Assembly: GCF_003334355.1 (NCBI RefSeq)
Contig: NZ_QOWP01000045.1
Direction: 5' to 3' (one strand)
DNA length: 23,209 nucleotides
DNA from: Escherichia coli
Lineage (GTDB): Bacteria; Pseudomonadota; Gammaproteobacteria; Enterobacterales; Enterobacteriaceae
Shown: one piece after another, positions 1 to 23,209 of the stretch
Numbering within the stretch: position 1 is the stretch's first letter
Layout: the number at the start of each line of letters is the position of its first letter
Translations under genes and position numbers: made by a program
Notes under the pieces: generated by a model
Seen by the model: the letters and a program-made list of their open reading frames with translations, nothing else
Database searches by the model: none
What the model was told of the DNA's origin: nothing

Positions 1-73
1 GGAACCCACCGAAATGATTCAGGCGACAGCCTGAACGTAGCAGGGATCCACGTCCTTCAGGGCGTGGAGGATG

Positions 74-1249
74 TCAATATCGGTTTCTGTCAGCGATTAA
101 ATTCAACACCACGTAACAAACGCCTCCGGCAATTAATCCCCAAAACGCAGAACCAATCCCGACCAGCGTCAATCCACTTGCCGTTACCAGAAATGCCACC
201 ACCGCCGCGTCGCGCTCACGCTCATTATGCAGCGCCTGATACAAACTGCCGCCAATGGTACTCAACAGCGCCAGACCTGCCAGCATCTGGATCCAACTTA
301 CGGGCAGGGCAGCCATCATCCCGGTAATGGCACTACCAAACAGACCTGCGAGCAAATAGAAAATGCCTGCAACGGCAGCGGCCAGCCAACGTTGATCTTT
401 ATCCGGATGCGCTTCCGGGCTTTGGCAAATAGCCGCGGTGATTGCCGCAATCCCGACGGAATAAACGCCGAAAGGGGAAAAAACCAGTGCCAGCAATCCA
501 GTAAATACAATTAATGGCGAAACAGGAGCCGAATATCCGGCTGCTTTCATTGCTGCGATACCCGGTGCGTTTTGCGATGCCATCGTCACCAGAAAAAGGG
601 GGAGTGCAACGCTCAGGCTGTGAGCAAACGAAAAATCAGGGGTAATATAAGTGGGGAGAACGGGTTTAAAGACAACATCAGTTGTGACAACGTCACCTTG
701 CGCGATAACGATCACGATCCCAATAATCATCGCGGCAATTACCGCATAGCGCGGCGTAACAGCCTTGGTTGCCAGCCATACCAGCAACATACTTCCACAC
801 AACGTAAATTGACCGTCCAGACTGGCAAACGCCTGTAAACCAAAGCGTAATAAAATCCCGGCAAGCATTGCCGCCGCAAGCGAGTGCGGAATAATGCGCA
901 TCAGACGAGCAAAGAGTCCCGTTATGCCGCAGAGGACTATTAACGCGTTGGTGACAATAAAAACGCCGATGGCTTCGTTAAGTGTTAGTCCCTGCAATCC
1001 GGTGACCAACAAAGCCGCGCCAGGCGTTGACCATGCGGTGAGAACAGGTACGCGATACCATAATGTCAGAGTCAGCGTACTGACGCCCATTGCCAGCCCC
1101 AGCGCCGTCATCCAGCCAGAGATTTGTGCAGTGGTGGCTCCGGCGACAATCGCTGCTTGCCAGATTATTGCCGCTGAACTGGCGTAGCCAATTAATACCG
1201 CCAGAAACCCCGCCAGTAGCGTGGGTGGAGGAATAGAAAACAGACGCAT
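74..1249 (-). CDS. ydcO: BenE-family (benzoate-type) inner-membrane transporter, 391 aa
   Basis: Minus-strand ORF (track 74..1510). The translation is a very hydrophobic multi-TM protein that I recognise as YdcO/BenE family. Start placed at the internal ATG at 1249 (MRLFSIPP...), which has GAGGTG just upstream; the longer track start would overlap the divergent ydcN start. Stop TGA at 74-76. Confidence 0.85.
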   Translation of the reverse strand: MRLFSIPPPTLLAGFLAVLIGYASSAAIIWQAAIVAGATTAQISGWMTALGLAMGVSTLTLTLWYRVPVLTAWSTPGAALLVTGLQGLTLNEAIGVFIVTNALIVLCGITGLFARLMRIIPHSLAAAMLAGILLRFGLQAFASLDGQFTLCGSMLLVWLATKAVTPRYAVIAAMIIGIVIVIAQGDVVTTDVVFKPVLPTYITPDFSFAHSLSVALPLFLVTMASQNAPGIAAMKAAGYSAPVSPLIVFTGLLALVFSPFGVYSVGIAAITAAICQSPEAHPDKDQRWLAAAVAGIFYLLAGLFGSAITGMMAALPVSWIQMLAGLALLSTIGGSLYQALHNERERDAAVVAFLVTASGLTLVGIGSAFWGLIAGGVCYVVLNLIADRNRY

Positions 1250-1258
1250 AGTCACCTC

Positions 1259-1306
1259 GTGCGTTATAGCGTACAGGCACCGTAGCATTTGTCCGTTATA
1301 ACGCAC
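1259..1306. promoter_or_regulatory. Perfect 10-bp inverted repeat (GTGCGTTATA ... TATAACGCAC) in the ydcO/ydcN divergent promoter region; candidate operator
   Basis: Read directly: GTGCGTTATA at 1259-1268 and its exact reverse complement TATAACGCAC at 1297-1306, 28 bp apart, between the ydcO start (1249) and ydcN start (1341). That it is an operator is inference. Confidence 0.4.
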
Positions 1307-1340
1307 AAGTGATAAACTTCCGTTTTGCCGGAGGAGTCGC

Positions 1341-1877
1341 ATGGAAAATCTCGCTCGCTTTTTATCCACCACACTTAAACAACTACGCCAGCAGCGCGGC
1401 TGGAGTCTTTCGCGACTGGCAGAAGCGACGGGCGTTTCTAAAGCAATGTTAGGGCAGATTGAGCGTAATGAGTCCAGTCCGACGGTCGCGACATTATGGA
1501 AAATTGCCACCGGGTTGAACGTACCATTTTCAACATTTATTTCTCCGCCGCAGTCCGCTACGCCTTCAGTTTATGATCCACAACAGCAGGCGATGGTGAT
1601 CACTTCGCTGTTTCCTTATGATCCACAACTCTGCTTTGAACACTTCTCGATTCAGATGGCATCTGGTGCAATAAGCGAATCGACGCCCCATGAGAAGGGG
1701 GTAATCGAACATGTCGTCGTCATTGATGGACAACTTGATCTGTGCGTTGATGGGGAATGGCAGACCCTTAATTGTGGGGAAGGCGTTCGATTTGCTGCAG
1801 ACGTCACGCATATCTATCGTAATGGTGGGGAGCAAACCGTACATTTTCATTCCCTCATCCATTACCCGCGCAGTTAA
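1341..1877 (+). CDS. ydcN: XRE-family HTH transcriptional regulator with C-terminal cupin-like domain, 178 aa
   Basis: ORF 1341..1877 with ATG preceded by GGAGG (1331-1335). The N-terminus (LSTTLKQLRQQRGWSLSRLAEATGVSKAMLGQIERNESSPTVATLWKIATGLNV) is a typical XRE/Cro helix-turn-helix. Divergent from ydcO. Confidence 0.85.
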   Translation: MENLARFLSTTLKQLRQQRGWSLSRLAEATGVSKAMLGQIERNESSPTVATLWKIATGLNVPFSTFISPPQSATPSVYDPQQQAMVITSLFPYDPQLCFEHFSIQMASGAISESTPHEKGVIEHVVVIDGQLDLCVDGEWQTLNCGEGVRFAADVTHIYRNGGEQTVHFHSLIHYPRS

Positions 1878-1949
1878 GCGGGAAAACTATTTCGCAACGT
1901 CGCGCTTGTGGCTAAAATAGCCGCCATTTTTCAGCTACTGGATAAGAAT

Positions 1950-3911
1950 GTGACCGTATCTTCTCATCGACTTGAACTGTTAAGCCCGGCACGCGATGCC
2001 GCCATTGCCCGCGAAGCTATTTTGCACGGTGCCGATGCTGTTTATATCGGCGGCCCTGGTTTTGGTGCCCGTCATAATGCCAGTAATAGCCTGAAAGATA
2101 TTGCCGAGCTGGTGCCGTTTGCCCATCGTTATGGTGCAAAAATTTTCGTCACGCTTAACACCATTTTGCATGATGATGAGCTGGAACCCGCGCAACGGCT
2201 GATTACTGACCTCTACCAGACCGGTGTCGATGCGCTGATTGTTCAGGATATGGGGATTCTGGAACTTGATATTCCGCCGATTGAACTGCACGCCAGTACG
2301 CAGTGCGACATTCGTACAGTAGAAAAAGCGAAGTTCCTCTCTGATGTTGGCTTCACGCAGATTGTGCTGGCGCGAGAGCTGAATCTTGAGCAGATCCGCG
2401 CGATTCACCAGGCTACGGACGCGACCATTGAATTCTTTATTCATGGGGCACTGTGCGTGGCCTATTCGGGTCAGTGCTACATTTCTCATGCGCAAACAGG
2501 GCGTAGCGCCAACCGTGGCGATTGCTCGCAGGCGTGCCGTTTGCCATACACATTGAAAGACGATCAGGGGCGGGTGGTTTCCTATGAAAAACATCTGCTG
2601 TCGATGAAAGATAACGATCAGACTGCCAACCTCGGCGCGCTGATTGATGCTGGTGTACGCTCCTTCAAGATTGAAGGGCGTTACAAAGATATGAGCTACG
2701 TGAAGAATATCACCGCCCATTATCGCCAGATGCTTGATGCCATTATTGAAGGCCGTGGCGATCTGGCGCGCGCTTCATCAGGTCGTACTGAACATTTCTT
2801 TGTTCCATCGACGGAAAAGACTTTCCACCGTGGTAGCACAGATTATTTTGTGAATGCCCGTAAAGGCGATATTGGCGCGTTCGATTCGCCGAAATTTATC
2901 GGCCTGCCGGTAGGCGAAGTATTGAAAGTGGCGAAAGATCATCTCGATGTCGCCGTTACCGAGCCACTGGCAAATGGCGATGGCCTGAACGTGTTGATTA
3001 AACGTGAAGTCGTCGGTTTTCGTGCCAATACGGTCGAGAAAACCGGAGAAAATCAGTACCGCGTCTGGCCCAATGAAATGCCAGCAGATTTGCACAAAAT
3101 TCGTCCACATCACCCACTAAACCGTAATCTTGATCATAACTGGCAGCAGGCACTGACAAAAACCTCCAGCGAACGTCGGGTGGCGGTAGACATTGAACTG
3201 GGCGGCTGGCAGGAACAACTGATTCTGACCCTCACCAGTGAAGAGGGTGTCAGCATCACGCATACGCTGGACGGGCAGTTCGACGAAGCCAATAACGCCG
3301 AAAAAGCAATGAACAATCTGAAGGATGGTCTGGCAAAACTGGGGCAAACCCTCTATTACGCCCGCGATGTGCAAATTAATTTGCCGGGGGCGCTGTTTGT
3401 ACCAAACAGTCTGTTAAACCAGTTCCGCCGTGAAGCTGCTGACATGCTGGATGCTGCGCGTCTTGCCAGTTACCAGCGCGGCAGCCGTAAACCGGTTGCT
3501 GATCCTGCGCCGGTTTATCCGCAAACGCATCTGAGTTTCCTCGCGAACGTATACAACCAGAAAGCGCGTGAATTTTATCATCGCTATGGTGTGCAGCTGA
3601 TTGACGCGGCGTATGAAGCACATGAAGAGAAGGGCGAAGTCCCGGTGATGATCACCAAGCATTGTCTGCGCTTTGCCTTTAATCTGTGCCCGAAACAGGC
3701 GAAAGGCAATATCAAAAGCTGGAAGGCGACGCCAATGCAACTGGTTAACGGCGATGAAGTATTAACGCTAAAGTTTGATTGCCGCCCATGCGAGATGCAC
3801 GTCATTGGCAAAATCAAAAATCACATACTGAAAATGCCGTTACCGGGAAGCGTAGTGGCATCCGTAAGTCCGGATGAGCTGCTGAAAACATTGCCTAAGC
3901 GAAAAGGGTAA
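1950..3911 (+). CDS. ydcP: Peptidase U32 family protein (YdcP/RlhA-like), about 653 aa
   Basis: Long ORF (track 1908..3911, GTG at 1908). U32-like N-terminal region (LELLSPARD..., GADAVYIGG...) and conserved Cys-containing segments. Start is uncertain: in-frame GTG at 1950 would give the 653 aa I recall for YdcP, GTG at 1908 gives 667 aa; no in-frame ATG near the 5' end. Confidence 0.8.
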   Translation: MTVSSHRLELLSPARDAAIAREAILHGADAVYIGGPGFGARHNASNSLKDIAELVPFAHRYGAKIFVTLNTILHDDELEPAQRLITDLYQTGVDALIVQDMGILELDIPPIELHASTQCDIRTVEKAKFLSDVGFTQIVLARELNLEQIRAIHQATDATIEFFIHGALCVAYSGQCYISHAQTGRSANRGDCSQACRLPYTLKDDQGRVVSYEKHLLSMKDNDQTANLGALIDAGVRSFKIEGRYKDMSYVKNITAHYRQMLDAIIEGRGDLARASSGRTEHFFVPSTEKTFHRGSTDYFVNARKGDIGAFDSPKFIGLPVGEVLKVAKDHLDVAVTEPLANGDGLNVLIKREVVGFRANTVEKTGENQYRVWPNEMPADLHKIRPHHPLNRNLDHNWQQALTKTSSERRVAVDIELGGWQEQLILTLTSEEGVSITHTLDGQFDEANNAEKAMNNLKDGLAKLGQTLYYARDVQINLPGALFVPNSLLNQFRREAADMLDAARLASYQRGSRKPVADPAPVYPQTHLSFLANVYNQKAREFYHRYGVQLIDAAYEAHEEKGEVPVMITKHCLRFAFNLCPKQAKGNIKSWKATPMQLVNGDEVLTLKFDCRPCEMHVIGKIKNHILKMPLPGSVVASVSPDELLKTLPKRKG

Positions 3912-3960
3912 AACGCCAGTTTTCTGGTTACTCACAACTCATTGAATCTGCATGATATTG

Positions 3961-3995
3961 CCTGCCGGGTAAGGCGTCACGCCGCATCCGGCAAC
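3961..3995. repeat. REP (repetitive extragenic palindrome) element between convergent ydcP and yncJ
   Basis: Sequence CCTGCCGGGTAAGGCGTCACGCCGCATCCGGCAAC has the characteristic enterobacterial REP core (GCCGGATGCGGCGTGA...CCGGCAGG on the opposite strand) and sits in the 3' gap between two convergent genes. Confidence 0.6.
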
Positions 3996-4002
3996 AAATG
4001 AC

Positions 4003-4233
4003 TCAACGTTGTCCCGCTTCTGGTTTGCGCGATTTTTGCCAGTAAAAATGCTCGCGCAAACCTTCCGCCGACTCTTCCGCCACAGCACGCAATTCATCGC
4101 TGTCCGCTTCATGGCGCAGCTGATGATCCACATTCTTTACCCACACAAATTCATGTCCTTTGTGCCCTGCCATGAGTTGTCCTGAGAACAGCGCACACGT
4201 TAATAAGACAACCGATAACGCCTTCGTAAACAT
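4003..4233 (-). CDS. yncJ: Small secreted/periplasmic protein with N-terminal signal peptide (DUF2554-like), 76 aa
   Basis: ORF 4003..4233 minus. ATG at 4233 is preceded by an AGGTGG RBS on the minus strand. N-terminus MFTKALSVVLLTCALFSGQLMA is a classic signal peptide. Matches YncJ from memory. Confidence 0.75.
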   Translation of the reverse strand: MFTKALSVVLLTCALFSGQLMAGHKGHEFVWVKNVDHQLRHEADSDELRAVAEESAEGLREHFYWQKSRKPEAGQR

Positions 4234-4405
4234 CCTGCCACCTTTTTCTTACCTTTTGCCGCTATGATGCCGATCGTTTCTTGAGGTTATTATTCAGTTT
4301 TGCAAATTAGCGCAAAGAAATTCTGGAATCTTCCTTCCTGATTTTGCATGGCATTCTGCCGTTGCGGCGATTTAGTGCTATTTTCGAGCAAATTACACAC
4401 GGAGG

Positions 4406-4423
4406 TAAACACTAATGTTTACT
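4406..4423. promoter_or_regulatory. Palindrome GTAAACA-cta-ATGTTTAC upstream of hicA; candidate HicB operator
   Basis: Read directly: GTAAACA (4406-4412) and TGTTTAC (4417-4423) are reverse complements, about 35-50 bp upstream of the hicA start. The operator role is inference from known autoregulation of type II TA operons. Confidence 0.3.
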
Positions 4424-4454
4424 TTGTTGATATACTCAGCGGCAGGGAGGCGAT

Positions 4455-4631
4455 GTGAAACAAAGCGAGTTCAGACGTTGGCTCGAATCTCAGGGCGTCG
4501 ATGTAGCGAATGGCAGCAACCATTTGAAACTCAGGTTTCATGGGAGGCGCAGTGTCATGCCGCGTCACCCTTGCGATGAGATTAAAGAACCATTGCGTAA
4601 AGCAATCCTGAAACAACTCGGTTTGAGTTAA
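4455..4631 (+). CDS. hicA: HicA toxin (mRNA interferase) of the HicAB type II toxin-antitoxin system, 58 aa
   Basis: GTG start at 4455 preceded by GGGAGG (4445-4450); stop TAA 4629-4631. Translation MKQSEFRRWLESQGVDVANGSNHLKLRFHGRRSVMPRHPCDEIKEPLRKAILKQLGLS is the HicA dsRBD-like toxin. Below the 60 aa track cut-off, so not in the ORF list. Confidence 0.85.
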   Translation: MKQSEFRRWLESQGVDVANGSNHLKLRFHGRRSVMPRHPCDEIKEPLRKAILKQLGLS

Positions 4632-4655
4632 TCGCCAATTAAAAAGGTTAATGAC

Positions 4656-5093
<438 letters not shown>

Positions 5094-5171
5094 TTACAGT
5101 TAACGAAAAGTTGTCATTTTTAACAACTGATATAGACTGCCGAATCATCTGCACATAATTACGATTCGATA

Positions 5172-6578
5172 ATGAAAAAATACCAGCAGCTTGCAGAACA
5201 ATTACGCGAGCAGATTGCGTCGGGTATCTGGCAACCCGGCGATCGTTTGCCTTCGTTGCGTGACCAGGTGGCGCTTTCAGGCATGAGCTTTATGACTGTC
5301 AGCCATGCCTATCAGTTGCTCGAAAGTCAGGGACATATTATCGCGCGACCGCAGTCGGGTTATTACGTTGCGCCACAGGCAATAAAAATGCCGAAAGCGC
5401 CAGTCATTCCAGTCACTCGAGATGAAGCAGTCGATATCAACACCTATATTTTTGATATGTTGCAGGCCAGTCGCGATCCGTCGGTAGTTCCGTTTGCCTC
5501 GGCCTTTCCCGACCCGCGACTTTTCCCCCTCCAACAACTAAACCGCTCGCTGGCGCAGGTAAGCAAAACCGCCACGGCGATGAGCGTGATTGAAAACTTG
5601 CCGCCAGGAAACGCAGAACTGCGTCAGGCTATTGCCCGTCGCTATGCCTTACAGGGCATCACCATTTCTCCTGATGAAATTGTCATCACTGCCGGGGCGT
5701 TAGAAGCATTAAACCTCAGTTTGCAAGCGGTAACTGAACCGGGCGATTGGGTGATAGTAGAGAATCCTTGTTTCTACGGTGCGTTGCAGGCGCTGGAGCG
5801 GCTACGGCTGAAGGCGTTATCGGTGGCGACGGATGTTAAAGAAGGGATCGATCTTCAGGCGCTGGAACTGGCGTTGCAGGAGTATCCGGTGAAAGCGTGC
5901 TGGCTGATGACTAATAGCCAGAATCCACTCGGATTTACCTTAACGCCGCAAAAAAAAGCACAACTGGTGGCGTTGCTCAATCAGTACAACGTAACGCTGA
6001 TTGAAGATGACGTTTACAGCGAACTTTATTTTGGACGGGAAAAACCGCTGCCTGCGAAAGCGTGGGATCGCCACGATGGCGTTTTGCATTGCTCTTCGTT
6101 TTCGAAATGTCTGGTGCCTGGTTTTCGTATTGGTTGGGTCGCCGCCGGAAAACATGCACGTAAAATTCAACGATTGCAGTTGATGAGTACGCTTTCCACC
6201 AGCTCACCGATGCAGCTTGCGCTGGTGGATTACCTTTCCACGCGCCGATACGACGCCCATCTTCGTCGCCTGCGTCGCCAGCTTGCGGAACGTAAACAAC
6301 GTGCCTGGCAGGCACTGCTGCGTTATCTGCCTGCGGAAGTGAAAATTCATCATAATGACAGCGGTTATTTTCTCTGGCTGGAGCTCCCCGAGCCGTTAGA
6401 TGCCGGCGAATTGAGCCTGGCGGCACTGACGCATCATATCAGTATTGCGCCGGGTAAAATGTTTTCTACCGGTGAAAACTGGTCACGTTTTTTTCGTTTT
6501 AATACCGCGTGGCAGTGGGGAGAACGTGAAGAACAGGCGGTAAAACAATTAGGCAAACTTATTCAAGAACGGCTGTAA
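5172..6578 (+). CDS. ydcR: MocR/GabR-type regulator (GntR winged-HTH fused to a PLP aminotransferase-like domain), 468 aa
   Basis: ORF 5172..6578. N-terminus (YQQLAEQLREQIASGIWQPGDRLPSLRDQVALSGMSFMTVSHAYQLLESQGHIIARPQSGYYV) is a GntR-type HTH, followed by a large aminotransferase-like domain. Sits immediately upstream of the ydcSTUV-patD cluster. Confidence 0.85.
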   Translation: MKKYQQLAEQLREQIASGIWQPGDRLPSLRDQVALSGMSFMTVSHAYQLLESQGHIIARPQSGYYVAPQAIKMPKAPVIPVTRDEAVDINTYIFDMLQASRDPSVVPFASAFPDPRLFPLQQLNRSLAQVSKTATAMSVIENLPPGNAELRQAIARRYALQGITISPDEIVITAGALEALNLSLQAVTEPGDWVIVENPCFYGALQALERLRLKALSVATDVKEGIDLQALELALQEYPVKACWLMTNSQNPLGFTLTPQKKAQLVALLNQYNVTLIEDDVYSELYFGREKPLPAKAWDRHDGVLHCSSFSKCLVPGFRIGWVAAGKHARKIQRLQLMSTLSTSSPMQLALVDYLSTRRYDAHLRRLRRQLAERKQRAWQALLRYLPAEVKIHHNDSGYFLWLELPEPLDAGELSLAALTHHISIAPGKMFSTGENWSRFFRFNTAWQWGEREEQAVKQLGKLIQERL

Positions 6579-6742
6579 TAGCGTTTAATTTAATTCCTCT
6601 TAGATTAGGTAATATGAATTTCGAATAGCAGTCATATTTCCTAACTCCTTGACTATACTCCAGAAGATAACCTTACAGACGGCATAATGCGCGGTAGCTC
6701 ACAACCTGATTAAATTTTCTCAGGGGCGAAGGTGTGCCTGCA

Positions 6743-6791
6743 AGCCGCCGTCTATGGTTAAACAAGGAGATATTTTTACGGCACGGCGGCT
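6743..6791 (+). promoter_or_regulatory. 9-bp perfect inverted repeat (AGCCGCCGT ... ACGGCGGCT) in the ydcS upstream/leader region
   Basis: Read directly: AGCCGCCGT at 6743-6751 and ACGGCGGCT at 6783-6791, with a 31-nt spacer, ending about 30 nt before the ydcS RBS (AGGAG 6809-6813). Function is unknown. Confidence 0.3.
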
Positions 6792-6822
6792 GAACAATTA
6801 ATTACGACAGGAGTAAGACCTT

Positions 6823-7968
6823 ATGAGCAAGACATTTGCCCGCAGCAGCCTGTGTGCACTCAGCATGACAATAATGACCGCTCACGCCGCCGAACCGCCT
6901 ACCAATTTAGATAAACCGGAAGGGCGACTGGATATTATCGCCTGGCCGGGATACATCGAACGCGGACAAACCGATAAACAATACGACTGGGTGACGCAAT
7001 TTGAAAAAGAAACAGGTTGCGCGGTGAATGTGAAAACTGCGGCGACTTCCGATGAAATGGTCAGTCTGATGACCAAAGGGGGTTACGATCTGGTTACGGC
7101 ATCCGGCGATGCCTCGCTGCGTTTGATTATGGGCAAACGCGTGCAGCCGATTAATACCGCCTTGATTCCCAACTGGAAAACGCTCGATCCGCGCGTGGTT
7201 AAAGGCGACTGGTTTAACGTGGACGGCAAAGTCTATGGCACGCCATATCAATGGGGTCCGAACCTGCTGATGTACAACACTAAAACCTTCCCGACGCCGC
7301 CGGATAGCTGGCAAGTGGTTTTTGTTGAGCAAAATCTGCCGGACGGCAAGAGCAATAAAGGCCGCGTTCAGGCTTATGATGGCCCTATCTACATTGCGGA
7401 CGCTGCGTTGTTCGTTAAAGCCACTCAGCCGCAGTTGGGCATCAGCGATCCGTATCAACTCACCGAAGAACAGTACCAGGCGGTGCTGAAAGTGCTGCGT
7501 GATCAACATAGTTTGATCCATCGCTACTGGCATGACACTACCGTGCAAATGAGCGATTTCAAAAACGAGGGTGTGGTTGCTTCCAGTGCCTGGCCCTATC
7601 AGGCCAACGCCCTGAAAGCCGAAGGCCAGCCTGTCGCTACAGTTTTCCCGAAAGAGGGCGTTACCGGCTGGGCAGACACCACCATGCTGCATAGCGAAGC
7701 GAAACATCCGGTTTGCGCCTACAAATGGATGAACTGGTCATTAACGCCAAAAGTGCAGGGCGATGTGGCGGCCTGGTTTGGCTCGTTACCAGTCGTGCCG
7801 GAAGGGTGTAAAGCCAGTTCGTTATTAGGCGAGAAAGGTTGTGAAACAAACGGTTTTAACTATTTCGACAAAATCGCCTTCTGGAAAACGCCTATAGCAG
7901 AAGGGGGCAAGTTTGTTCCCTACAGTCGCTGGACGCAGGATTACATTGCCATTATGGGCGGTCGCTAA
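6823..7968 (+). CDS. ydcS: Periplasmic solute-binding protein of a polyamine-type (PotD/PotF-like) ABC transporter, 381 aa
   Basis: ORF 6823..7968 with AGGAG RBS and signal peptide (MSKTFARSSLCALSMTIMTAHAA). First gene of a binding-protein, ATPase, permease, permease array. Confidence 0.9.
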   Translation: MSKTFARSSLCALSMTIMTAHAAEPPTNLDKPEGRLDIIAWPGYIERGQTDKQYDWVTQFEKETGCAVNVKTAATSDEMVSLMTKGGYDLVTASGDASLRLIMGKRVQPINTALIPNWKTLDPRVVKGDWFNVDGKVYGTPYQWGPNLLMYNTKTFPTPPDSWQVVFVEQNLPDGKSNKGRVQAYDGPIYIADAALFVKATQPQLGISDPYQLTEEQYQAVLKVLRDQHSLIHRYWHDTTVQMSDFKNEGVVASSAWPYQANALKAEGQPVATVFPKEGVTGWADTTMLHSEAKHPVCAYKWMNWSLTPKVQGDVAAWFGSLPVVPEGCKASSLLGEKGCETNGFNYFDKIAFWKTPIAEGGKFVPYSRWTQDYIAIMGGR

Positions 7969-7985
7969 CTTCGCTGGGGTGCTTT

Positions 7986-8999
7986 ATGACGTACGCAGTG
8001 GAGTTTGACAACGTCTCGCGGTTGTACGGTGACGTGCGCGCAGTAGATAGCGTCAGTATTGCGATAAAAGATGGTGAGTTCTTCTCTATGCTGGGGCCGT
8101 CCGGCTCCGGCAAAACCACCTGCCTGCGCCTGATTGCTGGCTTCGAACAGCTTTCCGGCGGGGCTATCTCTATCTTTGGTAAACCCGCCAGCAATCAGCC
8201 ACCGTGGGAGCGGGACGTGAATACTGTCTTTCAGGACTACGCGCTATTTCCGCATATGTCGATTCTTGACAATGTCGCCTATGGGCTGATGGTCAAAGGC
8301 GTGAATAAAAAGCAGCGGCACGCAATGGCGCAAGAGGCGCTGGAGAAAGTGGCGTTGGGGTTTGTACAGCAACGTAAACCGTCACAACTTTCTGGTGGTC
8401 AGCGCCAGCGGGTTGCTATCGCCAGAGCATTGGTGAATGAACCGCGCGTATTGCTGTTGGATGAACCGCTCGGCGCACTGGATCTCAAATTGCGTGAGCA
8501 GATGCAGCTGGAACTGAAAAAACTGCAACAGTCTCTCGGTATCACTTTTATCTTCGTTACCCACGATCAGGGCGAAGCGTTATCGATGTCCGATCGTGTG
8601 GCGGTTTTCAATAATGGACGCATTGAGCAGGTCGATTCCCCGCGCGATCTCTATATGCGCCCGCGCACGCCGTTTGTTGCCGGGTTCGTTGGTACATCGA
8701 ATGTTTTTGATGGACTGATGGCAGAGAAACTTTGTGGCATGACGGGAAGCTTCGCCCTGCGACCGGAACATATCCGCCTCAACACCCCTGGTGAACTGCA
8801 GGCCAATGGCACGATCCAGGCGGTGCAATATCAGGGCGCGGCAACTCGTTTTGAACTGAAATTGAACGGCGGTGAAAAACTGCTTGTGAGTCAGGCCAAT
8901 ATGACAGGCGAAGAACTGCCTGCCACGCTCACGCCCGGACAACAGGTGATGGTTTCCTGGTCGCGTGATGTGATGGTGCCGCTGGTTGAGGAGAGGTGA
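7986..8999 (+). CDS. ydcT: ABC transporter ATP-binding protein (PotA-like), 337 aa
   Basis: Walker A GPSGSGKTT, ABC signature LSGGQRQR and Walker B LLLDEP are all readable in the translation. Confidence 0.9.
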   Translation: MTYAVEFDNVSRLYGDVRAVDSVSIAIKDGEFFSMLGPSGSGKTTCLRLIAGFEQLSGGAISIFGKPASNQPPWERDVNTVFQDYALFPHMSILDNVAYGLMVKGVNKKQRHAMAQEALEKVALGFVQQRKPSQLSGGQRQRVAIARALVNEPRVLLLDEPLGALDLKLREQMQLELKKLQQSLGITFIFVTHDQGEALSMSDRVAVFNNGRIEQVDSPRDLYMRPRTPFVAGFVGTSNVFDGLMAEKLCGMTGSFALRPEHIRLNTPGELQANGTIQAVQYQGAATRFELKLNGGEKLLVSQANMTGEELPATLTPGQQVMVSWSRDVMVPLVEER

Positions 9000-9941
9000 A
9001 TGGCGATGAATGTATTGCAATCACCTTCACGTCCAGGTCTGGGTAAGGTGTCCGGTTTCTTCTGGCGTAATCCGGGGCTGGGGCTGTTTTTACTGCTGCT
9101 TGGCCCGCTAATGTGGTTTGGCATTGTCTATTTCGGCTCGCTGCTGACACTGTTATGGCAGGGATTTTATACTTTTGACGATTTCACCATGTCGGTAACG
9201 CCGGAACTGACGCTGGCGAATATCCGTGCGCTGTTTAATCCGGCGAATTACGACATCATTCTCCGCACGCTGACTATGGCTGTGGCAGTCACTATCGCCA
9301 GCGCCATTCTGGCTTTTCCAATGGCGTGGTATATGGCGCGCTATACCAGCGGGAAAATGAAAGCGTTTTTTTATATTGCGGTAATGTTGCCGATGTGGGC
9401 GAGCTACATTGTTAAAGCCTATGCCTGGACGTTATTGCTGGCAAAAGATGGCGTGGCGCAGTGGTTTTTACAACATCTGGGGCTGGAACCACTGCTGACT
9501 GCGTTCCTTACATTACCTGCGGTGGGCGGAAATACGCTGTCAACTTCCGGGCTGGGGCGCTTTCTGGTGTTTCTCTATATCTGGTTGCCGTTCATGATCC
9601 TGCCCGTTCAGGCGGCGCTTGAGCGTTTGCCGCCGTCATTGTTGCAGGCGTCGGCTGATCTCGGCGCACGTCCACGACAAACCTTTCGCTATGTGGTGCT
9701 GCCGCTGGCAATCCCGGGTATTGCCGCTGGCTCTATCTTTACCTTCTCACTCACACTGGGCGATTTTATCGTCCCGCAGCTGGTTGGTCCTCCAGGATAT
9801 TTTATCGGCAATATGGTTTATTCCCAGCAGGGGGCGATTGGCAATATGCCGATGGCGGCGGCATTCACCCTGGTGCCGATTATTCTCATCGCACTGTACC
9901 TGGCGTTCGTGAAACGTCTGGGAGCGTTCGATGCACTCTGA
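9000..9941 (+). CDS. ydcU: ABC transporter permease (PotB-like), 313 aa
   Basis: Hydrophobic multi-TM ORF. Its ATG (9000-9002) directly abuts the ydcT stop TGA (8997-8999), consistent with translational coupling. Confidence 0.9.
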
Positions 9942-10725
9942 ACGCGCACCGTTTTTCCTCAAACTGGCGGCCTGGGGCGGCGTTGTTTTCCTACATTTTC
10001 CCATCCTGATAATCGCCGCCTATGCGTTTAACACTGAAGATGCGGCGTTTAGTTTTCCACCGCAGGGCCTGACGCTGCGCTGGTTTAGCGTGGCAGCACA
10101 GCGTAGTGATATTCTTGATGCAGTGACACTGTCACTTAAAGTGGCGGCGCTGGCGACATTAATCGCGCTGGTGTTAGGGACGCTGGCAGCTGCCGCGCTG
10201 TGGCGACGAGACTTTTTCGGCAAAAACGCCATTTCGCTGTTACTGCTGCTGCCCATTGCGCTGCCGGGCATTGTCACTGGTCTGGCGTTATTAACCGCCT
10301 TTAAAACCATCAATCTGGAGCCGGGATTTTTCACCATCGTGGTCGGTCATGCGACTTTTTGTGTAGTTGTTGTGTTTAACAATGTCATCGCCCGTTTTCG
10401 CCGCACCTCGTGGAGTCTGGTTGAGGCGTCAATGGATCTTGGGGCCAATGGCTGGCAAACCTTCCGCTACGTAGTGTTGCCGAATCTCAGTTCGGCGTTA
10501 CTGGCAGGAGGAATGCTGGCGTTTGCCTTGTCGTTCGATGAAATCATCGTTACGACCTTTACGGCAGGTCATGAACGAACGTTACCGTTGTGGTTGCTCA
10601 ATCAGCTTGGGCGACCGCGTGATGTACCGGTAACTAACGTGGTGGCACTGCTGGTTATGTTGGTAACAACCTTGCCGATCCTGGGGGCCTGGTGGCTAAC
10701 CCGCGAAGGCGACAATGGTCAATAA
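9931..10725 (+). CDS. ydcV: ABC transporter permease (PotC-like), 264 aa
   Basis: Hydrophobic ORF overlapping the ydcU 3' end by 11 nt; second permease of the array. Confidence 0.9.
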
Positions 10726-10746
10726 CCACTGATACAGGAAAATGCT

Positions 10747-12171
10747 ATGCAACATAAGTTACTGATTAACGGAGAACTGGTTAGCGGCGAAGGGGAAAAA
10801 CAGCCTGTCTATAATCCGGCAACGGGGGACGTTTTACTGGAGATTGCCGAGGCATCCGCAGAGCAGGTCGATGCTGCTGTGCGCGCGGCAGATGCAGCAT
10901 TTGCCGAATGGGGGCAAACCACGCCGAAAGTGCGTGCGGAATGTCTGCTGAAACTGGCTGATGTTATCGAAGAAAATGGTCAGGTTTTTGCCGAACTGGA
11001 GTCCCGTAATTGTGGCAAACCGCTGCATAGTGCGTTCAATGATGAAATCCCGGCGATTGTCGATGTTTTTCGCTTTTTCGCGGGTGCGGCGCGCTGTCTG
11101 AATGGTCTGGCGGCAGGTGAATATCTTGAAGGTCATACTTCGATGATCCGTCGCGATCCGTTGGGGGTCGTGGCTTCTATCGCACCGTGGAATTATCCGC
11201 TGATGATGGCAGCGTGGAAACTGGCTCCGGCGCTGGCGGCAGGGAACTGCGTAGTGCTTAAACCATCAGAAATTGCCCCGCTGACCGCGTTGAAGTTGGC
11301 AGAGCTGGCGAAAGATATCTTCCCGGCAGGCGTGATTAACGTACTGTTTGGCAGAGGCAAAACGGTGGGCGATCCGCTGACCGGACATCCTAAAGTGCGG
11401 ATGGTGTCGCTGACGGGCTCTATCGCCACCGGCGAGCACATCATCAGCCATACCGCGCCGTCCATTAAGCGTACTCATATGGAACTTGGTGGCAAAGCGC
11501 CAGTGATTGTTTTTGATGATGCGGATATTGAAGCAGTGGTCGAAGGTGTACGTACATTTGGCTATTACAATGCCGGACAGGATTGTACTGCGGCTTGTCG
11601 GATCTACGCGCAAAAAGGCATTTACGATACGCTGGTGGAAAAACTGGGTGCTGCGGTGGCAACGTTAAAATCTGGTGCGCCGGATGACGAGTCTACGGAG
11701 CTTGGACCTTTAAGCTCGCTGGCGCATCTCGAACGCGTCAGCAAGGCAGTAGAAGAGGCGAAAGCGACAGGGCATATCAAAGTGATCACCGGTGGTGAAA
11801 AGCGCAAGGGTAATGGCTATTACTATGCGCCGACGCTGCTGGCTGGCGCATTACAGGACGATGCCATCGTGCAAAAAGAGGTATTTGGTCCAGTAGTGAG
11901 TGTTACGCCCTTCGACAACGAAGAACAGGTGGTGAACTGGGCGAATGACAGCCAGTACGGACTTGCATCTTCGGTATGGACGAAAGATGTGGGCAGGGCG
12001 CATCGCGTCAGCGCACGGCTGCAATATGGTTGTACCTGGGTCAATACCCATTTCATGCTGGTAAGTGAAATGCCGCACGGTGGGCAGAAACTTTCTGGTT
12101 ACGGCAAGGATATGTCACTTTATGGGCTGGAGGATTACACCGTCGTCCGCCACGTCATGGTTAAACATTAA
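10747..12171 (+). CDS. patD: NAD-dependent gamma-aminobutyraldehyde dehydrogenase (aldehyde dehydrogenase family), 474 aa
   Basis: ORF 10747..12171, 21 nt downstream of ydcV. Aldehyde dehydrogenase hallmarks are readable: catalytic Glu region (ELGGKAP) and Cys region (GQDCTAACR). Matches PatD (YdcW/Prr) from memory. Confidence 0.9.
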
Positions 12172-12210
12172 GGATAATATTGCAGATCGTAAGAGTATGA
12201 GATGATCTTG

Positions 12211-12245
12211 CGTACTGTCAGAGCACTGATTTCTCTGACAGTACG
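12211..12245. terminator. Perfect 13-bp stem hairpin between convergent patD and yncL; candidate bidirectional terminator
   Basis: CGTACTGTCAGAG (12211-12223) and CTCTGACAGTACG (12233-12245) are exact reverse complements with a 9-nt loop. No strong T-tract on either side, so terminator function is tentative. Confidence 0.45.
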
Positions 12246-12267
12246 TGCTGCGTGCAAAATCACTACA

Positions 12268-12363
12268 TCAAATAAACCAGCCAAATCTCATAGAGATAAG
12301 AGTAAACAAACCAACAGCAGCAAAGACATTTATCAGTACTACAGTTCTACTGGAAACATTCAT
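12268..12363 (-). CDS. yncL: Very small single-TM membrane protein, 31 aa
   Basis: Minus-strand ATG at 12363, stop TGA at 12268-12270. Translation MNVSSRTVVLINVFAAVGLFTLISMRFGWFI is one hydrophobic helix. Too short for the ORF track. I recall a 31 aa YncL small protein at this position in E. coli. Confidence 0.5.
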   Translation of the reverse strand: MNVSSRTVVLINVFAAVGLFTLISMRFGWFI

Positions 12364-12557
12364 TTTTGCCACCTTTTATCATTGCCCCTATGTGTATAGT
12401 ACGGGTTAAGAAAATCCGCAATAATACTCATTCTGAAGATGGATAAGGGCAAGTTGCTGTTTGATGATTTTTTCTCAAACTGGTGAAAAAACTTGATGCA
12501 CGTCAAAAAATGACGCATATTTGCGCGCGTTTTATTCATCTGGCTGGACGCCCGTAC

Positions 12558-12731
12558 ATGTCTCTCTATCAACACATGCTTGTTTTTTATGCGGTTATGG
12601 CAGCAATCGCATTTCTTATCACCTGGTTTCTTTCTCACGATAAGAAACGCATCCGTTTCTTAAGCGCCTTTCTGGTGGGGGCAACATGGCCGATGAGTTT
12701 CCCGGTGGCGCTGTTGTTTTCACTGTTTTAA
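12558..12731 (+). CDS. ortT: Small membrane toxin OrtT (orphan toxin, GhoT-like), 57 aa
   Basis: ATG at 12558 gives MSLYQHMLVFYAVMAAIAFLITWFLSHDKKRIRFLSAFLVGATWPMSFPVALLFSLF, two predicted TM helices, matching OrtT (YdcX) from memory. The track ORF 12483..12731 is an upstream extension from a GTG with no RBS. Confidence 0.7.
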   Translation: MSLYQHMLVFYAVMAAIAFLITWFLSHDKKRIRFLSAFLVGATWPMSFPVALLFSLF

Positions 12732-12816
12732 ATCTTACTCACTGGCTTGACGGCACCACGCAGACTTATATCATTTGGATGAATCGATAAATTTCACAAG
12801 TGGCTAAGGAGAAAGT

Positions 12817-13050
12817 ATGTCGCATCTGGATGAAGTCATCGCGCGCGTGGATGCCGCGATTGAAGAGAGCGTCATTGCCCATATGAACGAATTATTAATC
12901 GCCCTGAGCGATGACGCGGAGTTAAGTCGGGAAGATCGCTACACCCAGCAGCAACGTCTGCGCACAGCGATCGCCCATCACGGTCGCAAGCATAAAGAAG
13001 ATATGGAAGCGCGCCATGAACAGTTAACCAAAGGCGGCACCATCCTGTGA
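12817..13050 (+). CDS. ydcY: Small soluble charged protein of unknown function, 77 aa
   Basis: ORF 12817..13050 with AGGAG RBS (AAGGAGAAAGTATG). Position and sequence match YdcY from memory. Confidence 0.7.
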   Translation: MSHLDEVIARVDAAIEESVIAHMNELLIALSDDAELSREDRYTQQQRLRTAIAHHGRKHKEDMEARHEQLTKGGTIL

Positions 13051-13500
13051 TTAAAATGAGCGTCTGGCTACCAACCAGGCGCCAACCACAAGTAAAATTG
13101 CGCCACAAATTGGGCCGAACAACGCCCGTAGTGGTACGCCATGACTGCGGAAGATATCCAGAACCAGACCGCCAATCAGCTGACTGGCGACCAGTACTGC
13201 AATAGTTGTCGCCGCTCCCACATTCTGATATCCGCTGATACTGGCGAAGACAAAAAACGATCCCAGCAAGCCAGGTATAAGTGTCCACCAGCGCACGCTG
13301 GACACCAGTTCGCCAAACCCCGCCATGCCTTGTTTAAACCATAAAATAGAAACAAAGAGCACAATCCCCACCAGTGAGTTCAGCAACATGGCGATGAGAA
13401 TGGTAGAGGAGGTCTGGGTGATGCGCACCATCAGCGTGTTCTGGACAACCAGACCAATTCCGGCGGCAATCAAAAAAGCAAGGGTGAGCGACTGATTCAT
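13051..13500 (-). CDS. ydcZ: Inner membrane protein (DUF606-type), 149 aa
   Basis: Minus-strand hydrophobic ORF. Its ATG (13500-13498) overlaps the mnaT stop (ATGA overlap), implying a mnaT-ydcZ operon. Its stop abuts the ydcY stop with zero intergenic spacing. Confidence 0.8.
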   Translation of the reverse strand: MNQSLTLAFLIAAGIGLVVQNTLMVRITQTSSTILIAMLLNSLVGIVLFVSILWFKQGMAGFGELVSSVRWWTLIPGLLGSFFVFASISGYQNVGAATTIAVLVASQLIGGLVLDIFRSHGVPLRALFGPICGAILLVVGAWLVARRSF

Positions 13501-14015
13501 CCAATCGCGTCCGGTTCAGTGCGCTCGTCGAGTTGCAACTGCATAAATGTCAGATCCAGCCAACGACCAAATTTAGTGCCTACCTGCGGCATTTGCGCGG
13601 TGACGACAAATCCCAGCGACTGGTGGAGATGCAGCGAGGCCTGATTTTGCGATTCGATCCCGGCGACCATGACATGCTTCCCGCAATCCCGCGCTTCATC
13701 AATCAATCGGCTTAACAATTTACGCCCCAGACCTTTGCCCTGATGATCGGGATGGACATAAACCGAATGTTCCACGGTATGGCGAAAACCATCGAAACTA
13801 CGCCAGTCGCCAAACGAGGCATATCCCGTCACTACGCCGTTTTCCTCGCTCACCAGCACTGGATAACCTGCTAAAGTCCGCGCTTCAAACCAGGCAATGC
13901 GGTTATCAGCATCCACCGTTTGGTCATTCCAGATAGCCGCCGTATACAACACGGCGTGGTTATAAATTTCCGCAATGGCAGCACAGTCGGCTTTGCGGGC
14001 AAAACGGATGGACAT
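13497..14015 (-). CDS. mnaT: GNAT-family N-acyltransferase (L-amino-acid / methionine N-acyltransferase), 172 aa
   Basis: Start placed at minus-strand ATG 14015 (MSIRFARKADCAAIAEIYNH...) with GAGG RBS. GNAT acetyl-CoA motif region (HQGKGLGRKLL) present. The track ORF extends a further 78 codons upstream into the divergent region with no RBS. Confidence 0.85.
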   Translation of the reverse strand: MSIRFARKADCAAIAEIYNHAVLYTAAIWNDQTVDADNRIAWFEARTLAGYPVLVSEENGVVTGYASFGDWRSFDGFRHTVEHSVYVHPDHQGKGLGRKLLSRLIDEARDCGKHVMVAGIESQNQASLHLHQSLGFVVTAQMPQVGTKFGRWLDLTFMQLQLDERTEPDAIG

Positions 14016-14195
14016 GTCTGGCCTCAATAAAATAATGATGATGATGTTATCAATACTATCGAAAACAGCCCGAAGCAACGGATTCCTCGATGAAATTATT
14101 GCGTGTTGCAGAGGGGATGTGACGGCTGCAAACAAAACCAATCCCGTGAGCCTGCTACTATTGATGGATTCATGCCAAAAGCACAGGAGAGCATT

Positions 14196-15233
14196 ATGGG
14201 GCAACAAAAGCAGCGTAATCGACGTTGGGTTCTGGCCTCGCGTCCACATGGCGCACCGGTTCCGGAGAATTTCCGTCTTGAAGAAGATGATGTCGCCACA
14301 CCGGGTGAAGGACAGGTGTTACTGCGCACAGTTTATTTGTCCCTGGACCCGTATATGCGTGGACGTATGAGCGATGAGCCATCTTATTCACCGCCTGTTG
14401 ATATTGGCGGCGTGATGGTCGGCGGTACGGTGAGCCGTGTCGTGGAGTCGAATCATCCTGATTATCAGTCTGGCGACTGGGTGCTGGGCTACAGTGGATG
14501 GCAAGACTATGACATATCCAGTGGTGATGATCTGGTGAAACTTGGCGATCATCCGCAAAATCCATCGTGGTCGCTGGGTGTGCTAGGGATGCCAGGCTTT
14601 ACCGCTTATATGGGCCTACTGGATATCGGTCAGCCTAAAGAGGGCGAAACGTTGGTGGTAGCTGCGGCGACAGGACCAGTGGGGGCGACGGTGGGGCAAA
14701 TCGGTAAACTTAAAGGTTGCAGAGTGGTGGGGGTAGCCGGTGGCGCGGAAAAATGCCGCCATGCTACCGAGGTGTTAGGCTTCGATGTTTGTCTTGATCA
14801 CCACGCGGATGATTTTGCCGAACAACTGGCGAAAGCGTGCCCAAAAGGTATTGATATCTATTATGAAAACGTGGGCGGTAAGGTATTCGATGCGGTGCTA
14901 CCGTTACTTAATACATCTGCGCGCATTCCCGTCTGCGGATTAGTGAGCAGCTATAACGCTACAGAGCTACCACCCGGTCCGGATCGTTTACCTCTGTTGA
15001 TGGCTACAGTGCTGAAAAAACGTATTCGCTTGCAAGGTTTTATTATCGCTCAGGATTATGGTCACCGCATCCATGAGTTTCAGAGGGAGATGGGGCAATG
15101 GGTGAAAGAGGATAAAATCCACTACCGCGAAGAAATTACTGACGGTTTAGAGAATGCGCCACAGACGTTTATCGGCCTGCTGAAGGGTAAAAACTTCGGC
15201 AAAGTGGTGATCCGCGTGGCGGGTGATGATTAA
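14196..15233 (+). CDS. curA: NADPH-dependent medium-chain reductase (curcumin/dihydrocurcumin reductase, leukotriene B4 dehydrogenase-like), 345 aa
   Basis: Start at ATG 14196 (MGQQKQRNRRW...) preceded by AGGAGA (14185-14190). Rossmann motif AAATGPVGATVGQIGK present. Track ORF start at 14103 is rejected. Confidence 0.85.
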   Translation: MGQQKQRNRRWVLASRPHGAPVPENFRLEEDDVATPGEGQVLLRTVYLSLDPYMRGRMSDEPSYSPPVDIGGVMVGGTVSRVVESNHPDYQSGDWVLGYSGWQDYDISSGDDLVKLGDHPQNPSWSLGVLGMPGFTAYMGLLDIGQPKEGETLVVAAATGPVGATVGQIGKLKGCRVVGVAGGAEKCRHATEVLGFDVCLDHHADDFAEQLAKACPKGIDIYYENVGGKVFDAVLPLLNTSARIPVCGLVSSYNATELPPGPDRLPLLMATVLKKRIRLQGFIIAQDYGHRIHEFQREMGQWVKEDKIHYREEITDGLENAPQTFIGLLKGKNFGKVVIRVAGDD

Positions 15234-15430
15234 AGTTTCAACGGCGGCGTAAGCCGCCATAAAAATCCAGGCAAAAAGCTTATTTTCAGCTTTAATTAAC
15301 TAACCACATCATTGTTCTGCTGCTAATAACAACAAAGGTGAGTGGTTTATGATTATTCACTTTAATACACCAGGTGAATTCCTTCTGCCATGCAGGCAGG
15401 GTTGGACAGAAAACACGCGAAGGAATTAAA

Positions 15431-16096
15431 ATGCCTGGAACGGGAAAAATGAAACATGTCAGTTTGACTCTGCAGGTTGAGAACGACCTGAAACATCAGC
15501 TTAGTATTGGCGCATTAAAACCTGGCGCACGCCTGATTACTAAAAATCTGGCGGAGCAATTAGGTATGAGTATTACACCTGTGCGTGAAGCATTATTACG
15601 TCTGGTTTCGGTGAATGCGCTTTCTGTCGCACCTGCACAAGCATTTACAGTTCCGGAAGTGGGGAAACGTCAATTAGACGAAATCAATCGGATCCGCTAC
15701 GAACTGGAATTAATGGCAGTTGCTCTGGCTGTTGAAAACCTCACCCCGCAAGACCTTGCGGAACTCCAGGAATTGCTCGAGAAATTACAGCAGGCGCAAG
15801 AAAAGGGCGACATGGAACAAATCATTAATGTAAACAGGCTATTTCGCTTAGCGATTTATCATCGCTCAAATATGCCCATCCTGTGTGAGATGATTGAGCA
15901 ACTGTGGGTCAGGATGGGGCCTGGTTTACATTATCTCTATGAAGCGATTAATCCAGCGGAATTACGGGAGCATATAGAAAACTATCATCTGTTACTCGCT
16001 GCGTTAAAAGCAAAAGACAAAGAGGGATGCAGACATTGTCTTGCTGAAATTATGCAACAAAATATTGCTATTTTATACCAGCAATACAATCGTTAA
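15431..16096 (+). CDS. mcbR: GntR/FadR-family transcriptional regulator, 221 aa
   Basis: Start at ATG 15431 (MPGTGKMKHVSL...) preceded by AGGAA. N-terminal winged HTH (LITKNLAEQLGMSITPVREALLRL) and FCD-type C-domain. Matches McbR/YncC from memory. Confidence 0.8.
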   Translation: MPGTGKMKHVSLTLQVENDLKHQLSIGALKPGARLITKNLAEQLGMSITPVREALLRLVSVNALSVAPAQAFTVPEVGKRQLDEINRIRYELELMAVALAVENLTPQDLAELQELLEKLQQAQEKGDMEQIINVNRLFRLAIYHRSNMPILCEMIEQLWVRMGPGLHYLYEAINPAELREHIENYHLLLAALKAKDKEGCRHCLAEIMQQNIAILYQQYNR

Positions 16097-16101
16097 AGTA
16101 A

Positions 16102-16123
16102 ATGCCCGGCAAATACCGGGCAT
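16102..16123. terminator. Hairpin ATGCCCGG-caaata-CCGGGCAT between convergent mcbR and yncD; bidirectional terminator candidate
   Basis: 8-bp perfect stem with 6-nt loop, lying in the 35-bp gap between the mcbR stop (16096) and yncD stop (16132). Confidence 0.55.
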
Positions 16124-16131
16124 CAAGGTAA

Positions 16132-18234
16132 TTACTCAAATCTCCACGCAATATTCATGCCGACACCATAATTTCGTCCGGGCGAAGGTTCGTAATATCG
16201 CCCGTTTGACTCATTGACAATGACAGAACCAACGTATTCTTTATCGAATAAATTATCGACACGACCAAATAAATCCACAGTTAAATTGTGGTAATTGTAT
16301 TTATACCCGGTGAATAAGCCGACGAGAGTATAAGACGGCGCTTTTGCCGTATTTTCATCATCTGCCATAATATCGCCCATATAACGCGCTTCCGTGCCTG
16401 CATACCAACCATCTTCCGGTACATAACCTATCGACGCAAAGCCCATATTACGGGCGATCCCTGGCATCCGATTACCGTTACAATCCTGTTCATTGCAAAC
16501 ATTGCTGCGATAGGTCGCATCAAGCCAGGTCCAGGACGCGTTTACGCGAAAATCTCCTGCGAAACGTTGATCCCATGCCAGTTCAGCGCCTTGACGACGG
16601 GTCTTTCCGGCATTTTTGTAAGTCGTACGCCCACCGCTACTGCTATCGACAACAATTTCATCATCAGTGTCGGTCTGAAACAATGCGAGACTAAGCAGCC
16701 CATCACCAATACGCGTTTTACTGCCGATCTCAATTGTATCGTTGGTGGATGGTTTTAAACCTAAGTTCATACCGCTTTGCCCATCAGCACGATAAGACAG
16801 CTCATTAATCGTCGGCGTTTCAAAACCTCGCCCGGCTGCCAGATAGATATTCCAGGCATCGGTCATTGCATATTTTAACGAACCGGCAGGTAGCCATTTA
16901 TGATAACTGGCATCACCGCTGTCATCGCCGTTACCCGGAGTAACGTAATGGTCGTTGGAATCAAACCACACGGAGCTGTAGCGCACGCCAGCATCCAGCG
17001 ACAGTTTTTCGCTCAGCTGCCACTGCGTCTGTAAATAGGGATCGATGTTCCACATCAGATTGCGTTCGTCGCGACGCAACTCACCTTTTTGCCCGTACTC
17101 CGGCATGCCGCTATTCAGGCGGAAGTTATTGTAGCCCTTGCGGTTTTCACTCATGTTTTCGTAGTTCAGGCCGGTAGTGAACGTGACCGGAACGCCCAGT
17201 TCACCACGGTGTGTCCAGCGGCTGTCTATTCCCTGGTAATGGCGTTGCAGGGTAATCACGCCGCCCGCATGTGACGGGTTAAGTTGTGGTGCCATGGGTA
17301 TTGACTGGTACTGGGTCGTTTCTCGCTCTCCGGCATACATCATCACACTCATATCATCCCGCGAACTCAGGCTACGTTCATAGCGCAACCCAGCCTGAGT
17401 TTGCTTGATGGTTTTTCGCGTGTCGTACTGTTCTGCACGAGGCGCTTGTTGTGGATTCGCCTTCCATTCTGCTTTGGTTAGCCCACCTGGGTCATCTGCT
17501 TTGATATCCACACTATTGAAAATCAGGCTTAATTTGCTGGCTTCATCAATGCGTACGCCCAGTTTGGCATTGGCTAAATTTTTCTGTGCGCCACTATGGT
17601 CACGATAGCCGTGGGTCGTAAAACGCGTGGTTGAGACGGTGTAATCAACATCGCCGGGTTGTGTGCCGTCTCCCGTTGCGCCCGTTGCTTTCAGCCCATA
17701 GCGCCAGCTGCCAAAACTGCCGTAGTAACTACTGGCTTCAATGGTTGGTGGCTGTTGTCCGGTCTGGGTGGTGACATTCATTACACCGCCAGACGCGTTG
17801 CCATACAGGGCAGAAAAGGGGCCACGCAGCACTTCCACATTTTGCACACTGCTTAAATCGATGTTGGATGTTTGCCCTTGCCCGTCGGGCATGGTGGCGG
17901 GAATACCGTCCACATACAGGCGAATACCGCGAATTCCGTAAGTGGAGCGGGAGCCAAATCCGCGAATCGACAGCTGTAAATCTTGCGCATAGTTCTGCCG
18001 ATTTTGTACCTGCAAACCAGGCACGCTGGTCAGTGATTCGGACAAGTTAATGCGCGGTGTTGCCAGGCGCATCCCCTCGCCATCCACCACGCTTACTGCT
18101 GCTGGGGTATCCAGTTCTGAAACCACCTGCGGTGCGGCACTGACAATCATGGTTTGTTCATCAGCGGCAAAAACAACGGGGGAAAGGGCAAGTAGTGCGG
18201 GCAAAACGGTCTGTCGGACGGAAAAAATCTTCAT
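16132..18234 (-). CDS. yncD: TonB-dependent outer-membrane receptor, 700 aa
   Basis: Minus-strand ORF with signal peptide (MKIFSVRQTVLPALLALSPVVFAADE), plug-domain motifs and a C-terminal aromatic residue (…NIAWRFE) typical of outer-membrane beta-barrels. Confidence 0.9.
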   Translation of the reverse strand: MKIFSVRQTVLPALLALSPVVFAADEQTMIVSAAPQVVSELDTPAAVSVVDGEGMRLATPRINLSESLTSVPGLQVQNRQNYAQDLQLSIRGFGSRSTYGIRGIRLYVDGIPATMPDGQGQTSNIDLSSVQNVEVLRGPFSALYGNASGGVMNVTTQTGQQPPTIEASSYYGSFGSWRYGLKATGATGDGTQPGDVDYTVSTTRFTTHGYRDHSGAQKNLANAKLGVRIDEASKLSLIFNSVDIKADDPGGLTKAEWKANPQQAPRAEQYDTRKTIKQTQAGLRYERSLSSRDDMSVMMYAGERETTQYQSIPMAPQLNPSHAGGVITLQRHYQGIDSRWTHRGELGVPVTFTTGLNYENMSENRKGYNNFRLNSGMPEYGQKGELRRDERNLMWNIDPYLQTQWQLSEKLSLDAGVRYSSVWFDSNDHYVTPGNGDDSGDASYHKWLPAGSLKYAMTDAWNIYLAAGRGFETPTINELSYRADGQSGMNLGLKPSTNDTIEIGSKTRIGDGLLSLALFQTDTDDEIVVDSSSGGRTTYKNAGKTRRQGAELAWDQRFAGDFRVNASWTWLDATYRSNVCNEQDCNGNRMPGIARNMGFASIGYVPEDGWYAGTEARYMGDIMADDENTAKAPSYTLVGLFTGYKYNYHNLTVDLFGRVDNLFDKEYVGSVIVNESNGRYYEPSPGRNYGVGMNIAWRFE

Positions 18235-18367
18235 GAAAAAAGCCAGGTTAAGAATGGGAAAACGCCGTTATGGTAATGAAATTGTAAATTTATGGAAAAC
18301 GAAACGGCACGATACGTTAAGTAATTGAGAAAATTGTAGTCGTAACGGCAAGAAATGCTCCACATTT

Positions 18368-18388
18368 GAGAAAATAATGATTACCATT
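18368..18388. promoter_or_regulatory. Fur-box-like AT-rich motif (GAGAAAATAATGATTACCATT) in the yncD/yncE divergent promoter region
   Basis: Resembles the Fur consensus GATAATGATAATCATTATC (hexamer-like ATAATG/ATTACC). Located between a TonB-dependent receptor gene and yncE. Regulation is inferred, not demonstrated by sequence. Confidence 0.4.

Positions 18389-23209: not shown

Follow-up and report, generated by a model that had tools for sequence, protein, structure and literature searches.

The window analyzed here, by which we mean the whole stretch of 23,209 nucleotides of Escherichia coli DNA (contig NZ_QOWP01000045.1 of assembly GCF_003334355.1), aligns to positions 1504832-1528040 of the MG1655 genome with 99.5% identity. 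It contains the gene for the BenE-family transporter YdcO and, divergent from it, the gene for the regulator SutR (YdcN); the spacer between them extends from the ydcO start codon (complement of 1247-1249) to the sutR ATG (1341), and the following features were recognized.

74-1249, minus strand: ydcO, BenE-family transporter gene (RefSeq name ydcO; TIGR00843)
1250-1340, no strand: ydcO-sutR intergenic control region, 91 bp, identical to MG1655 1506081-1506171 (NC_000913.3)
1252-1258, minus strand: ydcO ribosome-binding site GAGGTGA, read from the sequence; abuts site A, and the plus-strand CTCC is conserved in the alignment
1259-1274, no strand: operator site A, GTGCGTTATAGCGTAC, 16-bp palindrome on the ydcO side; its left 10 nt are the left arm of the inverted repeat
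1291-1306, no strand: operator site B, GTCCGTTATAACGCAC, 16-bp palindrome on the sutR side; its right 10 nt are the right arm of the inverted repeat
1330-1336, plus strand: sutR ribosome-binding site GGAGGAG, read from the sequence; the purine-rich block is conserved
1341-1877, plus strand: sutR (ydcN), gene for a regulator with an XRE-type helix-turn-helix (HTH) and a cupin domain (RefSeq name sutR)

YdcO matches the BenE model TIGR00843 with 702.9 bits against a cut-off of 203.4, over profile positions 14-395 of 395, while SutR carries the Pfam domains HTH_3 (residues 12-64, 1.5e-16) and Cupin_2 (residues 105-171, 3.9e-10); the labels given to the two genes in the original prediction, a BenE-type transporter and an XRE/cupin regulator, were correct. 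With both domains in one protein of about 180 amino acids, SutR is an XRE-HTH plus cupin regulator of the VC1968/PuuR type, and its relatives in the PDB are 1y9q (8e-37, residues 8-177), 6b8w (cupin domain, 1e-37), and SinR (3.6e-08). In 81 distinct orthologues, the helix-turn-helix residues 30-58 show at least 98% invariance, and no variation occurs at the cupin residues H117, E123, H124, H157, Y159, and N161. Gao et al. 2021 (PMC8464067) used 1y9q as the template for a dimer model of YdcN. Among the papers found to mention ydcO, none was a functional study of E. coli YdcO.

At the outer edge of the locus, positions 1-77 of the window are the right end of IS609 (insQ/TnpB), whose annotated end overlaps the 3' end of ydcO by 4 bp (ydcO stop codon at 74-76). 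On the other side, rlhA begins 72 nt downstream of sutR. We considered a sutR-rlhA operon as part of the regulatory unit and rejected it, as rlhA follows sutR in 58 of 80 loci compared (see below), all of them in the Enterobacteriaceae, and persists in the three loci that lack both BenE and the operators. The sutR-rlhA gap (1878-1949) contains a promoter-like site, TTCGCA-16-TAAAAT, at 1891-1918 and a weak terminator-like hairpin at 1908-1924.

Two palindromes in the ydcO-sutR spacer

The starting point of the analysis was a predicted perfect 10-bp inverted repeat, which lies exactly where it had been placed: the left arm, GTGCGTTATA, occupies 1259-1268 and the right arm, TATAACGCAC, its exact reverse complement, occupies 1297-1306, with 28 nt between them. 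Mononucleotide shuffling of the 91-bp spacer produced perfect inverted repeats of 10 bp or longer in only 15 of 5000 trials, and just four with a spacer of up to 40 nt exist across the whole 23-kb window. One of the others, a perfect 13-bp repeat at 12211-12246 (CGTACTGTCAGAG and its complement), lies between the convergently transcribed patD and yncL and probably serves as a terminator in both directions; the remaining two lie at 4022-4063 (3' part of yncJ) and 17364-17401 (inside pqqU).

Each arm belongs to a 16-bp palindrome of its own. Site A is self-complementary at 12 of 16 positions and site B at 14 of 16, or at 20 of 24 when extended to 1287-1310; the two are 32 bp apart center to center in E. 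coli and share the consensus GTGCGYTATARCGYAC. Within the window, the degenerate pattern GTNCGYTATARCGNAC is found at sites A and B and at no other position, compared with 0.02 occurrences expected. Two further outputs of a repeat finder in the spacer, a direct repeat spaced by 32 bp and an imperfect inverted repeat of 20 nt, are there because each arm is part of its own palindrome. The 10-bp repeat is formed by the outer halves of sites A and B and is a by-product of two operators. A functionless chance repeat, for which the shortness of the arms is the sole argument, deserves practically no credence in view of the shuffling result, the excess of the pattern over expectation, the recurrence of the sites in 73 of 80 loci with protein identities as low as 53%, and the published protein binding at the spacer.

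A further operator-like sequence of the window, GTGCTTTATGACGTAC at 7979-7994, overlaps the start codon of ydcT (7986) at the ydcS/ydcT junction and scores 16.2 bits as a SutR operator, a grade of match expected 0.025 times per shuffled window; the published list of YdcN ChIP-exo peaks contains none at this position.

Conservation beside the transporter gene

Of 5426 complete E. coli genomes, 5412 carry the spacer exactly once (at least 95% identity). In E. coli UPEC 26-1 (NZ_CP016497.1), only the part of the spacer from window position 1279 onward is matched; on the ydcO side the sequence has been lost or exchanged together with site A, and site B is the one operator left to sutR.

The SutR protein, used as the query of a genome scan, recovered 80 loci, from 90% down to 53% protein identity, in the genera Escherichia, Citrobacter, Kluyvera, Klebsiella, Enterobacter, Cedecea, Serratia, Erwinia, Pectobacterium, and Rahnella and also in several Halomonadaceae and in Paenalcaligenes. 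A BenE homolog lies divergently upstream from the sutR orthologue in 77 of them. When the loci were searched with a weight matrix built solely from the two E. coli sites, at a threshold of 14 bits, the 240-bp zones upstream from the 80 sutR orthologues contained 145 matches, and some 409 kb outside these zones contained 7. Five of these 7 adjoin BenE, in three loci (L034, L061, and L072) where BenE and sutR are separated by 470-770 bp. The pair of sites is found in 73 of the 80 loci, almost exclusively beside a divergent BenE-type gene, and some loci have a single site. Operator positions 1, 4, 5, 7, 9, 12, and 16 are invariant at both sites, and position 8 deviates in one locus; site B is the better conserved of the two, with both halves kept.

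Two kinds of exception bear on the question of which gene the operators serve. In the loci L061 and L072, the sites adjoin BenE and are distant from sutR. In the three loci that lack BenE, sutR is intact, and the whole 5.5-kb locus is devoid of operators. The sequence comparison points to the operators as belonging to the transporter gene across very distant bacteria. The BenE-less loci (L017, L023, and L024) come from Kosakonia cowanii, Klebsiella indica, and K. spallanzanii; sutR has 74-77% identity there and is followed by rlhA. In the third of the separated loci, L034 of Klebsiella grimontii, an open reading frame for a 141-amino-acid GNAT-type acetyltransferase (positions 1978-2403 of that locus) stands between the operator pair and sutR, and the operators retain their place beside BenE; this locus was set aside as support for operators tracking BenE over sutR because the GNAT gene probably forms an operon with sutR, and L061 and L072 remain.

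The comparison also corrects the geometry first proposed, a single 10-bp dyad spanning most of the spacer: just 6 of the 80 comparison loci retain the exact dyad (two further matches are MG1655 itself; a second count gave 8 of 73), whereas the two independent palindromes are kept in 73. We therefore regard it as improbable that one symmetric complex assembles on the outer arms across the 28-bp gap. The arms are indeed perfect in E. coli, and the commonest spacing in the Enterobacteriaceae, 31-32 bp or about three helical turns, would place two dimers on one face of the helix, where they could interact; however, each arm has its complementary half right beside it in a local palindrome, and start-to-start spacings between 27 and 45 bp occur, with 48 loci at 31-32 bp. 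Two dimers at a distance of three helical turns could still cooperate.

Pairing of the arms in a leader mRNA hairpin or a DNA cruciform, acting as an attenuator, stability element, or structural signal, would account for the strong predicted fold of the spacer RNA (-35.8 kcal/mol, z = -5.3 for the plus strand; z = -4.5 for the minus strand). Such a fold arises automatically, because two copies of one palindrome complement each other, and the covariation expected of a structured RNA was absent: the Watson-Crick fraction between the sites was 0.807 versus 0.800 for shuffled partners, a value reached by 346 of 2000 shuffles, and the inner stem positions are mostly mismatched. Moreover, given the promoters predicted below, neither transcript would span both arms, and a hairpin would explain neither the local palindromy of each site nor the ChIP-exo peak. 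We rejected the structured element as a candidate and consider it very improbable.

SutR binding and the predicted promoters

That YdcN binds the divergent ydcO/ydcN control region, as the original prediction held, has in essence been published. The primary SutR study is reportedly a genomic SELEX analysis by Yamamoto, Nakano, and Ishihama from 2015. Later work from the same group lists ydcO/ydcN among the SutR genomic SELEX targets, at the resolution of the whole spacer (PMC5934670), and quotes a RegulonDB regulon made up of cysE, fliAZ-tcyJ, and sutR, in which ydcO is not listed. In vivo, ChIP-exo with myc-tagged YdcN gave 62 peaks and a motif reported to be palindromic (Gao et al. 2021, PMC8464067). 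Peak 21 (1504105-1504137), with ydcN as the nearest gene and flagged as also bound by RNA polymerase, has a signal-to-noise ratio of 1344.75 and is followed by dppA (140.56), yehB (31), and the remaining peaks at 21.2 or less (PMC8464067). Of the 11 SELEX targets, three coincide with a ChIP-exo peak at the same gene or its neighbor (ydcO/ydcN, ynfG with ynfF, and fliZ with fliA), the latter two with a signal-to-noise ratio of about 2.9.

The peak coordinates of Gao et al. 2021 refer to NC_000913.2, and the spacer lies at 1506081-1506171 in NC_000913.3. The conversion was calibrated on the caiF and mltD peaks, which precede any difference between the two versions and need no coordinate shift; their centers fall within 0.5 bp of the best operator-like 16-mers, CTGCGCAATAACAGTC and GTACGCCATAACGCTT. 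At 1.5 Mb we take the offset to be about 1976, an approximate value with indirect calibration that is uncertain by about 3 bp. With this offset, peak 21 covers approximately window positions 1250-1282, and its center at 1266 coincides with that of site A at 1266.5; moving it onto site B would need an offset error of about 32 bp, compared with the uncertainty of about 3 bp. It is the only peak called in the spacer, and it covers site A and excludes site B, so that we infer occupancy of site B from its motif and conservation.

The matrix derived from the E. coli sites also recognizes other YdcN peaks. The dppA peak, at an offset of +1977, is centered to within 0.5 bp on GAACGCTAAAACGCAC, a 15.0-bit match (0.075 matches of at least 15 bits are expected per shuffled 23-kb window), and the mltD peak has an 11.5-bit match at its center; weaker matches were found at caiF (8.0 bits) and at yehB (8.5 bits, about 4 bp off center). 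The lone 16-mers at the centers of the dppA and mltD peaks, like the single-site loci, again speak against one complex bridging two distant arms. GAACGCTAAAACGCAC, the single 16-mer of the second-strongest peak, lies at MG1655 3708116-3708131 (NC_000913.3), about 400 bp upstream from dppA, and dppA, which encodes a dipeptide-binding protein, may be a real secondary SutR target.

A genomic SELEX peak of the flagellar sigma-28 holoenzyme, of intensity 16.1, lies inside ydcN at MG1655 1504230 (NC_000913.2), about 34 bp into sutR (window position of about 1375; PMC5493296); SutR is linked to fliAZ in RegulonDB. The b1433 and b1434 rows of the RNA-seq tables of Gao et al. 2021 were considered as evidence from a ydcN knock-out and left unused: b1434 rises by about 0.9 log2, which indicates that the tables do not come from such a strain. 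The literature searched yielded no measurement of ydcO expression in sutR mutants.

In an alignment of 40 nonidentical spacers of the E. coli architecture, the columns conserved besides the two sites and the two ribosome-binding sites form two extended -10 elements, from which the following promoter elements were predicted.

1279-1287, minus strand: predicted extended -10 element of the ydcO promoter, TGcTACGGT; T1287, G1286, T1284, A1283, and T1279 are 95-100% conserved
1303-1308, minus strand: predicted -35 element of the ydcO promoter, TTGTGC, with an 18-nt spacer; overlaps the outer half of site B
1289-1294, plus strand: predicted -35 element of the sutR promoter, TTGTCC, with an 18-nt spacer; placed by its position relative to the -10 element, in the inner half of site B, and weakly conserved
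1310-1318, plus strand: predicted extended -10 element of the sutR promoter, TGaTAAACT; G1311, T1313, A1314, C1317, and T1318 are 85-93% conserved

In 70 of 73 loci, the region between the operators contains a minus-strand TGnTAnnnT, whose distance from site B stays at 2-3 nt even where the operators are closer together or farther apart; the plus-strand pattern on the sutR side, TGnTAnnCT, follows directly after site B, and in Serratia a perfect TATAAT occupies the corresponding position relative to that site. C1306, A1307, and A1308 are conserved in all aligned spacers, whereas the symmetric positions 1289-1290 are T in just 47-72% (19 of 40 and 29 of 40), an imbalance that fits a promoter role of the CAA bases. 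The predicted transcription starts are at about 1272 for ydcO, inside site A, and at about 1322-1327 for sutR. A generic sigma-70 scan returned no promoter inside the spacer. A search of Ettwiller 2016, ROSE 2023, and Romero 2014 gave no experimental start for either gene, and the overlap of promoters and operators is accordingly read from the conserved extended -10 elements.

Proposed regulation and related systems

Taken together, these observations suggest that the spacer contains two SutR operators, of which site B lies on both predicted promoters, and that SutR probably represses both sutR and ydcO. The half-sites GTGCG and CGCAC are about one helical turn apart, which fits binding of one SutR dimer per 16-bp palindrome. 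A dimer at site B would cover the -35 and spacer regions of the back-to-back promoters of ydcO and sutR and could thereby block both, while a dimer at site A would additionally cover the predicted start of ydcO and the first part of its transcribed region; the expected outcome would be autorepression of SutR and tighter repression of ydcO. A small molecule or metal bound in the conserved cupin pocket might release SutR from the DNA. The part of the original prediction that concerned control of ydcO by YdcN finds indirect support, in that the operators stay beside BenE across genera and bracket a conserved extended -10 element; ydcO is presumably the main regulated target. An aromatic acid as the ligand, which had been proposed along with it, was suggested solely by the BenE family name and found no support: the literature consulted assigns SutR to sulfur utilization, and no effector was found in it.

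Binding of SutR might instead activate ydcO, sutR, or both, for example by a ligand-bound remodeling of the 18-bp promoter spacers. SutR is annotated as a "dual" regulator in databases, both predicted promoters combine poor -35 hexamers with 18-nt spacers, and the RNA polymerase flag on the ChIP-exo peak would fit such a role. The positions of the sites, with site B on the -35 and spacer regions and site A on the predicted ydcO start, are nevertheless typical of steric repression, and the conserved extended -10 elements argue for promoters that are independent of an activator. Spacer remodeling is, to our knowledge, a property of MerR-type proteins and not of XRE-type HTH proteins. We consider activation unlikely and prefer repression from both operators.

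Beyond the locus itself, we lean slightly toward the view that SutR acts mainly locally, as a ligand-gated repressor of the transporter YdcO, in which an ancient module of transporter, two operators, and XRE-cupin regulator extends over the Enterobacterales, the Halomonadaceae, and at least one betaproteobacterium and the published sulfur regulon represents much weaker secondary sites. This view is based on the strength of the ydcN peak, about 10 times that of the next peak and at least 60 times that of nearly all others, and on the loss of the operators together with BenE where sutR stays. If it is true, the ligand of the cupin domain would probably be the substrate of the transporter, and a function could be assigned to two orphan proteins at once; the tie of the operators to the transporter gene suggests that the label "sulfur utilization regulator" may understate a simpler local role. 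The defined operator and the conserved cupin pocket could be used in the search for the SutR ligand and the YdcO substrate.

The core fact, binding of SutR in its own control region, was already known: the published E. coli target is the same locus and the same protein, with a dominant in vivo peak and a motif reported to be palindromic, and the control region is well conserved but ordinary. What the present analysis adds is the division into two palindromes, the map of promoters and operators, and the association of the operators with the transporter across distant bacteria; the two-operator arrangement, the overlap with divergent promoters, and the deep conservation beside a BenE gene are not stated in the accessible SutR sources. 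The locus is a tidy case of a regulator that would control its own gene and a divergent transporter gene via two operators, and it will not surprise a specialist.

Among proteins of known type, PuuR, the E. coli XRE-HTH plus cupin repressor of putrescine utilization genes, has the same two-domain architecture as SutR, and its operator sequence and regulated genes are different. The NCBIfam PuuR model (NF007408) is the best match to SutR, over the HTH region (1.2e-10), and the score of 41.3 bits against a cut-off of 211 indicates that SutR is not a PuuR equivalog. VC1968 of Vibrio cholerae (1y9q) and the 6b8w cupin are structural-genomics entries with clear homology to SutR, over the full length in the case of 1y9q; the records consulted name neither a function nor a ligand or DNA site for them. 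The 434 repressor and SinR share the HTH_3 fold and, as dimers, bind palindromic operators of 14-18 bp that resemble the SutR sites, in that the half-sites are separated by one turn of the helix and several operators stand side by side in a promoter region; unlike SutR, they have no cupin sensor domain, and they serve another biological role.

A parallel in design is offered by the tetR-tetA region of Tn10, in which the tandem palindromic operators tetO1 and tetO2 lie between the genes for a repressor and a divergent transporter. The ydcO-sutR region likewise has a regulator gene divergent from a transporter gene and two palindromes in the spacer, about three helical turns apart, an arrangement kept in 73 of the 80 loci; the operators would likewise lie on back-to-back promoters, with one dimer per operator. 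The two systems differ in that SutR is an XRE HTH plus cupin protein without the TetR fold, and for SutR repression and induction are proposed features.

Follow-up and report, generated by a model that had tools for sequence, protein, structure and literature searches.

The stretch of DNA analyzed here (the window, 23,209 nucleotides) is Escherichia coli chromosome and carries, in order, ydcO, sutR (ydcN), rlhA (ydcP), yncJ, and hicAB. The sutR coding sequence occupies positions 1341 to 1877 of the plus strand, as given by the list of open reading frames, the RefSeq annotation of strains with the same or nearly the same sequence, and a codon walk; all other features described below lie on the same strand. 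The coding sequence of rlhA, the gene for the 23S rRNA 5-hydroxycytidine C2501 synthase, is placed at 1950 to 3911 (653 amino acids [aa], GTG start) on the grounds of RefSeq, orthologue starts, and residue numbering. An earlier note on this DNA had recognized the gene as ydcP of the U32 family, and this identification, under the present name rlhA, was borne out by the K-12 b1435 locus, near-identical DNA, and a PF01136 domain.

The rlhA frame is bounded on its 5' side by TAA at 1875 to 1877, which is the stop codon of sutR, and ends with the stop codon at 3909 to 3911. An in-frame GTG at 1908 opens 667 codons and an in-frame GTG at 1950 opens 653 codons; the earliest in-frame ATG lies at 2250, codon 114 of the 667-aa form, and the codon walk thus agreed with the earlier note that the start is a non-ATG codon and that there is no ATG near the 5' end. 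Further in-frame near-cognate codons between both GTGs are ATA at 1917, ATT at 1926, and CTG at 1938. The 653-aa product has the N-terminal sequence MTVSSHRLELLSPA, and the 667-aa form would carry in addition a 14-aa extension, MAKIAAIFQLLDKN, with (M)AKIAAIFQLLDK as its N-terminal peptide. With the trinucleotide frequencies of the window, the probability that 24 codons stay open is 0.37 and that of at least one ATG, GTG, or TTG in such an open run is 0.74, so an open 24-codon extension with a second start is what chance would give.

The 501 nucleotides (nt) around the start were present in 5414 of 5426 E. coli genomes, with 99 to 100% identity in 3495 complete genomes, and the annotation of this region in complete E. 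coli genomes was always sutR plus rlhA. The first canonical start codon in the open frame is GTG 1908, which could be read as the main start of a 667-aa protein, but RefSeq does not use it: the RefSeq/PGAP start of rlhA was the equivalent of window position 1950 in every strain inspected (K-12 MG1655, E2865, APEC O1, and divergent strains). In K-12 MG1655, this start is position 1506781 of NC_000913.3 (GTG 1908 corresponds to 1506739) and the protein is NP_415952.2 (b1435).

Domains and residue numbering of the protein

The protein contains a Peptidase_U32 domain (PF01136; hmmscan E = 1.8e-74) encoded at 2184 to 2864, i.e., residues 93 to 319 of the 667-aa form and 79 to 305 of the 653-aa form, and DUF3656 (PF12392; hmmscan E = 4.5e-20), encoded at 3120 to 3464 (residues 405 to 519 of the 667-aa form), which marks the RlhA subfamily and is found solely in RlhA among the four U32 paralogues of E. 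coli (PMC5727448). The U32 signature EFFIHGALCVAYSGQCYIS at 2430 to 2486 constitutes residues 161 to 179 of the 653-aa form and includes Cys169 and Cys176, and the conserved part of the N terminus opens with LELLSPA, from residue 8 of that form. Since both candidate starts precede all of these, U32 domain, signature, and LELLSPA are intact either way. The earlier note had supposed that the choice of N terminus decides whether the U32 motif is intact; with PF01136 starting at about residue 79 and the signature 161 residues past the 1950 start, it does not. No solved structure gave a sequence match at E ≤ 0.001.

Residues E161, C169, C176, C580, and C611 matter for RlhA, the four cysteines being essential (Kimura 2017, PMC5727448). 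The positions published in that study (E161, H165, C169, Q175, C176, C580, and C611) fit the numbering of the 653-aa form, and none of them match that of the 667-aa form, a misfit that counts against GTG 1908 as main start. The window protein shows the characteristics of the RlhA subfamily, namely, PF01136, PF12392 downstream of it, E161 and the four cysteines, and orthology to b1435.

Sequence signals around the two GTG codons

Neither GTG is preceded by a strong Shine-Dalgarno (SD) sequence, as the earlier note had observed. For the 20 nt before 1908, the anti-SD duplex energy was +1.2 kcal/mol (no pairing; worse than 96% of the window positions), and for the 20 nt before 1950 it was −3.1 kcal/mol, near the value for random positions (mean, −2.3 kcal/mol). 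Of the two codons, GTG 1950 alone has any SD complementarity, which comprises 3 to 4 nt at background-level energy and short spacing and lies within a weak SD-like GGAUAAG at 1940 to 1946, 3 to 7 nt 5' of the start codon (see also PMC9841429, Table 2). The RNA from 1926 to 1990 was unusually unstructured, with a minimum free energy of −5.2 kcal/mol compared to −10.2 ± 2.4 kcal/mol for shuffled sequences (z = +2.09), and 199 of 200 shuffles folded at least as well as the native RNA. Low mRNA structure is typical of genuine start regions.

A consensus scan identified a promoter-like element at 1891 to 1918, composed of a −35-like TTCGCA (1891 to 1896), a 16-nt spacer, and a −10-like TAAAAT (1913 to 1918), with a GC-rich discriminator, AGCCGCC (1919 to 1925), directly 3' of the −10-like element. 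As read from the sequence, this arrangement would put the transcription start at about 1925 to 1927, i.e., 3' of GTG 1908. The −10 block (CTGACTACAATAGCCGCCATTT in other genera) and AGCCGCC are kept in at least 15 genera of Enterobacteriaceae, and their flanks diverge. A start at GTG 1908 would thus lie inside the promoter-like element and 5' of the probable transcription start, which argues against it as the main start.

The same region can form a 7-bp hairpin, GUGGCUA-AAA-UAGCCGC, at 1908 to 1924 (terminator scan; folding energy, −8.9 kcal/mol), followed by a T-run at 1927 to 1931, and in this hairpin GTG 1908 is itself base paired. Hairpin and T-run are terminator-like and possibly act as a weak terminator of sutR. 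The hairpin is specific to Escherichia and is not kept in Enterobacter, Leclercia, and Salmonella, although the primary sequence is. The conserved block was accordingly rejected as a terminator, the hairpin being absent from Enterobacter and Leclercia despite the kept sequence; loss of the hairpin with retention of the sequence indicates that it is the DNA that is conserved, in keeping with a promoter that would start transcription past GTG 1908. A leader RNA element in 1700 to 2200 was likewise rejected, since no Rfam family was detected in this interval save a chance snoRNA match (E = 0.52).

Since hairpin and T-run (1908 to 1931) would be at best a weak terminator, read-through mRNA from sutR into rlhA that carries GTG 1908 is plausible, and both starts might then be used, GTG 1950 for the most part and GTG 1908 for a minor 667-aa proteoform made from such transcripts. 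The frame is indeed open from the sutR stop codon, GTG 1908 is invariant in the seven sequences compared below, and the use of alternative in-frame starts in E. coli at large has been documented, according to a preprint abstract (bioRxiv 10.1101/520783). However, GTG 1908 has no SD sequence, is paired in the hairpin, and is not conserved, and there is no sign of a function of the extension. We consider use of both starts improbable.

Conservation of the start in orthologues and in the U32 family

The DNA pattern AATAGCCGCCATTT N10 GGATAA, taken from the conserved block, was searched in a species-representative genome collection and retrieved 65 stretches, of which 57 were analyzable, 2 were chance matches without the gene, and 6 were cut by locus ends. 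Together with the window, the 57 loci made up a comparison of 58 sequences from at least 15 genera of Enterobacteriaceae. As these loci were selected through an exact match to upstream DNA, conservation of the block among them is in part by construction; three loci fetched by protein (L004 from Salmonella, L005 from Enterobacter, and L006, Phytobacter-like), in which the block had first been recognized as conserved and noncoding, showed the same upstream motif. In 56 of 58 sequences, the codon at exactly −8 relative to the Glu of ELLSPA was a canonical start (52 ATG and, solely in Escherichia, 4 GTG), the two exceptions being a locus with a one-codon deletion and ATG at −7 (L037) and one with a probable frameshift (L034). 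In 32 of 58 sequences, no canonical start other than the −8 codon was in frame. From GGATAA to the start, the spacer measured 4, 5, 7, 8, 9, 10, or 11 nt, and the stretch before the start is therefore not under codon constraint.

Of the 58 sequences, 43 had CTG as the equivalent of GTG 1908, 2 had TTT or ATC, and 13, from Escherichia and the Kosakonia group, had GTG; in 30, this codon did not share the frame of the gene, and altogether it was a nonstart codon or out of frame in 45. In the three loci fetched by protein, the ATG aligned with GTG 1950 of E. coli and a CTG aligned with GTG 1908, and the upstream region was out of frame in the Enterobacter locus. The near-cognate CTG 1938, whose counterpart was ATG in Kosakonia, TTG in Salmonella, and an out-of-frame ACG in Enterobacter, was rejected as a conserved start. 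Within Escherichia, GTG 1908 was invariant, with the frame open, in the seven E. coli and Escherichia albertii sequences compared, the window included. Escherichia sp. MOD1-EC7003 lacks GTG 1908, an IS200/IS605-type element abutting 1910/1911, a loss that counts weakly because it is a single recent insertion event. Strain NCTC9082 has a 1-nt insertion in the T-run and was set aside as a probable assembly error, since sutR and rlhA are both marked as frameshifted in that assembly.

At the protein level, the best 120 homologues (88 to 92% identity; Salmonella, Enterobacter, Kosakonia, and others) mostly had the N terminus MRLQSHHL or MRQQPHYL, which places 8 residues before ELLSPA and matches M(GTG)TVSSHRL of E. 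coli. A phmmer search of 1.84 billion cluster representatives, with residues 1 to 200 of the 667-aa form as the query, gave 11,981 matches, and in the best 150 of these the alignment started at query residues 15 to 22, with two exceptions, a match from residue 10 and a fragment of E. coli type with 99% identity (P0205) that aligned from residue 1; save for this fragment, the 14-aa extension thus had no homologue in the best 150 family representatives. Among 144 representatives (50% identity clusters), the median number of residues ahead of ELLxPA was 6, with 8 or fewer in 112 and at least 22, the number that the 667-aa form would have, in 6. For the paralogues TrhP and UbiU, the NCBIfam profiles aligned from residues 21 to 22 of the 667-aa form. 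Alignment to U32 family N termini, one of the checks proposed for the ambiguity in the earlier note, hence favored 1950. The lack of variation at GTG 1908 among the E. coli and E. albertii sequences compared and the in-frame GTG at the equivalent position in the Kosakonia group speak for GTG 1908 as the main start, but taken with the signals and the residue numbering described above, the pattern across the family makes this extremely improbable.

Published work on rlhA and the overlapping AUG

The gene ydcP was identified as rlhA, needed for 5-hydroxycytidine at C2501 (ho5C2501) of 23S rRNA in K-12 (Kimura 2017, PMC5727448). Replacement of what was called the 'unusual GUG start codon' of rlhA by AUG gave almost complete ho5C2501 already in exponential phase, the low RlhA level was attributed by the authors to the suboptimal start codon, and high ho5C2501 slows translation (Fasnacht 2021, PMC8754641). 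We take the mutated GUG to be the GUG at 1950, because of the BW25113 annotation cited by those authors. Neither rlhA, ydcP, nor sutR had an entry in the supplements of the TRAINSPOTTER N-terminomics or Ribo-RET preprint, in the Cappable-seq supplement (searched by gene name and by K-12 coordinates of both genome versions), or in the Romero 2014 dRNA-seq or SMRT-Cappable-seq supplements.

The GTG at 1950 is overlapped by an out-of-frame ATG that is immediately followed by TGA (ATGTGA, 1948 to 1953), and an AUG at 1948 might, by termination-reinitiation at this start-stop, contribute to or compete with initiation at GUG 1950, as a regulatory ambiguous start. AUGUGA sites can act by RF2-dependent termination-reinitiation, and rlhA is listed among the atGTG genes (PMC9841429). 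In Table 2 of that study, however, rlhA (atGTG start, SD UAAG, aligned spacing [DtoStart] of 7, abundance of 3.8 ppm) is predicted to be unambiguous. Moreover, the T1949A variant removes ATG 1948 from APEC O1, E69, CRECJHTL34, and E. albertii, and at least one difference within 1878 to 1952 occurs in 1528 of 5414 E. coli genomes; ATG 1948 is therefore not conserved even within E. coli. A contribution of this AUG seems unlikely to us, and it would modify, not replace, the start at 1950.

Interpretation

RefSeq, the orthologues, the family-wide N termini, the SD pairing and RNA structure, and the literature agree in favoring 1950, and the start that the earlier note had considered ambiguous can be assigned: translation of rlhA very probably begins at GTG 1950 and yields a 653-aa protein, and GTG 1908 (1908 to 1910) is then a chance codon in a promoter and hairpin region, judged a nonfunctional start by anti-SD pairing, hairpin, and conservation. 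Initiation at GTG 1950 would give a U32-family RlhA required for hydroxylation of C2501 in 23S rRNA, the role of the protein in the window strain being presumed from K-12. The 42 nt from 1908 to 1950, which look like coding sequence, would be noncoding and comprise the −10 element of the rlhA promoter, the discriminator, and a leader of about 24 nt, and the comparative data are consistent with a conserved promoter and leader. The weak SD (GGAUAAG) together with the GUG start would hold the level of RlhA low.

The gene, its GTG 1950 start, and the effect of the weak start are already known, and the significance of the present analysis is small: the correct N terminus fixes the residue numbering for RlhA mutagenesis, and the GUG start and poor ribosome-binding site are confirmed as the source of low, nonsaturating RlhA, as previously proposed in the literature. 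A modest addition is that a GTG start with a shortened leader appears, in this sample of Enterobacteriaceae, to be specific to Escherichia: all 4 Escherichia sequences had GTG and a 4-nt spacer, and all 52 of the −8 starts in other genera were ATG, mostly with a 9- to 10-nt spacer. Since an AUG start drives ho5C2501 near completion and high ho5C2501 slows translation (Fasnacht 2021), we tentatively propose, as a possibility somewhat short of an even chance, that the weak start was derived in the Escherichia lineage and tuned RlhA down, such that C2501 modification became substoichiometric and growth phase dependent. If true, Salmonella, Enterobacter, and others may modify C2501 nearly fully.

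Comparison with known systems

The closest known system is rlhA/ydcP (b1435) of E. coli K-12, with the same locus, synteny, GTG start, length of 653 aa, PF01136 and PF12392 domains, and essential cysteines; the 501 nt around the start are 99.8 to 100% identical, and the strain differs by a few single-nucleotide polymorphisms and in nothing substantive. The orthologues in Salmonella, Citrobacter, Enterobacter, Kosakonia, Leclercia, and other genera (654 aa; 88 to 92% identity) start at the same distance from ELLSPA and share the upstream promoter-like block with the window. Outside Escherichia, the orthologues start with ATG, 9 to 10 nt from GGATAA, whereas in Escherichia the start is GTG at 4 nt. 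In the Kosakonia/Phytobacter group, another ATG occurs in frame 6 codons farther upstream, and gene callers report lengths of 660 to 663 aa for these proteins.

Like the atGTG/AUGUGA sites described in PMC9841429, rlhA has its annotated GUG inside AUGUG; with the A that comes next, the other frame reads AUG-UGA, a start-stop. The example of start-stop reinitiation tested in that study is narQ, and no rlhA-specific experiment is reported there. In comparison with other AUGUGA sites, the SD of rlhA spans only 4 nt and its aligned spacing is short (DtoStart of 7), the start is predicted to be unambiguous, and the ATG varies between strains. The paralogues TrhP (YegQ), UbiU, and UbiV share with RlhA the N-terminal ELLxPA fold start and the U32 domain but are without DUF3656 (PMC5727448), and RlhA scores far below the equivalog cutoffs of these paralogues (173 versus 534 bits for TrhP).

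Conserved sequence upstream of rlhA

Upstream of the rlhA start, a block reading (C/G)TG(A/G)CTA(C/A)AATAGCCGCCATTT, followed 10 nt on by GGATAA (window 1908-1945), was kept in at least 15 genera of the Enterobacteriaceae. This block looks like a −10 element that has C at position −13 and is followed by a GC-rich discriminator, and in the other genera its GGATAA lies too far from the ATG to serve as a Shine-Dalgarno sequence. In Escherichia sp. MOD1-EC7003 (locus L046), the equivalent of window 1910/1911 borders positions 1-230 of the locus, which comprise the C-terminal end of a transposase of the IS200/IS605 type and a hairpin-rich element terminus. These take the place of the sutR side and of the −35-like region. 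An extended −10 sequence, TGC-TAAAAT, is formed at the element junction, and the rlhA open reading frame is intact (653 amino acids, 99.1% identical).

Start and reading frame of rlhA in other genera

In the Kosakonia/Phytobacter group (loci L006, L008, L039, L043, L048, L054, L056, L057, L064, and L071), a second in-frame ATG was found 6 codons 5′ of the conserved rlhA start (MDNDDC-MRLQ...). Gene callers gave product lengths of 654, 660, or 663 amino acids in this group; the two-ATG ambiguity of the start in these genera is therefore real. In Citrobacter amalonaticus AUH_CA_2023_1 (L034), the rlhA frame is broken by an extra C in a C-run shortly 3′ of the ATG; this points either to an error in sequencing or to a pseudogene.

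Other genes in the window

The window starts with the end of insQ (window 1-34; IS609 TnpB-type, RNA-guided endonuclease family), which adjoins ydcO. In strain E2865, a CatB-related O-acetyltransferase gene is annotated between patD and yncL; transferred from that strain, its coordinates are approximate (window ~12380-13189) and may shift, since identity with E2865 does not extend over the whole window.

Overlapping start-stop sequences

The rlhA GTG start is overlapped by the start-stop sequence ATGTGA (window 1948-1953), in which an out-of-frame ATG is immediately followed by TGA. Because T1949A abolishes this ATG in APEC O1, E69, CRECJHTL34, and E. albertii, the out-of-frame ATG is variable within the species. 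The same ATGTGA arrangement is present at the start of hicA (window 4453-4458; annotated GTG at 4455), there with a strong GGGAGG upstream. Both hicA and rlhA are included in Table 2 of the paper on overlapping atGTG/AUGUGA start sites of E. coli (PMC9841429).

Follow-up and report, generated by a model that had tools for sequence, protein, structure and literature searches.

A half BIME-1 element with an imperfect REP head in the gap between the convergent genes rlhA and yncJ of Escherichia coli

The window, i.e., the whole 23,209-nt stretch of E. coli DNA that was analysed, carries the gene order ydcO-sutR-rlhA(ydcP)-yncJ-hicAB-ydcR, which was recognized as an E. coli core locus from the open reading frames and from BLAST against 5,426 complete E. 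coli genomes. Positions 3912-4002 make up the entire 91-nt gap that separates the convergent genes rlhA and yncJ, from stop codon to stop codon, and the gene names given in an earlier note on this DNA (convergent ydcP and yncJ) agree with the ORFs and the BLAST results. A 551-bp query revealed the rlhA-yncJ junction in 5,414 of the 5,426 genomes, with 95-100% identity, which bears out the earlier description of the gap as core-genome DNA. The RefSeq record of K-12 has no REP repeat feature annotated anywhere in it. The features of the gap and its borders are listed in Table 1.

Table 1. Coordinates of the features in and around the rlhA-yncJ gap (window positions).
Feature	Position	Strand	Basis or remark
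rlhA (formerly ydcP)	1908-3911	+	ORF and BLAST
rlhA stop codon UAA	3909-3911	+	REP stem starts 51 nt downstream
Small 5-bp hairpin GCCAG-TTTT-CTGGT	3915-3928		just after rlhA stop; -6.1 kcal/mol on +, -4.1 kcal/mol on -; weak
Homologue of the long BIME-1 "L" linker	3931-3959	+	profile alignment; first ~7 nt of the 35-nt linker absent
IHF-type motif CAACTCATTGAAT	3935-3947	+	sequence and linker alignments
Position of the conserved GTAG head, here GCCT (1 of 4 matching)	3960-3963	+	alignments
y-type REP (palindromic unit), REP orientation	3963-3993	+	consensus, hairpin 1 of Rfam naRNA4, profile, fold
IS1397 insertion point in other strains	3978-3980		duplicated 3 bp of loop and 3' arm: TAC (042, E7-1N7), CAC in the window
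yncJ stop codon UGA	4003-4005	-	on the yncJ mRNA, REP stem starts 9 nt downstream
yncJ	4003-4233	-	ORF and BLAST

Differences between strains were also observed in the neighborhood of the gap. Just downstream of yncJ, hicA is absent and hicB is annotated as an N-terminally truncated pseudogene in strains U14A (extracted segment 1013-1150) and E7-1N7 (4406-4483), compared with window positions 4455-5093, where both hicA (4455-4631) and hicB (4656-5093) are intact; the HicAB toxin-antitoxin pair is therefore polymorphic beside the gap. On the other side, ydcL and ydcO are separated in K-12 MG1655 by IS609 (insQ, plus the yncK pseudogene; extracted segment 162-1909), ydcL directly adjoins ydcO in E. 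coli 042 (extracted segment 630-663), and the window begins inside or upstream of ydcO. The mechanical ORF of ydcO at window positions 74-1510 (minus strand) encodes 478 aa when read from a GTG, and 170 nt of it extend over the start of sutR; the K-12 annotation of ydcO is 1,176 nt long (391 aa), and the long window ORF is probably a mere upstream in-frame extension. A 6-bp hairpin, CATCCG-TAAGTC-CGGATG, was found at 3861-3878, within the last codons of rlhA.

The REP proper is a 31-nt imperfect palindrome, TGCCGGGTAAGGCGTCACGCCGCATCCGGCA, positioned between the two stop codons and thus extragenic. Its arms (3963-3977 and 3979-3993) are 15 nt each, 80% complementary and 1 nt apart, and form the sole inverted repeat counted as a REP in the gap. 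The stem reads TGCCGGGT..GGCG / CGCC..ATCCGGCA around a 3-nt TCA loop (3977-3979), and the conserved AA/GC internal mismatch is kept (GGGTAAGGCG / CGCCGCATCC), appearing in the fold as a 2x2 internal loop; this mismatch, or bulge, is a known REP feature that is contacted by the REP transposase TnpA_REP (PMC8266576). When the published canonical E. coli REP consensus, TGCCGGATGCGGCGTAAACGCCTTATCCGGCCTAC (PMC1525189, additional file 15), was compared with the minus strand, 28 of the 31 palindrome positions matched, with one 1-nt gap. The local alignment scored 24, against 13 for the runner-up site in the window and a maximum of 14 over 20 whole-window dinucleotide shuffles. The consensus search proposed in the earlier note thus places the REP at 3963-3993 by gapped alignment, and the poor match to consensus that would have spoken against a REP is not what was seen. 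A fuzzy search with the 31-nt REP core located the same positions with 2-3 errors, whereas an ungapped pattern search with a REP consensus allowing up to 3 mismatches gave no match, because the loop has a 1-nt deletion and the tail is changed.

Further lines of evidence agree with this identity. A profile built from five K-12 BIME-1 elements matched with E = 4e-11. Rfam contains no dedicated REP family, but the first hairpin of its naRNA4 model, a y-type REP, aligned with the second hairpin skipped (28.5 bits, E = 9e-4); at gathering thresholds, Rfam reported no family anywhere in the window. Folded as RNA, the hairpin reached -19.6 kcal/mol on the plus strand (z = -4.2) and -16.5 kcal/mol on the minus strand (z = -3.2). 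A 41-nt query over the REP hit at least 40 places in each of the 5,426 E. coli genomes, and the REP therefore belongs to a dispersed high-copy family. On sequence grounds, 3963-3993 is a member of the REP/BIME-1 repeat family, and as such an ordinary repeat of an already well-known kind. No other REP was detected anywhere in the 23-kb window by consensus alignment, fuzzy core search or profile search.

Elsewhere in the window, TCACGCCGCATGCGGCA at 19582-19645 contains a perfect 12-nt palindrome resembling a REP 3' arm, with weak REP/BIME profile scores. The hairpin GCCCGGC-ACGTA-GCCGGGC followed by AATTTTG at 19614-19645 is likely an intrinsic terminator, located between the convergent ORFs 18476-19537 (plus strand) and 19652-21202 (minus strand).

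The sequence next to the palindrome is also repetitive. A first cue was that the sequence upstream of the gap REP also aligned with the gap downstream of glnQ, which is an unrelated locus. REPs were located by their palindrome cores in about 200-208 kb of K-12 MG1655, and five of those sampled lie in BIME-1 elements, in the order z1 iREP, 35-nt "L" linker and y REP. In an nhmmer search with the profile of these five elements, positions 38-100 of 100 aligned to window positions 3931-3993, i.e., to linker and REP together. A profile of the linker only had its best window match, with E = 0.0013, at 3934-3956, correctly in register with the REP beside it, while a z1 REP profile gave no significant match anywhere in the gap. 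A BIME-1 has two inverse REPs (z1 and y) and a long L linker beside the y REP; the gap holds the linker beside its y REP and lacks the inverse pair. Since linker and y REP match and z1 is absent, the element is, as judged from the alignments, half a BIME-1. The earlier note had described a single REP palindrome standing by itself; the REP is indeed single, but the palindrome is not alone, as the adjacent ~28 nt are BIME-1 L linker. The small hairpin at 3915-3928 was considered as a decayed z1 REP and rejected, having no profile match and no conservation in Escherichia sp. E1V33.

The linker retains a motif of the integration host factor (IHF) type. With YAANNNNTTGATW as the IHF consensus, CAACTCATTGAAT fits 8 of the 9 specified positions, and the fitting positions are the same as those kept in canonical L linkers (CAATATATTGAAT). 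IHF binds BIME-1 linkers (PMC3333891, PMC2817692), and the linker in the gap may still be bound by it; a literature search brought up no binding data for the rlhA-yncJ linker, and the two papers that name both yncJ and IHF are studies of Salmonella. In K-12 the linker region lies near coordinate 1,508,765 of NC_000913.3.

The most conspicuous departure from other REPs lies at the head. The tetranucleotide GTAG immediately 5' of the stem is highly conserved among E. coli REPs (PMC3333891). In 208 kb of K-12, searched without any requirement on the head sequence, GTAG was present in 19 of 19 other REPs, and the exception was K-12's own rlhA-yncJ copy. In place of the GCCT of the window, the head reads GTTG in strains 042, fS10a and 98200, and GTCG in E7-1N7 and in Escherichia sp. 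E1V33, a member of a cryptic clade. As the heads of all these alleles, that of E1V33 included, are imperfect, the common ancestor already lacked a perfect head, and decay has gone further in the lineage that led to the window. The loop is 3 nt long in all alleles, compared with 4 nt in canonical copies. The earlier label "canonical" was therefore too strong for a REP that keeps one of the four GTAG positions and has a loop 1 nt short.

Binding and cleavage by TnpA_REP need both GTAG and the stem mismatch, and the E. coli enzyme neither bound nor cleaved once GTAG carried any substitution (PMC3333891, PMC8266576). A substrate of TnpA_REP (RAYT) combines a GTAG guide and bulge with a CT cleavage site at the partner iREP or linker; in the gap, GTAG and the iREP are absent. 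Given that GTAG is missing and that the E. coli enzyme tolerates no mutation of it, the copy is probably no transposase target and inert for TnpA_REP, and the earlier suggestion that the REP serves as a target of REP-associated transposases probably does not hold for a GCCT head. Owing to the loss of GTAG, we classify the element as a decayed copy related to REPs by descent, rather than as a canonical REP. Such a copy would no longer be bound or cut by TnpA_REP and hence would be an immobile relic.

The arrangement is stable among the alleles compared. Seven aligned E. coli alleles have no indel in the gap, and in Escherichia sp. E1V33 the gap is 92 nt long and organized in the same way. For gap length, 29 full-length rows were taken at even intervals from the ranked list of 5,414 genomes, and all 29 span 550-551 bp. 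No second REP was present in the gap in the seven alleles, in the cryptic-clade Escherichia or in the 29 rows. The proposal that a single REP occupies the gap was thus upheld when related strains were searched for an inverted partner that would complete a BIME, over the seven alleles, E1V33 and 29 of the 5,414 rows. Compared with E1V33, the gap has 11 differences in 92 aligned columns, three of them inside the 31-nt REP. Third-codon-position divergence from E1V33 is 7.8% for yncJ and 24.5% for rlhA; the divergence of the gap lies between these values and therefore gives no sign of special constraint. The stem is paired in every allele: a double change in E1V33 turns an A/G mismatch into a T-A pair, and the change in the U14A allele keeps a G-U pair in the stem. 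Based on these alignments, the REP has been at the rlhA-yncJ site since before E. coli split from the cryptic Escherichia clade. Regarding the range of yncJ itself, a scan of genome contigs with a degenerate yncJ pattern found one locus only, that of Escherichia sp. E1V33, and in the 90% cluster of YncJ, which has 634 members, all of the 15 that were listed are from E. coli.

Two of the 5,414 genomes, E. coli 042 and E7-1N7, have no contiguous rlhA-yncJ junction, and in both a 1,432-bp IS1397 lies between the genes. The junctions, ...GGCCGGGTAAGGCGTTAC / IS1397 / TACGCCGCATCCGGCA..., lie inside the loop of the REP and show a 3-bp duplication, TAC. The two strains share both the nucleotide of insertion and the orientation of IS1397; the window itself has no IS. 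IS1397, a member of the IS3 family, has been shown experimentally to insert specifically into REPs, and a copy in CFT073 occupies the equivalent loop position (PMC1525189, additional file 13). The earlier note had named REPs as IS targets in general, and for the gap REP this is demonstrated rather than hypothetical. The IS1397 copies of 042 and E7-1N7 are 97.8% identical, compared with only 93.5% for the rlhA flanks, and the 042 copy is 99.3% identical to one at another locus in another strain. Because the IS copies are closer than their flanks and the 042 copy is nearest to one located elsewhere, two independent insertions are more likely than one old insertion common to both strains, and the REP loop is probably a recurrent landing site for IS1397.

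One IS1397 copy of E. coli JNE25-003 (extracted segment 2546-3977) was compared with K-12 segments 17589-17621 and 25630-25730. Its left flank is the 5' half of the y REP of the glnQ BIME-1, and its right flank is the 3' half of the z2 REP that adjoins ybiJ in K-12, 8 kb away. The order and strands in JNE25-003 (glnHPQ on the plus strand, IS1397, ybiJ/I/X on the minus strand) are unlike those of K-12, and the arrangement resembles the outcome of an inversion between two copies of IS1397, each inserted in a REP.

The location of the REP relative to the two stop codons bears on the ends of both transcripts. No intrinsic-terminator-like site was found on either strand between 3700 and 4500 (0 found), and a U run is absent after the REP on both sides, the tails being ACAAAUGAC on the plus strand and GGCAAUAUC on the minus strand. 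As the gap has no intrinsic terminator on either strand, transcripts from rlhA and yncJ would likely read through into the REP. REP hairpins in 3' untranslated regions usually block 3'-to-5' exonucleases. Such enzymes would trim both transcripts back to the stable hairpin, which would set the 3' ends of the two convergent mRNAs and shield them. Stabilization of upstream mRNA, as named in the earlier note, is plausible. From this analysis, a 3'-end hairpin shared by two convergent transcripts appears to be the most likely role of the element. Other roles described for REPs include IHF binding and Rho-dependent termination (PMC2817692). Moreover, REPs located no more than 15 nt after a stop codon stall terminating ribosomes (Liang, Rudd and Deutscher 2015, as related in PMC12306157). 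The hairpin on the yncJ mRNA falls inside this range and may for that reason also lower YncJ output. The supplements of PMC12306157 mention neither yncJ nor the K-12 coordinates of the REP, and the literature search found no paper linking yncJ with a REP. A promoter-like site on the minus strand, from 3980 to 3952, was discarded as being at chance level (1 found, 1.0 expected).

Taken together, a decayed half BIME-1, with probable relic status, a likely role at the 3' ends and possible roles in YncJ output and IHF binding, is in our judgment a highly probable account of the gap. That the REP is instead fully functional and mobile, a substrate of RAYT/TnpA_REP as the earlier note implied, has in its favor the intact palindrome and the intact AA/GC mismatch contacted by the enzyme (PMC8266576). 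We consider it very improbable, given a GCCT head and an E. coli enzyme that loses binding and cleavage with any substitution of GTAG, the missing partner iREP that would provide the usual cleavage site, and a position shared by all sampled E. coli and E1V33, hence no sign of recent movement. Even less credible is a gene-specific bidirectional intrinsic terminator of rlhA and yncJ that merely resembles a REP. A stable GC-rich hairpin between convergent genes would suit it, but the T/U run is absent on both sides, the terminator search over 3700-4500 returned nothing, the hairpin belongs to a family of at least 40 copies per genome, and a BIME-1 linker is attached to it.

It is harder to choose between degrees of host use. 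The element may be a neutral relic without any RNA or protein-binding role, which persists since small intergenic hairpins are hard to lose; divergence from E1V33 within the synonymous-site range, the decayed head and the tolerance of hairpin-splitting IS1397 insertions in two strains are all consistent with it. Stem pairing kept in all alleles, through the E1V33 double change and the U14A G-U pair, argues the other way, although these counts are too small to be decisive, as does the general ability of REP hairpins in 3' UTRs to block exonucleases. We regard the neutral relic as possible and on balance unlikely. At the other end, the host could have exapted the copy: the hairpin would stall ribosomes and so tune the small secreted protein YncJ, protect both 3' ends and keep an IHF site. 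The hairpin would then have been retained since before the E. coli split despite loss of the GTAG head and of the partner REP. We hold such an exaptation to be doubtful. The preferred account thus remains the decayed half BIME-1 whose hairpin probably serves transcript ends.

E. coli REPs and BIMEs have been catalogued for decades, and one more core intergenic copy has limited weight by itself. As a REP that lacks the GTAG head and a partner and has kept its hairpin, it is a clean natural case that bears on whether transposase activity or host use lets REPs persist. It also shows, to the nucleotide, how IS1397 has entered one REP loop in two lineages, probably in recurrent insertions, and with its 9-nt spacing yncJ is a candidate for down-regulation of its translation by a REP.

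Compared with known systems, the gap copy shares with naRNA4/REP325 (Rfam RF02564, a BIME-2 transcript) a first hairpin that aligns almost perfectly; it has one of the two hairpins, and its 28.5 bits are below the gathering score of 59.5, so that it is not a member of that family. In position it resembles the ribosome-stalling REPs found up to 15 nt after a stop codon, such as that of nrdAB, in having a hairpin 9 nt past the yncJ stop. In comparison with BIME-1 (RIP/RIB: z1 iREP, L linker carrying an IHF site, y REP), it is missing the z1 iREP together with ~7 nt at the start of the linker; the order and register of linker and y REP are the same, as are the positions of the IHF-type motif. From the E. 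coli y-type REP, or palindromic unit, it differs in having GCCT for GTAG, a loop of 3 nt and not 4, and T rather than G at the first stem position, which adds a T-A pair at the foot. Common to both are the 31-nt palindrome (28 of 31 positions), the AA/GC mismatch, the extragenic 3' location, the high copy number and the use as a target by IS1397.

Follow-up and report, generated by a model that had tools for sequence, protein, structure and literature searches.

The 78-bp spacer between hicB and ydcR in Escherichia coli (5094-5171, 32% G+C) carries a short inverted repeat, and it raises the question of whether this repeat ends the hicAB transcript, serves the ydcR promoter, or only happens to lie where another element resides. 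An earlier note, made from the sequence, had read it either as a weak terminator of hicAB or as an element of the ydcR promoter, and as determining whether ydcR is read through from hicAB. All coordinates refer to the window, the whole stretch of 23,209 nucleotides analyzed here, which corresponds to the E. coli rlhA(ydcP)-yncJ-hicAB-ydcR-ydcS region, is identical to MG1655 over 5060-5200 and is converted by subtracting 1,504,831 from the NC_000913.3 coordinate. On the plus strand, hicB occupies 4677-5093 (MG1655 RefSeq annotation mapped onto the window, and the open reading frame list) and ends with the stop codon TAA at 5091-5093, and ydcR, encoding a MocR-type regulator, runs from its ATG at 5172 to 6578 (open reading frame list, MG1655 annotation and Pfam domains). 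Based on the data described below, we hold with good confidence that the spacer is a sigma-70 promoter of ydcR lying inside a 42-bp two-box dyad operator bound by YdcR, which probably regulates its own gene. The conservation and spacing of the boxes, the promoter hexamers with the start site, and the occupancy by YdcR in vivo are directly established, the start site and the occupancy by published work.

The perfect 6-bp inverted repeat is indeed present on the plus strand at 5109-5128 (AGTTGT 5109-5114, ACAACT 5123-5128, 8-nt loop), with the end of the stem 43 nt before the ydcR ATG, close to the 45 bp given in the earlier note. The TTAAC copies exist as well, at 5100-5104 and 5120-5124, but they do not flank the stem as described, since the second copy lies inside the hairpin, in the loop and the 3' arm. 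A perfect 6-bp inverted repeat with a loop of 3-12 nt arises in 18% of 5000 dinucleotide-preserving shuffles of 5094-5171, repeats of the same class occur at 4.2 per kb across the window, and a repeated 5-mer is found in 94% of shuffles of the 78-nt spacer. Both the hairpin and the TTAAC copies are real, but neither exceeds chance expectation. Across 78 distinct orthologous upstream regions, 37.7% of the hairpin pair cells are complementary vs. 39.5% in shuffled controls, the full set of six pairs is limited to the four sequences from Escherichia, and information content stays below 0.7 bit beneath the variable parts of the two TTAAC copies. Of the two arms of the hairpin, the 5' one shares bases with the -35 hexamer TTGTCA of the ydcR promoter and the 3' one with the right half-site of the dyad. 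The hairpin thus results from a chance match, particular to Escherichia, of the -35 region with the right box, and on present evidence it is no functional unit. A structured RNA was considered separately and rejected: Rfam covariance models gave no match at E <= 1 on either strand of 4900-5400, the fold of the whole spacer had z = -1.04, and folding of the regions from right box to ATG in 71 orthologues gave no structure signal (mean z +0.1).

What is conserved upstream of ydcR was determined on a comparative set of 80 loci with YdcR orthologues 80-97% identical, from Escherichia, Citrobacter, Salmonella, Klebsiella, Raoultella, Enterobacter, Kluyvera, Leclercia, Lelliottia and others, with conservation measured on the 78 distinct upstream regions, which represent about 20 enterobacterial genera. 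The shared pattern consists of (C)ATAACAGTT, about 23 variable bases containing an A-run and then a T-run, and finally (A)CTGATATA, and the resulting dyad, with the consensus ATAACAGTT-N4-AAAA-N-TTTT-N-AACTGATATA across Enterobacteriaceae, occupies 5093-5134. Conservation is confined to the two boxes and the A and T tracts, with 1.2-2.0 bits per column, and everything else in the spacer stays below 0.7 bit. The left box (5093-5101, plus strand), with the sequence ATTACAGTT here and ATAACAGTT as the consensus of the family, retains 1.2-1.9 bits per column in an alignment anchored on the right block, a measure independent of that anchor. Its inverted copy, the right box AACTGATATA, was placed at 5125-5134 on the same strand by the CTG.TATA offset and by complementarity. 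Between them, an A-tract (5106-5109; A5107 in 95% and A5108 in 85%) mirrors a T-tract (5117-5121; T5118 in 88% and T5119 in 97%), both on the plus strand. The blocks A5106-5108 and T5117-5120 are conserved along with the boxes, and all four blocks are symmetric about 5113.

The spacing within the dyad is fixed. From start to start the boxes are 33 nt apart in 74 of 81 loci (measured to CTG.TATA) and 34 nt in 3 more, which corresponds to the arrangement CAG-N27-CTG with 30 bp from centre to centre, and the distance to the ATG varies from 27 to 52 nt. Complementarity holds in 87.7% of the dyad cells vs. 23-50% with the partner columns displaced by 1-3, and positions 5107 and 5119 form an A/T pair in 73 of 78 sequences. 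This symmetry is maintained by invariant, identical sequence and not by covariation, the signature of a protein site. The right box begins with CTGA in 83% of the sequences and with CTGT in 17%; the ACAG of the left box is CTGT on the other strand. Pattern searches for another dyad, upstream of yncJ and in the rest of the window, returned the ydcR site only.

Conservation sets in exactly at 5093, so that the last base of the hicB stop codon is also the first base of the left box. Among the loci compared, hicAB stands upstream of ydcR only in Escherichia and some Citrobacter, and the dyad is present in more than 55 loci that have unrelated upstream genes in place of hicAB. Because it is retained with or without hicAB upstream, the dyad belongs to ydcR; the hicAB cassette abuts the ancestral ydcR control region directly while lying outside it. 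The spacer sequence as a traveller with the hicAB module was rejected: a plasmid search for the sequence following hicB returned only chromosome-sized E. coli records and distant hicA/hicB fragments, and no plasmid match carried the post-hicB sequence.

Within E. coli, the 121-bp region is found in 5410 of 5426 complete genomes, with at least 99% identity in 4748. At 5091-5096, the hicB stop of K-12-type strains is TAA, with ATTACAGTT after it, and O145:H28 RM12581 and CUVET19-1704 have TGA followed by the family-consensus ATAACAGTT (positions 121-127 of our loci L087 and L088); thus the stop codon and the left box vary together. E. coli HUE1 carries an IS1B element between the left box and the -35 hexamer, at about 5104-5113 (about 1013-1800 of L086), with a short CGAAAAGTTG on both sides of the insertion, and the dyad is therefore split in that strain. 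About 1,200 of 5,417 E. coli genomes, ST131 EC958 included, match some 67% of 4250-5600 in two pieces with no hicA annotated, and in other genomes the match is about 22 bp shorter and hicA is annotated only as 'mRNA interferase'. Seemingly, hicA has often been deleted or damaged in genomes that retain hicB and the ydcR promoter. Further upstream, a 13-nt GGGAGGCGATGTG-like sequence is present three times within 4445-4554 (77-100% identity, 48-49 nt spacing), the copies starting at the ribosome-binding site of hicA and continuing into its coding region. Many Citrobacter (L008, L011-L013 and L015-L017, at about 2912-2925) show an extra inverted box, AACTGTTAAC-TATAACAGTT, adjoining the left box on its upstream side, where the hicB remnant meets the operator; this extra box may be a third YdcR box.

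A promoter of ydcR lies within the dyad. A promoter scan identified, on the plus strand, a -35 hexamer TTGTCA (5111-5116) and, after a 16-nt spacer, a -10 hexamer TAGACT (5133-5138), together giving 9 of 12 matches to sigma-70 hexamers; T5133, A5134 and T5138 are conserved in 100%, 99% and 83% of the sequences. Mapping of the ydcR start had been proposed as a check, and a published start exists: the table of Kim et al. 2012 lists ydcR at NC_000913.2 1508002 on the plus strand with 3 reads (PMC3415461). The 51-nt upstream string given there (...GCCGAATCA) ends at window position A5147, which fits the hexamers found by the scan and leaves a 25-nt 5' UTR. The start is backed by 3 reads only and lies 9 nt from the -10 hexamer, which is slightly far. 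With respect to 5147, the left box spans -54 to -46 and the right box -22 to -13, the latter overlapping the first two bases of the -10 hexamer; part of the conservation of its TGATATA could reflect an extended -10-like element. Hence the earlier suggestion of a ydcR promoter element had the right place and the wrong object, the functional units being the hexamers and the two YdcR boxes and not the hairpin. A second 6-bp inverted repeat, CGAATC at 5141-5146 and GATTCG at 5163-5168, brackets the start and reaches the ydcR ribosome-binding region. Three non-coli Escherichia lineages (E69, E. whittamii and SCPM-O-B-8794) carry the compensatory pair A5143G and T5166C, and some Citrobacter have other inverted repeats where CGAATC/GATTCG sits.

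The regulator YdcR is encoded immediately downstream. YdcR combines a Pfam GntR winged helix at residues 3-66 (E 1e-13) with an Aminotran_1_2 domain at residues 141-445 (E 3e-33), that is, the N-terminal GntR winged helix-turn-helix and C-terminal fold-type-I aminotransferase-like domain of a MocR regulator. Its operator has the form described for the family by Suvorova & Rodionov 2016, with two or more short boxes, in direct or inverted orientation, separated by whole helical turns and a constant spacing within the orthologous group, and the TGT/TGG core is found in the boxes. Occupancy is provided by published data mapped here and not by a new experiment: among the 19 ChIP-exo sites of YdcR-8myc in Dataset S4 of Gao et al. 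2021, site 3 (MG1655 1509941-1509970) has the second highest signal/noise, 12.3, and is also bound by RNA polymerase (PMC8464067). The coordinates of that table are those of NC_000913.3, as confirmed on three other peaks against annotated genes, and this places the peak at 5110-5139, an interval that includes the right box and the -35 hexamer and not the left box. The study listed the site as a 30-bp interval without a motif, and in its dataset ydcR appears in the YdcR list and in that of no other transcription factor (PMC8464067). Given the coincident RNA polymerase occupancy, part of the YdcR signal could be promoter-associated.

A second target carries the same half-site. Suvorova & Rodionov 2016 predicted ylaC as an E. 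coli YdcR target in an enterobacterial regulog that does not list autoregulation ('TF'), and ylaC is also a YdcR ChIP-exo target (Gao et al. 2021, PMC8464067). When a half-site matrix built from the left boxes only (maximum 18.9 bits) was applied, the best half-site in 8 kb was CATAACAGTTG in the ylaC promoter, at 15.9 bits, with a second box, ATCTGTTAC, 24 bp downstream in the same orientation. In MG1655 (L081 5320-5356) the ylaC promoter reads AACTGTTAT-N15-ATCTGTTAC, in direct orientation at about -62 and -38 from the published start. The two promoters thus have in common the regulator, the half-site CTGTTAT/ATAACAG and their status as ChIP-exo targets, and they differ in arrangement: the ylaC boxes are direct, 24 bp apart and at an activator-like position, whereas those at ydcR are inverted copies separated by 30 bp, with the -35 hexamer lying between them. 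From the shared target ylaC we infer that the YdcR motif of Suvorova & Rodionov is probably the present dyad. The ChIP-exo interval at ylaC lies in the 5' UTR, 65-100 bp from the boxes, and the positional precision of the dataset is therefore limited. At the other strong ChIP-exo sites, ynaE, ydfJ and dinD, no comparable dyad was found and at most one weak half-site. The strongest YdcR peak, dinD (signal/noise 12.5), has an SOS-box region upstream, AAATACAGTTA (MG1655, L083 364-374), that scores as a YdcR-like half-site, and its signal may come from cross-recognition of CTGT/ACAG cores or be an artefact of the ChIP. The LexA SOS box is CTGT-N8-ACAG; the ydcR dyad contains the same CTGT/ACAG core, but its arms stand in the opposite order (ACAG...CTG) and its spacer is 27 nt instead of 8, and no sign of LexA binding emerged at this site.

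How YdcR would act at this site can be outlined by analogy with the MocR family, of which GabR, PdxR and TauR are examples. Each box would receive one winged-helix domain of a YdcR dimer; with about three helical turns between them, both boxes would face the same side of the DNA, and the phased A and T tracts may favor bending. In Bacillus subtilis, GabR recognizes two short boxes about three helical turns apart at the gabR/gabT promoters, and its site overlaps the promoter of the regulator itself, giving autoregulation. The ydcR site resembles it in having a MocR regulator with a GntR winged helix-turn-helix and an aminotransferase-like domain, two boxes and overlap with its own promoter; it differs in that the GabR boxes are direct repeats (ATACCA) and the ydcR boxes are inverted (ATAACAG/CTGATAT), with the sign of regulation at ydcR only suggested by position. 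With the -35 hexamer between the boxes and the right box abutting the -10 hexamer, bound YdcR would most likely compete with RNA polymerase or reposition it. Because of these positions autorepression is favored, by a modest measure of confidence. Activation or dual control is also possible, considering the activator-like boxes at ylaC and the activation of srfN by YdcR in Salmonella, as the latter is reported in a summary of Liu et al. 2017 (PMC7400052).

The conserved blocks might instead be mere promoter architecture, namely an UP-like A-tract, the -35 hexamer and an extended -10-like TGATATA, or the site of another regulator, with the ChIP-exo signal as promoter or RNA polymerase background. 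The overlap of the right box with the -10 region, where TGnTATA resembles an extended -10, the RNA polymerase flag on the YdcR peak and the several other YdcR peaks that lack the motif are all in keeping with this account. It leaves unexplained, however, a left box, ATAACAGTT, that lies at -54 to -46 with an invariant CAG, is not UP-like and is an exact inverted copy of the right box at fixed spacing; the box moreover recurs at ylaC, an independently predicted YdcR target, and the ydcR promoter is confined to the YdcR list among the factors of the dataset. We therefore regard promoter architecture without YdcR as unlikely. Another proposal is that the palindrome AGTTGT-N8-ACAACT itself is the site of a dimeric protein, such as HicB, or YdcR binding in the classical GntR mode. 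Short palindromes with GT...AC are common among operators of the GntR family, and the ChIP-exo interval 5110-5139 covers both arms, yet the arms are unconserved outside Escherichia although YdcR is 80-97% identical, and the palindrome is centred at 5118.5, away from the point at 5113 about which the conserved blocks are symmetric. As to HicB, no repeats of at least 9 nt link the hicAB promoter region (4234-4454), where HicB acts, with 5094-5171, and a HicB operator was rejected for want of a motif of that kind common to the two. The chance that the palindrome is a protein site thus appears very slight.

It is just as improbable that hicAB transcripts are ended or attenuated ahead of ydcR by the hairpin, acting as a weak intrinsic terminator, one of the two readings in the earlier note, or as a pause site. 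Shortly beyond the hicB stop codon the RNA can pair into a 6-bp stem of -4.8 kcal/mol, a stability reached by only 8 of 200 shuffled versions of the 31-mer. A Rho-independent terminator likewise places a stem-loop directly 3' of a stop codon, but it has a G+C-rich, stable stem and a 3' U-rich tract, whereas here only two of the six pairs are G-C and the loop measures 8 nt; downstream of the stem comes GAUAUAGACU, which lacks a U run, and 3 of the first 10 nt there (GATATAGACT) are T. A terminator scan reported nothing in the spacer, the stem is unconserved, and the equivalent 31-mers in orthologues have a median MFE of -0.2 kcal/mol. The available text of the 3'-end map for E. coli by Adams et al. 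2021 contains no hicB/ydcR entry, which weighs little as that text may be incomplete, and the same applies to the SMRT-Cappable-seq set of full-length transcripts, whose possibly incomplete text likewise lacks a hicB/ydcR entry. A survey of toxin-antitoxin loci judged hicAB-ydcR 'likely cotranscribed; putative promoter present' (PMC5120126). Read-through from hicAB into ydcR is likely because no terminator is present, and ydcR is thus probably transcribed both from its own promoter and by extension of hicAB transcripts. Nothing demonstrates that the hairpin decides upon this read-through; since the start at 5147 lies downstream of the hairpin, ydcR has its own promoter whatever read-through does.

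Read-through could in turn be gated by the operator. With the operator abutting the hicB stop codon and no terminator between, dyad-bound YdcR might act as a roadblock to transcripts from the stress-induced hicAB promoters. The CGAATC/GATTCG repeat, which is complete only in read-through transcripts because the ydcR start is at 5147, could mask the ydcR ribosome-binding region in those transcripts. Together, the two would insulate ydcR from the toxin-antitoxin module. The one observation in favor of this arrangement is the single compensatory A-T to G-C change in the repeat among Escherichia lineages, the family as a whole shows no structure signal, and we consider the arrangement decidedly improbable.

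Cumulatively, an ordinary promoter and a MocR-type operator make up the site between hicB and ydcR, and its binding and start are already contained in published datasets; what is added here is the base-level definition of the two-box YdcR dyad. Its significance beyond annotation is small. It corrects a tempting misreading, as a hairpin 3' of a stop codon need not be a terminator. Deletion of hicAB, for example in strains from which multiple toxin-antitoxin modules have been removed, could clip the left box and alter the expression of ydcR. As YdcR controls a virulence-related gene in Salmonella, the defined operator may aid searches for its regulon.

Follow-up and report, generated by a model that had tools for sequence, protein, structure and literature searches.

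The ydcR and ydcSTUV-patD genes of Escherichia coli: a conserved transport operon and a neighbouring MocR-type regulator that probably form separate units

Genes and features of the ydcR-patD region

The window analysed here, a 23,209-nucleotide stretch of an Escherichia coli contig (NZ_QOWP01000045.1, assembly GCF_003334355.1), contains the well-known and already described ydcR/ydcSTUV-patD locus. Six plus-strand reading frames follow one another in the order ydcR, ydcS, ydcT, ydcU, ydcV and patD (Table 1), and the ORF listing together with a reading of the junctions agrees to the base with a preliminary description of this DNA. The ydcR-ydcS gap measures 244 nt (6579-6822), ydcS and ydcT lie 17 nt apart, the ydcT stop abuts the ydcU start (TGA/ATG, 8997-9002), ydcU and ydcV overlap by 11 nt (9931-9941, ATGCACTCTGA), and 21 nt separate ydcV from patD. 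The ydcR-patD segment is 100% identical to that of E. coli PSS-12, at least 80% of it is present in 5399 of 5426 complete E. coli genomes, with the same RefSeq gene names, and the window matches thousands of E. coli genomes at 95-100% identity.

Table 1. Genes and regulatory features of the ydcR-patD region (positions in the window)
Feature	Position	Strand	Description
Predicted YdcR operator	5093-5133	+	Inverted repeat ATTACAG-N27-CTGATAT; conserved footprint upstream of ydcR
Sigma-70-like promoter	5111-5138	+	Hexamers TTGTCA-16-TAGACT; overlapped by the predicted operator
ydcR	5172-6578	+	MocR-type regulator: GntR winged-HTH and fold-type-I aminotransferase-like domain
A/T-rich dyad-like box	6612-6627	+	ATATGAATTTCGAATA; conserved when the intergenic regions are aligned; some 35-45 nt before the -10
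Promoter block	6641-6661	+	CTAACTCCTTGACTATACTCC; -10 CTATACT at 6653-6659, sigma-S type by resemblance, C at -13
Leader block 1	6686-6719	+	AATGCG...GCTCACAACCTGATTAAATTTTC; invariant TCACA/CCT/AAA columns, 53 sequences
Leader block 2	6748-6794	+	CCGTCTA...GGAGATATTTTTACGGCACGGCGGCTGAA; conserved in the intergenic alignment
ydcS Shine-Dalgarno region	6806-6816	+	GACAGGAGTAA; GGAGTA columns invariant
ydcS	6823-7968	+	Periplasmic substrate-binding protein, distant PotD/PotF relative
ydcT	7986-8999	+	ABC ATPase, PotA-like, TOBE_2 tail (ORF, family models; Pfam on the K. aerogenes orthologue)
ydcU	9000-9941	+	ABC permease, PotB/PotH-like
ydcV	9931-10725	+	ABC permease, PotC/PotI-like
patD (ydcW/prr)	10747-12171	+	NAD-dependent gamma-aminobutyraldehyde dehydrogenase

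The ydcSTUV-patD cassette and its leader

The preliminary description read ydcSTUV-patD as a unit of uptake plus catabolism, and this is borne out by the tight junctions, by a five-gene cassette that recurs across alpha- and gammaproteobacteria and by a single conserved promoter-like block, which lies upstream of ydcS. A single uptake-plus-oxidation unit is indeed the already accepted and supported annotation, and a "ydcSTUV-patD operon" is named as such in other papers. Among 80 loci drawn from about 20 enterobacterial genera, 77 keep the order and strand of the six genes and the other three end at contig edges; the arrangement is thus not due to chance. Salmonella has lost ydcSTUV, and there ydcR lies directly upstream of patD; patD is the final cassette gene in every locus examined. 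The cassette is also present in Rahnella, Aeromonas caviae, Agrobacterium vitis and Thioclava (YdcS identities of 79, 66, 65 and 59%, respectively), and the 11-nt overlap between the permease genes is kept in Klebsiella aerogenes, Rahnella, Agrobacterium and Thioclava.

YdcS and PatD are identified by equivalog models, the NCBIfam YdcS model (816 bits; cutoff 725) and the aminobutyraldehyde dehydrogenase model TIGR03374 (1034 bits; cutoff 909), and the best-scoring named models for YdcT, YdcU and YdcV are PotA, PotB and PotC. The signal peptide of YdcS spans approximately residues 1-22 (MSKTFARSSLCALSMTIMTAHA/AEPP), and its crystal structure 6NLP begins at residue 23; PatD structures have been solved from E. 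coli (1WNB/1WND) and Salmonella (6C43). YdcS aligns with PotF, SpuE and PotD, but its nearest characterised structures, PotF and SpuE, are matched at E-values of merely 1e-16 to 1e-19, and it stays well under the PotF and PotD model cutoffs (63 versus 636 bits and 47 versus 582 bits). At the positions that we take to be the ligand residues of PotF, YdcS retains aromatic equivalents of W37, Y40, W244 and F276 and the acidic D278, whereas E185 aligns with Tyr, D39 with Gly and D247 with a deletion, and because these three are not kept a diamine-type pocket is not evident. The preliminary description was right that the substrate is not deducible from the sequence. We infer that the substrate taken up by YdcSTUV is a small amine connected with putrescine metabolism; PatD oxidises 4-aminobutanal to GABA.

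The promoter block is nearly invariant (76 of 82 loci) and keeps a constant distance of 150-175 nt to the ydcS ATG. Typed against the sigma-S -10 consensus, CTATACT suggests the use of sigma-S, with a transcription start that would lie near this block. In PMC6135910, ydcS and ydcV are described as RpoS-targeted. The A/T-rich box further upstream, which in other genera reads CATAGGAAAT-N-GCATAG, resembles boxes found in the lysR-ydcS intervals of Agrobacterium (ATATCGGAATTTCCGAAA), Thioclava (GGTATCGGCATTTCCGATACC) and Aeromonas, and may be where a LysR-type activator, for example Nac, binds; the operon is cited as Nac-dependent in PMC6053447. The sigma-S and Nac assignments and the start site thus draw on sequence resemblance and second-hand citations. 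Leader block 1 persists in the Salmonella ydcR-patD gap. In non-Escherichia genera, the final 16 nt of leader block 2 are CGGCACGGCTGCCGC, a match to GG-N10-GC of the kind seen in sigma-54 -24/-12 elements; E. coli is without the -12 GC, and an E. coli sigma-54 ChIP-seq table lists patA, with ydcS absent (PMC4591121). The ydcS leader showed no covariation and, apart from a 4-bp hairpin, no conserved RNA fold.

YdcR, its operator and the distribution of its boxes

YdcR has full-length matches to MocR-like NCBIfam models, homologues at 98-99% identity carry PF00392 and PF00155, and a PDB search returns GabR and PdxR-like structures. Its SFSK motif, with Lys312, is conserved in a Vibrio homologue (53% identity), and PLP binding by YdcR has been demonstrated experimentally (PMC9321722). 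The predicted operator, whose genus-wide consensus is ATAACAGTT...CTGATATA (ATAACAG-N27-CTGATAT), has no other conserved element beside it in the 260 nt before ydcR when 24 genera with differing upstream genes are compared, and is the best match in the whole window, with one mismatch. It falls within the fragment (5057-5259, from the mapped primers) that carries the ydcR promoter and is shifted by YdcR in a published electrophoretic mobility shift assay (EMSA; PMC9321722). YdcR would therefore autoregulate, because it appears to bind an inverted repeat over its own promoter.

Per kb, boxes of this type number 13.5 in front of ydcR (at least two boxes in 73 of 80 loci) and 13.95 in front of cioA (54 of 65), compared with 0.74 in front of ydcS (0 of 81) and 0.24 elsewhere. 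At loci with more than 400 nt between the two gene starts, at least two boxes are still found at 34 of 42 cioA and 41 of 42 ydcR genes, and ylaC of K-12 is preceded by a perfect ATAACAGTT. The cio genes, a divergent cytochrome-bd-type oxidase operon, adjoin ydcR in 64 of 80 enterobacterial loci and are absent beside it in all four Escherichia species and in Salmonella; from the E. coli genome this target is gone altogether, an observation that sits less easily with a separate role for YdcR. The Vibrio homologue has the same divergent operon and two ATAACAG boxes, and other distant homologues adjoin a FixG-like gene or an Rnf/Nqr-family gene, with no ABC transporter or aldehyde dehydrogenase cassette alongside in these distant neighbourhoods. 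A published regulog groups b1439 with PA4132, with ylaC and cydAB-like genes as targets (Suvorova and Rodionov 2016, PMC5320631); PA4132, the Pseudomonas aeruginosa MpaR, is cyanide-responsive and requires an ATCTGAT palindrome. MpaR is one of the distant relatives of YdcR whose targets are genes of respiration or of the response to cyanide. The virulence gene srfN is what YdcR is known to control directly in Salmonella.

Readings of the locus and related systems

What, then, does YdcR control? The preliminary description had YdcR sense an amine and regulate the transporter through the ydcR-ydcS gap. This is not supported, as the boxes stand upstream of ydcR, cio and ylaC and not of ydcS, and the EMSA that it proposed on the gap is already in the literature: in PMC9321722, the 244-bp ydcR-ydcS fragment served as negative control, the ydcR promoter fragment was shifted, and PLP and putrescine were the only effectors, used solely with the promoter fragment. 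Most likely YdcR is not the regulator of ydcSTUV-patD, and its family controls respiratory oxidase genes.

We consider it probable that the region consists of two functionally separate units that are neighbours by happenstance in Enterobacteriaceae. The first, ydcSTUV-patD, is an old five-gene module that would be transcribed as one message from its own sigma-S-type promoter, with a leader of about 155 nt that has conserved sequence blocks and no conserved fold, and with the A/T-rich box probably serving a LysR-type activator, for which Nac is the one reported in E. coli. The second is YdcR itself, which binds PLP and belongs to the YdcR/MpaR group of MocR-type regulators; in most enterobacteria it may also control the divergent cio operon, a cyanide-insensitive-type cytochrome bd oxidase (cioA-cioB-DUF2474). 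Escherichia has lost this operon, hicAB now abutting the YdcR operator, so that only its own promoter and remote targets such as ylaC would remain to YdcR. Against two separate units stands the fact that ydcR and ydcS lie side by side in the same orientation at every sampled enterobacterial locus and that Salmonella keeps ydcR-patD; the linkage of ydcR to ydcS or patD could reflect selection, beyond inheritance alone.

An influence of YdcR on the genes downstream, with no binding close by, might arise in Escherichia and Salmonella by read-through from the YdcR-controlled ydcR promoter, or from hicAB, into ydcS or patD. We regard this as unlikely, although the short E. coli gap has no terminator-like site and, unlike in most other genera, starts without a strong hairpin, so that read-through from ydcR is conceivable. 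In Salmonella, where 114-135 nt remain between ydcR and patD, the extended ydcR reading frame runs over a decayed sigma-S -10 block. Co-transcription of hicAB and ydcR has been suggested (PMC5120126). However, the strongly conserved promoter block and leader before ydcS argue for the main start there, and separate promoters are drawn in a published supplementary figure. Most non-Escherichia genera, moreover, insulate ydcR with a hairpin followed by a T-run.

PLP, which YdcR binds, is also what lets MocR regulators such as GabR detect amino compounds; together with the constant adjacency and orientation of the genes, this would suit a dedicated regulator of ydcSTUV-patD that responds to putrescine, GABA or 4-aminobutanal and binds in the ydcR-ydcS gap to turn the operon on or off. 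The gap does hold a weak look-alike with the right spacing (CTTACAG, 6672-6678, N27, CTGATTA, 6706-6712), and in some genera a lone CTGTTAT box occurs at -68 relative to the ydcS ATG. Yet the E. coli look-alike has four mismatches and an unconserved left half, two boxes before ydcS occur at none of the 81 loci, and the gap fragment is the negative control mentioned above. Beyond Enterobacteriaceae the cassette goes with LysR and YdcR homologues with respiratory genes, and ydcS and patD are missing from the published regulog (PMC5320631); we therefore give a dedicated role of YdcR quite a low probability. It is very improbable that, with patD as a passenger, YdcS is chiefly a periplasmic short-chain poly-3-hydroxybutyrate synthase (activity reported by Dai and Reusch 2008) or YdcS and YdcV a dsDNA uptake route (natural transformation down 6.7-fold in the ydcS and 9.5-fold in the ydcV mutant; Sun 2016), both activities mentioned in the preliminary description and both cited in PMC6135910, given that the same source has ydcT inactivation barely affecting transformation, that YdcS has the sequence of a standard type-II binding protein with PotF and SpuE as nearest structures, and that the cassette of binding protein, ATPase, two permeases and dehydrogenase is fixed from alpha- to gammaproteobacteria, which links what the transporter is selected for to the metabolism of amino aldehydes or amines.

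In genes, order and junctions the locus equals ydcR (b1439) and ydcSTUV-patD (b1440-b1444) of E. coli K-12 (RefSeq, EcoCyc, RegulonDB), with no structural difference; the preliminary description departs from it in the regulatory reading only. YdcSTUV has the one binding protein, one ATPase and two permeases of the E. coli polyamine importers PotFGHI and PotABCD, but only ydcSTUV-patD includes an aldehyde dehydrogenase within the operon. The modules of Rahnella, Agrobacterium vitis, Thioclava and Aeromonas caviae have the same five genes in the same order (PatD 61-73% identical; 11-nt permease overlap in three annotated records), and directly upstream, where Enterobacteriaceae have ydcR, they carry orthologous LysR-family genes (mutually 46-69% identical), of which no DNA-level relative was found in E. 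coli genomes. In the first three the module lies on a chromid or plasmid, and Rahnella has a second aminobutyraldehyde dehydrogenase copy.

Domain architecture, PLP lysine motif and repeat-type operators are common to YdcR and Bacillus subtilis GabR, whose chains match it at 1e-22. GabR, however, senses GABA and is divergent to, and binds before, the gabTD genes that it controls, whereas YdcR runs in the same direction as ydcS, lacks an operator there and finds its best-scoring models among the PdxR/YczR type rather than GabR (265 versus 121 bits). MpaR and the "YdcR" regulog have terminal-oxidase or respiratory genes as targets, of which E. coli YdcR has lost the adjacent one. MpaR and YdcR are MocR-type PLP-domain regulators of one orthologous group that both autoregulate, and CTGAT is common to the MpaR palindrome ATCTGAT and the enterobacterial boxes CTGATAT/ATATCAG.

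The ydcR-patD locus and its transport module

The link between the MocR-type regulator YdcR and the downstream cassette ydcSTUV-patD, which a preliminary description had taken for amine sensing via PLP and control through the intergenic gap, most likely reflects no more than chance adjacency: published binding data and comparative genomics contradict such regulation. The genes ydcR, ydcS, ydcT, ydcU and ydcV are among the poorly characterised portion of the E. coli genome, for which adjacency is the usual first guess; here that guess is probably misleading.

This is a core locus of E. coli and already known. Positions 5172-12171 match E. coli PSS-12 at 100% identity, at least 80% of this segment is present in 5399 of 5426 complete E. 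coli genomes, and RefSeq names its genes ydcR, ydcS, ydcT, ydcU, ydcV and patD. The region had been described correctly: the coordinates proposed for the six ORFs agree exactly with a mechanical ORF list, and all junctions can be read in the sequence (244 nt after ydcR, 17 nt between ydcS and ydcT, TGA directly followed by ATG at 8997-9002, an 11-nt overlap at 9931-9941 and 21 nt before patD). Poly-3-hydroxybutyrate synthase activity of YdcS and a role in DNA uptake, both mentioned in that description, are likewise reported in the literature (PMC6135910). For comparison, a YdcS scan using one genome per species detected 528 YdcS-family loci, of which 80 were kept, covering about 20 enterobacterial genera.

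Genes and sequence features of the ydcR-patD region, in window positions
Feature	Position	Strand	Remark
EMSA-positive fragment	5057-5259		primer positions
ATTACAG-N27-CTGATAT repeat	5093-5133		predicted YdcR operator
ydcR	5172-6578	+	
A/T dyad-like box	6612-6627	+	conserved in intergenic alignment
Promoter-like block	6641-6661		strongly conserved
Leader block AATGCG...GCTCACAACCTGATTAAATTTTC	6686-6719	+	conserved
Leader block CCGTCTA...GGAGATATTTTTACGGCACGGCGGCTGAA	6748-6794	+	conserved
Shine-Dalgarno region of ydcS	6806-6816	+	conserved
ydcS	6823-7968	+	
ydcT	7986-8999	+	
ydcU	9000-9941	+	
ydcV	9931-10725	+	
patD	10747-12171	+	

Six-gene order and strand are kept in 77 of the 80 loci, the remaining three being broken by contig ends. 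The same five structural genes occur in the same order in Rahnella (Yersiniaceae), Aeromonas caviae, Agrobacterium vitis and Thioclava, at 59-79% identity for YdcS and 61-73% for PatD, and the 11-nt permease overlap is repeated in the three annotated records from Rahnella, Agrobacterium and Thioclava. The cassette thus combines a single strand, short or overlapping junctions, a single promoter region and conservation as a block; it is termed an operon in the literature (PMC9321722; PMC11052181), where its genes are reported to cluster in expression. An internal promoter for patD was considered and rejected, as the sole consensus match inside the operon lies within ydcU (9144-9173), in a scan with 5 matches found against 7.3 expected from shuffles, and a promoter in the ydcV-patD gap is ruled out because 21 nt is too short to hold one. 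Because the aminobutyraldehyde dehydrogenase gene stays last, beside the transporter, across two proteobacterial classes, ydcSTUV-patD is a functional module. The view of the cassette as an uptake-plus-catabolism operon is already standard annotation, and this deep conservation strengthens it.

Some variation on this arrangement was observed. The Rahnella chromid cassette (L091) contains two gamma-aminobutyraldehyde dehydrogenase genes, before ydcS and after ydcV (6491-7954 and 12062-13480 in its own coordinates). In the Aeromonas caviae record (L094), listed as a 4.9-Mb "plasmid", frameshifts that may reflect assembly error or pseudogenisation split the upstream LysR gene and ydcS (6858-7780, 8001-8759). 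Insertions separate ydcR from ydcS in Trabulsiella odontotermitis (4279 nt; L036 5722-10000) and Klebsiella indica (2487 nt; L081 7514-10000).

What does the module import? PatD scores 1034 bits against the gamma-aminobutyraldehyde dehydrogenase equivalog TIGR03374 (cutoff 909.3) and is matched by structures 1WNB and 1WND across all 474 residues. The transporter has the layout of a Pot-type importer, with one substrate-binding protein, one ATPase and two permeases, and the best named models are PotA for YdcT, PotB/PotH for YdcU and PotC/PotI for YdcV. YdcS, for which a structure is available (6NLP), falls far below the family cutoffs of PotF (62.6 versus 636 bits) and PotD (47.1 versus 582), is a distant relative of PotF, SpuE and PotD (E-values of 1e-10 to 1e-19) and belongs to an equivalog of its own, NF041888 (816 bits). 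In PotF, a diamine is clamped at both of its amino groups by acidic residues, D39, E185, D247 and D278. In a HMMER alignment of the two proteins at about 20-25% identity, YdcS keeps the aromatic positions and D278, with E185 aligned to Tyr, D39 to Gly and D247 falling in a deletion, no more than a hint that its pocket may not clamp a diamine. YdcSTUV is called a "putative" or database-derived putrescine importer in published work, and we agree with the preliminary description that the substrate is not deducible from sequence; the best available clue is the fixed pairing of transporter and aminobutyraldehyde dehydrogenase in two proteobacterial classes.

YdcR, its operator and its partner genes

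YdcR has the architecture of a MocR regulator, an N-terminal GntR-type winged HTH and a fold-type-I aminotransferase-like domain. Full-length MocR-like NCBIfam matches cover residues 4-459, PF00392 and PF00155 are found on YdcR cluster representatives (98-99% identity) and on the Salmonella orthologue, and an SFSK motif with Lys312 is also present in the Vibrio homologue. Loading with PLP has been seen by intact-protein MS (PMC9321722), and the same paper reports that YdcR, at 50 nM and above, shifts a fragment 5' of ydcR itself (Pfanzelt et al, 2022). This fragment is given there as 189 bp, versus a primer span of 203 bp in the window.

Phylogenetic footprinting of the 260 nt 5' of ydcR, in 24 genera with differing upstream genes, returned one conserved feature, ATAACAGTT-N22-CTGATATA, an inverted repeat of ATAACAG. 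Its form in the window (Table) is the best match in the 23 kb, falls within the EMSA-positive fragment and overlaps a sigma-70-like promoter, so that the predicted operator is of the repeat type and close to the regulator's own promoter, as in MocR regulators. The hicAB toxin-antitoxin pair lies directly against this operator, since YdcR box 1 (5093-5099) begins on the last base of the hicB stop (5091-5093). Within Escherichia, hicAB occupies this site (hicB 3' end region, 4656-5133) in E. coli, E. whittamii and one further species; in Citrobacter it is there sporadically. E. albertii has no hicAB here but still carries a short stretch similar to the 3' end of hicB.

A divergently oriented regulator and target is the classic MocR arrangement. 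Divergent from ydcR, 64 of the 80 loci and K. aerogenes (among related loci L005-L081 and L085) carry a cytochrome-bd-type operon with Cyt_bd_oxida_I, Cyt_bd_oxida_II and DUF2474 (cioA-cioB-DUF2474, here cio), the third cytochrome-bd-type operon in those enterobacteria. A Vibrio homologue of YdcR (53% identical) has the same divergent cio operon with two ATAACAG boxes, and other homologues, at 47-49% identity, neighbour a FixG-like gene or an Rnf/Nqr-family gene; beside none of the latter is there an ABC transporter/aldehyde dehydrogenase cassette. The oxidase operon is absent beside ydcR in this window (about 4000-5170), in all four Escherichia species and in Salmonella. In Escherichia, yncJ, usually followed by hicAB, adjoins the operator, and the adjacent divergent oxidase target with boxes that marks the group is missing from the window. 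As Vibrio and 64 of 80 related loci do have this target and Escherichia does not, E. coli YdcR looks like an orphaned member of its group, the YdcR/MpaR regulators of cytochrome-bd-type or cyanide-response respiratory genes.

Further targets may lie elsewhere in the genome. A perfect ATAACAGTT stands upstream of K-12 ylaC, in agreement with a published regulon prediction for enterobacterial YdcR, which names ylaC and cydAB-like genes (PMC5320631), and Salmonella YdcR directly controls srfN.

The promoter and leader of ydcS

The 244-nt gap contains a single strongly conserved promoter-like block 5' of ydcS, CTAACTCCTTGTCTATA(C/A)TCC, which sits at a fixed 150-175 nt from the ydcS ATG in 76 of 82 loci. 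Its -10 element is CTATACT (6653-6659), with a C at -13, which is typical of sigma-S promoters. Both ydcS and ydcV have been described as RpoS targets (PMC6135910), and the operon has been described as Nac-controlled (cited in PMC6053447). The dyad-like box resembles boxes in the lysR-ydcS intervals of Agrobacterium, Thioclava and Aeromonas; judged by this likeness it is a predicted site for Nac, a LysR-family protein, and would fit the reported control. The main text of the sigma-54 gSELEX (PMC8743547) and Nac/acid-resistance (PMC5217608) papers does not mention these genes.

Downstream of the promoter-like block, the leader blocks at 6686-6719 and 6748-6778 hardly vary among about 20 genera, yet they share no conserved RNA fold. 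A riboswitch or other structured leader in 6579-6822 was therefore rejected: Rfam at gathering thresholds gave no match anywhere in the window, and RNAalifold on 53 leaders returned 4 pairs only (-6.1 kcal/mol, covariation term -0.07). Given the lack of an Rfam match, a shared fold or covariation, the conservation lies at the level of the sequence itself, which suggests protein binding sites. Two further candidates fail in other genera, namely an E. coli inverted repeat, AGCCGCCGT (6744-6752) with ACGGCGGCT (6782-6790), which is not preserved, and a leader peptide starting at ATG 6757 (MVKQGDIFTARRLNN followed by a stop), whose ATG is missing at that position. The last block (6779-6794) reads CGGCACGGCTGCCGC in most genera, which fits a sigma-54 GG-N10-GC (-24/-12) element some 28 nt ahead of the ydcS start codon. 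Its Escherichia equivalent, CGGCACGGCGGCTGAA, lacks the -12 GC, and ydcS is not listed in the sigma-54 ChIP-seq table of E. coli (PMC4591121), so that a sigma-54 promoter before E. coli ydcS can be rejected.

YdcR and the cassette

Does YdcR control its neighbours? An EMSA of YdcR on the ydcR-ydcS gap had been proposed in the preliminary description and is in fact already published: in PMC9321722 the 244-bp gap fragment is the negative control beside the shifted own-promoter fragment. The distribution of YdcR-type boxes (ATAACAG/CTGATAT repeats) also speaks against control of ydcSTUV-patD. Box density is 13.5 per kb in the 150 nt upstream of ydcR, where 73 of 80 loci have at least two boxes, and 13.95 per kb in the 150 nt upstream of cioA (at least two in 54/65); it is 0.74 per kb in the 250 nt upstream of ydcS (at least two in 0/81) and 0.24 per kb in the rest of the loci, with no pair of boxes. 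At loci with over 400 nt between the cioA and ydcR promoters, at least two boxes are still found at 34 of 42 cioA and 41 of 42 ydcR promoters. The operator pattern has no match at up to 3 mismatches in 6579-6822, and a 4-mismatch look-alike at 6672-6712 lacks conservation. The second-best match in the window, ATATCAG-N21-CTGAAAT inside ydcT (8828-8862; 2 mismatches), is probably due to chance, since 3-mismatch matches are many.

Synteny points the same way. Outside Enterobacteriaceae, a LysR-family gene directly precedes the cassette in Rahnella, Agrobacterium and Thioclava (46-69% mutual identity), and a split LysR ORF lies ahead of it in the Aeromonas record. From these neighbourhoods, the conserved partner of the cassette is LysR and that of YdcR is the oxidase. 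A DNA query with the Rahnella LysR gene, sensitive only to about 65-70% DNA identity, gave no match in E. coli.

Coupling by read-through, in which transcription from the YdcR-controlled promoter would continue into ydcS, seems improbable to us. In most genera ydcR is followed by a hairpin and a T-run; the shorter E. coli gap has none, which favours read-through there, and neither scan nor folding revealed an intrinsic terminator in that gap, the scan being one that missed long-loop hairpins in Citrobacter that folding shows. A terminator-like hairpin, ACCGGTGAAAACTGGT then CACGTTTTTT, lies within the ydcR 3' end (6468-6493), about 95 nt before the stop. Direct regulation of ydcSTUV-patD by YdcR is very unlikely in view of the binding, box and synteny data, even though ydcR-ydcS adjacency is universal among the sampled Enterobacteriaceae and Salmonella, cleanly missing ydcS-ydcV, still has patD straight after ydcR. 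The Salmonella deletion (L083 10426-10540; L084 2555-2690) starts midway through the ydcS leader, ends with ydcV and joins leader remnants to the ydcV/patD junction; a ydcR ORF that is 6 codons longer covers the sigma-S -10 block, which is decayed.

Returning to the probably accidental neighbourhood, we tentatively propose a joint reading, one possibility that we do not yet regard as probable. E. coli YdcR would be an orthologue, now orphaned, of the MpaR-type regulators that respond to cyanide; its ancestral divergent target, an operon for a cyanide-insensitive-type bd oxidase, would have been deleted in Escherichia and Salmonella, leaving autoregulation and rewired distant targets (ylaC, and srfN in Salmonella) with no role in amine uptake. 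The cassette would derive from a LysR-controlled module whose LysR-type box would be served by Nac in enterobacteria, these lacking the cognate LysR gene, and the ligand of YdcS would be a mono-amine or amino-aldehyde, not a diamine. Work on YdcR is better aimed at its own promoter, ylaC and cyanide or respiratory signals, with the cio-type oxidase operon as the target of interest in Citrobacter and Klebsiella, and for control of ydcSTUV-patD the candidates are RpoS and a factor of the LysR type, for instance Nac. Among known systems, a cyanide response in this group has been shown for MpaR only (PMC10790758), and a published orthologous group places b1439 together with P. aeruginosa PA4132, the gene of MpaR (PMC5320631).

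Follow-up and report, generated by a model that had tools for sequence, protein, structure and literature searches.

In bacteria, the closest described counterparts of the ydcY/ydcZ/mnaT locus fall into several classes. Rho-dependent mRNA 3' termini, as described by Dar and Sorek (PMC6061677), have four defining features: a precise end that follows a stable stem-loop by a few nucleotides, absence of a U tract, a downstream excess of C over G and read-through that is sensitive to bicyclomycin (BCM); such ends can also lie within downstream coding regions. Where no spacer separates two convergent genes, the termination signal can be placed in the coding sequence of the partner, and embedded terminators of this kind were reported for 23 of the 116 E. 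coli genes that take part in convergent overlaps (Lillo and Krakauer, 2007; PMC2174442). Bidirectional collision terminators consist of a stem-loop at the boundary of convergent genes, produce overlapping 3' ends and were reported to be Rho-independent (Ju et al., 2019; Wang et al., 2022, bioRxiv 10.1101/2022.10.23.513370), while REP elements were described as 3'UTR terminator-stabilizers between convergent genes (bioRxiv 10.64898/2026.03.23.713779). For genes on the same strand, ATGA or TGATG/TAATG junctions characterize coupled pairs, and short overlaps were found to couple E. coli genes through termination-reinitiation (Huber et al., 2023; PMC10666635). At the protein level, the nearest comparison is with detoxifying GNATs such as MddA, PA4866 and the phosphinothricin and arsinothricin N-acetyltransferases.

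The window considered here is a stretch of 23,209 nucleotides of Escherichia coli DNA (RefSeq assembly GCF_003334355.1, contig NZ_QOWP01000045.1), in which ydcY converges on the mnaT-ydcZ gene pair with the following layout:

12747 to 12774, plus strand: sigma-70-like promoter candidate 5' of ydcY, TTGACG-16-TATCAT, 10 of 12 matches (prediction from a consensus scan)
12817 to 13050, plus strand: ydcY coding sequence, 77 amino acids, DUF2526 family, with the stop codon TGA at 13048-13050 (open reading frame list and RefSeq annotation)
13048 to 13053, no strand assigned: abutting convergent stop codons with a gap of 0 nt, TGA of ydcY (plus strand) and then TTA (read from the sequence)
13051 to 13500, minus strand: ydcZ coding sequence, 149 amino acids, half-size DMT transporter, Pfam PF04657 DMT_YdcZ (open reading frame list)
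13497 to 13500, minus strand: ATGA overlap of the mnaT stop and the ydcZ start, candidate termination-reinitiation coupling site (sequence and open reading frame list)
13497 to 14015, minus strand: mnaT (yncA/mddA) coding sequence, 172 amino acids, GNAT N-acyltransferase of the phosphinothricin-acetyltransferase-like group (annotation)
14095 to 14123, minus strand: sigma-70-like promoter candidate 5' of mnaT, GTCACA-17-AATAAT, 9 of 12 matches (consensus scan)

A first-pass annotation, made from the letters alone, had stated that the ydcY and ydcZ stop codons directly abut and that an ATGA combines the mnaT stop with the ydcZ start. Both arrangements are real: the TTA at 13051-13053 corresponds to the ydcZ stop codon TAA when read on the minus strand, and TCAT on the plus strand at 13497-13500 holds the ydcZ ATG (13500-13498) together with the mnaT TGA (13499-13497). 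The same gene boundaries are given in the RefSeq annotation of an identical strain and of K-12 MG1655, the region was found in 5414 of 5426 complete E. coli genomes, and the gene names and family assignments proposed at first pass agree with the annotation and with the Pfam and PDB matches. The consensus scan for promoters and terminators returned site counts no higher than those of shuffled controls and gave no match at the junction. One sigma-D promoter was predicted for ydcY, which forms no operon with ortT and is made as a protein (OrtT paper; PMC4344625). An Rfam search with permissive threshold identified no RNA family in 11500-15500, none of YdcY, YdcZ and OrtT matched an NCBIfam family, and YdcZ and YdcY had no match in a PDB sequence search.

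Judged by published counts and by the six convergent pairs of the window, neither abutting stop codons nor an ATGA overlap is rare as a class in E. coli. The -4 ATGA overlap is the commonest configuration of same-strand pairs (707 of 2,987 pairs at -8 to +6 nt; PMC10666635), and a survey from 2007 counted 58 truly overlapping convergent pairs (PMC2174442); the other five convergent pairs of the window have gaps of 35-112 nt. Our comparative set comprised 80 Enterobacteriaceae species, with ydcY adjoining ydcZ in 75 of them. The ydcZ/ydcY gap was between -4 and +8 nt in 53 of these 75, and the mnaT/ydcZ overlap, which belongs to the same-strand class of -8 to +6 nt, was -4 in 66 species, as here, and -1 in the remaining 14. 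The tightness of the junction is conserved but its exact zero value is not, and such conservation is not a product of chance. What is new is one more case of known arrangements, a tidy but ordinary piece of bacterial gene organization.

From the missing spacer it had been concluded at first pass that neither strand offers space for a terminator and that the convergent transcripts must overlap. The former is correct for the intergenic DNA but not for the locus as a whole, because a stem-loop at which the ydcY 3' end appears to form sits within the ydcZ coding sequence, a solution already known in general terms (PMC2174442, PMC6061677). The features that bear on the end of the ydcY mRNA are:

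13060 to 13082, no strand assigned: palindromic stem-loop of 23 nt inside ydcZ codons 140-147 (folding), proposed to define and protect the ydcY mRNA 3' end
13083 to 13350, plus strand: stretch with C over G in the antisense-ydcZ RNA 3' of the hairpin, candidate site of Rho loading with a putative rut role
13087 (K-12 1517918), plus strand: steady-state 3' end of the ydcY mRNA (Term-seq), without a U tract (..GGCGCCAACC^A)
13365 (K-12 1518196), plus strand: peak of a bicyclomycin-sensitive (Rho-dependent) termination region antisense to ydcZ (Adams et al., 2021, Supplementary file 2)

On the plus strand, the stem-loop reads GCGUCUGG-CUACCAA-CCAGGCGC and folds into an 8-bp stem with -13.4 kcal/mol; the minus strand reaches -11.6 kcal/mol with one A-C mismatch. 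Its z-score was -2.7 in a context of 46 nt and only -1.7 to -1.9 when 91 nt were folded as a single sequence. The tail past the plus-strand stem, CAACCACAAG, contains no uridine-rich tract, and the terminator scan made no call. The codons that form the stem-loop also encode the conserved sequence G-A-W-L-V-A-R-R, and the invariant Trp codon together with the coding constraint leaves almost no room for double (covarying) changes in the stem. Like the embedded terminators of Lillo and Krakauer (2007), the element uses the coding sequence of the partner gene in the absence of a spacer; unlike theirs, which were predicted to be Rho-independent and belong to overlapping pairs, it lacks a U tract and lies between genes that only abut.

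Published Term-seq data, converted from K-12 to window coordinates via the K-12 MG1655 annotation, provide the ydcY half of the 3'-end mapping that had been suggested as a check at first pass. Position 1517918(+) is classed as 'primary (ydcY), antisense (ydcZ)' in three entries (Adams et al., 2021, Supplementary file 1), which we read as one per growth condition. This end lies 37 nt beyond the ydcY stop codon, inside ydcZ and 5 nt past the U-less hairpin. The peak at 1518196(+), about 280 nt farther into ydcZ, was assigned a Rho score of 15.8 with p = 2e-25 (Adams et al., 2021), a score that belongs to the region and not to the end at 13087 itself. The count columns for this peak contain the values 164, 9, 213 and 185 (Adams et al., 2021); reading them as upstream and downstream counts without and then with BCM, the ratio of downstream to upstream reads changed from 9/164 to 185/213. 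In 60-nt windows on the plus strand between approximately 13050 and 13350, the C content was 28-37% and the G content 15-28%, with C equal to G at 13110. All four features of the Dar and Sorek type fit at the ydcY end, the BCM-sensitive read-through according to published data, although the ydcY stem-loop differs from their cases by its position at the end of a gene that converges with zero spacer and whose final codons seem to be chosen for structure. Since the 3' end is located at 13087 and the Rho region lies farther in, the ydcY message overlaps ydcZ, and the expected overlap of transcripts is thereby supported from the ydcY side, with read-through stopped by Rho.

Whether the codons at the end of ydcZ favor the hairpin was analyzed by comparing, in each species, the fold energy of the native sequence with that after randomization of synonymous codons at fixed protein sequence. 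In the 53 species with a tight junction (-4 to +8 nt), the native mean was -19.0 kcal/mol versus about -11 kcal/mol after randomization, and the median percentile on the ydcY strand was 0.01-0.02. A percentile of 0.05 or lower was reached in 36 of these 53 species versus 5 of 22 species with a spacer of at least 17 nt (median 0.72), in a comparison of raw species counts that ignores kinship and in which most of the spaced species are Citrobacter; the hairpin was kept in five spaced species. Among ten windows along ydcZ, only the terminal one was an outlier, with a mean energy difference of -7.8 versus -2.9 to +1.8 in the other nine. The signal was weaker on the ydcZ strand, where the median percentile was 0.12-0.15. 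At codon 146, where the stem requires it, the rare Arg codon AGA/AGG was used in 54 of the 78 species that encode Arg at this position, compared to 0 or 1 species at the Arg columns 26, 70 and 147. Because AGA produces a U-G pair on the ydcY strand and an A-C mismatch on the ydcZ strand, its use is in line with selection acting on the ydcY strand. Toward the 3' end of ydcZ, synonymous diversity was only slightly lower than average (0.58 versus 0.65), so that the evidence rests on the structure-specific tests rather than on a blanket reduction. The possibility that the final ydcY codons hold another structure, which would protect the ydcZ mRNA, was considered as well, with no clear signal (median percentile 0.19-0.30).

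The hairpin was mostly decayed where REP-like or other palindromes occupy a longer spacer, and this was the case in several separate genera. In Citrobacter, REP-like palindromes are located at the ydcZ/ydcY junction, which thus resembles the described REP elements, whereas the E. coli junction contains no REP; from this correlation, REP-like palindromes could replace the in-gene hairpin in Citrobacter. These observations also bear on the possibility that the junction has no function, with the zero gap resulting from compaction and the hairpin being a by-product of the G-A-W-L-V-A-R-R sequence at which exonucleases happen to stall. Such a reading would be compatible with the frequency of tight or overlapping convergent pairs, with a gap that drifts from -4 to +8 nt, with 3' synonymous diversity near the gene average and with the modest z-scores of the 91-nt fold. 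It would leave unexplained, however, why native codons are approximately 8 kcal/mol more stable than random synonymous ones in the terminal ydcZ window only, why a rare Arg codon is retained at a pairing position and why the structure has mostly decayed in several separate genera in which an extragenic palindrome is present. We consider a non-functional junction very unlikely.

The explanation that we regard as probable is a joint one, in which a hairpin embedded in ydcZ sets the ydcY 3' end together with Rho, and mnaT-ydcZ is an old, coupled operon that forms an export module. In its first part, ydcY transcription would pass its own stop codon into the end of ydcZ, where the stem-loop would define the stable 3' end at 13087. 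In the absence of a U tract behind the hairpin, polymerases would most likely run on through the C-rich antisense-ydcZ RNA, Rho would release them within about 300 nt, and exonucleases such as PNPase or RNase II may afterwards shorten the RNA as far as the hairpin, as in the model of Dar and Sorek. With the hairpin inside ydcZ and the end at 13087, ydcY and ydcZ would share DNA for 3'-end formation, and a minimum of 37 nt at the end of ydcZ would be complementary to the ydcY mRNA. Polymerase pausing at the hairpin, or collision of polymerases, could contribute to the formation of the ydcY 3' end as well.

For the opposite transcript, the supplements of Adams et al. (2021) list no minus-strand 3' end within 1517800-1518399, hence the mnaT-ydcZ half of the suggested mapping yielded no end, and the ydcY, ydcZ and mnaT genes are absent from the TERMITe and SMRT-Cappable-seq supplements. 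On the minus strand, the stem is followed by CAUUUUAA / CAUUUUAAU, and the consensus scan made no terminator call. The tail is not conserved and varies among species as UUUUAA or UUCUGA. The minus-strand hairpin with UUUU was considered as a good intrinsic terminator of ydcZ and downgraded because of this weak, unconserved tail and the weaker synonymous-site signal. A related proposal assigns the hairpin, as an overlapping bidirectional terminator shared by both transcripts, to the Ju/Wang/Liu type; it would make polymerases from either side pause, and head-on and trailing collisions would end both transcripts at the boundary without Rho. The palindrome is located exactly where the two genes converge and can fold on either strand (-13.4 and -11.6 kcal/mol), its ydcZ-strand stem precedes CAUUUUAA, and the collision model calls for just such a stem-loop without canonical U tract between convergent genes; such a terminator could moreover coexist with our preferred explanation. 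Yet the class was described as Rho-independent, while bicyclomycin has a strong effect on read-through along the ydcY strand, and a 3' end is mapped for just one of the two transcripts, with none listed at the junction on the minus strand (Adams et al., 2021). The weaker synonymous-site signal on the ydcZ strand and the silent consensus terminator scan also argue against it, and the collision model applies best to highly expressed pairs, whereas we found no sign of high mnaT-ydcZ expression. Taken as the explanation of the junction, a bidirectional terminator appears unlikely.

The second part of the preferred explanation concerns the function of the mnaT-ydcZ pair. MnaT is the ortholog of Salmonella YncA/MddA (PDB 3dr6; E = 2e-100, residues 1-170) and close to PA4866 (PDB match with E = 2e-61), which places it with the detoxifying GNATs. 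Classification as an ArsN1 arsinothricin or PAT phosphinothricin resistance equivalog was rejected, because the scores remained below the curated NCBIfam cut-offs (127 versus 210 bits for ArsN1b, 97.6 versus 170 for ArsN1a and 90 versus 300 for PPT). MddA/MnaT was reported to N-acetylate the toxic methionine analogues methionine sulfoximine and methionine sulfone (Hentchel and Escalante-Semerena, 2015). YdcZ matches Pfam PF04657, described as 'putative inner membrane exporter', with E = 5.4e-24 (residues 6-143 aligned to positions 2-140 of the 140 positions of the model). A Kyte-Doolittle profile revealed five hydrophobic segments, corresponding to five predicted transmembrane helices, and double-length homologues of about 300 amino acids exist. 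By title and abstract, none of the 20 papers found to mention ydcZ is about YdcZ function, and no conserved YdcZ partner of MddA/MnaT is mentioned in the literature that we searched, which treats the enzyme alone.

The first-pass annotation had taken the ATGA coupling as a hint that YdcZ might export or import the acylated product. The ATGA alone is not evidence of a functional link, because it is the commonest overlap, but the pairing itself is backed by synteny well beyond E. coli. A full-length MnaT ortholog (36-59% identity) is encoded directly upstream of a YdcZ homologue (32-52%) in six distant lineages, among them relatives of Tabrizicola (Alphaproteobacteria) and Pokkaliibacter (Gammaproteobacteria); one further lineage has the gene order reversed and another carries the MnaT gene nearby on the opposite strand. 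Altogether, YdcZ has an MnaT neighbor in 8 of 10 informative distant proteobacterial lineages and is without an adjacent GNAT in the other two, and the -4 overlap recurs among distant homologues, those of the Tabrizicola-like lineage included. Conservation of the pair at 32-52% YdcZ identity, in 8 of 10 lineages and even with reversed order, would hardly be expected if they had no function in common, and it supports the view that mnaT and ydcZ constitute an old, conserved functional pair in proteobacteria. Their role would most plausibly be acetylation followed by export.

Within the preferred explanation, mnaT and ydcZ would be transcribed as one operon. With the overlap of -4 or -1 and the apparent lack of a strong Shine-Dalgarno sequence, translation of ydcZ would depend mainly on ribosomes that reinitiate after terminating on mnaT, and YdcZ, a five-helix half-size DMT protein, would most plausibly export the acetylated product or the toxic analogue. 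The predicted coupling corresponds to that of the pairs analyzed by Huber et al. (2023), but unlike pairs that encode subunits of a complex (PMC10666635), mnaT-ydcZ combines a soluble enzyme with a membrane protein.

Instead, the mnaT-ydcZ overlap may reflect no more than co-transcription and compaction, with YdcZ acting in general efflux of small cations or drugs and having a substrate unrelated to MnaT. ATGA overlaps are frequent enough for this, 69.6% of short-distance pairs form no complex (PMC10666635), and the ydcZ knockout was the most paraquat-sensitive strain in one transporter-knockout screen. Retention of the pair in 8 of 10 alpha- and gammaproteobacterial lineages, once with reversed order, speaks against an unrelated substrate, and the paraquat result stems from a single screen; if the knockout is of the Keio design, the deletion would also remove half of the ydcY hairpin. 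We consider an unrelated substrate unlikely. Paraquat hypersensitivity is the only YdcZ phenotype that we found, and it does not point to acetyl-amino acids.

A bolder extension, which we think highly doubtful, would turn the tight junction, which most Enterobacteriaceae have kept, into a regulatory device instead of a result of compaction. Rho-gated read-through of ydcY, reaching from 37 to approximately 300 nt, might lower mnaT-ydcZ expression by polymerase collision or by pairing of the two RNAs across the ydcZ stop codon in the manner of an excludon, and the substrates of DMT_YdcZ proteins would be N-acetylated methionine analogues. If this were true, weakened Rho activity or induction of ydcY would switch off an acetylate-and-export module, and N-acetylated methionine analogues would be the first substrate class for the DMT_YdcZ family.

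For the joint explanation that we prefer, the apparent termination puzzle at the ydcY/ydcZ junction would be reduced to a concrete element of 23 nt that encodes YdcZ residues 140-147 and at the same time shapes the 3' end of the ydcY mRNA. RNA structure would thus constrain codon choice in a convergent neighbor, as indicated by the retained rare AGA codon, and this constraint seems to be relaxed where a REP-like palindrome was inserted. Deletion or recoding of ydcZ will probably change ydcY expression. The standard Keio design retains only the last six codons of a deleted gene. A deletion of this type would halve the hairpin, and published phenotypes of ydcZ knockouts, paraquat sensitivity among them, may be confounded as a result. 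Finally, the pairing of MnaT with YdcZ provides a specific first hypothesis for the uncharacterized family PF04657, namely that export by these proteins may be tied to the N-acetylation of toxic methionine analogues.

The first-pass annotation had described abutting convergent stops and a shared stop-start at this locus; both sequence observations were confirmed, and the interpretation attached to them was partly right. The genes concerned are the following (RefSeq annotation; K-12 MG1655 coordinate = window position + 1504831, window position 1 being 1504832):

12558-12731, plus strand, ortT
12817-13050, plus strand, ydcY
13051-13500, minus strand, ydcZ
13497-14015, minus strand, mnaT
14196-15233, plus strand, curA

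By direct reading of the junction (...CTG TGA / TTA AAA TGA...), the ydcY stop TGA (13048-13050) abuts the ydcZ stop (TTA 13051-13053, TAA on the minus strand) with a gap of zero, and TCAT at 13497-13500, ATGA on the minus strand, is common to the mnaT stop and the ydcZ start. The window is chromosomal E. coli DNA: used as a query, 2 kb of it spanning the junction finds a match covering 80% or more of the query in 5414 of the 5426 complete E. coli genomes, with 100% identity to strain MLI023K1. It is collinear with MG1655 but does not come from that strain, since the final ydcY codon (window 13048 region; K-12 1517879), Leu in either case, reads CTG here and CTC in MG1655. Neither type of junction is rare as a class: in a survey from 2007, E. 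coli had 58 convergent pairs with a true overlap (PMC2174442), and the other five convergent pairs of the window have gaps of 35-112 nt. Compact junctions are routine within the window, as ydcT/ydcU (7986-9000 / 9000-9941) abut on the same strand with 0 nt between them and ydcU/ydcV (9000-9941 / 9931-10725) overlap by 11 nt.

The abutting stops had been taken to leave no room for a terminator, so that the convergent transcripts must overlap. Overlap holds for ydcY, whose 3' end was mapped by Term-seq to 1517918(+), window 13087 (Adams et al., 2021, eLife, PMC7815308), 37 nt beyond its own stop and within ydcZ. This end is classed as "primary (ydcY), antisense (ydcZ)" and has three entries in a file spanning three growth conditions (PMC7815308). 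The lack of room applies to the intergenic DNA only, and a stem-loop at 13060-13082, within ydcZ codons 140-147, ends 5 nt before the mapped 3' end; that termination signals must then lie within the partner's coding sequence had been put forward by 2007 (PMC2174442). On the ydcY strand the stem-loop reads GCGUCUGG-CUACCAA-CCAGGCGC and is followed by CAACC, a U tract being absent. A bicyclomycin experiment placed a Rho termination region antisense to ydcZ, with its peak at 1518196(+), window 13365 (Rho score 15.8, p = 2e-25; PMC7815308). Its count columns (164, 9, 213, 185; PMC7815308), taken as upstream/downstream, correspond to 164/9 in untreated and 213/185 in bicyclomycin-treated cells. From the hairpin to the Rho peak, C (28-37%) exceeds G (15-28%) on the plus strand. 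A U-less stem-loop end, C over G and a bicyclomycin response are the features that Dar and Sorek described for Rho-dependent transcripts (PMC6061677). No Rfam family matched the region.

For the mnaT-ydcZ transcript, the Term-seq tables of Adams et al. (2021) list no minus-strand 3' end near the junction, and the TERMITe and SMRT-Cappable-seq data make no mention of these genes. On the minus strand, the hairpin folds at -11.6 kcal/mol and leads into CAUUUUAA, a weak tail that is not conserved (UUUUAA or UUCUGA); the terminator scan made no call at this site. A collision-type bidirectional terminator, in which opposing polymerases collide at a stem-loop between convergent genes, is a possible alternative at the ydcY/ydcZ junction.

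The reading of the stem-loop as mainly a 3' structure of the ydcY mRNA draws on a comparison of the locus in 80 Enterobacteriaceae species, in each of which the three genes were located. The ydcZ/ydcY gap is -4 nt in 4 species, 0 nt in 15, +1 to +8 nt in 34 and 17 nt or more in 22, and ydcY is not adjacent to ydcZ in 5. The last 14 ydcZ codons were redrawn among synonyms with the protein fixed. With gaps of at most 8 nt (n = 53), the native ydcY strand had a mean MFE of -19.0 kcal/mol (random about -11) and a median percentile of 0.01, with 36 of 53 species at or below 0.05, whereas with gaps of at least 17 nt (n = 22) the mean was -11.1 kcal/mol, the median percentile 0.72 and the fraction 5/22 (Mann-Whitney p = 2e-5, not corrected for phylogeny). 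The terminal 14-codon window was the sole outlier among ten along ydcZ (mean shift -7.8 vs -2.9 to +1.8 kcal/mol), and no comparable signal came from the last ydcY codons. In the tight group, the ydcZ strand reached a median percentile of only 0.12.

AGA and AGG are rare codons in E. coli. At Arg146 of ydcZ they occur in 48 and 6 of 78 species, respectively, vs 0 or 1 species at Arg columns 26, 70 and 147, and Ala141 is encoded by GCC in 67 of 79. AGA at Arg146 retains a U-G pair on the ydcY strand and leaves an A-C mismatch on the ydcZ strand, in agreement with the stronger signal on the former. At its 3' end, ydcZ falls just a little short of the gene average in overall synonymous diversity (0.58 vs 0.65), so that the case for selection rests on the structure-specific tests. 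From these sequence comparisons, we conclude that selection probably maintains the stem-loop, chiefly in its capacity as the ydcY mRNA's 3' structure.

The long spacers are mostly from Citrobacter and consist of REP-like palindromes identified by eye (...CTTATCAGGCCTAC..., GCCGGATAAGG...); in a few other genera, unrelated hairpins lie within the spacer. Between the ydcZ stop (~4450) and the ydcY stop of the Citrobacter loci L007-L024, spacers of 26-176 nt carry REP-like units, e.g. CCTGATGGCGCT..GCTTATCAGGCCTAC and GCCGGATAAGG, in several tandem copies in L023, and occupy the exact junction that measures 0 nt in E. coli; the in-ydcZ hairpin has decayed in most of these species. The in-gene stem-loop thus appears to decay, as a tendency, where the spacer offers an extragenic palindrome. 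A recent study describes REP elements lying between convergent genes that both terminate transcription and stabilise mRNA (bioRxiv 10.64898/2026.03.23.713779). Two species have inserts between ydcZ and ydcY, a Citrobacter MAG (L014, 1349 nt), which retains the ydcZ hairpin despite the insert (percentile 0.003), and Enterobacter sp. kpr-6 (L046, 725 nt).

Further 3' ends map nearby. In the convergent patD/yncL spacer (12172-12267), a very strong Term-seq end at window 12208 (K-12 1517039, minus strand; score 536300 in one condition; Adams et al., PMC7815308) adjoins the perfect palindrome GTACTGTCAGAG...CTCTGACAGTAC. It is probably the yncL terminator and could work on patD too, from the opposite side. 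An 'orphan' end at window 12526 (K-12 1517357, plus strand; Adams et al.) follows ...ACGCATATTTGCGCGC, 32 nt upstream of the start of the orphan-toxin gene ortT, and could represent a small RNA or transcription that stops early within the ortT leader; at 12530-12513, on the opposite strand, the scan picked up a terminator-like site. YdcY, a DUF2526 protein, was shown to be produced and is no antitoxin for OrtT, and ortT and ydcY form no operon (PMC4344625).

The mnaT/ydcZ overlap is -4 in 66 and -1 in 14 species, with exceptions in 0 of 80. As only a weak GGA motif, judged by eye, precedes the ydcZ ATG, ydcZ would likely be translated through reinitiation by ribosomes terminating on mnaT (mechanism: PMC10666635). 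The ATGA by itself says little on a link between mnaT and ydcZ; long-range synteny is stronger evidence. Distant YdcZ homologues (32-52% identity) were collected from 1.84 billion representative proteins and their contigs inspected, the P0155 lineage being left out as uninformative because its contig ends there. A MnaT-like GNAT lies immediately upstream with a -4 overlap in P0143, P0149 (Tabrizicola cluster, Alphaproteobacteria), P0175 and P0226, and with a +3 gap in P0197 (Pokkaliibacter cluster, Gammaproteobacteria); P0187 has two GNAT genes upstream with -4 overlaps. P0208 has the reversed order ydcZ, GNAT, LysE-family exporter, P0165 has the GNAT two genes away on the opposite strand, and P0160 (Kaustia cluster) and P0245 have no such neighbour. 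Where DNA was available for a lineage, the GNAT beside ydcZ is orthologous to MnaT over the full length; identity to MnaT is 36-59% for upstream GNATs and 34% for that of P0208. Many of the distant lineages carry an XRE-family HTH_31/HTH_3 regulator next to the pair, often one that also has a cupin domain (L088, L091, L092, L094, L098 and the P0175 contig), and in L098 the GNAT is followed by a LysE-family exporter. The E. coli pair is without this regulator and is adjoined by curA and mcbR instead.

This synteny supports a shared function of MnaT and YdcZ. MnaT is an orthologue of Salmonella YncA/MddA (PDB 3dr6, E = 2e-100), is closely related to P. aeruginosa PA4866 and scores under the cut-offs of the NCBIfam arsinothricin/phosphinothricin resistance enzyme models. 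MddA, studied by Hentchel and Escalante-Semerena in 2015, reportedly attaches acetyl groups to methionine sulfoximine and methionine sulfone and so prevents their toxicity. YdcZ belongs to Pfam PF04657, DMT_YdcZ, by a match over its full length (E = 5.4e-24), and has five hydrophobic segments; a PDB sequence search found no related solved structure. Lys and Arg fall almost equally on either side of its five predicted helices (3 vs 4), and a five-helix DMT half-unit would have to pair as an antiparallel dimer in order to reproduce the ten-helix fold, so that YdcZ, by charge count, may have dual topology. Other small DMT proteins include amino-acid exporters, and together with the Pfam family label this analogy suggests that YdcZ may be an exporter. 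In the most economical model, MnaT would acetylate a toxic amino-acid analogue and YdcZ would export the product or the toxin. A ydcZ deletion of the standard Keio design would presumably also take out half of the ydcY hairpin. The only ydcZ phenotype found is hypersensitivity of a knockout to paraquat in one screen (PMC9405208).

The locus illustrates, clearly and with good support, two arrangements that were already known: a stem-loop at a Rho-dependent 3' end that lies within the codons of a convergent neighbour, and an enzyme-transporter operon that is probably translationally coupled. Two findings are apparently new, each modest in scope: selection on this in-gene hairpin at the level of codons, and conservation of MnaT and YdcZ as a pair over long range.

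Follow-up and report, generated by a model that had tools for sequence, protein, structure and literature searches.

The intergenic region between the divergent genes mnaT (yncA/mddA) and curA (yncB) of Escherichia coli contains a short AT-rich run built around tandem ATG/GAT triplets, which raises the question of whether this run is a binding site for a regulator, in particular a metalloregulator of the Fur type, or part of an ordinary promoter. We examined it within a stretch of E. coli DNA of 23,209 nucleotides (hereafter, the window), in which the intergenic region (14016-14195, 180 bp) is identical to that of K-12 MG1655 and positions convert to NC_000913.3 coordinates by addition of 1504831. 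The product of mnaT is a methionine sulfoximine/sulfone acetyltransferase. We conclude that the run is, with high probability, the initiation region of the mnaT-ydcZ mRNA, whose promoter lies in the stump of a lost regulator gene, and that it occupies the position of that regulator's presumed former operator. The features on which this reading rests are collected in Table 1.

Table 1. Features of the mnaT/curA locus and of the related regulator genes (window positions unless a locus is named)
Feature	Position	Strand	Details
mnaT (yncA/mddA) CDS	13497-14015	-	start codon 14013-14015
Promoter-like TGGACA-N16-AATAAT	14009-14036	+	matches the lost regulator's promoter in position; neither TSS map lists a start for it
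mnaT 5' leader AUCAUCAUUAUUUUAUUGAGGCCAGAC	14016-14042	-	27 nt, AU-rich; from the TSS maps
mnaT Shine-Dalgarno GAGG	14022-14025	-	about 6-7 nt before ATG; conserved across Enterobacteriaceae
AT-rich run AATAAAATAATGATGATGATGTTATCAATA	14026-14055	.	30-mer; 17% G+C
(ATG)4, (CAT)4 on mnaT strand	14035-14046	.	inside the run
mnaT-ydcZ operon TSS	14042	-	A inside the ATG repeat; two published TSS maps agree to the base
Remnant, first 12 codons of lost regulator gene	14048-14083	+	36-nt alignment; holds mnaT -10 and -35
Inferred mnaT -10 TATTGA	14050-14055	-	3/6 to TATAAT; ends 8 nt before +1; from TSS position
Inferred mnaT -35 TTGCTT	14073-14078	-	3/6 match; 17-bp spacer
Probable remnant, 3' end of regulator gene	14121-14150	+	weak similarity
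curA extended -10 TGcTACTAT	14153-14161	+	conserved in Citrobacter
curA TSS	14167	+	SMRT-Cappable-seq 1518998 forward (PMC6131387); 29-nt leader
curA (yncB) CDS	14196-15233	+	ATG at 14196
191-aa regulator gene, examples	L004:1888-2463; L026:1778-2353	-; -	plus about 50 other loci

The run was found exactly where the earlier note had placed it: it starts 10 bp from the mnaT ATG and ends 140 bp before the curA ATG. Its G+C content is 17%, whereas the intergenic region has 44% and the window 50%. Locally, this composition is unusual, because 30-mers with five or fewer G/C form only 10 clusters in the 23 kb, 8 of them beyond position 22000, in an AT-rich block around yncG/yncH (22000-22860). The (ATG)4 is the sole non-homopolymer trinucleotide repeated four times in the window, and a first-order Markov simulation gave 0.08 such repeats expected per window, with at least one in 5% of simulated windows. 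The repeat is thus mildly unusual for the window, yet several are expected per genome, and at genome scale it is statistically nothing extraordinary.

Two independent published maps of transcription start sites (TSSs) place the start of mnaT inside the repeat. In SMRT-Cappable-seq, the b1448|b1447 operon starts at 1518873 on the reverse strand (PMC6131387, supplement 4), and Kim et al. (2012) report for yncA a 27-nt 5'UTR and a TSS at the old coordinate 1516897(-) (PMC3415461, supplement 2), with an upstream sequence ending in ...TTTTCGATAGTATTGATAACATCA (PMC3415461). Both starts convert to window position 14042, and the coordinates can be regarded as calibrated, because other TSSs of the same table within the window have -10 boxes at the canonical distance. 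Measured back from this start, the -10 and -35 hexamers of mnaT would be TATTGA and TTGCTT, and the resulting TTGCTT-N17-TATTGA-N7-A has the correct spacing to +1, with hexamers that match the consensus at 3/6 and 3/6 and were not called by a consensus promoter scanner. The counterpart of the -10 is TATTCA in E. albertii and Citrobacter, and that of the -35 is TTGATT in most relatives and TTGACA in Pseudescherichia vulneris. On the mnaT strand, the order is TATTGA, TAACATC, A(+1) and UCAUCAUUAUUUUAUU, then GAGG and ATG; the run comprises the -10, the discriminator, +1 and the first 17 nt of the 27-nt leader. The suggestion that it might be the "mnaT promoter -10/UP region" was therefore right as to the -10, with the TSS lying inside the repeat, and wrong as to the UP element, because the run lies downstream of the -35 and spans -10 to +17. 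The promoter mapping that the earlier note called for exists in published form for both genes, at 14042 (-) for mnaT and 14167 (+) for curA, and the run is an ordinary promoter, TSS and leader that are already mapped.

The leader was predicted to be unpaired up to the Shine-Dalgarno sequence, with a fold no better than that of shuffled sequences (z -0.29). No Rfam match at E<=1 was obtained for the leader or the E. coli region, and neither inverted nor direct repeats were detected by a search of the E. coli mnaT/curA region. Expression of mnaT is moderate under standard conditions. We infer that, apart from being an AU-rich, unstructured leader, the run serves no sequence-specific function. 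A text search of the literature on the regulation of mnaT/yncA/curA/yncB yielded nothing relevant.

Several other promoter assignments were tried and discarded. Neither TSS data set supports the scanner matches TGGACA-N16-AATAAT on the plus strand and GTCACA-N17-AATAAT on the minus strand (-10 at 14100..14095). A TTGATA-N18-TATTGA on the mnaT strand, with the run as its spacer, would produce a leaderless mRNA, and was rejected in view of the 27-nt leader in both TSS maps. The mnaT frame is also open upstream across the whole intergenic region (13497-14249, minus strand), forming a mechanical ORF of 250 aa in which the run encodes IIIII; nothing indicates that it is in use, its upstream ATG being located before the TSS. 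In strain WP4-W18-ESBL-08, an IS1 element is inserted at 14068/14069 (L088:363-379), between the inferred mnaT -10 and -35. A ChIP-exo peak of YidZ, a candidate LysR-type factor, was reported at 13961-14007 with a signal-to-noise ratio of 40 and the flag "bound by RNAP" (PMC8464067, Dataset S4, old coordinates 1516816-1516862). This peak is within the first 55 nt of mnaT and 19 bp from the run.

The earlier note had compared the run to a Fur-like array of NATWAT-type hexamers, and an operator of this kind, for Fur or another metalloregulator, would make mnaT and/or curA metal-responsive. The resemblance is real: the run matches GATAATGATAATCATTATC at 13/19 positions (14031-14049) and (NATWAT)3 at 12/15. 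It is also weak, being equalled or beaten at 12-15 window positions: 15 positions reach at least 13/19 against the Fur 19-mer, so that the run's score is equalled or beaten at 14 others, and its (NATWAT)3 score is matched or exceeded at 12. The scan used a general 19-bp consensus rather than a curated PWM. It works, because its best match in the window (15/19 at 18373-18391, in the pqqU(yncD)/yncE intergenic region) is a genuine Fur site and serves as a positive control: it coincides with the yncE TSS region at 18395 and with a Fur ChIP-exo peak in the published list (PMC10164565). Consensus scans of the window for Zur, MntR and NikR gave background-level matches only, and the regulator scans as a whole, including that for Fur, detected nothing above chance at the run.

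Occupancy and expression data agree with this result. The binding data that we inspected comprised Fur ChIP-exo and one paper's lists for uncharacterised or candidate transcription factors. In the Fur pan-regulon study, the MG1655 ChIP-exo list passes from a ydcM peak straight to yncD and yncE (PMC10164565, supplement 3), and the lists for both MG1655 and W3110 include peaks at yncD/yncE and none at mnaT/curA (PMC10164565). Deletion of fur changed mnaT by log2 0.22 (p 0.13) in MG1655 and -0.41 in W3110; curA was slightly up in MG1655 (log2 0.61), which would favour a Fur effect, but changed in the opposite direction in W3110 (-0.68), whereas yncE rose by log2 3.1 and 8.1, respectively (PMC10164565). 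Across species, moreover, the triplet run is restricted to Escherichia, with indels even in E. albertii, and is absent from the other orthologous regions. With a chance-level score, no ChIP-exo peak, Fur-independent mnaT expression and no conservation outside Escherichia, that is, with neither a site nor conservation, the Fur-like reading is rejected, and we regard a metalloregulator operator here as extremely improbable.

Comparison with other Enterobacteriaceae suggested where the run comes from. A scan with MnaT recovered 80 loci. Escherichia, Salmonella, Pseudescherichia, Siccibacter and one genome labelled Enterobacter have the curA start about 130-260 bp away from mnaT, and in 50+ other enterobacterial species the distance is 670-800 bp or more. 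The wider gap in these 50+ species holds a gene of 191 aa that diverges from mnaT and immediately precedes curA; its product has HTH_3 and Cupin_2 domains. The protein fell below all NCBIfam cut-offs, and look-ups in NCBIfam, the PDB and cluster names gave only generic XRE/HTH labels; its sole structural relatives come from structural genomics, and it is 31% identical to SutR, which is encoded elsewhere in the window. In K. pneumoniae, the regulator is KPN_01914, which is skipped in a published table of E. coli orthologues (PMC3415461). The gene has no E. coli orthologue.

What E. coli retains is a scar. Its intergenic region aligns strongly to the regulator-curA spacer of relatives, and about 500 bp of the ancestral arrangement are missing between the aligned parts, which include the first 12 codons of the regulator gene and, probably, a piece of its 3' end. 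The start codon of the stump has changed from ATG to ATC in E. coli; it is intact in E. albertii, which otherwise shares the scar. Stumps of the 5' end are kept in each of the regulator-less lineages Escherichia, Salmonella, Pseudescherichia and the genome labelled Enterobacter, as seen at L003, L014, L017, L021 and L051, upstream of position 2501. The deletion end points differ among the stumps of Salmonella, Pseudescherichia and L051, and independent deletions of the regulator are therefore indicated. TTGNNN-N17/18-TATTSA was kept across regulator-less lineages with these different end points, and in P. vulneris the deletion junction itself supplies a perfect TTGACA. Such retention suggests that the stump survives as the carrier of the mnaT promoter. 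In species with the regulator, coding constraint confounds the conservation of TTGATT/TATTCA. The regulator ATG of relatives is not preceded by a Shine-Dalgarno sequence, and about 8 nt separate it from the end of a TATAGT box; the regulator mRNA may therefore be leaderless.

Between E. coli and Citrobacter, the extended -10, TSS and 29-nt leader of curA (14153-14195) hardly vary, although in Citrobacter they follow directly after the regulator stop codon. As they are conserved despite the regulator gene upstream, the curA promoter is independent of that gene; and as curA has its own TSS and its own conserved extended -10, the run lies outside the curA promoter. Homology to the window ends about 67 nt into curA (window position ~14263) in Nissle 1917, JJ1886 and strains like them, in which the next annotated gene encodes a GntR-family regulator (mcbR), so that curA appears to have been deleted in this lineage.

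The regulator-bearing Enterobacteriaceae have an invariant palindrome, ACTATAGTG, just upstream of mnaT, where the sequence before the mnaT Shine-Dalgarno reads ...ATAGTATTCAT-ATyGTAATACTATAGTGAACA.... Within 60 nt upstream of mnaT, ACTATAGTG was exact in 47/57 regulator-bearing loci and had one mismatch in the remaining 10/57, and it was exact in 0/7 regulator-less enterics. Among 33 species that have the compact arrangement it does not vary, while third-codon positions of mnaT vary freely. In Enterobacter, Klebsiella and Leclercia, in which the spacer is about 150 bp, the palindrome module is duplicated, with one copy beside each gene. Counted from the homologous mnaT start, the motif occupies +2 to +11. 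The overall pattern resembles the operator of an autoregulated repressor, and on sequence grounds we infer ACTATAGTG to be the candidate operator of the 191-aa regulator. When the two species are aligned at the -10, TATTGTAATACTATAGTGAACAAGCCC of Citrobacter (27 nt) stands opposite TAACATCATCATCATTATTTTAT of E. coli (23 nt); the run is therefore exactly at the position of the former candidate operator. It was also considered as an XRE-cupin operator in its own right and rejected as such: the palindrome is gone, the best match to ACTATAGTG in the E. coli mnaT/curA region having 3 mismatches and lying at another position, and the regulator is reduced to a 12-codon stump.

Within E. coli, the run is largely stable. 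The intergenic region is present, with the same length, in 5414/5426 complete genomes, and 4559/5415 E. coli records (84%) carry an exact copy of the K-12 40-mer that surrounds the repeat; because of the latter, the run may be under some constraint. Sampled variants carry ATGATGATGACG or (ATG)5, so that the repeat number is 3-5 units, including (ATG)3+ACG, and E. albertii has a 4-nt indel within the run. This variation is low-level slippage and substitution and not that of a hypervariable tract. The strain-specific unit number, together with a TSS inside the repeat, so that copy number alters the leader length, could point to a contingency (phase-variation-like) simple sequence repeat (SSR) that would tune mnaT expression through its copy number. 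With 3-5 units, however, the tract falls well short of those with a useful rate of slippage, the 40-mer is identical in most records, and 3-nt steps within an untranslated leader have no obvious on/off effect, all of which makes this reading very unlikely.

Other explanations attach the run to the plus strand or to DNA architecture. As the -10 and start region of the promoter-like TGGACA-N16-AATAAT, the run could be a relic of the lost regulator's promoter that still fires into the gene stump and toward curA. This match is the best to the consensus in the region (10/12) and corresponds in position to TTGAAC-N16-TATAGT, the inferred promoter of the Citrobacter regulator, which lies about 8 nt before the regulator ATG; yet neither TSS data set has a plus-strand start near 14043, and curA starts elsewhere, at 14167, from its own conserved extended -10. 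We consider a firing relic unlikely, although it would be compatible with the initiation of mnaT in the same sequence and does not exclude it. A triplet frame on the same strand, open from 13975 to 14370 and passing through the repeat, would let the ATGs begin a small protein, MMMMLSILSK.... This frame is a purely mechanical ORF listing that overlaps curA out of frame and has neither a Shine-Dalgarno sequence nor a plus-strand TSS, and it is disturbed by the indel of E. albertii and by ACG in place of the fourth ATG in some strains, so that such a protein has next to no probability.

A very AT-rich 30-mer amid 50% G+C, with the IHF-consensus core WATCAA at 14048-14053, might also be expected to bind nucleoid-associated proteins (H-NS, Fis, IHF), to be curved, or to modulate the divergent promoters in the manner of an UP element. 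The position argues against the last, as the run is 110 bp upstream of the curA start and downstream of the mnaT -35, and the 3' TTR element of an IHF site is missing. No nucleoid-protein binding at the run appears in the data sets examined (Fur and candidate-factor ChIP-exo), and the sequence is not conserved beyond Escherichia. This possibility, too, seems to us distinctly unlikely.

The reading of the run as the mnaT-ydcZ initiation region at a lost operator's position can be put as a sequence of events. Loss of the regulator in the Escherichia lineage would have lifted the constraint on the operator, and the former operator would then have drifted into an AT-rich, slippage-prone sequence of low complexity. 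RNA polymerase would use the weak sigma-70-type promoter TTGCTT-N17-TATTGA within the 12-codon stump, and mnaT would as a result be expressed from an unregulated promoter. Regulator and palindrome are present together in relatives and were lost together. It is conceivable, if rather unlikely, that after this joint loss the AU-rich leader was selected for constitutive and efficient expression of mnaT, with (ATG)3-5 fine-tuning leader length and output from strain to strain; this presupposes that the regulator of other Enterobacteriaceae controls mnaT, and probably curA too.

These results close a false lead: there is no metalloregulator site, and the odd sequence belongs to a promoter and leader that have been mapped. 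What is mildly new is confined to the evolutionary scar, in which low-complexity sequence now fills the operator position of a lost XRE-cupin regulator. Most Enterobacteriaceae have a regulator gene between mnaT and curA, and E. coli and Salmonella, which lack it, are atypical. This XRE-HTH/cupin regulator is directly testable, because its candidate operator ACTATAGTG is sharply defined. Repeated independent deletions that spared about the first 12 codons (fewer in P. vulneris) are of interest as a case in which an embedded promoter would constrain how a neighbouring gene is lost.

Four known systems offer themselves for comparison. With a Fur box, the run shares AT-richness, hexamers containing GAT/ATG and 13/19 identity, but it differs in lacking an above-chance score, in vivo occupancy, Fur-dependent expression and cross-species conservation. 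With SSR contingency loci, it shares a trinucleotide repeat at the mnaT start and copy-number polymorphism among strains, whereas its tract is very short, with one dominant allele and no evidence of switching. Divergent modules of XRE-HTH and cupin regulators, such as the E. coli paralogues SutR/YdcN and PuuR and proteins of the PDB 1y9q type, resemble the arrangement in relatives, in which the palindrome between the divergent regulator gene and mnaT has the typical architecture of an autoregulated repressor; in E. coli, both regulator and palindrome are gone, and the run is a replacement and not an operator. The run also resembles an ordinary sigma-70 promoter with a short AU-rich leader, as mnaT has a mapped +1, a 27-nt leader, a Shine-Dalgarno sequence and putative weak boxes with a 17-bp spacer. 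It departs from that model in hexamers that match at only 3/6 positions each, and in the setting of the promoter, which lies inside the stump of a deleted gene and has its +1 inside a trinucleotide repeat.
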